Below are positions 1 through 35,983 of a stretch of 35,983 nucleotides of DNA, piece after piece (the first letter of the stretch is position 1; each line of letters starts with the position of its first letter). The translations under genes and the position numbers were made by a program. Source of the stretch: Verrucomicrobiota bacterium (lineage in GTDB: Bacteria; Verrucomicrobiota; Verrucomicrobiia; Opitutales; Seribacteraceae); NCBI GenBank assembly GCA_027622665.1, contig JAQBYT010000038.1, positions 1 to 35,983 on the forward strand, given 5' to 3'. A model generated the notes under the pieces. The model had not been told where the DNA came from. It worked only from the letters and a program-made list of their open reading frames with translations, and did not search any database.

Positions 1-16
1 GGGGGGGGGGGGGGGG
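1..16. repeat. G16 homopolymer at window edge (poly-Pro CCC codons or sequencing artefact)
   Basis: 16 consecutive G, in frame with ...EPFTPPAP-PPPPP on the minus strand. Confidence 0.7.
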
Positions 17-1477
17 AGGTGCAGGAGGTGTAAAAGGTTCTGGTTCGGGTGCAGGGGGCAAAGCTGGTGGCGGTTCCGGAGCAAAGGGATCAATTGGCGT
101 GGCGGGAGCCGGCAAGTTAGGCTTTGTGTCGGTATTAGGAATGGCAAACGGGTCAAACGTGGGAAGCACAGGAGACGGTGGTGTTTTGGGGACGGCATTA
201 GGGAAAGGGGGCGGTGGTTGTGGAGTGGGGAATACCGGCGGTTCAATTGCAGGAAACGACGAGGCCGGTTCTTTCGTTTCGCCAGGTGCGGCAAAAGGAT
301 CAAATGCGGGAGGGGTGGGCGTCGTCGAAGGTCGACTCGGTGCGGCTTCCGGTTGAAGTGGAGGTAGCAGCGGAGTAGGTTCTGGCGATGGTTCAGGTGC
401 TGGGCTCGAGACAGGTTCGCTCGGTGCCGGAGGCGAGGGTGCGGGGGGCGCAAACGGATCTGGCTTGAGGGAGGGAGGTGTAGGTGGGGGCGAGGAGGGA
501 ACCTCAGGTTCTTCTGGAGAACTTGGTGTTCGGGAAGTGGCCTCGCTTGGCTCTTTCGTCACCGCGGGGTCGGGATCTGCGACCGAGGGGGGCGTTGGAA
601 GAACTTCCTTCGTACTCTCTATTCCATTTAGCAAGTCTTGGACAGGTTCACCATTTTCGAATCTGATTTCCGAAGTTTTCTTGCCGCTTTCATCCCATTC
701 GGAGCAAATCCCATGCTCTTTGTCATCTTGCCAATTATAGTCGAACGCTTGCTGTCCGTGTTCAAACCAACCTTTTGCATTCCCCTCTTTCTTGTCTTTA
801 ACGAAGCTTGCCACGAGGCGTTGTTTTCCATTCTCGTACCAGACTGTGCGAATACCGTGCATCTCGTCGCGTTGGTAATAAATACGGAACTTTGGTTGCC
901 CCGTGGGATACCATTCGGAGGCGGGTCCCTCGCGAAGTCCATGCCGATAAATCGTGGAGGATTTCCGGCGACCATCCTCATACCACTCAAGTGATTCACC
1001 GTGTGGTTTTTCGTCGCGCAACTCGACTGCGAAAGCTTTGTTTCCATTTAGAAACCATTCCGCCTTAACCCCGTTTAGCTTTCCGTTGCGATAGTTCTCT
1101 TCCCGTAACAACTCTCCTGTCATTCTGTATTCTCTGGAAGCGCCGTTCCGTTCCCCGTCATAAAAGGAAATTTCGCGCCGTTTGCGACCATTGTAGTAGT
1201 ATTCAGTGGTAAATCCATGTCGCTTTCCCGCATGCCAAGAAGAGATCGATTTTGTAGGGCTCTGCTCGAAAGTCTCGATTGCTCGTCCTGTAAAAAGAGG
1301 GGATTCCTCCGTGGCATTGCCTTCCCCACCGACTAAGCGAATCTGCCCATCGTTTCCTTGATCGAGCCAGTGGAGCATGACCGTTTGTTCGTCGGTCGTT
1401 AGTTGAGTCGAACTGACGCAACCAAAAACTAAGGATAGGATGGAAATGCAAATGAAGAGATAGTATGGCTTTTTCAT
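1..1477 (-). CDS. MORN-variant (YwqK-like) repeat lipoprotein with long Pro-rich C-terminal region; 3' end runs off the window
   Basis: Absent from the ORF track because it has no stop inside the window. Manual translation from ATG 1477 gives MKKPYYLFICISILSLVFGC (lipobox), then about 8 repeats of type G-x(3-4)-W/Y-Y-x-N/D-G (e.g. HGFTTEYYYNG, HGESLEWYEDG, HGIRTVWYENG). About 200 aa of Pro-rich sequence follow, open to base 2. Confidence 0.88.
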   Translation of the reverse strand, partial: MKKPYYLFICISILSLVFGCVSSTQLTTDEQTVMLHWLDQGNDGQIRLVGGEGNATEESPLFTGRAIETFEQSPTKSISSWHAGKRHGFTTEYYYNGRKRREISFYDGERNGASREYRMTGELLREENYRNGKLNGVKAEWFLNGNKAFAVELRDEKPHGESLEWYEDGRRKSSTIYRHGLREGPASEWYPTGQPKFRIYYQRDEMHGIRTVWYENGKQRLVASFVKDKKEGNAKGWFEHGQQAFDYNWQDDKEHGICSEWDESGKKTSEIRFENGEPVQDLLNGIESTKEVLPTPPSVADPDPAVTKEPSEATSRTPSSPEEPEVPSSPPPTPPSLKPDPFAPPAPSPPAPSEPVSSPAPEPSPEPTPLLPPLQPEAAPSRPSTTPTPPAFDPFAAPGETKEPASSFPAIEPPVFPTPQPPPPFPNAVPKTPPSPVLPTFDPFAIPNTDTKPNLPAPATPIDPFAPEPPPALPPAPEPEPFTPPAPPPPPP

Positions 1478-1664
1478 AGCTTTTTGTATATTGTCTCCCG
1501 CACGAAAAGGTTGCAAGAGGTTTTTAAGGCTTTGATTGGCCCATAAAACATTGAGAATCAGGCTTTATTATACCATTTGAGCCTTAAAAGCCATAGATGT
1601 ATGCAATTTAGACTTTTAATTAGGTTTGTGTAGAATGAGACCTTTTGTTTTTTTAGAAAAATCT

Positions 1665-2738
1665 ATGCAGTACTATTACATCGATTCAAATGGGAAAACG
1701 GCAGGACCCTTAGGGGAAGACAAGCTTCGCGAACTTCATGCAAATGGCGAGATTAAGGATGATACTGAGATTGCTGCAGTCGGAGCCGCCGAATGGACAA
1801 CTTTTGCCAGTATCCTTTCAGATTTGCTTCCAGTCTCGTCCCTAAAGGGTGCTCTCTTGCCGCCCCCTTCTTTGTCCGATTCGGCCTTGCTCCCGCCTTC
1901 GCAGGTGGCGGGTGCCGTTGCGAGCGTTCCGGCTTCCTCAACGGGTTCAATCAGTTGCGATGAAATCGGCTACGAAGTGATCGGTGACGACCTTCAGGTG
2001 GTCGAGGTGGAACTGGATCCCGGAGAGACCGTCATTGCTGAGGCAGGAGCCATGAACTACATGGAAGATGGTATCTCCTTTGAGGCCAAGATGGGTGATG
2101 GTTCGCACCCAAATGAAGGACTCTTTGGCAAGCTTCTTAGTGCAGGCAAGCGTGTTCTGACCGGTGAATCCATATTCATGACCCATTTTACTAATAATGG
2201 ATCCGGCAAGAGGCGCGTAGCTTTTGCGGCTCCCTATCCCGGCAAGATTCTGGACCTGAATATGGCCGAACTGGGAAAGGAGGTGTTTTGTCAAAAAGAC
2301 TCTTTTCTTTGCGCTGCTCACGGTACGGAGGTTTCTATTGCTTTTCAGAAGCGACTTGGGGCAGGTTTCTTCGGAGGGGAGGGCTTTATTCTGCAAAAGC
2401 TAAAGGGAGACGGCATGGCTTTTTCCCACGCCGGAGGCACCGTTGTCAGAAAGGAGTTGAATGGTCAAACCCTACGGGTGGACACCGGGTGTATCGTGGC
2501 CTTCACTTCGGGTGTTGAGTACGACATTCAAATGGCCGGAGGTCTCAAATCCATGTTTTTTGGGGGAGAAGGCCTTTTTCTCGCTACCCTAAGTGGGCAT
2601 GGGACCGTTTGGTTGCAAAGTCTCCCGTTTTCTCGCTTGGCCGATCGCATATTACAGTCGGCTCCGTCGGCTGGCGGGAAGTCCAAGGGAGAAGGTTCTG
2701 TTCTCGGTGGCATCGGTCGCCTTTTGGATGGCGATTAA
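1665..2738 (+). CDS. AIM24 / TIGR00266 family protein with N-terminal GYF_2 domain
   Basis: N-terminus [16 protein letters not shown]...G.I..DT.I...G..EW is a GYF_2 pattern. After a Pro/Ser linker come AIM24 motifs ([72 protein letters not shown]). ATG 1665 is preferred over TTG 1626. Confidence 0.9.
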
Positions 2739-2807
2739 GCGGAGTTTGACAACTCAAGGAGTTCGAGGACAGTAGCTTTTTGCGTCGGATCGGACTGGAT
2801 ACTAGTG

Positions 2808-3206
2808 CTACTCGTTTTCTTTGGCGAAAAATTCCGCCCAAGCTTGCCTCTCCTTCCTCGTGGGGCGCGACGCAGTTGAATTCCGACTGAACTTAGGCAT
2901 TGCATTGCGATGTTCCCGAGCTGCGGCGTAGTCTTCTTCGGGCGTTAGGTCTTTGAGGTACTCTGCCACGGTTTTGGCTCCTACGCGTTTCTCTATAATA
3001 GCTACCACTTTTAACCTTATGTTCAAGCCGTCCTTTCTCACTGTGACGATATCGCCGGGAGCCACCTCTCGCGAGGGCTTGGCTTTCAGGTCTGCCACTT
3101 TTACCTTTCCAGCTTTGCAGGACTCGATGGCCAGAGTACGTGTCTTGAAAACCCTTGTCGCCCATAACCACTTGTCGATCCGCACAGTGCTTTTGCGATC
3201 AGTCAT
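2808..3206 (-). CDS. hslR: Ribosome-associated heat shock protein Hsp15 (S4 RNA-binding domain)
   Basis: VRIDKWLWATRVFKTR.LA...C..GKV, KPSREV..GD and C-terminal RPTRKER are the Hsp15 signature. Confidence 0.92.
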   Translation of the reverse strand: MTDRKSTVRIDKWLWATRVFKTRTLAIESCKAGKVKVADLKAKPSREVAPGDIVTVRKDGLNIRLKVVAIIEKRVGAKTVAEYLKDLTPEEDYAAAREHRNAMPKFSRNSTASRPTRKERQAWAEFFAKENE

Positions 3207-3688
3207 TTTCCGCCATCATCTCCCTTGAAAGTTGGAGATCTGGCCGATCGGGTCAACTTGAAGGCAATCTTCATCGAGATTACCGTGCCATTCTTCAAGT
3301 GAATCTCCAATGGCGCCCCGGCCGTGGTCGGAGGAAGCACGTTGTTTATTTCCTCAGGGCTTATTCCCTGTCGACGCAGCGAGTAGGGGAGGAAGTTGTA
3401 AAGCACGGGATGATAATTGTCCAGGTCGGGCAAAACCTGATCCCGCTTGGAGAACACAATACCCGCCAAAAGAAAACTTAACTTCCGCTCTTCCTTCAAT
3501 CCCAAGCCCTTGGCGATTTTTGCCAAGCTCTTTATTCCGGCGTGCCGGATGCCGTTTTCTAGGTCGTTCACAATGGAAGTGGCCACGCCGGACTCCTTGG
3601 CCAATTGACCTTGGGTTAACCCCCTGAGCCTTCGCTCTTTTTTAAGTACTAATCCAAAAGCCTTGATTTTTTTCTGAGCCATAACCAT
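3203..3688 (-). CDS. XRE/Cro-C1 family helix-turn-helix regulator
   Basis: FG..LKKERRLRGLTQGQLA..SGV....VNDLENG.R.....LAKIAKGLG is an HTH_3 pattern. Its stop overlaps the hslR start (ATGA at 3203-3206). Start is 3688 or 3682. Confidence 0.85.
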   Translation of the reverse strand: MVMAQKKIKAFGLVLKKERRLRGLTQGQLAKESGVATSIVNDLENGIRHAGIKSLAKIAKGLGLKEERKLSFLLAGIVFSKRDQVLPDLDNYHPVLYNFLPYSLRRQGISPEEINNVLPPTTAGAPLEIHLKNGTVISMKIAFKLTRSARSPTFKGDDGGK

Positions 3689-3851
3689 CTTACATGGTCT
3701 TCGGGCTGCCTCCGTCAAGGCAATACTTGTAACTTGTTAAAAATCAATAATCACCTAATTGACAAATGAGCCCGATCTTAATCCGTTTTGAATTACTTGC
3801 CCTTGCTGAAAGCTGAGTTACTGGCTTCTTTCTGGCTTTTGCGAATCGCAT

Positions 3852-5336
3852 TTATTTCGATTCATTGCTTTTCGGGAGGGTCTTCTCCGTTGGATTGATT
3901 CCCATTACCTGTGCTTCAAATAGTAGGGTTCCATTTGCCTCGGTTCGGTTTAAGTCCATGTAAGTGGGAAGTTGAAGGCGTAACTGGAGTGTGGAACCGA
4001 TCTTCAAATTGATATTTTCTCCGTTGGTGGATGACGTGCCCATCATCTCCGTTATAGGTTGTTGGGCATCGCGATTTTTCGGCAAGTTGTCCTTGGTTTT
4101 GCCGTTGCCTTCTTCTTTTCCGCCAAAACTGCCGAAATTTCGTACCGTATCGATGAAATCAGAGAGCTGTTCTTGTTTGTTAACGGCTATCCATACTAAG
4201 GTTCCCGCGACGAGGACGACCACGGTTATTAACTTTTTGTTCAAGCCCATCCCCGTATTCGGCTTCTCAGGTCGCGGTCCGTCTATGTCTTCGTCCCATT
4301 CTTCCCATTCCTTTTTCTTTCGCCTTCGCTCAATAAAGGAGCCGGCGAGAATGGAAAGCTCGTAAAGTATGTAGAGGGGGATCGTGAGAATACTAAGGCT
4401 TACCGGATCTCCACCTGGCGTAATCAGTGCTGCAGAAACCATGAGAATGACAAATACCATGCGCCGGTTGCTTCTCAGTTTCTCTACTGAAAGCACCCCT
4501 ATCCAGGTGAGCAGTACGATGATAAGAGGGAATTCGAAGGCAAGTCCCACGGCGAAGGTCATCCATATCACCGTACTGTAATAGTTGCCCGCCTCGGGCC
4601 TGTAAGTATCGAGTCCGAGCACGTCGAAGGTGAACTCGATGGTAAAGGCGAGCGAGAAAGGTAGAATGACGAAGTAAGTCATTGCGGCTCCGGCTAGGAA
4701 TAGGATAAAGGCCACAATGCAGCCGGGGAAAAGCACGGATTTTTCTTTTAAAGACAGCCCCGGGATTACGAACCCACCGATGAAGTAAAAAATAAAGGGC
4801 AAGGAAATGCCCAAGCCGCCCAAAAAACATATCTTCATTGCAATGAAAATGGGAGAATAGGAGCGGATGACCTGTAGGAGGTGTCGGTTTTGACCGGCTT
4901 TGAAATGTGAAAGGATGCGAGTTCTGTGGTACGGGTCGCTTATGCCCCATTCAATTAGCGTCTGCTCGTCAGCGTTTCTTAATGTGCCAAGATCGATGTC
5001 CTTGTCGTGGAGAGGTTCGATATATTGTTCAAGGCCAATGCCTTGAAGATCGACGTCGATTTCTCCAAAGTCGTCCACGGCGGTTACCAGTGGTTGCTGG
5101 AGAATTTGGACGGATTCGTCGATGAATGCGGCAACCGCAACGCATCCCACAATAAAAGAAATAGCACACTTGAATATGACCCATCGCAACTCTTCGAGGT
5201 GTTCGAGGAAGTGCATCTGATTGGGGTCCTGATTCTTTTTTTCTTTTGGTTTGAGTGCCCCAATCAAGCCGTCATCGCGGAAACGTTCCGCAAAGGTTTT
5301 CGGTTTTTGTTTTTCAACTGGTTCTTGGTCACTCAT
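3852..5336 (-). CDS. tatC: Twin-arginine translocase subunit TatC, extended (SAM-like insertion, extra C-terminal TM and tail)
   Basis: Motifs M.FLEHLEELR, F..PGL...EK, YFVILP, FEFP, SAL.TP..DP.S and P.Y.LYE.SI. At 494 aa it is about twice the usual ~250 aa. Confidence 0.93.
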   Translation of the reverse strand: MSDQEPVEKQKPKTFAERFRDDGLIGALKPKEKKNQDPNQMHFLEHLEELRWVIFKCAISFIVGCVAVAAFIDESVQILQQPLVTAVDDFGEIDVDLQGIGLEQYIEPLHDKDIDLGTLRNADEQTLIEWGISDPYHRTRILSHFKAGQNRHLLQVIRSYSPIFIAMKICFLGGLGISLPFIFYFIGGFVIPGLSLKEKSVLFPGCIVAFILFLAGAAMTYFVILPFSLAFTIEFTFDVLGLDTYRPEAGNYYSTVIWMTFAVGLAFEFPLIIVLLTWIGVLSVEKLRSNRRMVFVILMVSAALITPGGDPVSLSILTIPLYILYELSILAGSFIERRRKKKEWEEWDEDIDGPRPEKPNTGMGLNKKLITVVVLVAGTLVWIAVNKQEQLSDFIDTVRNFGSFGGKEEGNGKTKDNLPKNRDAQQPITEMMGTSSTNGENINLKIGSTLQLRLQLPTYMDLNRTEANGTLLFEAQVMGINPTEKTLPKSNESK

Positions 5337-5591
5337 CGTAATGGTAATTCAGGCAATATTCCCATTCTGAGAACATTGCTTTAAATCGTTCATTTTAAGC
5401 CTCAAAAAGAGAGAATTGGCAAAACTATTTTACCAATTTAGGCGTCTTGTGACTATGGAAGTAGCGCGTTGACAATATTCTTTAAAATGACATTTATTGT
5501 ACCTCGTAATTCTCCTCTTTCAATTCCGCCCTATCTGCCCTGCTGAATTTTCTCTATTTATTGTTAATTTTTATACAAACACGCACCAAAC

Positions 5592-8339
5592 ATGGCTAAA
5601 AAGCAAAAAAAGACAGTGAAAAAATCAAGATCAACTGCCCCCAAGTACGTATATGACTTTGGCAAAAAGACCGATGGAGACGCCTCGCAACGTTCCCTCC
5701 TCGGGGGCAAGGGTGCGAACTTGGCCGAAATGGCTCGCATCGGGCTACCGGTTCCTCCCGGGTTTACTATTACGACCGAGGTTTGTACCCATTTCTACGC
5801 GAATGATCAAAGTTATCCGGAGGTTCTGGAAGAACAGGTTCGCAAGTCCGTTGCTCTTACTGAGAAACAGCTTGGCAAGAAACTAGGCGATCTCAAAAAT
5901 CCACTCCTCCTCTCGGTTCGTTCCGGTGCCCGCGACTCCATGCCGGGAATGATGGATACCATTCTCAATCTCGGCTTGAATGACGAAACGGTTGAAGCCC
6001 TTGCCACCTCTTCCGGGAATTCTCGTTTCGCATGGGATTGCTACAGGCGTTTTATTCAGATGTACGGTGGCGTCGTGATGGGCGTTCAGAAGTTGGATGG
6101 CGAGGAGCATGATCCCTTTGAAAGTGCAATCGATTGTTTGAAGGAGGAACTTTTTCCGAACGAGAAAGGCGAGATTGATGATAATCGTCTCAATGTCACG
6201 CAAATGAAAGAGCTTGTTTCTCGATTCAAGTCTTTGGTCAGAGAGCGTGCCGGGAGCGATTTCCCGACCTGCCCATGGGAGCAGCTTTGGGGTTCGACGG
6301 GTGCCGTCTTTGGTTCGTGGATGAACGACAGGGCCAATGTCTATCGTCGCAAATACGGAATTCCGGCCTCGTGGGGAACCGCAGTGAACGTTCAAGCCAT
6401 GGTGTTCGGGAATTCCGGTAAAAAATCAGGTTCGGGCGTTGGTTTTACTCGTGATCCCGCGAGCGGCGAAAAAGTGCTCTACGGAGAATTCCTCACCAAC
6501 GCTCAAGGTGAAGATGTGGTGGCAGGTGTTCGTACGCCTCGTCCTCTCTCCCAGCTCAAGCGTGTTCTCCCTAAATCCTTTACCGGTCTGGTCGCCGTCC
6601 AAAAGAAGCTTGAGAAGCACTTTAAGGACATGCAGGACTTTGAATTTACAATCGAGGATGAAAAGCTCTACATGCTTCAAACCCGCAATGGCAAGCGGAC
6701 GGGCATTGCTGCAGTTCGTATTGCCGTCGAGATGGTTAAGGAACGTCTTATCGACTGGAAAACGGCCATTACTCGTGTTCCTGCCGACCAACTGGACCAA
6801 GTGTTGTCACCCGTGTTTGATGCCGCTGCAGTAAAGAACGCAGACCTCCTTTGCAAAGGTTTGCCCGCTGGTCCCGGTGCTGCGAGTGGTCGTATTTTTC
6901 TTAATGCCGACCGAGCTGTGGTCGAAGCGAAGAAGGGCTCTGTATTACTCACTCGTGTTGAAACCTCTCCCGAAGACTTGCGCGGAATGATTGCGGCCGC
7001 AGGCATTCTCACTGCTCGCGGTGGCGTATCCTCTCATGCCGCCTTGGTTGCACGACAGATGGGCAAGGTTTGCGTATGTGGAGCCGCCGATCTGGAAGTC
7101 GATTACAAGGCTCGCACAGTCAAGGTTGCTGGAAAGACCTTCAAGGAAGGTGACTATCTTTCCATCGATGGTACGAGCGGTGAGGTCTTTGCTGGTGAGC
7201 TTAAGACCGCTCCTTCTGAGATCATCCAAGTTCTCATAGAGAAAACATTAGATCCAGAGAAGAGTAACGATTATCAGAATTTCGCAAAGTTGATGGATTG
7301 GTGCGAAAACGCCACCAAGTTAGGAGTTCGCGCCAATGCCGACTCTCCGTCCCAAGTGGTCAATGCAATCGCTTTCGGAGCATCGGGAATTGGACTCTGT
7401 CGTACCGAGCATATGTTCTTCGAGGGCAATCGTATCGACGCCATGCGCGAAATGATTTTGGCCGAGGAAGAAGATGCTCGCCGCAAGGCCCTCACGAAAC
7501 TCTTGCCGTACCAGCGTCGTGATTTCGCTGGAATATTCAAGGCTCTCGAGGGTCGTCCGGCTACCATCCGTTTGCTCGATCCGCCTCTGCATGAATTTCT
7601 GCCTAATGATGAATCTGCCCAGCGTGACCTTGCCAAAAAACTCGGTGTTTCTCTAGCCTCGATCAAAAAGCGCGTGGAAGATCTTCATGAATTCAATCCT
7701 ATGCTAGGCCACCGTGGTTGTCGTCTCGGGATTTCATATCCCGAGGTTACGGAAATGCAGGCTCGGGCCATTTTCGAGGCTGCCGTTCAAGTGCAGGCCG
7801 GAGGAATCGACGTAAGCCCTGAAATCATGGTTCCGCTCGTTGGTTTCCCCAAGGAACTCGAACTTCAGGTGGAGGTTATTCACCGTGTGGCCAAGGAGGT
7901 GTTTGCGGCCAAGGGAGCCAAGGTAAAATATTTGGTAGGCACTATGATCGAGATTCCGAGAGCGGCCTTGACCGCCGACGAGATAGCCAAGACAGCCCAG
8001 TTCTTTAGCTTTGGGACCAACGATCTGACACAGACGACTCTGGGTATGAGCCGTGATGATTCCGGGAGCTTCTTGTCCAATTACGCCGAACTTGATATTC
8101 TTGCCCAAAACCCTTTTGCCAGTGTTGATCAGAGTGGTGTAGGCAAGTTGATGGAAATGGCGGTAAAGCTTGGGAAAAAGAGCCGTCGTAATATTAAGTT
8201 GGGAATTTGTGGAGAGCACGGTGGCGATCCCGAAAGCATCAAGTTCTGCCACAAGATCGGTCTGCACTATGTTAGCTGCTCTCCTTACCGAGTTCCCACC
8301 GCTCGTCTTGCAGCCGCACAAGCTGCAGTTCAAAGCTAA
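5592..8339 (+). CDS. ppdK: Pyruvate, phosphate dikinase
   Basis: [38 protein letters not shown], phospho-His motif [28 protein letters not shown] and [10 protein letters not shown]. Confidence 0.98.
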
Positions 8340-8387
8340 TCGAACATTGAAATTTGGCTTCACGCCTGACAAGTAGATCTTTTGTCG

Positions 8388-8430
8388 CGGGTCGGTTTCC
8401 CATTTTGAGAGATCGACCCGTTTTTATTTT
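8388..8430 (+). terminator. Rho-independent terminator after ppdK
   Basis: 12-bp stem CGGGTCGGTTTC / GAGATCGACCCG (two G-U pairs) followed by TTTTTATTTT. Confidence 0.75.
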
Positions 8431-8459
8431 CAAAGTTATTCTCCGCTTTATCGACTCTT

Positions 8460-9767
8460 GTGTTTGAGGTTAGCGACAAGCCTAGACGAGTGGAACGAGC
8501 CTTTTTGGTTTCGGTCGTCAGGCACAAAGAAGAGGAGGCTCGGTCGGTCTCCTTGTTGGAAGAGTTGAAGGAGCTTGTGGAAAACCTTGGAATCGAGGTC
8601 ATCGGTTCGAACTTGGCTCGGGCTCGTAAGACCTATCCGAAGTTTCTTTTAGGCAAGGGCAAGGTACACGAAATCCTTGCCCTTACAGAGGCTGCCGAGT
8701 GCGACGTTATTGTTTTTGATAACGAACTTACTCCGGGGCAGCAGAGGAATTGGGAAAAAGAAAGCAAGGGAGCTGTAATCGATAGGCACGAGGTAATAAT
8801 TGATGTTTTTGCTGATCGTGCTCAAACTCGCGAAGCTGTTCTTCAAGTTGAACTGGCTCGTCTCGAATACTCCTTGCCTCGCCTTCGTCGGGCATGGACT
8901 CACCTCGGTAGGCAGCGTGGGGGCGGAGTTACTCAGCGTGGCGAAGGAGAGGCTCAAATCGAATTGGACCAACGTATGGTTCGAGACAAGATCGCCTCCA
9001 CTAAACGAGAACTTGTTCATGTAATTCGCCAGCGTGCCGTAAGCCGTAAGCGACGTCGTCGCGTGCCCGTTCCGACCGCGTCCATCGTGGGTTATACCAA
9101 TGCAGGGAAATCCACACTGCTCAACAAATTGACTGGCTCCGACATTTATGTCGCCGACAAGCTTTTCGCCACTTTGGATCCGACCAGCCGGAAGATGAAT
9201 TTGCCTTCCGGTCGAGGACTTATTCTCACTGATACGGTTGGTTTCGTAAGGAATCTCCCGCACCGTTTGGTGGATGCGTTCAAGGCAACGCTCGAGGAGG
9301 CTTTAGTCGCCGATTTCCTCATTCACGTGGTTGACCTTTCATCAGGGCAGGTCGTTGATCAAATGGAGACGACTCTTGAGGTTCTCGACGAATTGGGGAT
9401 TGTCGAAAAAAAGATCATCACCGTGTTCAACAAGGTCGATTTGATCGACGATGAGATCGAGCGTGCGTCTGCCCGCTTTAAGGTGCCCGACGCCATCTTT
9501 GTAAGTGCTACGACGGGCGAGGGACTGGAGGCGTTGACTACTGTCTTTGAGGATACCTTGAAGGAAGGTGTCGTGGAGCGAGAATACCTTGTGCCTCACG
9601 ATCGCTATGATCTGGTTGCTCGACTTCGTCGGGCAGGCTCCATCCGAAAAGAAGAATCAAACGAAGACGGGATTTTCCTATTGGCTAGCCCTCCAGATTC
9701 GTTAATCCCCGTTATGGAAGCGTTTCGTTCCAAACACGGACCTTTAATCCATGCTGCCTTGGAGTGA
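8460..9767 (+). CDS. hflX: Ribosome-splitting GTPase HflX
   Basis: G1 GYTNAGKS, G2 LFATLDPT, G3 DTVGF and G4 NKVD, plus N-terminal ELTPGQQRN, A.TREA.LQVELA and GEGEAQIELD.R. TTG start. Confidence 0.96.
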   Translation: MFEVSDKPRRVERAFLVSVVRHKEEEARSVSLLEELKELVENLGIEVIGSNLARARKTYPKFLLGKGKVHEILALTEAAECDVIVFDNELTPGQQRNWEKESKGAVIDRHEVIIDVFADRAQTREAVLQVELARLEYSLPRLRRAWTHLGRQRGGGVTQRGEGEAQIELDQRMVRDKIASTKRELVHVIRQRAVSRKRRRRVPVPTASIVGYTNAGKSTLLNKLTGSDIYVADKLFATLDPTSRKMNLPSGRGLILTDTVGFVRNLPHRLVDAFKATLEEALVADFLIHVVDLSSGQVVDQMETTLEVLDELGIVEKKIITVFNKVDLIDDEIERASARFKVPDAIFVSATTGEGLEALTTVFEDTLKEGVVEREYLVPHDRYDLVARLRRAGSIRKEESNEDGIFLLASPPDSLIPVMEAFRSKHGPLIHAALE

Positions 9768-9780
9768 ACGGCAACTATTG

Positions 9781-10026
9781 CTAGCTGTTTTTTTGGCGAA
9801 GCCAGTCTACCCAAGTGACCCTCAGCATACCGATTGCGAGCCAGAACACTCCCGTAATGCAGAATGAGGTATAGGATGCGACCAAACCGATCATGTCGGG
9901 GTCGTTCGACGGTACGTGTGACTTGAACACCTCGCGCATGAACAAAAAGAAAAGTACCGTGAGAATAGCATCCACAATGGTTCCTTTTCTCGAGATCAGC
10001 TTAGTTACTTCTTTTTCTTCGCTCAT
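9781..10026 (-). CDS. Small two-TM membrane protein downstream of gcvP
   Basis: 81 aa with an ATG start and two hydrophobic segments. It fills the gap between gcvP and the convergent hflX. Confidence 0.75.
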   Translation of the reverse strand: MSEEKEVTKLISRKGTIVDAILTVLFFLFMREVFKSHVPSNDPDMIGLVASYTSFCITGVFWLAIGMLRVTWVDWLRQKNS

Positions 10027-10072
10027 TGGATAAGAGGATGAAAATGTTGGGATGTTGCTCGTGGGTCAAACC

Positions 10073-13000
10073 TTATCCTTTTAAATTTACCTGACCCAGT
10101 ATGAGTTGCTTGATTTCGCTTATGGATAGTGCGAGTAGTTCGGAGGCAGCCATCCGGTTGCTCGGGATGGCGGGAAGGGAATCCAACTTTTCTCTTAGAA
10201 TCAGGTTGCGGTTTGCCGCGACCTCGTCCACTCGATCGATGGGAGTGAAGTGGGGTGCTGAAGCAAGGGCTTGCGGGCATTCACGGATAATTTCGCGGAT
10301 AGCGATTACGGATTCGGCAAACCGATCCAATTCCGCCTTGGTGTAACTTTCGGTGGGCTCGATCATCAAGCCGTAGACCTCCGGGAATGCCACGGTGGGA
10401 GCGTGGAAACCGAAATCCAGAAATAGCTTGCCGACCCGCGGTATGGCTTGAGCCCTGGGAATTCCCGCAGTCTCTATGCTCGCAAAATCCTCTTCATTCA
10501 GAGTGAGAATGAATTCGTGCATGCGTGGGGTGCCGATGGCGCCTGTGGGCAGGGTGGGGTAGCTTTTTCCCAGCTTTTCGAATAGGTAGCGTGAAGAAAG
10601 TACGGCTAGAGCGGACATGCGTGGCACACCTTCTTTCCCCAAGCGCAGCAGATAGGCGAGTGCCCTGACTTTGTGCCCAAAGTTTCCGTGGTGACGATGA
10701 AAAGACCCGATCGACTTCTCCGTACGAACTTGGCGAAACAAACCATCTTCGCTTCTCACCACTTGAGTGCCCGGCAAGTATTCGGCCAAACATTGCGAAA
10801 CCGCCACGATCGCATCGCCCGGTCCTCCTCCGCCATGAGGGATGGTCCAAGTCTTGTGGAGGTTGTTGTGCACGGCGTCGACACCCAGAGCCCCTAGGTT
10901 CACTTGCCCTGCGATGGCGTTCATATTTGCTCCGTCCATGTATACGAGACCTCCCGCAGCATGAACTTTGTCGGCGATTGCCTTGAAATCAGTCTCGAAA
11001 ACACCCGAGGTGTTGGGGTTGGTAATCATTACGCCGCAGAGGCGTCTTCCGTGAGTGGCGAGCTTGTTGTCGAAGTCTTCCGGATCTACTCGTCCGTCAG
11101 GTAAGGCTTCCAAATGAACGATGCCGGTCGTTGGGTCGAAGCCTGCCATGACGGCGGTGGCAAAATTGGTGCCATGAGCGGATTTCGGGATGAACACGAC
11201 ATTGCGATCATTATCGAGGCGGTCCCGATGGTAGGCTTGAAAAAGCTTCAATCCGACGAGTTCTCCCTGGGCTCCCGCCACGGGTTGAGTCGTCACTGCG
11301 GGCAAACCGGTGATTTTCACAAACCACTCCTGGATGGCATAAAGAACCTCTAGCGGCCCTTGGACGTCTTCGACGGGAGCCTGCGGGTGGGCCTCGGCAA
11401 AACCCGGAAGTCCCGCTGCCCAGTCGTTCACCAATGGGTTGTACTTCATGGTGCAGGAGCCGAGTGGATAGCAGGCGTCGTCGGGGCTGACGTTTAGCTC
11501 GGCGAGCTTTCCGTAATAGTCCCGAATTTCGGCTTCGGGGATTTCGGGTAATCCGCTCGCTCCTTGACGAAGCTGATTCGTTGGCATTTCCGGGAGGGTT
11601 ACCGATGCAGCTTCCGAGACCGGGAAGGTGACCTCGAAGAAGGACACAAGCTTTTCGAGGTCTTCTTCCGTCGTTAGGTCATTGAAGGAAATCTTTAGCA
11701 GGTTTGTGCGGGAAGATTCCGGCAGGCGTTGAGATACGTCTACGCCGATGTGAAGATCAGCCGCTCGGCCTAAGGCAATGACCTCGGAGACGGGTTTGTC
11801 GAGTTGGAGTAGCGCCTCGTTGAAGAAAGGAGTCCCCGGAAAGGCTAGTTCCACTCCTTGTCGGGCAATGAGTCGCCTGACTGTCCCGATTGCATTGGTA
11901 CGAGCGGAGGCAACGGCTTCCGCCATGCCGCTTTCTCCCTTAGCTAGAGTAGCTGCTCCTGCAAGGGTTGCGAGAAAGGCTTGGTTGGAACATACGTTGG
12001 AGGTAGCTTTTTCTTTTCTTATGTGTTGTTCCCGGGTGGACAGAACCATCACCAGGCATTCGCGACCATCCTCATCCTTCGCCTTGCCGACAAAGCGTCC
12101 GGGAGTTGCTCGAACCATATTGCGAACCTTGTCGTTGTGACGTGTGGCGAATACGCCCAGTCCCGGACCTCCGAAGTTTGACCGAATTGCCATATGTTGG
12201 GCCTCGCCCGCGAGAAAGTCAGCACCTTCCTCACCGAACTCGGACGGTGGCTTGAGTCCGCCGGCAGCAAGTAACATGGGATCGATGCAGGCTACGGACT
12301 TGACTCCCCGTTCACGGGCAAGGTCCGTCAATTTATCCACCTCTTCAAGTAGGCCTAAACTGTTCACCTGGGGGAACGCGATACATGCGAGCTCTTCCCC
12401 GAGGGCTTCTGCTTGTTGGCAAAGAGCGGAAAGATCGATTGTGCCGGTAGAGGGGTCGATGGCGGCGAAGGCAAGGGTAATGTCCGTATCGGTTGTCAGC
12501 GTGCGTAGAACTTCCAAATCTTCCGGAAAGAGCGTGTCCGCGACGATGGCAGTTGAGGAACCTCTCTTCAGTCGAATGGCGCAGCAGATGGCCTCGAAGA
12601 TGGCCATGGAGCGATCGTAAAGGGAAGAGTTCACAGCCTCGAATCCAGTGAGGGTGCTCATTACGCACTGGTAAATCCAATGCGTCATCAAGGTGCCTTG
12701 GCTTCGTTCCGGTTGGTAGGGAGTATACGAGGTGGTGAGAGGCCTAAGGTTGGAAACATAGGAGACCACGGGATGGACTTTCCAAGAGGGTAGACCGTCC
12801 CCAATGAATGACGTCCGTAGTTTCGTTTGCTCAGACATCCCGTGCAGGCTTGACTGTAGGTCTTGGTAGGAGAGTTCTTCCGGCAATTCCAAGGGTTCCG
12901 AAAATCTGACTTCGCCGGGTACGTGGGAGAAAAGGTCTTCGAGCTTTTCCACGCCCACCGTTTCTAGCATGGATTTTATGTCTTCCGCGGATGCGGAAAC

Positions 13001-13105
13001 GTAATGACGGGCAAGTTCCCTTGGGAACTCATTCGGGTCATATCCGAGTGGAGGGGGCTGGTTGCCTGAAGTTGCGTGTGGTGATTCAGCTGTCATTTTG
13101 CTCAT
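10073..13105 (-). CDS. gcvP: Glycine dehydrogenase (glycine cleavage P protein), single-chain GcvPA+GcvPB type
   Basis: TSYTPYQPE.SQG.L, TREQHIRKEKATSNVCSNQ, YPLGSCTMKYNP, QP.AGAQGE, SAHGTN.ATA, PLP-lysine motif NLHKTW.IPHGGGGPG, GFHAPT and MIEPTES. Confidence 0.96.
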   Translation of the reverse strand: MSKMTAESPHATSGNQPPPLGYDPNEFPRELARHYVSASAEDIKSMLETVGVEKLEDLFSHVPGEVRFSEPLELPEELSYQDLQSSLHGMSEQTKLRTSFIGDGLPSWKVHPVVSYVSNLRPLTTSYTPYQPERSQGTLMTHWIYQCVMSTLTGFEAVNSSLYDRSMAIFEAICCAIRLKRGSSTAIVADTLFPEDLEVLRTLTTDTDITLAFAAIDPSTGTIDLSALCQQAEALGEELACIAFPQVNSLGLLEEVDKLTDLARERGVKSVACIDPMLLAAGGLKPPSEFGEEGADFLAGEAQHMAIRSNFGGPGLGVFATRHNDKVRNMVRATPGRFVGKAKDEDGRECLVMVLSTREQHIRKEKATSNVCSNQAFLATLAGAATLAKGESGMAEAVASARTNAIGTVRRLIARQGVELAFPGTPFFNEALLQLDKPVSEVIALGRAADLHIGVDVSQRLPESSRTNLLKISFNDLTTEEDLEKLVSFFEVTFPVSEAASVTLPEMPTNQLRQGASGLPEIPEAEIRDYYGKLAELNVSPDDACYPLGSCTMKYNPLVNDWAAGLPGFAEAHPQAPVEDVQGPLEVLYAIQEWFVKITGLPAVTTQPVAGAQGELVGLKLFQAYHRDRLDNDRNVVFIPKSAHGTNFATAVMAGFDPTTGIVHLEALPDGRVDPEDFDNKLATHGRRLCGVMITNPNTSGVFETDFKAIADKVHAAGGLVYMDGANMNAIAGQVNLGALGVDAVHNNLHKTWTIPHGGGGPGDAIVAVSQCLAEYLPGTQVVRSEDGLFRQVRTEKSIGSFHRHHGNFGHKVRALAYLLRLGKEGVPRMSALAVLSSRYLFEKLGKSYPTLPTGAIGTPRMHEFILTLNEEDFASIETAGIPRAQAIPRVGKLFLDFGFHAPTVAFPEVYGLMIEPTESYTKAELDRFAESVIAIREIIRECPQALASAPHFTPIDRVDEVAANRNLILREKLDSLPAIPSNRMAASELLALSISEIKQLILGQVNLKG

Positions 13106-13421
13106 TGATGGTAAGAGTCTTTACCGTTTTTTTGCCTTGGACGTAACGAGAAATTATTCACATCCTTGAAATTGATTCTGTTTTAAGACAAGCTACTTGG
13201 GTTGAGTTGTAATAATATGCATCGGCCAGCGTATTCTTTCTCGTTGAAAAAAGTCCATACTTTTGGAAAATCCATACCATATGCCTATCGATGGATTTAT
13301 AACTTTAACCTTGTGCAAAGCTAGCCCTGAGCCAAGGTTTCATGCTTTTATTCCAATTGGGTTCTTCTCTTAAGTCCTGAGCCCCCCACGGATCATCTCC
13401 TGCCGCTAACCAAACTACGCC

Positions 13422-15545
13422 ATGCAAATTCATATTAACAAGGATGGGCAACCTTATGGACCTTATACGATCGATCAACTCAGAGAGTATGTTCAGCAAG
13501 GTCACTTCACCGAACAGGATTACGCCTGTTACGATGGCCAGAACTGGGTGACTGTTGTCCAAGTGCCCGGCTATGCCGGTGGTGCTCAACCGCAACAACC
13601 TCAGCATGATGCGCAGGCGCAGGCGCAAGCCTCCGCCCAACAAGCCCAAGCAGTCGCCCATCATCAGGCACAAGTTGCCCAAGCTCAGGCAATCGCTGCG
13701 GCTGCTACCACTGCGGCTGCCAAGAAAAAGAAGATTATTTTGTTTTCAAGCATTGGCGGAGTTGCCGCCTGCTTGATCGTCGGATTATTGATTTGGGCTC
13801 CATGGTCTGGCGGAGATGGTGAGAATGAAGATAACACCGAAGTGGCTTCAGGCGAAAGTGGTGACGATGCAGATAAGTCAACTCCCGCCGCAATAACTCC
13901 TGCCACGCCTACTGCATCTCTTCCCTTGGAGAAATATATACCGACCAATGCCGCAGGAGCCTTTGTCCTCCCGGTAACGCAGATCGTCGAGAAAGTCGGC
14001 ATTGATTCCTTGGCCGAAATGGTTCCTCCTCCTTTCAACCTCATTCTTGAGAATTACCAACAACAGGGGGTTGATTTTGCAGAACCGATACAGGCTTTTC
14101 TTATTCTGGATGCCGATGATCCTAATCAGCCCACCTTTGGCGCATTGATCAGGTTGAGCGATCCTCAAAAATTCCAAAAAGGTCTTGTCCCCTTGGTCAC
14201 TCAAGGCGCCCAGCCAACTAGCAAGGATGGGTACGATGAGTATGCCTTGGGTAATGGTTCTGATGCCGGTCTCTTGGTTGTCGCCGGTGATGTTGCTCTA
14301 GTGCTGGGGGGGGAAGGAAAAGCCGAGAACCTTCCTTCTTTGGCCAAGAATATCATCACTTCCGATGGTTCGGATTCCTTTGCAAAAGCCAGTTATGGTT
14401 ACGAGGATTTCGTAAAGGAAGGTCATGATTTGGGCTTTTGGTTAGACCTGAACAAAATATCGGAAGCATCGCCCGAGGAGATTCCCTCTGAAGCCGCAAC
14501 TCTGTTAAAGGGTGGAACAGGTGCGGTCTATCTTGATTTTGTTGATGGTGAGGCCAGCATTGCCGGAGAGTTCCATCTGGCAGAGACCGCTCCCAAATTG
14601 GGTCGTGGGGGTCTTTCCGTAGATGTAATCAAGCTAATCCCATCTGATTCTTTGGCGGCCATTTCATTGGCCTTGGACATGAAGGCCATCGAGCGCTTTA
14701 TTGAAGAAGTCGTTGTGCCAACTGCAAAAGCAGAAGGCGAGGAGATCAACCTAGACGAAATTGACCCCGACATCGGGATCAAGCCGAGGGACGTCATTCA
14801 GGCATTCAAGGGAGAATTCTCCCTTGCGGTCACTGACGTCGCCATTCCCGACGGAGGTTCGGACATACCCTTGCAGGATGCTCCCGCCGTTGCCGACCCA
14901 TTCGGTGGCGCCAAAGAAGCCCCCGGTGATCCTTTTGGCGAACCCTCCGTCACTCCCTTCCCGGGAGCAGGTGCCGCTGACGGTCCCAACGAGGAAGGTA
15001 CTGATATAGGAGATGGTGCCCCGCAGGTGGAATTCCTTTTTGCCGCAACCATAGATCCCGCCAAATGGGAAACCTTGAAGACTTCTCCACCCATCGGTAT
15101 GGCCATGGGGGGAGCAATGTTGATGGGGTTTTCAGTAATAGCCGAAAATGGAAAACTCATTGTCGCCAGCAAGAAGCATGCGGACGAAGCTAAGGCGGGC
15201 AAAGTCAGCAAAAACGTTTCCGGAGCTGAACTCGACTTGTTCCAAAAGAACGATTTTGTCCTGAAATTCGACTTGGCCAAGGCCGCTCAAATGAAAGACA
15301 CGCCGATTCCTCCTCCGGCATTCAAGGCTCTTGAAAAACTCAGCTACCTCGCGATAACTGGGACATCCAATGAAAAAGGTGGTTCCGGAGCTCTCCGCAT
15401 AGGTATGGCTGACAAAAACAAGAACAGTCTAGCCTCTTTCATGGAACTTATTCCCATGCTTCAATCCCTGGGAGGTGAAATGGAAGGGCGATCAAGTGGT
15501 TTTGACGAAGGTGGGCCTGATTTCGAAGATGCACCGAACTTCTGA
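13422..15545 (+). CDS. GYF_2-domain membrane-anchored protein with large extracytoplasmic domain
   Basis: N-terminal IHINKDGQPYGPYTIDQL......G.F...D.A..DG..W (GYF_2), then a Q/A-rich linker, KKKK plus one TM helix, and a ~570-aa acidic domain resembling PVC DUF3352/DUF4836-like proteins. Confidence 0.82.
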   Translation: MQIHINKDGQPYGPYTIDQLREYVQQGHFTEQDYACYDGQNWVTVVQVPGYAGGAQPQQPQHDAQAQAQASAQQAQAVAHHQAQVAQAQAIAAAATTAAAKKKKIILFSSIGGVAACLIVGLLIWAPWSGGDGENEDNTEVASGESGDDADKSTPAAITPATPTASLPLEKYIPTNAAGAFVLPVTQIVEKVGIDSLAEMVPPPFNLILENYQQQGVDFAEPIQAFLILDADDPNQPTFGALIRLSDPQKFQKGLVPLVTQGAQPTSKDGYDEYALGNGSDAGLLVVAGDVALVLGGEGKAENLPSLAKNIITSDGSDSFAKASYGYEDFVKEGHDLGFWLDLNKISEASPEEIPSEAATLLKGGTGAVYLDFVDGEASIAGEFHLAETAPKLGRGGLSVDVIKLIPSDSLAAISLALDMKAIERFIEEVVVPTAKAEGEEINLDEIDPDIGIKPRDVIQAFKGEFSLAVTDVAIPDGGSDIPLQDAPAVADPFGGAKEAPGDPFGEPSVTPFPGAGAADGPNEEGTDIGDGAPQVEFLFAATIDPAKWETLKTSPPIGMAMGGAMLMGFSVIAENGKLIVASKKHADEAKAGKVSKNVSGAELDLFQKNDFVLKFDLAKAAQMKDTPIPPPAFKALEKLSYLAITGTSNEKGGSGALRIGMADKNKNSLASFMELIPMLQSLGGEMEGRSSGFDEGGPDFEDAPNF

Positions 15546-15627
15546 CCTCCACTTGAGCGGCATATTTCTTTAACCTGGCGATTTCGTGAATAAAGGGCGG
15601 GACTGTCAGGGTAACTTTCTTTCCGAG

Positions 15628-16680
15628 TTACTCTTCGGGTAAGCGGCCGTTTTGCCAATTGTTTCGCTCGATTACATTTCCGGCATTGTCGTAGACGACT
15701 TCTTCACCGTGCAATTTTCCGTTGACTAACGAGGCCATGCCTTTGAGCGAGCCGCTGTCGCGAAGGATTACGAATTTGCCCGTGAATGGTTGCCCGGTCT
15801 TCTTGATGTGAACGATGTCGATGCCGCCGATCACTTGGTTTTCGAAATAATTTTCCGCCTGTGAGGTAGTGCCTCGCCAAACTACTTCGTTCTCGCCCGT
15901 GGCTGGAGCCGTTGGCAGTGGTTTGGGCTCGGGTGCTGGTACAGGAACCAGTGGAGTCGGCGGAGGTTTGGGGAGCGGAGCAAAGACTTCGGCAACTGAA
16001 GGCGGTGGGGGAGGCGGTACAGGATCGATTGTGGGTGAGGGGGTTGGGATTTCCGGAAACGGAGGTGGCGGAGGTGGCGCAGGTGGCGGTAAGGGTTCGA
16101 CTACCACGGGAGGAGTTGGCGGAATTAGTTTTGGGTCGGGAGGAGCTGGCAAAACGGGGACAGTCGACGGCTCCGGCAGTGGTTCCGGCAATGCCGGAGG
16201 TTTTCCCGCCTGCCACCTTCCCACCAGTTTTGTGCCGTCCGATCGCGTCAAGATACCTTCGCCATCCTGCAGGTCGTTAGACCAATTACCTTGATAGCGA
16301 ACTCCGTTTGCAGAGACAAACGTGCCTTCGCCGTGTCGTTTCCCGTTTAGGAATGCTCCAACGTATCCGGAGCCATCGGTCCACTTGTAGCTACCTCGCC
16401 CCGTACGTTTTCCGTTCAGGTATGCACCTTCGTAGACTTCGCCCGATTTCCAAGTGAATCGGCCTCGTCCATGTCGAGCGTCTTTTTCAAATTGTCCCTC
16501 ATATTTGGATTCATCTTTCCATGCGTAGGTGCCCATGCCGTGTTTGCGGCCCGATCGGTCCACCATTCCTTCATAGCGACCATCTGCAAAGTCGACCGTC
16601 GCCTGCTTCGATGAATTGCAGCATGACAATAACAAGGCCATTGTTGCCAATGGCACATGGACGAAATACAAGCCTTTCAT
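15628..16680 (-). CDS. MORN-repeat lipoprotein with Pro-rich linker and C-terminal MORN-variant domain
   Basis: ATG 16680 gives MKGLYFVHVPLATMALLLSC (lipobox-like). Classical MORN repeats follow (YEGQFEKDARHGRG, YEGAYLNGKRTGRG, YVGAFLNGKRHGEG, YQGNWSNDLQDGEG), then about 100 aa of poly-Pro. The longer track start overlaps the tRNA and is rejected. Confidence 0.87.
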   Translation of the reverse strand: MKGLYFVHVPLATMALLLSCCNSSKQATVDFADGRYEGMVDRSGRKHGMGTYAWKDESKYEGQFEKDARHGRGRFTWKSGEVYEGAYLNGKRTGRGSYKWTDGSGYVGAFLNGKRHGEGTFVSANGVRYQGNWSNDLQDGEGILTRSDGTKLVGRWQAGKPPALPEPLPEPSTVPVLPAPPDPKLIPPTPPVVVEPLPPPAPPPPPPFPEIPTPSPTIDPVPPPPPPSVAEVFAPLPKPPPTPLVPVPAPEPKPLPTAPATGENEVVWRGTTSQAENYFENQVIGGIDIVHIKKTGQPFTGKFVILRDSGSLKGMASLVNGKLHGEEVVYDNAGNVIERNNWQNGRLPEE

Positions 16681-16806
16681 TAAATCATAAAACAACATTC
16701 CAACATTACGGGCAAGCGTGTAAATGGATTTCCCTTGGCTTGTGTTTTCCTCATTATATTTGCTTCTTGCCGGTAAATTCGCGAAAAGGAATCCTTCAGT
16801 GTTACC

Positions 16807-16894
<88 letters not shown>

Positions 16895-16928
16895 TTTCGT
16901 TAAACTTTGTCAAAACTTCATTAGTGAC

Positions 16929-17108
16929 GTGAAAGAGGAAGATACCGAATCCGAGTTGCCCGAATGCATTGCTGATTGTTGCGCCTACCCGGCAACCTGT
17001 CTCTGGAATCGTCGCTGTATGGAGGAGGGCATGCGCGAGAGCAAAAAAGCCAAGATGGTTCGAGAGGAAACCATTGGTCGCGAGGATGGCGACGAAATGG
17101 AAAAGTGA
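16929..17108 (+). CDS. Putative small Cys-rich protein (59 aa)
   Basis: GTG 16929 gives MKEEDTESELPECIADCCAYPATCLWNRRCMEEGMRESKKAKMVREETIGREDGDEMEK. It fills the gap after tRNA-Ser, and its TGA overlaps the GTG start of the next gene (GTGA 17105-17108). Confidence 0.6.
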   Translation: MKEEDTESELPECIADCCAYPATCLWNRRCMEEGMRESKKAKMVREETIGREDGDEMEK

Positions 17109-19381
17109 AAAGTTTGCTTTCGGGCTTGGCGGCGTTGCTTGTCTTTTGCGTTTCTTGCGGCGAAGAGAATTCCTCGAGGGGAAACAAAGGTGAATCGTCG
17201 CTTGAGGGGAAGATTCGACTTATTGAAAGAGACCGGGCCGAAGCTGATCGTGAAGTCTTTTTCAACGAGACAGAAGCCCAGCGGCACGAAGCAGTATTCG
17301 TTCGGTTGTGGGATTCGATGCGAAAGGGTGAACCCTATGCCGCCTTGAGCATGTTTCCCTTCGAGAGAATGAGTATTGCTCGGTCCAAACAAACGACACC
17401 TCTCTCTTTTGGGCCATATCCGATCGAACATGTTGTTTTTACCGGGCAAATGGAAACCTTGAAACCAGAGACGACCAGAAAAATTTTAGCCGCCGTCAAA
17501 TCTTCGGGTTGGCGCATCGTACAGAGCGAATGGCATCACGTTACTTTCGTTCCTTCCACGGTCGGAAGCAACGCCCGCTCGGAAGTGTCCTTTGAGTTAC
17601 ACGCCGAGAGATCCGACATTCCCAAGCGAAGCATCTTGAAAGGAATCCTTGAGGTGACTTGGAGTAACTTGGAGAATGATCTCAAAAGCCCCATCCCGAA
17701 GAATCTTTCCGTCCAAGATTTCCAAATCTTCGGGAGCGAGGGAGCGACCCCTTTTCGGAAAATCGCGGTTATCGATCCTTCGGTCTTCGGGAAGCGACCA
17801 TCCTGTACCCCTTTTCTGGCACAAGACTTGAATGGCGACGGCCTTTCCGAAATCGTTCTTGCCGGAGCCAATCTGCTTTTTCTTAACCGAGGTAGCGGAC
17901 GTTTCGATCAGGCCGATTTTTTAAAAAAATCGCCGCAGGCACCTCTCAACGTAGGTGTACTTGCGGATTTTACTGGGGATGGTCGCATCGACTTTGTGGG
18001 AGCGTCGGAAAAGGCTTCCGACCTGCTTCTTTTCGAAGGAGACGAAGTCGGCAATTTCGAGAAGGCTGGACGATCATGTTTAGCCGGCAATTTCGTTCAC
18101 CCCCAAACCCTTACCGTCGGTGACGTGGATGGGGATGGCGACTTGGACTTGTTTCTAGGTCAGTACCGATCCCCTTATCTTGATGGTTCCATGCCCACGC
18201 CTTTTCATGATGCAAATGACGGCTATCCCGATTTCTTGCTTATCAACGACGGAACAGGCAAGTTCACCGACTTGACGGAATCCTCCGGGTTGGCGGTTAA
18301 GCGCAACCGCCGAACCTATGCTTCAAGTTTAGTGGATTTGGATGATGACGGAGATCTCGACCTTGCAGTAACTGCGGACTTTGCAGGGTTGGACCTTTAT
18401 GCCAACGACGGTATGGGCCACTTTCAAGATGTGACCGCAACTTGGGCGCCGCAACGGCATGGTTTCGGCATGTCGCATGTTTTTGGGGATCTTAACCGTG
18501 ACGGTCGGCAGGATCTCTATTTCGTGGGCATGAGCTCGACTACTGCCCGTCGATTGGATCGATTGGGGATCACTCGAGCAGGTTTCCAGGAATACTCTCG
18601 CATGCGGGCTCCGATGACCTTTGGAAACCGTTTGCTTTTCGGCCAACCCGAGGGCGGCTTTCGCCAAGCTCCGATTGCCGATAAGGTGGCAAGGACGGGA
18701 TGGGCATGGGGGTCTGCCGCTCAGGATTTCGACAACGATGGCGACCTCGACCTTTTTGTGGCCAATGGGCATCTTAGCGGTAAGTCCTCACACGATTATT
18801 GCACCACTTATTGGTGTCACGACTTGTACGAGGGAAACTCTTCGAAAAACCCAATTCTGAAATCTTTTTTCGATCGTCAATTCAAAGGTGGTGTTGGCCA
18901 GTCCATTTCGTGGAACGGTTACGAGCATAACGCTCTCTTTCTCAACAAAGGCTATGGCGAAGATTTTCTCGGTGTCGGTTTTCTGCTCGGTGTTGCGGGC
19001 GAGTTTGATTCGCGTTCCGTCCTCACGGACGATCAGGACGGGGATGGTCTAGTCGACTTGCTGGTGGTGGAGTACGACACAAAGACCTTCGGCCAGCGCG
19101 TCCACGTCTACCGAAACGAGTGGCCGAATGCGGGCAACTGGATTGGGGTGCGTCTGCGTGGGTTGGCTATTGGCGCCAAGGTTACGGTCAAGGCAGGAGA
19201 AAAGGTTTGGTCGCGGGGTCTAGTTACGGGAGATTCCTTTTCGACCCAAAAGGCGAATGTCGTTCACTTCGGCATAGGGGAACTTGACACCGTTGATTAC
19301 TTGGAGGTGCGTTGGCCGGGTGGGGAAGTCACCAGATTGCCGACTCCCAAGACGAACTTTTACCACGTCGTCGCCCGCTGA
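17105..19381 (+). CDS. CRTAC1-family FG-GAP/VCBS repeat + ASPIC/UnbV lipoprotein
   Basis: GTG 17105 gives MKSLLSGLAALLVFCVSC (lipobox). Repeated D-x-D/N-x-DG-x-x-D motifs, GWAWG...DFDNDGDLDLFVANG, and C-terminal AIGAKV.V ... VHFGIG ... VRWPGG. Confidence 0.88.
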   Translation: MKSLLSGLAALLVFCVSCGEENSSRGNKGESSLEGKIRLIERDRAEADREVFFNETEAQRHEAVFVRLWDSMRKGEPYAALSMFPFERMSIARSKQTTPLSFGPYPIEHVVFTGQMETLKPETTRKILAAVKSSGWRIVQSEWHHVTFVPSTVGSNARSEVSFELHAERSDIPKRSILKGILEVTWSNLENDLKSPIPKNLSVQDFQIFGSEGATPFRKIAVIDPSVFGKRPSCTPFLAQDLNGDGLSEIVLAGANLLFLNRGSGRFDQADFLKKSPQAPLNVGVLADFTGDGRIDFVGASEKASDLLLFEGDEVGNFEKAGRSCLAGNFVHPQTLTVGDVDGDGDLDLFLGQYRSPYLDGSMPTPFHDANDGYPDFLLINDGTGKFTDLTESSGLAVKRNRRTYASSLVDLDDDGDLDLAVTADFAGLDLYANDGMGHFQDVTATWAPQRHGFGMSHVFGDLNRDGRQDLYFVGMSSTTARRLDRLGITRAGFQEYSRMRAPMTFGNRLLFGQPEGGFRQAPIADKVARTGWAWGSAAQDFDNDGDLDLFVANGHLSGKSSHDYCTTYWCHDLYEGNSSKNPILKSFFDRQFKGGVGQSISWNGYEHNALFLNKGYGEDFLGVGFLLGVAGEFDSRSVLTDDQDGDGLVDLLVVEYDTKTFGQRVHVYRNEWPNAGNWIGVRLRGLAIGAKVTVKAGEKVWSRGLVTGDSFSTQKANVVHFGIGELDTVDYLEVRWPGGEVTRLPTPKTNFYHVVAR

Positions 19382-19394
19382 CTCCGCCGCAAAC

Positions 19395-20735
19395 CTAATT
19401 CCCCGGATTTTTTAGTCCGGCTACGTAGCTTTGCTTAAGCTCGGTGAGCCGATTCACGATATCCGGATGTTTCTTAGCTAGGTTTTTTGATTCACCCGGA
19501 TCCTCGTCTAAATTGGCGAGGAAAACCTTTCCGGAAGGTTCTCGACCTTCGGGGCGATTGTTATCGTTTGGGCTGTGCAAGAGTTTCCAGTTCCCTTCTC
19601 GTACCACGCTTTGCTTGCCGAGTTGCCAGTAAAAGCTCTTGTGCGGAGAGGAAACTGCGCCGTCGGAAATTACTTCGACCAAGCTCTTTCCATCGAGCTT
19701 GTGATCTTTTGGTAATTTAGCTCCGCTCAATTCCGCGAGTGTTGGAAACCAGTCGCATCCCGTGGCCATTTGCGACCTGACTTCACCTTCCGGGATCTTG
19801 CCGGGCCAGGAGACGATGGAGGGAACCCGGATGCCACCCTCAAAAAGACTGCCCTTGGCCCCGCGGTATGGCCCTGAACTTCCGCCACCTCCGAAGGTGC
19901 GTGTTTCAATGGAGTGACCATGGTCGGATTGGAAGACGATGATGGTGTTGTTACGCAACCCGAGTTTTTCCACATGGCTCACCACCTTGCCCACGATTTC
20001 GTCCATCGACGAGATGAAGGCGCCGTACTTATCCCGAGGATGAGGGTGGTTCTTGTAGTGCTCGCGCCATTTGTCCGTTCCTTGGAGTGGGTAGTGCGGC
20101 CAATTGATCGCCCAGTAGATGAAGAACGGACGTTTTGAGTTTTTGTCCAGAAATGTCGTGCACTCGCGAACCATGAGATCCCCAAAATAGCTGCCGTCTT
20201 CCCAAATCTCGACACCGTTGCGCCACAGGTCGTGCAAGTTCGGAGGCACCCAGTAGAAGAAGTGGGAGTAATTGTCGATACACCCGCCCATATGGCCGTA
20301 GGAGAAGTCGAAGCCTTGGCCGTTGGGCATGGTCTCGGGAGTGTACCCGAGATGCCACTTCCCAATGTGGGCTGTTGCATATCCCGTGCCCTTGAAGATT
20401 TCCGCCATCGTCACTTCCTCCGTGGGCAATCCTGCCTTCCCCTTGTGGGAGGAAACGTTTCCGGGTACGCCAGCCCGTGGCGGAAATCGCCCCGTAAGCA
20501 AGCCCGCCCGTGATGCCGAGCATATCGCCGAGGGTGAATACATCTGGGTAAAGCGAACTCCTGTCCGTGCCAGTTTATCCAGAGTCGGCGTTGTTAGGTC
20601 CTTTGAGCCGTAGCAGTTGGCGTCGACGGATCCTTGGTCGTCCGAGTAGATGAGGATCACATTCGGTTTGTTCTTGGCCGTAAGGCTGAAAAGACTACCA
20701 ACGCAAAACAACGCCGTGAAGACTAGAAAGCGCAT
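19395..20735 (-). CDS. Arylsulfatase (Cys-type formylglycine sulfatase, family S1), secreted
   Basis: Signal peptide, KPNVILIYSDDQG, CSASRAGLLTGR, GY.TAHIGKWHLG, PHYP, SDHG and KGSLFEGGIRVP. Confidence 0.94.
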   Translation of the reverse strand: MRFLVFTALFCVGSLFSLTAKNKPNVILIYSDDQGSVDANCYGSKDLTTPTLDKLARTGVRFTQMYSPSAICSASRAGLLTGRFPPRAGVPGNVSSHKGKAGLPTEEVTMAEIFKGTGYATAHIGKWHLGYTPETMPNGQGFDFSYGHMGGCIDNYSHFFYWVPPNLHDLWRNGVEIWEDGSYFGDLMVRECTTFLDKNSKRPFFIYWAINWPHYPLQGTDKWREHYKNHPHPRDKYGAFISSMDEIVGKVVSHVEKLGLRNNTIIVFQSDHGHSIETRTFGGGGSSGPYRGAKGSLFEGGIRVPSIVSWPGKIPEGEVRSQMATGCDWFPTLAELSGAKLPKDHKLDGKSLVEVISDGAVSSPHKSFYWQLGKQSVVREGNWKLLHSPNDNNRPEGREPSGKVFLANLDEDPGESKNLAKKHPDIVNRLTELKQSYVAGLKNPGN

Positions 20736-20738
20736 GCC

Positions 20739-21314
20739 TTAAATTCCCGAGTTTCCGGATTTGCCATCTCGCAAGGAAACCGGTGGGCCAAGAATTTCTC
20801 TTAGAACGAGAGCCTTGCGGAGAGAATCGGGACTGCGAAGGTCGCTCACGATCGATTGGGATAAGGCGTTGGTCTTTCCGGAACCTATGTCAAAGGCTTT
20901 CAGGTTCTTTTTTGTGGCATCCTGATGGTCGGTTGCTCCCTGTTGACGGTAGGCTGCTTGGTCGGACGTTTCAGGTCGGGTTTGGATCTTTTGGTCTGGG
21001 GAAGGGTCTTTGGAGGTAACTCTTGGCGGTGGAGGCGCAACTACGGATTCCTGCGGAATCGGTTCGATTCTTTGCTCATATCGTTGATATTCCTGTTCTC
21101 CGCCCGCTCTGTTTTTTTTCCAGAAGTCGCGAAGGACATCGCGGAGTTGAGGGGCATTATCCTCCTCTTCATCGGATTCGGGACGCTCAGCAGGTTGTCG
21201 CGGAGAAGGGGGAGGGTCGCCTTCATCGTTTATCTTCTTTTTGAAGAATTTCCCGAATATGGATGCCAGTACCAAAAGTACGACGATCAGACTGTCGAAC
21301 GGGATGTCTGGCAT
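20739..21314 (-). CDS. Hypothetical membrane-anchored protein (YqfB-like position after floA)
   Basis: N-terminal TM, disordered middle and C-terminal LR.A.VL.EILGPP motif typical of genes following floA. Confidence 0.75.
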   Translation of the reverse strand: MPDIPFDSLIVVLLVLASIFGKFFKKKINDEGDPPPSPRQPAERPESDEEEDNAPQLRDVLRDFWKKNRAGGEQEYQRYEQRIEPIPQESVVAPPPPRVTSKDPSPDQKIQTRPETSDQAAYRQQGATDHQDATKKNLKAFDIGSGKTNALSQSIVSDLRSPDSLRKALVLREILGPPVSLRDGKSGNSGI

Positions 21315-21354
21315 CTTTCTCTCAGGTGCTCAGTGTTTGCTGATGTGGAAAGGC

Positions 21355-22365
21355 TTAGGAGTTTTCCTCGGACTTTGAAATCGTCTCCCGCATATCGGTG
21401 TCGGCTTGAATGTTGCGCATGCGATAGTAGTCCATGACGCCGAGGTTGCCGCTTCGGAATGCTTCCGCCATGGCAAGGGGAATCTGTGCTTCGGCTTCCA
21501 CTAACTTGGCCCGCATCTCTTGCACCTTGGCACGGTTTTCTTGTTCCATGGCGACGGCTGCGGCACGACGGATTTCGGCGTGCGCTTGCGCAACTTCTTT
21601 GTCTGCGGCTGCTTGAGACGTGCGTAGCATTGCCCCACGATTTTCGCCAAGGTCGACGTCGGCTATGTCGATGGAGAGGATCTCGAATGCGGTTCCTTGG
21701 TCAAGTCCTCTCGCCAGGACGCTTTCGGTAATGGAGTTGGGGTTTTCCAGAACGATCTTATAGTTTGCCGAAGACCCGATAGTGGAGATTATGCTCTCAC
21801 CTACGCGTGCAATAACTGTTTCTTCCTGTGCGCTGCCAACGTATCTATCGAGGTTGCTGCGAACGGTGACGCGAGCCCTCACCTTTACTTGGATCCCGTC
21901 TTTTGCTACACCGTCAATGGTATCGCGACCCTCGATTACACAATCGATGACCTTAGGGCTGATAGAGGTGCGTACTGCTTCCAGGACGGATTTGTTGGTG
22001 CCTTTGGTGGCCAAGTCGATGGCGCATGCGCGATCCCACGACAGTTCTATGTTCGCCTTCAATGCCGCAATTAGGGCCTGAACGGTTTGCACGACGTTGC
22101 CTTCGGCCAAGTAGTGCGCTTCGAGCTCGTCGGTAGTCAAAGGAATCCCCGCTTTCATTGCAGTAATGCGAGCATCCACAATTAGACCAACGGGAACGCC
22201 TCTTAGCCGCATAGCCAAAAGGGTGCTGAAGCCTACCTTGGCTTTCGCGAGTAAAGCTTTCAACCAAGTGTTGAAAAAGGAGATGATAATAAAAAATATT
22301 ACGAGTCCGACTACTAGTATTAGTCCGATAAGAATGTATTCCCACTGAATGTATTCCCACTGCAT
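21355..22365 (-). CDS. floA: Flotillin-like protein FloA (YqfA/UPF0365)
   Basis: L..MRLR.V, LEAHYLA.GNV, A.AIDLA, VAKDGIQ...[47 protein letters not shown] and [13 protein letters not shown]. Confidence 0.95.
22332..22361. repeat. Exact 15-bp tandem duplication at floA 5' end
   Basis: GAATGTATTCCCACT twice, giving [14 protein letters not shown]. Confidence 0.9.
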
Positions 22366-22471
22366 GATTTTTTTTGTTTAGAATATTTGGTTGATCAATG
22401 ATTCGATGAGTTGTCTCATGAAAAGATTATTAGAAACTAGCTTTCTGGGCATCGGTCTGTAAAGCTCAAGA

Positions 22472-22939
22472 TCAGAGTTTCCTTACTTTCAATCTATAGC
22501 CGTCCTTGCCGCTTACCCTTAGAGCGGTGCCTTTTGAAGCGTATCCGTCTTCGCAAAAGGCATCGTATCGCTCGTCTCCGATGGCGATTATGCCTTCGGG
22601 TTTCAATGGCGTTGCCGCTTTGCCTTCCATGCCCACTACTTCGTCCGGTGCAATCGGGGGGTTGCTGGAACCACTCACGGCTTTTCCCAGAAAGAAGGCC
22701 TTTCCTAGACGACTTCCTTCCAGCCACCTCAATTCAATCAAGACTAGGAAGATGGCCCCGATCCCTCCCAGCAGAAAGGTCAGTCCGGATGCAAACCAGT
22801 CGCCATATTCCTGATGAGTCGCCACTGCGGAACCGACGATGCAACAGAAACCCAACAGGCCCAGCACACCGCCGGGCACTAAGACCTCAAAGAAGATCAA
22901 GGCATAGGCAATGAGTAACAGACCGATTATCCAGCTCAT
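22472..22939 (-). CDS. Short NfeD family protein (TM + OB-fold)
   Basis: FEVLVPGG.LG.LG TM bundle and C-terminal VG.EG.A.TPLKPEG......RYDA. Confidence 0.88.
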   Translation of the reverse strand: MSWIIGLLLIAYALIFFEVLVPGGVLGLLGFCCIVGSAVATHQEYGDWFASGLTFLLGGIGAIFLVLIELRWLEGSRLGKAFFLGKAVSGSSNPPIAPDEVVGMEGKAATPLKPEGIIAIGDERYDAFCEDGYASKGTALRVSGKDGYRLKVRKL

Positions 22940-22945
22940 GCGACT

Positions 22946-24517
22946 TTACTTTCTAGTCACCACGAGGTTGAAATCTCGATGGCCCACTACCTCGATGGTT
23001 TCCCCCTTGCGGATTGTTCCGGATCGGGCTTGCGACTCGTAGCGCCGACCGGCTATTTCAACTTCGCCCGTCGGATACAGTTGGGTGACGGCCTTGCCCT
23101 CCGTTCCGATGGCGGGCAGTTCATCGGGAGCATCGGACGAATCCGCCCCGCCCGTGACCACCGGGTTCGCGCCTCCCACCGTATGGCCTAGGACGAAATT
23201 GTTCCACAACGGCGTGTGAGGCAATAAACGCGCCGCCAAAAAACCGAGGCCGACCGTGATCAGCAAACCATAGCATAGATCCAAGATCGGTTGCTTGAAC
23301 AGGTCGATGGACCATGTGAAATCGGGAGTTGGCCAAACGTCGACCATTGCCCAAAGCAAGGAGCCCAGCATCATGACCATCCCCAGCAAGGCGGGCACCA
23401 CCAATCCGGGGAACAGAAAAACTTCCAGCGCCACCAAGCACGCCCCGAGAAGAAAAACGATGACTTCCTCGTAACCTGCGAAACCCGCAACGTACTTGCT
23501 CCCGAAAAATATCATCAACAAAACCAGTCCCGATGCACCGAATACACCGAATCCCGGAGTCTTGAACTCAATGAACAGCAAAAGCATTCCCAGTCCCATG
23601 ACGATCGGTCCCACGCTATTCAGCCACAGCCCGAGTCTCTCCGCCCAGTTCACCTCCATGCGGACAACCTCGTAGTTGCCTTCTCCATACTTCTCGGCGA
23701 GCAAGTCCTCGATCGTCTTGTAGATACCGGTACCCAGCAGCGGTTGAGGGGGTTCCCCGTATTCCATGACGGCTTCCTCCGCAGTGAGTGTCAGCAATTC
23801 CCCCTCCCCTTGGATTGGGGAACCATCGGCGGTCAGGGGTTGCTCACCCTCTACGAAGAGTGTTTCGTTCGCGTCCATCATTGCGGCCATCACCCGAGCG
23901 CGGTATCGATGTTTGCCCGTGAAACAACGTATTTTCGCCTTCAGGTAGGAATTTACTTTGCGTTTCATCGAGGAATCGATGTTTCCACCACCACCGCTTA
24001 CGACTTCGGCCGCCCCTATCTGCCCGTAGGGAGCAAAGGCGATCTCGTTCGTGGCGACTGCAATGTAGGCGCCTGCGGAAATGGCCTCCGTGTTGACGTA
24101 GGTGATGATTGGTCCCTCGAAACGCTCGAACGACTCAATTATTTCTTGCATGATCTCGAGCGTCACTCCCAGTTCGCCACCGGGAGTATGCATGTCAAGG
24201 ATGACGGTTGTCGCCTCTGCTCGAATGGCGTCTTTGAGCCCTCTTCGCAGGATGTCGAGAATGGGTCCGCCGATCTGGTCGCGAACCGGGATAACGTAGG
24301 CCTTGGCCTTCCCCCCACCTATTTCCGCTTCCTCGGTAGTGTTGGTTTCGGATGCGATCGCATCTAGGCTGGCGTTGTTTTCAGCGACGATCTTGCTCGA
24401 ACTGGCGTTTGCCTCGTCCGCACCGCCGGCATTTTCTTCTGCGAGTACAGGAAGTGCAAATCCAAACACAGCCATTAAGCAAGCAATGGCACGGGTAGTT
24501 GATAGTTTTTTGGCCAA
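22946..24517 (-). CDS. nfeD: Long NfeD / YqeZ membrane-bound ClpP-class serine protease
   Basis: Signal peptide, ILDMHTPGG, AISAGAYIA (catalytic Ser), IGAA, AMMD, LLTLTA.EA, EFKTPGFGV.G, LEVF.FPG and a C-terminal OB fold (G.A.T.LYPTG.V). The TTG start is uncertain. Confidence 0.9.
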   Translation of the reverse strand: MAKKLSTTRAIACLMAVFGFALPVLAEENAGGADEANASSSKIVAENNASLDAIASETNTTEEAEIGGGKAKAYVIPVRDQIGGPILDILRRGLKDAIRAEATTVILDMHTPGGELGVTLEIMQEIIESFERFEGPIITYVNTEAISAGAYIAVATNEIAFAPYGQIGAAEVVSGGGGNIDSSMKRKVNSYLKAKIRCFTGKHRYRARVMAAMMDANETLFVEGEQPLTADGSPIQGEGELLTLTAEEAVMEYGEPPQPLLGTGIYKTIEDLLAEKYGEGNYEVVRMEVNWAERLGLWLNSVGPIVMGLGMLLLFIEFKTPGFGVFGASGLVLLMIFFGSKYVAGFAGYEEVIVFLLGACLVALEVFLFPGLVVPALLGMVMMLGSLLWAMVDVWPTPDFTWSIDLFKQPILDLCYGLLITVGLGFLAARLLPHTPLWNNFVLGHTVGGANPVVTGGADSSDAPDELPAIGTEGKAVTQLYPTGEVEIAGRRYESQARSGTIRKGETIEVVGHRDFNLVVTRK

Positions 24518-24583
24518 GTGTTTTATTATTGTTTACGAAAAGGCATTGCGCAAACCGTAAAGTGGAGTCAAAGGAAAGGTAAT

Positions 24584-25501
24584 ATGGAAATCATTTCCTA
24601 CCAAGGCATGGAAATTCGGCGCTGGGACGTTGGGCCCTCTACCTTTCTCGCCGCTCCCGAGCGTGGCGCTCGCCTCATGAACTGGCACGTCAACATGGGC
24701 GATGGTTCCGTTCGCGACGTCATTCACTGGCCCGAGAATGCCGACACTTCCCAATTCGCCAAGGTCCGCGGCGGCAATCCCATTCTTTTTCCCTTTGCCG
24801 GACGTTGCATTCGGGCGGGTGACCTCGACAAGTGGCTCGCCCCGGGTGGCGAGGTGCTGCCCATGCCTCAACACGGGTTTTCCCGTGACAGTCGCTTCAG
24901 CATTTCCTCGATCGATGACCATGGCTTTGCGGTCGACTTGATTCCCGACGAGCAAGCTAAAATCGCTTACCCCTTCGATTACAAGTTTTCCGTCGTTTAT
25001 CGTTTTTCGGAATTGTCCTTGCAGATCAGTTTGATTTTGGAAAACGAAATGCGGACCTCCATCCCTTGGGCGGCCGGACATCACTTTTATTTCCAGCTGC
25101 CATGGCGGCAGGGTCTATCCCGTTCCGATTACCAGTTGTCCATCCCCGCTTCCAAGGTAAGGCAATACAGGCAAGGTGGCCTCCTCGAGAAGGTCGATCC
25201 TCCAAAGGGTCCCGTGCCCTTTGACGACCCCGGCCTCGTCAACCGCATCCATTACGAGCTGAAGGAACCTTTCGCACTCTTTGGTCTCGGCAACGAGGAG
25301 GAACAAATCACCATTGCCGAAGTGGGCGGGGCCGAGGTTGGCTCACGTCTCACCTTCGTCTCCTGGACCGAGTCCGACGACAGTCCTTTCTACTGCGTCG
25401 AGCCTTGGATGGCCCCTCCCAACGCTCCCGAGCTCAAGGCCGCCCGCTTTGTCCCACCATCCGGACGCGACGAGTTAACCATTGAGGTGCAGTTGACCTA
25501 A
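24584..25501 (+). CDS. Aldose 1-epimerase / galactose mutarotase-like protein
   Basis: PERGA.L, RGGNPILFPFAGR, MPQHGF.R, YPFD, GHH.YF and FYCVEPW. ATG 24584 is preceded by AGGAAAGG. Confidence 0.88.
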   Translation: MEIISYQGMEIRRWDVGPSTFLAAPERGARLMNWHVNMGDGSVRDVIHWPENADTSQFAKVRGGNPILFPFAGRCIRAGDLDKWLAPGGEVLPMPQHGFSRDSRFSISSIDDHGFAVDLIPDEQAKIAYPFDYKFSVVYRFSELSLQISLILENEMRTSIPWAAGHHFYFQLPWRQGLSRSDYQLSIPASKVRQYRQGGLLEKVDPPKGPVPFDDPGLVNRIHYELKEPFALFGLGNEEEQITIAEVGGAEVGSRLTFVSWTESDDSPFYCVEPWMAPPNAPELKAARFVPPSGRDELTIEVQLT

Positions 25502-25570
25502 CCTTCCCCTCAATAGGTGTTCCAATCCATGTTGGTGAAGGCAACAAAGTAACCAACAACGAATCGTCCG

Positions 25571-26713
25571 ATGCTCCCGCCAATCTCCCGGTCCGATCGC
25601 CGCCGCTTCCTCAAGTCTTTTGCGGTTTATGCCGCGACAGGGTCGTCTTTGGGGGCGGTGGAGCAAAACAAATGGGAAAACATCGCTCCTTTCTTTGAGC
25701 CTCCAGAGGAATGGCGCGGCCAGTACGGGGACTATCGCTCACCACTAGTCTTCAAGGACGGCTCAAAGGTCGAGACTGCTGCGGACTGGGCTAGGCGTCG
25801 CCAGGAAATTCGCGCGGATTGGATGAGATTGATGGGGCCATGGCCGAAATTGATCACGAACCCCGTCGTCCGGACGATCGAGGAAACTCGCCGCGAAAAT
25901 TTTCTACAGATCAAAATCAATTTCAAATGGACGCCTACCGAATATACCACCGGGTATCTGCTAATTCCCGATGGCAAAGGCAGGCGACCCGCCGCAGTCT
26001 CGGTCTACTACGAACCGGAAACCGCCATCGGCTTGGGCAAGAGCCGGCATCGGGATTTCGCCCTCCAGTTAGCTCGACGCGGCTTTGTCACTCTCTCTAT
26101 CGGAACCTCTGTCACGACCGAAAACCGCACCTATGCCATCCATTACCCATCCATCGAGAAAGCTACCGTCCAACCGCTCTCTATGCTTGCTTATGCTGCG
26201 GCCAATGCTTGGCGCCTTCTGGCCCAACGACCCGAGGTGGATTCCGAGCGCATCGGTATTCTAGGCCATTCCTATGGCGGCAAGTGGGCGATGTTCGCCT
26301 CCTGCCTCTTCGAGCGCTTCGCCTGCGCCGCCTGGTCCGATCCCGGCATCGTCTTCGATACTCGGCCAAGCATTAATTACTGGGAACCGTGGTATCTCGG
26401 ATGGCATCCTCGCCCATGGCGCACGCGTGGAGTCCCCACCTCGTCGAATCCCGCCCGTGGGCTATACCCCCGCCTGCTCAAGGCAGGGCACGACCTCCAC
26501 GAACTGCATGCCCTTATGGCTCCCCGCCCTTTTCTCGTCAGCGGGGGCTCGGAGGATCCTTCTTCTCGATGGGAGCCCCTCAATCATACCATTGCCGTGT
26601 GCAAGCTTCTTGGATTGGACAATCGGGTGGCCATGACCAATCGCCCGAGGCACTCGCCCGACGAGGACAGCAATACCGCCATCTACGATTTCTTCGAACA
26701 TTTTCTGAAGTAG
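25571..26713 (+). CDS. Tat-exported alpha/beta hydrolase (dienelactone hydrolase / carbohydrate esterase-like)
   Basis: Tat motif DRRRFLK, W..RR.EI, PEVDSERIG.LGHSYGGK nucleophile elbow and HELHAL.APRPFL..GG..D. Confidence 0.85.
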   Translation: MLPPISRSDRRRFLKSFAVYAATGSSLGAVEQNKWENIAPFFEPPEEWRGQYGDYRSPLVFKDGSKVETAADWARRRQEIRADWMRLMGPWPKLITNPVVRTIEETRRENFLQIKINFKWTPTEYTTGYLLIPDGKGRRPAAVSVYYEPETAIGLGKSRHRDFALQLARRGFVTLSIGTSVTTENRTYAIHYPSIEKATVQPLSMLAYAAANAWRLLAQRPEVDSERIGILGHSYGGKWAMFASCLFERFACAAWSDPGIVFDTRPSINYWEPWYLGWHPRPWRTRGVPTSSNPARGLYPRLLKAGHDLHELHALMAPRPFLVSGGSEDPSSRWEPLNHTIAVCKLLGLDNRVAMTNRPRHSPDEDSNTAIYDFFEHFLK

Positions 26714-27047
26714 CTTCCAGGACTCGTTTCACGTGCAAAAAACGGCTCTTCCTCACCTTGTCTTTCTAAGGATTTAATTAAACTAAGCTAAGTAATAAAA
26801 GACCTAAGTCTCATATGGATTTCCCCGCTTTTAAATAGGTGTTTTCGCCTCCATTACGTATTTCTCCGCTTCATCTCTCTAGGGCAGGCATGGTATGCCC
26901 GGTCTGAAAAAACCGTCACAATCGGAAAAGTTCACGGACGCAGAAAACATTCCTCGGCTTGCCGATTTTTTGTAAATGGATTTGTTGGTCGGCTGGTCAA
27001 CGGTGATCTGGTTGCCGAGTATTCCCTGAGAGGGTGCCATTTATATG

Positions 27048-27088
27048 GCTGGTACTCCCGCAGGGAGTCGAACCCTGATCCTCGGTTC
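27048..27088 (-). repeat. Duplicated 3' half of tRNA-Arg(CCG) (distal att site)
   Basis: 41 bp GCTGGTACTCCCGCAGGGAGTCGAACCCTGATCCTCGGTTC, identical to 27820-27860. Identity ends in the anticodon loop. Confidence 0.93.
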
Positions 27089-27354
27089 AGGACATCCAAT
27101 ACTTCATCAAATTAACTGATGACAATGACGCGGACAAGGATGGCATTCTGCATTTATCCGATCCTCCGCAACCCGCCCCCCCCGCCATTTCGTTGGTTGG
27201 ATGGAACTATCATGTATGGCCTTGGGTCTACAGGGATGCCGACAAGGATTGGATTTACTACTACTGCGGGTCCAGCGGTTGGGCGGTATGGCGACACAAG
27301 GACGAGAAGTGGTATTTGTTCAATGCTTCCACGAACACGTGGACCGCAAACTAG
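27088..27354 (+). pseudogene. 3' fragment of a secreted/surface protein gene (DxDxDG motif + Trp-rich C-terminal domain)
   Basis: Frame not in the track: QDIQYFIKLTDDNDADKDGILHLSDPPQPAPPAISLVGWNYHVWPWVYRDADKDWIYYYCGSSGWAVWRHKDEKWYLFNASTNTWTAN*. It has no N-terminal start, and an in-frame TGA lies at 27076 inside the att copy. Confidence 0.68.
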
Positions 27355-27659
27355 TACAAGCGCTACAACGCGCTGATATAGGAGAAATAGGTTGCCGCCC
27401 TACCGCTATGAAGCGGTTGCCATTTAGCCTGTCGAACTCCGGCATGACGGTTTAGCAACGGTTGAGTCGCGCCACCACGCCTTATTCCTCTACCCGGACT
27501 CACCCTCGCCGAATACGCCTTCCTGCAAGGGCAACAAATCAACGTATAAGCAACTCGCCTGTTGTAAAATACATTGCCCCTATATCTGAAAAATTGCGGA
27601 AGGGTATTGATGAATCATCAGAAAAAGCACCGATCCGCAGCCAACCCCTCCCGCCCTTG

Positions 27660-27680
27660 CGTTGTCAGTTCGTTGTCAGT
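27660..27680. repeat. Tandem 10-bp direct repeat, possible integrase arm-type sites
   Basis: CGTTGTCAGT-T-CGTTGTCAGT, ~140 bp inside the tRNA-proximal att core. Confidence 0.55.
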
Positions 27681-27821
27681 ATATTTGCCGAAACATTCAA
27701 CTTAAGGACATTTCCTTGCAGAATGAAAGATTTGAATAAAAGCTAGCGACCAACATGGGTAATCACCCCGCTACTCGCGATTGAAAGGGGGGATTTCGCT
27801 TACTTTGCGCTCTTTTCACGC

Positions 27822-27896
27822 TGGTACTCCCGCAGGGAGTCGAACCCTGATCCTCGGTTCCGGAAACCGATGTTCTATCCATTGAACTACAGGAGC
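27822..27896 (-). tRNA. tRNA-Arg (CCG)
   Basis: Minus strand reads GCTCCTGTAGTTCAATGGATAGAACATCGGTTTCCGGAACCGAGGATCAGGGTTCGACTCCCTGCGGGAGTACCA. Anticodon arm is TCGGT-TT-CCG-GA-ACCGA, and CCA is encoded. Confidence 0.97.
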
Positions 27897-28045
27897 TAAC
27901 GCTATAGTGGGAAGGTATAATGTTTGGAGAGTGGTGTGGGGTCAATTGCTTTCGCTGATCATCGATTGATGAGCTGTGAGTACCTCTAATTCCAAATAAA
28001 TAATGTTTATGCTCAATGAGGGTTGACAGAAGAAGATTCGCGCTG

Positions 28046-28087
28046 TTGAGACCCAGTATCAATTGAAACTGAGACCCATTCTCAATT
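28046..28087 (+). promoter_or_regulatory. Two tandem Fur-box-like palindromes upstream of TonB-dependent receptor
   Basis: TTGAGACCCAGTATCAAT and CTGAGACCCATTCTCAAT at a 23-bp period. Each resembles the TGAGAATNATTCTCA 7-1-7 Fur-type box. They lie 30-70 bp before the ATG of an iron-type receptor. Confidence 0.65.
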
Positions 28088-28118
28088 GACTTTCATTTTA
28101 ACAAACGAACAAACAATT

Positions 28119-30284
28119 ATGAACGACTGGACTAAAATCATAAGCACTTTGGCGGCAACTGCCTTTTTGGCTGGTGCATCGCACGGACAAGATGAAAACG
28201 GAAGCGATGCAATCGATGCACTTACTCCATTCAACGTCATAGGAAATAAATCCGATATCCTGTCTCTCCAAGGGTCAGGCACAGTTTTAGATGCCTCGGA
28301 TCTCGGACCGTACTTTCATACTGACGTAACTGAAATACTTCGCCAAGTGCCCGGCGTCTACATTCGTCCGGAGGAAGGCTATGGCCTCTTCCCGAACATC
28401 AGTTTGCGAGGAGTGGATCCCAACCGTTCGTCCAAGGTAACGATCATGGAGGATGGCATTCCTTCCTCGCCGTCTCCGTTTTCCGATCCTGCGGCTTACT
28501 ATTCACCAACTGCAGGTCGTATGTCGGGCTTTGAAATCCTTAAGGGTTCCAGTCAACTTAGGTTTGGACCGAACACCACAGGTGGTGTGATCAACTATCT
28601 TTCCACGCCTGTCCCGCAGGAACGGGCGAGCCATTTGCGAATGAGCTACGGTGAGCATAACGAACGCATCGGCCATGCCAACTCCGGTGGTAAAACAGCC
28701 CTAGGTGGCGGAACGCTTGGCTATCTCGTCGAGGTTTTCGACCATCATACGGATGGATGGAAGACGGTTAACGGTCTTGGGAGTTTGCCCTCGACAAAGG
28801 CTCCCGTGGCGAAGACGGATCTGATGCTTAAACTTGGCTACGAGTTCGGTGATGAAAATTATCTCGAATTCAAGGCTGGTCGGACGGATCTTGACGGTGA
28901 CGTAAGTTACGTTGGTCTGAGCCGTGAAGACTTTCTGACGAATCCTTATCAGCGTTACGTTGGCACTGCCCAAGACCATATGGACTCCGACCACACTCGC
29001 TACTACTTGCGATTCCGAAAAGAGTTTACGCCCGACGTGGGCTTAACCGCCACGGCTTTCTACAATGAGTTCAACCGTGATTGGTACAAAGTGGCGGATG
29101 TGACTTCCGGCGGAACCACGACCAAGGTGGGCAAGGGTGTGACCACTAGCCTCGCGCATCTTGCTGTCTTAAAGGGCGCCGCCGCCGGCAACTACTCCGT
29201 GAATCACAATGACCGCAGTTATGAGGTGAAAGGTATTCAGGCCAACGTCGATTATAAGGTGGGCTGGCATGATTTCGACCTGGGTTTCCGTTACACGGAA
29301 GATGTTTATACCAACAATCCCTACACTACCGATACCTACGACGTGATCGCAGGAACTTCGATAGCTCGTTCGGCTACGACTTCGCCCAGTTCCCTCTACG
29401 ATCGCAGGTCGGAAGCGCTTGAATTATTTTTTACCGATGAAATAACCTTGGGCGCACTTACGATTACGCCGGGTGTCCGCTACACTGATGTAGATTACGA
29501 ATACAAGGGCAGTAACGCTCGCAGTTTAGACGATGTGATCGTAGGTCTGGGAGCGGGGTATGAGATGACCGAAGCCCTTTCGTTTTTTGGAGGCATACAC
29601 CAAGGTCACTCTTTTCCCGGAGCGGAAGGTGGTTCGAGCGAAGCAAGCAAGGGGCTTCGCGGCATCGAGGAATCGCTCGGGTTCGAGGTAGGCTTTCGTG
29701 GTTTTGCGGCTGATCTGGTTGCGTTTGAGTTGGCCTATTTCCACAACACCTTCGACAACATGATTGCCTCGGCCAGCCTCGCCACCGGCGTGGAAGACTC
29801 GGCTAATATCGGCGATGCTTCCGTCCATGGAGTTGAGGTCGTCATCGGGTCCGATTTGGGTCGGGACTTATCATTCGCCATCCCGGTGAGCGTCTCTGTC
29901 ACTTACACCAAATCGGAGTTCGATGCCGTCGCCGGTTCCGGTACGGGTTACTGGGCTGGGGCAACTCCGGGTAACGAACTCCCCTACATTCCCGATTTTC
30001 AGTACAACCTGCGTGGTGGCTTGGAATTGGATAAGGTAAGCGCCTACTTCAACTATCACTGGACGGCGGCCGTCTACTCCGACGGTAGTAACACGCCGGC
30101 CGAGAAACTTAGCGACTACGGTGTTCTCGACTTTTCGGCATTCTATGCTTTAACCGAAGGAGTGCAGTTGTTCGGCAAAGTGACGAATTTCGCGGACAAA
30201 AAATACGTGGCCAGCTTCATGCCCGATGGTTATCGGCCGGGGGCTCCACGAGTTGCGAGCATTGGCATGTCTTTTGATTTCTGA
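28119..30284 (+). CDS. TonB-dependent receptor, FecA-like iron transporter
   Basis: Signal peptide; plug LRQVPGVY.R.EEGYGL.PNI.LRG....RSSKVT.MEDG.P..P.P...PAAYY.P; EILKG; GP.T.GGVINY; GNELPY.P; and C-terminal RPGAPR...G..F.F ending in Phe. ATG 28119. Confidence 0.92.
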   Translation: MNDWTKIISTLAATAFLAGASHGQDENGSDAIDALTPFNVIGNKSDILSLQGSGTVLDASDLGPYFHTDVTEILRQVPGVYIRPEEGYGLFPNISLRGVDPNRSSKVTIMEDGIPSSPSPFSDPAAYYSPTAGRMSGFEILKGSSQLRFGPNTTGGVINYLSTPVPQERASHLRMSYGEHNERIGHANSGGKTALGGGTLGYLVEVFDHHTDGWKTVNGLGSLPSTKAPVAKTDLMLKLGYEFGDENYLEFKAGRTDLDGDVSYVGLSREDFLTNPYQRYVGTAQDHMDSDHTRYYLRFRKEFTPDVGLTATAFYNEFNRDWYKVADVTSGGTTTKVGKGVTTSLAHLAVLKGAAAGNYSVNHNDRSYEVKGIQANVDYKVGWHDFDLGFRYTEDVYTNNPYTTDTYDVIAGTSIARSATTSPSSLYDRRSEALELFFTDEITLGALTITPGVRYTDVDYEYKGSNARSLDDVIVGLGAGYEMTEALSFFGGIHQGHSFPGAEGGSSEASKGLRGIEESLGFEVGFRGFAADLVAFELAYFHNTFDNMIASASLATGVEDSANIGDASVHGVEVVIGSDLGRDLSFAIPVSVSVTYTKSEFDAVAGSGTGYWAGATPGNELPYIPDFQYNLRGGLELDKVSAYFNYHWTAAVYSDGSNTPAEKLSDYGVLDFSAFYALTEGVQLFGKVTNFADKKYVASFMPDGYRPGAPRVASIGMSFDF

Positions 30285-30332
30285 CGATCGAGAATTCGAT
30301 GGGCAGAATCGCTTTCTAGTTCTATTTAAGGC

Positions 30333-33300
30333 TTACGGTAAAGAGACAATGATCGTTTTTATTCCAGCTGAGACTTGTGTCGTTGAGGTTTTGCCGTTTG
30401 GCCATTGGACTTCGATTACAGCAGCTTCTTCTTTGCCGAGATCGAAGATTGTGCCCGCAGGAGTTTGAGTGAGATATCCGGAACCTGCATGGATTTCGGC
30501 AGATTGGGTATTTCCGTCCTGGACGTGCAAGGTGATTTTCGAACCGATTCCCGTGGGATTGCCTTTTGAGCCTTTAAGGAGAATTCGTAGGCTTCGATTT
30601 TCGGTGTTGCCCGAGGCATTTGGGTTGTGGAGGTAAATTTCAGGCGCGGTGTCGTTGCGAGCGAATACGAGGTCCAGGCGACCATCGTTGTCGAGGTCTA
30701 TGGCGGCGAGGCTTCGAGTATCTCCCTTCACTGCAATTCCACTTTCTTTTTGTGCTACCGGAAGAAAAGTACCGTCGCCAAGACCTTGGAGAAATTGGCC
30801 GATCCCCCCGTCCATGCGGCCTGTTTCGGGTTGTGGGGAAAAGAAGTTTTGAGCTAGGGCGAGATCAACCTTGCCGTCGGCATCGAAGTCCTTGGCGACG
30901 ATGCCAAAGGTGGGTGCTATTTGGGCTGTGCGGGGTAGGGGATGAAAATCGAAGTGTCCCGACCCGTCGTTCAGAAGTATGCCCGATTCTAGAATCTTAG
31001 CTTCCACGCGATAGGCCTCTCCGAGAGATTTAGATGTGTAAATTTCAGGTATGGTGGCTCTGGCGAAGTCTCCGTAGTTAAGGAATTTTCGATTTACGAA
31101 AGGCATCGCGTCAGTGGAGCAGCTAAGACCGCGGACAGGATAAAGTTTATCGTTTTCCCAAGTGGCTTCGACAAAATGTTTGCGGCCTGTGTGGTCGAAC
31201 ATACCATAGTATCCTTCGAAGGGGCGTTCCTGCGTCACCTTGTACTTTGTGTTCAGTCCTAGGTTGCCGACGGCGTAGTCGAGGTCCCCGTCAAGGTCGA
31301 AGTCGGCCGCGGCTATCCCTGTCCACCATCCCGTGAGGTTGGAGAGTCCGGCTTCCTTTGTCGCGTCGACTAGCTTGCCCTTGTTGTTTTGGAATAGTTT
31401 GACGGGACCCCATTCCGTGGTGACGAGAAGGTCTGTCCAACCGTCCCCTGTCGCATCCGTCCACATTGCTCCGGTAACCATACCCGCCGTCGCCAGACCC
31501 GGTGCAAGGGTTTTTGTTGCGTCGGCGAAATTACCTTTGTCATTACGCAGAAGTCGGCTTGTTCCGGGTAGAGGGTATTCGCCACGGGTTAGCCTGCCCC
31601 CGATAAACAGGTCTAAGTCACCGTCGCGATCGAAATCGCATGCCGCTGCGGGGCCGGAAGAACTCGAACCACCCGGGAAGAGTACTCGTTCGAATCGGAA
31701 GCCTCCTGTATTTCGATAAAGGCGATCGGTGTAATGCTTCGAGCCTTTGGGAGCTTCCGTTCCACCCGAGGTTACGAGCAGATCCGGTCGGCCATCGGAA
31801 TCGTAATCAAAGAACAGAGCACCCATGTCCTCGGCATTTTTATCTAGGTCAAATGCAGGGGTGACGAGCCGTCTGAATTCACCCTTGCCGTAGTTGAGCC
31901 AGATACTTCCCGGTGTTTCCGCTGCACCTCCAAGAAACAAGTCGGGAAAACCGTTTGCATCGATGTCCGTCCAAGCCATGCCGGGGCCTAACCTAGAAAG
32001 CCTGTGGGGGAGGAGGGGTTGAATCTTGTAATCATCGAATGGTTTCTCTTCGTGTCGAAGTCCGTTGGTCGTCGAAACTTTTCGAAAAAGAGGCTTTTTA
32101 GGCTCTTTTGGTTCAGAGATTGTTGGTTCAGAGGTATCCTTAGTGATTTCGTAGTAATAGTTGGCGTGCAAGTCACCGAATGATTGCTCGGTACCGTCGG
32201 CCCAGAGAATCTCCATCACTCCGACATAATCTTCCTCGCCCAGACCGAAGTGTAGAACGGGTTCATCCGACGACATGAAACCTGTTGCGGGACGCAGTGT
32301 TTTTGACTGCCTACGACTAGCAGTGACCACGGTGACCTTGGAACCCAAGGCGTTCGGACCCTTGAGGCATAGGAGAAGTCGGTTTCCCTCAAAGGAATCA
32401 TTCCGATAAATGTGGACTTGTTCATTCAAGTTGGCGACTACGAGGTCGAGATCGCCGTCTCGGTCTAAATCTCCGTGAGCAGCAGCAAAGCTCATGCCTT
32501 CGTGATCGAGCCCCCAAGCTTCGGAGACTTTCGGGAAATCGAGTTTACCCGCATTGCGAAAGGCAAGGTTAACGTCTTTTTTGAAACCGGTTTTACGGTA
32601 GTGATCGAACTCGGATTTACCAATCCGATCCTGATCGCTCATCGGGTGGTCGGCATCAGTAAAATTTTGGGTCATGCCGTTTGTTATGAAGACATCGATC
32701 ATGCCGTCCTCGTCAAAATCTTCCAGTTTTGGAGCCCAACCCCAATCGGCGTCGGCGAGCCCTGCAAGGTAGGCGGCTTCACGAAAAATGCCATTACCCT
32801 CATTCATTAAAAGCACGTTCCGCATGTATTGGCGTGGTATTGCAGTTTCTAGAAAACGCTTGTGCGAGGTCATGGTTCCCATGGTGGTCTTTTGTCGGAA
32901 GTGGTTTGTTCCTGACATGTCCAAGGTGAACAGGTCATCGGCTCCGTTTCCATCGAGGTCAGCTAGGTCAGAACCCATGGCAAACCAAGCAACATGCGGG
33001 AAGGTTTCGCTGATGACGTCCACGAAAGTTCCGCCATCGTTGCGGTAGAGATGATCGGGGTCATTGAAGTCATTGGCTACGTAGAGATCCGGGTCTCCGT
33101 CGTCGTCGTAGTCCCACCATGCCGCAGATAGACCATGGCCACGCGCGATTATTCCCGAGGCAGTTGAAATTTCTTTAAAATGCCCTCCTTCGTTACGGTA
33201 GAGGCGATCTTCGCTGCCGGAAGGCTCTAACTTCATTATGCCTTCGGCAGCTTCTCGCATTCGAAAGTATTTTTGAAAAGATGGCAGAACTTCCGGTCGA

Positions 33301-34046
33301 CCGTCCACGCCTTTTCGCAAGGGTGGTTCTTTTGGTCTTCCGCCGGCGAGAAATAGACGATTGGTAAGCAGGAAGAAATCGAGATCACCGTCACGATCGT
33401 AGTCCTGAAAGTAAGGCATCAGACTTGCAGAGACCGTGTCCACGCCCAAAGCCTTCGCCTTTTCAACGAACTTGCCCGAGCCATCGTTCAACCAAAGCTG
33501 GTTTGGCGTGTCGTAATTGCAGACGTAAAGATCGAGATCTCCATCGGCATCGATGTCGCCGAATGCGGCACCGGCCGACCATGGGTTTCCTCCTTCCGAA
33601 AGACCGCTTTCCGAAGTGACTTCACGAAAATGAAACTTCCCCAAGTTGCTGTAGAGTTTGTTGGTCGTTGGCCCACCTGTGAAAAAAACATCGGGCCAAC
33701 CGTCGCCATTGATGTCTCCGATGGCTATGCCACCGCAAGAAAACCCTGAGGCGTAAAGTGCTTTGCGAGGGTGGTTCGGCTGAAACTCGTTGACGAAGGA
33801 AACGTCTGTTCGTTCAGAGTCAACTAAGGTAAAACGAGGTCTAGAGGCCCGAACTTGTCGCTTTGGCAACTTTTTACCTTTGATGTATTGGAAAATCTGT
33901 TCATCGGGGTGAAAGGGTGGTATTTGATCCCATACCGCCTCTTTATCTTTTTTGCCCGATTGCGATTGGTCGCAACTTGCGACAACCAATAAAAAGCCGC
34001 TCGCAAATAAGCTGACAAGTTGGGTATTGGCAGGAAAACTGTTCAT
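30333..34046 (-). CDS. Large CRTAC1-family lipoprotein with two FG-GAP/VCBS + ASPIC/UnbV modules
   Basis: Lipobox VVASC, many D-x-D-x-DG-x-x-D repeats, and two ASPIC/UnbV segments (ALGSKV.V...LHFGLG...W.DG and GIGSKI...GSGYL.Q...V.WPNG). Confidence 0.9.
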   Translation of the reverse strand: MNSFPANTQLVSLFASGFLLVVASCDQSQSGKKDKEAVWDQIPPFHPDEQIFQYIKGKKLPKRQVRASRPRFTLVDSERTDVSFVNEFQPNHPRKALYASGFSCGGIAIGDINGDGWPDVFFTGGPTTNKLYSNLGKFHFREVTSESGLSEGGNPWSAGAAFGDIDADGDLDLYVCNYDTPNQLWLNDGSGKFVEKAKALGVDTVSASLMPYFQDYDRDGDLDFFLLTNRLFLAGGRPKEPPLRKGVDGRPEVLPSFQKYFRMREAAEGIMKLEPSGSEDRLYRNEGGHFKEISTASGIIARGHGLSAAWWDYDDDGDPDLYVANDFNDPDHLYRNDGGTFVDVISETFPHVAWFAMGSDLADLDGNGADDLFTLDMSGTNHFRQKTTMGTMTSHKRFLETAIPRQYMRNVLLMNEGNGIFREAAYLAGLADADWGWAPKLEDFDEDGMIDVFITNGMTQNFTDADHPMSDQDRIGKSEFDHYRKTGFKKDVNLAFRNAGKLDFPKVSEAWGLDHEGMSFAAAHGDLDRDGDLDLVVANLNEQVHIYRNDSFEGNRLLLCLKGPNALGSKVTVVTASRRQSKTLRPATGFMSSDEPVLHFGLGEEDYVGVMEILWADGTEQSFGDLHANYYYEITKDTSEPTISEPKEPKKPLFRKVSTTNGLRHEEKPFDDYKIQPLLPHRLSRLGPGMAWTDIDANGFPDLFLGGAAETPGSIWLNYGKGEFRRLVTPAFDLDKNAEDMGALFFDYDSDGRPDLLVTSGGTEAPKGSKHYTDRLYRNTGGFRFERVLFPGGSSSSGPAAACDFDRDGDLDLFIGGRLTRGEYPLPGTSRLLRNDKGNFADATKTLAPGLATAGMVTGAMWTDATGDGWTDLLVTTEWGPVKLFQNNKGKLVDATKEAGLSNLTGWWTGIAAADFDLDGDLDYAVGNLGLNTKYKVTQERPFEGYYGMFDHTGRKHFVEATWENDKLYPVRGLSCSTDAMPFVNRKFLNYGDFARATIPEIYTSKSLGEAYRVEAKILESGILLNDGSGHFDFHPLPRTAQIAPTFGIVAKDFDADGKVDLALAQNFFSPQPETGRMDGGIGQFLQGLGDGTFLPVAQKESGIAVKGDTRSLAAIDLDNDGRLDLVFARNDTAPEIYLHNPNASGNTENRSLRILLKGSKGNPTGIGSKITLHVQDGNTQSAEIHAGSGYLTQTPAGTIFDLGKEEAAVIEVQWPNGKTSTTQVSAGIKTIIVSLP

Positions 34047-34161
34047 TTTAACCGTTGGTCAGTCGGTCTAAAATGAAATTTTGCGCTTTCCAGTGTTGCC
34101 GTCAAGGCAAAAAAAAAATCACATCGGCGAAAACAGAGACAAAAGTGTATCTAGAATTATA

Positions 34162-35250
34162 CTACCGTTGGTAGATCGGCAGGTAGTGGTATTTTACTGC
34201 TAAGGCGAGAATTGCCATGGAAGTGGAATAGATTTGCCCAGCACTGTTTTCGGAACCGCTACCATGCCATGAACCGTCTCCTCGCTGAAGTTTTAGCATA
34301 ATTTCCTCCACCTTCTTTCGGGCGATTTTCGCGTGGTCGCCACCGCGTTGGTACATGGCTTGCGAATAATAATAGGTTCCGTACAAAAAGAATTTTCTCC
34401 CGGTATTGGGTTCATTGTCCAAAAGCCAGTCGGCGGCTCCTTTGACGAAGGGGGACTCGTATTCTCCGCATACCTGCATGGCGAGTAAACCCGCGGCGGT
34501 GGTTGTGTACTCGGCACTACCGCCTGGTTGGTAGGCAAATCCTGATTTCTTGTTCACCGGATCGCCTTTAGAATCGAGGCTGGAGTGATAGGACCTTTGC
34601 AGGTATCCCACGGCTTCCTCGATTGCCGAGGAGGGCACATCAAGTCCTGCGTTTTTTGCCGAACGCAGTGACATCAGTTGCCAGATGGTGGCAGAAAGGT
34701 CGGCGTCACGAGCATCGGGGGAATATCGCCAGCCGCCTTGGTGGGATGGGCTTTTGGGCACCTTTTGCGAACGCAATATCAAGTTTATCGCTTTTTGGGT
34801 GCTCCTGCGAATCTTTTGGTCCTGTTCTTCGTCGAGGCCCATTCCTAGCATTTCAGAGAGCGTCAAAGTGATGATTCCGTGACCATACATTCGCCCTCCG
34901 TCCTTGTTCCCAAAATAGCCATGTTCGTCTTGCCTTCCTTCCTTGAGCACGTAATCGATCGCACGCCGCATGACGCGTCCTTCTTCGTTTGGATTGATCG
35001 GTTGGTGGCCCACTGCCGCCATGGACATTAGCGATAGGGCAGTCATGGTGGTGGGATTTCCCTTGTCATGAATGGATCCATCGGATTGTTGCTTCTTCGC
35101 GATATAGGCAATTCCTTTTTCTATCGCCTTGTCCACCTTATCCTTTTGGAAGGGATTGCCGGTTTCATCATCGGGTGGAACTACTTCCTCTCCCGACACT
35201 GAAATCATGCCAGAACCGATCAAGAATAGAAATAAAAGTAAAAACTTCAT
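34162..35250 (-). CDS. Prenyltransferase/squalene-oxidase (QW) repeat protein, secreted
   Basis: Signal peptide, AI.KG..Y....Q..DGS, MYGHGI.TL.L.E, GGWRY.P....DLS.T.WQ..SLRSA..AG..VP, GF.YQP, Q.GDGSW and YSTSMA.LAL...Y.YLPIYQR. Confidence 0.88.
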   Translation of the reverse strand: MKFLLLFLFLIGSGMISVSGEEVVPPDDETGNPFQKDKVDKAIEKGIAYIAKKQQSDGSIHDKGNPTTMTALSLMSMAAVGHQPINPNEEGRVMRRAIDYVLKEGRQDEHGYFGNKDGGRMYGHGIITLTLSEMLGMGLDEEQDQKIRRSTQKAINLILRSQKVPKSPSHQGGWRYSPDARDADLSATIWQLMSLRSAKNAGLDVPSSAIEEAVGYLQRSYHSSLDSKGDPVNKKSGFAYQPGGSAEYTTTAAGLLAMQVCGEYESPFVKGAADWLLDNEPNTGRKFFLYGTYYYSQAMYQRGGDHAKIARKKVEEIMLKLQRGDGSWHGSGSENSAGQIYSTSMAILALAVKYHYLPIYQR

Positions 35251-35284
35251 GCTTTAATCCCCGTTCGCCAAATCCGATGAATGC

Positions 35285-35983
35285 TCACTTTTTCTGACGA
35301 GATTTGTCTGCCATGGCGCGGAAGTACGCCTCAACGCGGCTACGGTACTCGCCGGATACGGCTTCCCGGCGACCATCCATTAGGTCTTTTGCTAGTTTGG
35401 GAGGAAGGCGTCCCCATTCGAGCTTAGCCATTTCCTTCATGCCTGGTAGATCCTGAAAGGCCATGGCCCCTGCCTGTACGGCGGCGCCTTCACCCGAATT
35501 GAGTTGAAAACCTTCACTCTTTGGATTCTGGCCAGGAATTCGTGACTGGGCCATGGCGGAGGCTTGCGCTTGCGCGGCTGCAGCCATCGCCTGCGCGGCG
35601 GCAGCCATCGCTTGAGCAGCTTGAGTTCCAAGACCCGGTTGTCCTTGACCCGGAGGGCCTTGACCCGGTGGGCCCTCTCCTGGTTGCCCTTGTCCCGGCT
35701 CTCCCTGCGCTGGTTGTCCGGATTGAGCGGCTTGCGCGGCTTGGGCAAGAGGAGAATCGGAAGGGACTCCACCTTCTGCCGGGAAAGCATCTTGACTGAA
35801 AGGATTTTCAAATGGGTTTAGTGCTTGGTCTAGGGAATCAAGCGTCTGGGCAAGTGCCTGCGCTGTTTCGGGATTGGTAAGTGGGGCATCGCTCGGACTT
35901 GCCGGTTGACCCTGACCTTCGCCTTGACCTTCGCCCTGACCTTCGCCCTGACCTTCGCCCTGACCTTCACCCTGACCTTCGCC
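35285..35983 (-). CDS. C-terminal part of a large Gln/Gly/Ala-rich (DUF4175-like) protein; 5' end outside window
   Basis: The frame is open from the window end for 233 codons: (GEGQ)6...[12 protein letters not shown]...[16 protein letters not shown]...WGRLPPK.A.DL......VSGEYR..VE.YFR.MA. This C-terminal motif typically precedes QW-repeat genes in PVC MoxR/vWA operons. Confidence 0.82.
35912..35983. repeat. 12-bp tandem repeat (>=6 units) encoding GEGQ
   Basis: Units CTGACCTTCGCC with single-base variants run to the window edge and probably caused the contig break. Confidence 0.92.

Follow-up and report, generated by a model that had tools for sequence, protein, structure and literature searches.

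A SAM domain inserted in the first periplasmic loop of TatC in one marine family of Opitutales

It was found that residues 90-147 of the TatC protein of a Verrucomicrobiota bacterium of the order Opitutales are a true SAM domain, which occupies the turn of the first periplasmic loop. The tatC gene lies in the window, that is, the whole stretch of DNA analyzed here (35,983 nucleotides). A preliminary description of this DNA, made from the sequence only, had noticed about 58 additional residues between TM1 and TM2, had read them as a SAM domain in that loop, and had supposed that the domain scaffolds the oligomerization or partner recruitment of the translocase. The insert is a trait of a whole family, and I tentatively suggest below that it has a structural role other than SAM polymerization.

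The tatC gene and its insert

The features of the tatC locus are listed here by their positions in the window; residue numbers are those of the tatC product.

3852..5336, minus strand: tatC, 494 aa, the sole TatC found in the genome (profile matches, tblastn)
5121..5210, minus strand: HLEELR N-terminal motif plus TM1, aa 43-72; E. coli H12, E15, and R17 have their equivalents here (alignment to E. coli TatC, conservation)
4896..5069, minus strand: the inserted SAM domain, aa 90-147, at the turn of the first periplasmic loop, a net gain of 57 aa (Pfam, PDB profile search, model, Foldseek)
4929..4931, minus strand: Y136, at the end-helix glycine position (alignment to EphA2 G953)
4845..4883, minus strand: rest of periplasmic loop 1, aa 152-164, with the equivalents of the E. 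coli 64-65 TatC-TatC contact, intact and highly conserved
4317..4856, minus strand: TatC core TM2-TM6, aa 161-340, with the equivalents of F94, P97, L99, E103, E170, T208, and D211 (alignment, model)
4581..4643, minus strand: periplasmic loop 2, aa 232-252, charged and hardly varying within the crown group of the family, different in the basal genus
4179..4238, minus strand: seventh transmembrane helix, aa 367-386, in the crown group only (hydropathy, model)
3894..3992, minus strand: C-terminal tail with predicted beta-strands at aa 449-455 and 474-481, predicted to be periplasmic, with low model confidence
5592..8339, plus strand: ppdK, in divergent orientation to tatC; Opitutales with and without the SAM domain share this neighbour

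Elsewhere in the window, an N-terminal GYF_2 domain is found on an AIM24 protein (1626-2738, plus strand) and on a DUF4836 protein (13422-15545, plus strand), and genes for NfeD, a short NfeD, and the flotillin-like FloA stand in a row at 21355-24517 on the minus strand.

The Pfam TatC profile matches aa 45-320 of the product with 181 bits, and the NCBIfam profile TIGR00945 (tatC) gives 146.7 bits against a cut-off of 132.7. A tblastn search for a second tatC returned one match only in this genome, which is 93.5% complete. An AlphaFold2 model of the 494-residue protein was built on a 113-sequence alignment (mean pLDDT 68.9 overall), and the top seven Foldseek matches of the model are all TatC proteins with the six-helix glove fold (E from 4e-8 to 6e-5). 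The equivalents of E. coli H12, E15, R17, P48, F94, P97, L99, E103, E170, T208, and D211 are all present. These functional residues are invariant or nearly so across the 113 aligned TatCs, with the E170 position being Gln in 99 of them. One TatA-family (TatA/B/E) match was found in the genome, on another contig than tatC. A rough scan detected 75 crude twin-arginine motif matches, some of them false, among 3769 frames of at least 200 aa. RNA-library contigs from two runs cover tatC in pieces, and contigs cannot by themselves show transcription. Judging from the sequence, this is the working TatC of a two-component (TatA plus TatC) translocase, for which transport is predicted. Where Opitutales genomes have a TatA-family match at all, it is mostly a single one; this is thus a TatA-TatC system, and the SAM domain did not replace a TatB. 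For the same reason, a gain of the SAM domain as compensation for the loss of TatB was rejected.

Is the insert really a SAM domain? The 58 residues are the exact translation of positions 4896-5069 of the minus strand, in frame within the 494-aa ORF. Pfam SAM_1 matches aa 97-144 with 28 bits (cut-off, 23) and the excised piece with 33 bits, and SAM_2 gives 21.5 bits on the window TatC (cut-off, 20.5). When a profile of 14 inserts was searched against the PDB, 43 sequences were matched at E<=0.01 and all 43 bear a SAM domain by name, the best being SHIP2. In the predicted model, five helices are formed at aa 93-146, with a pLDDT of 72-83 over most of the insert. Foldseek superposes it on the BICC1 SAM with an rmsd of 1.0 Å over 58-59 columns and a probability of 1.00, while the E-values for the SAM piece of the 494-aa model are only 0.1-0.7. 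Thus, the SAM assignment of the preliminary description was confirmed by profiles, and the combined AlphaFold and Foldseek check that it had proposed gave a five-helix bundle whose matches are SAM domains.

The predicted location also agrees with the description. TatC begins in the cytoplasm, so that the loop following TM1 should be periplasmic. The SAM-bearing loop is acidic (7 K+R versus 16 D+E), as expected for an outside loop. The spacing from the HLEE motif to the FVxPG motif is 143 in 14 of 14 loci of the family. In other Opitutales, it is 86-88 in 14 of 16 loci, and 147 and 151 in the remaining two. Loop 1 is thus 57 residues longer here than in the insert-free Opitutales orthologues. 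The SAM domain takes the place of the turn at about E. coli residues 53-57, around ten residues upstream of the contact segment, which stays intact; the residues just after the insert (aa 148-160) have a mean column identity of 0.93. In E. coli TatC, inter-subunit couplings were reported for 64-134, 65-137, and 71-140 (PMC5201420).

A chimeric assembly, which the description had named as a possible source of error, was rejected. DNA contigs of two runs bridge both junctions of the insert, the N-terminal junction is also spanned by a contig from an RNA library of a related strain, and TatC of this length is found family-wide. Moreover, the spacing is 143 in 119 of 120 close homologues among the matches listed, so that the loop length is constant.

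Distribution and history of the insert

How widespread is the SAM-bearing TatC? Of the 76 family genomes, 72 gave a TatC match, which in each case covers the whole query and has a span of insert length; the insert itself was read in 22 of the 72 and was inferred from the span for the others. The four genomes lacking a TatC match are 57-84% complete. The lineage-conservation check against Opitutales orthologues therefore came out in favour of a conserved insert. A search with the insert profile, which is blind to strongly diverged inserts, picked up 18 of 18 other genomes of the family and none of 282 genomes of other Opitutales families. A direct check of loop length in 16 non-family Opitutales loci revealed 14 without an insert and two with an unrelated one. 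Among 1.84 billion cluster representatives, the profile has 104 matches; it missed the proteins of the basal genus in this search. The TatC-carrying members of the 104 all look like the family protein or its fragments; the rest are mostly SAM proteins, besides around a dozen chance matches to repeat-rich sequences. The named sources of homologues are metagenome-assembled genomes of Opitutales or Opitutae, and the runs matching SAM-TatC are marine, estuarine, or aquatic.

Pfam already labels most of the 120 homologues, among the matches listed, with TatC plus SAM_1, while no description of a TatC-SAM fusion was found in the open-access literature. Thus, the architecture is present in databases yet apparently undescribed.

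Some other TatC variants were met in the order. Two TatCs of genus g62 in family f3 (L025:1474-2910 and L028:1474-2859, both plus strand) carry 61-65 additional residues at the same loop 1 turn, an unrelated insert that gives no SAM match, and have a long acidic C-terminal tail. TatC matches in family f28 (G102:C65:8757-9293, G028:C17:4301-4840, G081:C22:18882-19421, and G058:C218:24483-25025) lie in open frames of 563-606 residues, and further extended TatC architectures may thus exist in Opitutales. A second, insert-free TatC, 28% identical to that of the window, was found in G311 (L055:2652-3398, minus strand), a genome with 7% contamination, where it is probably on a contaminant contig. 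Neither a TatC nor a TatA match was found in those genomes of about 0.8-1.1 Mb that were searched in families f4, f8, and f20.

The SAM-bearing TatCs (24 sequences) form one clade with a support of 0.998 in a tree of 245 core columns rooted on distant TatC. The tatC gene is divergent from ppdK in the SAM-bearing loci and in most SAM-less loci, and its other neighbours are genes for an S4 protein and an HTH protein. As the ppdK neighbour is common to loci of both kinds, the tatC locus is orthologous. The shared locus and the single clade on core columns indicate that the SAM domain was inserted once into a resident tatC gene, in the ancestor of one marine Opitutales family. A recent transfer or an insertion by a mobile element was also considered and rejected: the junction zones share no word of six or more bases, and the GC content of the insert, close to that of the rest of tatC in three genomes, gives no sign of it. 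Few genomes of the phylum have a SAM_1 match (4 of 301, the source genome being one of them). Bacterial-looking and eukaryote-looking SAM domains interleave at 31-46 bits against the insert profile, so that the donor is not separable by score.

The insert is maintained by selection. In the closest pair of genes, pN and pS are 0.047 and 0.40 for the insert, and 0.025 and 0.31 for the core. Over 171 pairs of 19 genes, the mean pN is 0.274 for the insert versus 0.123 for the core, with synonymous sites being saturated. Since pN is lower than pS and the loop length is unchanged, purifying selection acts on the insert, which is about half as constrained as the core.

The family consists of a crown group, to which the window TatC belongs, and a basal genus (two genomes and nine protein clusters) whose TatCs are about 47% identical overall to those of the crown. 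The basal loci and protein clusters are as follows.

L052:3821-4897, minus strand: basal-genus TatC
L053:3747-4829, plus strand: basal-genus TatC
P0242-P0250: protein clusters of the basal genus

The basal insert is 62 residues longer than the ancestral loop. It stays below the Pfam cut-off (SAM_2, 16.3 bits) but matches the crown profile at 93.9%, and its model has a pLDDT of about 90 and an rmsd of 1.0 Å to the BICC1 SAM over 53 columns. Four extra residues are found between its helices 3 and 4. The ten aligned basal inserts are strongly acidic, with a net charge from -6 to -12, and one may guess at cation binding.

The basal TatC has no C-terminal extension. In contrast, 113 of 115 full-length crown homologues have the seventh helix, which would run in-to-out, opposite to the TatA/TatB helices, according to the predicted topology. 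No Pfam family matches the C-terminal extension (3855-4316, minus strand), and the ESM Atlas returned no usable match for the tail or for the insert, a result that carries no weight. The mean column identity of the tail is 0.55, and its two strand motifs are conserved. The simplest order would be that the SAM domain was gained first and the C-terminal extension later.

Possible roles of the SAM domain

Is this SAM domain of the polymerising type? SAM polymers join the end-helix surface of one domain to the mid-loop surface of the next and wind into helices, six monomers making one turn (PMC6328559). A glycine where helix 5 begins has been described as characteristic of end-helix binding (PMC11820823). 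At the position of Y136, 82 distinct crown inserts have His (91%), Gln (6%), Tyr (1%), or Asp (1%), and Gly in no case; one of ten aligned basal inserts has the glycine. R140 is invariant in the crown and is replaced by Gln in ten of ten basal inserts. The crown inserts keep R140 and H137 with a net charge of mostly -2 to -8, and the mid-loop acidic residues D115 and E124 are present in 71% and 84% of them, respectively. A heterotypic SAM partner encoded in the same genome was also sought, and no second SAM was found by a SAM_1 search at E<=0.1 or by tblastn (93.5% completeness). From these sequence features, the SAM domain is probably not a polymerising one. The canonical form of the oligomerization supposed earlier was thus not supported, given the absent glycine, the loss of the arginine and the strong acidity in the basal genus, and the lack of a second SAM.

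A polymer or ring in which end-helix/mid-loop contacts cluster TatC subunits or whole translocons is very improbable. Its merits are that the domain is a bona fide SAM, that the crown keeps H137 and R140 of the end-helix motif with some of the mid-loop acidic residues, and that membrane tethering would raise the local concentration. It has to face the residue losses and the basal net charge just described, and a helix of six monomers per turn (PMC6328559) would fit a three-fold cup poorly.

Then, is the SAM domain just a tolerated passenger? It might sit in a permissive loop with no job of its own, kept since misfolding of the loop would harm an essential exporter and nothing short of an exact deletion would take the domain out. 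The periplasmic loops are the most variable part of TatC (PMC3827258). Only seven columns (G91, L97, G101, Y105, W130, G131, and F145) are invariant over the crown and basal inserts. They look like fold residues, so that no surface is conserved family-wide, and the SAM surface differs between the two groups. The insert evolves faster than the core, and the disordered insert in the same loop of Nitratifractor salsuginis and the unrelated one in family f3 suggest that the loop 1 site tolerates passengers. On the other hand, none of the 72 family genomes with a TatC match has lost the SAM domain, not even those of about 2 Mb (completeness, 90% or more), its loop has almost no indels, and several polar residues are 98-100% conserved in the crown. 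A mere passenger is conceivable, as a minority reading.

These polar residues are located on helices 1 and 5 (D96, 100%; Q98, 98%; H137, 99%; R140, 100%; H144, 99%). Together with the near-invariant charged loop 2 of the crown, their conservation would fit a crown-specific interface. What might be bound there? One answer is that the SAM domain is a docking site for the beta tail of TatC itself or for a separate partner, such as a signal peptidase, a chaperone, or exported substrates. The invariant polar patch occurs in the crown, as do the seventh helix and its tail, and both are absent from the basal genus; SAM domains are known to bind varied partners (PMC6328559), and the 75 crude motif matches would mean a heavy substrate load. 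However, no conserved neighbour gene (ppdK, S4 protein, HTH protein) hints at a partner, the tail is poorly conserved (0.55) and mostly of low confidence in the model, and the basal genus has a SAM domain without any tail. Docking is unlikely.

The explanation that I prefer, with a probability a little short of even, is that a domesticated SAM fold caps and braces the periplasmic apex of the TatAC translocase via non-canonical contacts. TatC would assemble as the usual trimeric cup, closed on the periplasmic side. Each SAM domain, held by short linkers, would sit on the periplasmic face as a compact cap, and its helix-1/helix-5 face may pack on TatC periplasmic loops of its own or a neighbouring subunit, perhaps also on other SAM domains. 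It would brace the closed apex, as the unrelated insert of Myxococcus xanthus does, without using the head-to-tail end-helix/mid-loop mode of SAM polymers. Transport of substrates would take place at the periphery, next to TatA, as it does in other Tat systems. Such a cap is favoured by the sole TatC, the twin-arginine motifs, the intact functional residues, the single clade, the purifying selection, and the fold kept in the basal genus. It is also favoured by the M. xanthus precedent and the crown-invariant polar residues of helices 1 and 5, which are as an interface would show. The roughly twofold faster evolution of the insert relative to the core counts against it, as do the absence of a surface conserved family-wide and the loop 1 inserts of N. 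salsuginis and family f3. Most other Opitutales with a single TatA-family match carry no SAM domain, and a cap is thus unnecessary for a TatAC system as such. The weights given here to capping and to its rivals come from conservation and precedent.

A more specific form is doubtful: the periplasmic SAM domains would make a three-fold lid on the Tat complex through an undescribed SAM interface, in which the His/Arg/Asp/Gln patch of the crown clamps loop 2 or the beta tail of the neighbouring subunit. Loop 2 (aa 232-252) is a candidate docking surface. If such a lid is real, it would be a bacterial periplasmic SAM domain with a structural role in protein export, and a single-TatA system would have gained an external brace. 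It would also be an independent, naturally sealed apex, favouring transport at the side of the complex. The view of the Tat mechanism is unchanged unless this lid is confirmed.

Whatever its role, the insert is a rare example of a SAM fold outside the bacterial cytoplasm. Being small and rigid, it may serve as a marker when a natural TatA-TatC system is studied by cryo-EM. If its position is shown, it will be a second, unrelated folded periplasmic domain kept family-wide, and thus an independent test case for the route that Tat substrates take.

Comparison with known SAM and TatC proteins

Eukaryotic SAM domains (SHIP2, EphA2, BICC1, ANKS, tankyrase, SARM1) have the same five-helix fold and core motifs. 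They are interaction modules of soluble compartments, and many bind end-helix to mid-loop. In contrast, the TatC insert is predicted to be periplasmic and has neither the N-terminal Trp nor the end-helix Gly. A non-cytosolic parallel is found in STIM proteins, whose SAM domain is ER-luminal.

Bacterial N-terminal SAM domains (P0171, P0217, P0223, and L056-L062 of Verrucomicrobiota) have similar scores, 37-42 bits, against the insert profile. They are rare in the phylum (3 of 300 other genomes) and occur on membrane or enzyme-like proteins. Unlike the TatC insert, they are N-terminal or nearly so, precede any hydrophobic segment, and are presumably cytoplasmic; most keep a GHR or GxR end-helix motif. 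Three of them (L056, L059, and L061, from G377) are encoded by tandem genes, and their products combine an N-terminal SAM with a proline-rich linker and a single hydrophobic segment. By eye, L058, L060, and L062 (G556) have a SAM ahead of an FGE-sulfatase-like domain, and L057 (G339) is one small SAM-membrane protein.

As for Tat systems, the minimal TatAC of Bacillus (TatAdCd/TatAyCy) likewise has one TatA-family gene plus TatC. The haloarchaeal TatCt and TatCx have four or eight extra C-terminal helices (PMC13673990), while the window TatC has one helix and a small tail. No SAM domain is mentioned for either system in the passages covered.

The closest parallels are two TatCs with large periplasmic inserts, disordered in N. 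salsuginis, and folded and trimeric in M. xanthus (PMC13323110). By cryo-EM, the TatC trimer is packed tightly at the periplasmic side (PMC13323110). It is still debated whether Tat substrates cross at the centre of the trimer or alongside it; one argument for the side route comes from the folded insert of M. xanthus (PMC13323110, PMC13186574). The N. salsuginis TatC (PDB 9E02, 9E07) has its insert in the same loop 1, and insert-free TatC aligns only from residue 156; the insert, of roughly 100 residues, is disordered in the cryo-EM maps (PMC13323110) and has no match to the SAM-insert profile. The M. xanthus TatC (PDB 9E03; isolated domain, 9E0S) also has a folded domain in a periplasmic loop, and its homotrimer augments the TatC-TatC contacts (PMC13323110). 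In contrast to the SAM insert, this domain (residues 127-303) belongs to periplasmic loop 2, has about three times the size, and does not match the SAM-insert profile, and the M. xanthus system has a TatB. Inserted periplasmic domains of TatC are thus already known from M. xanthus and N. salsuginis, and a SAM domain in that place is the new part.
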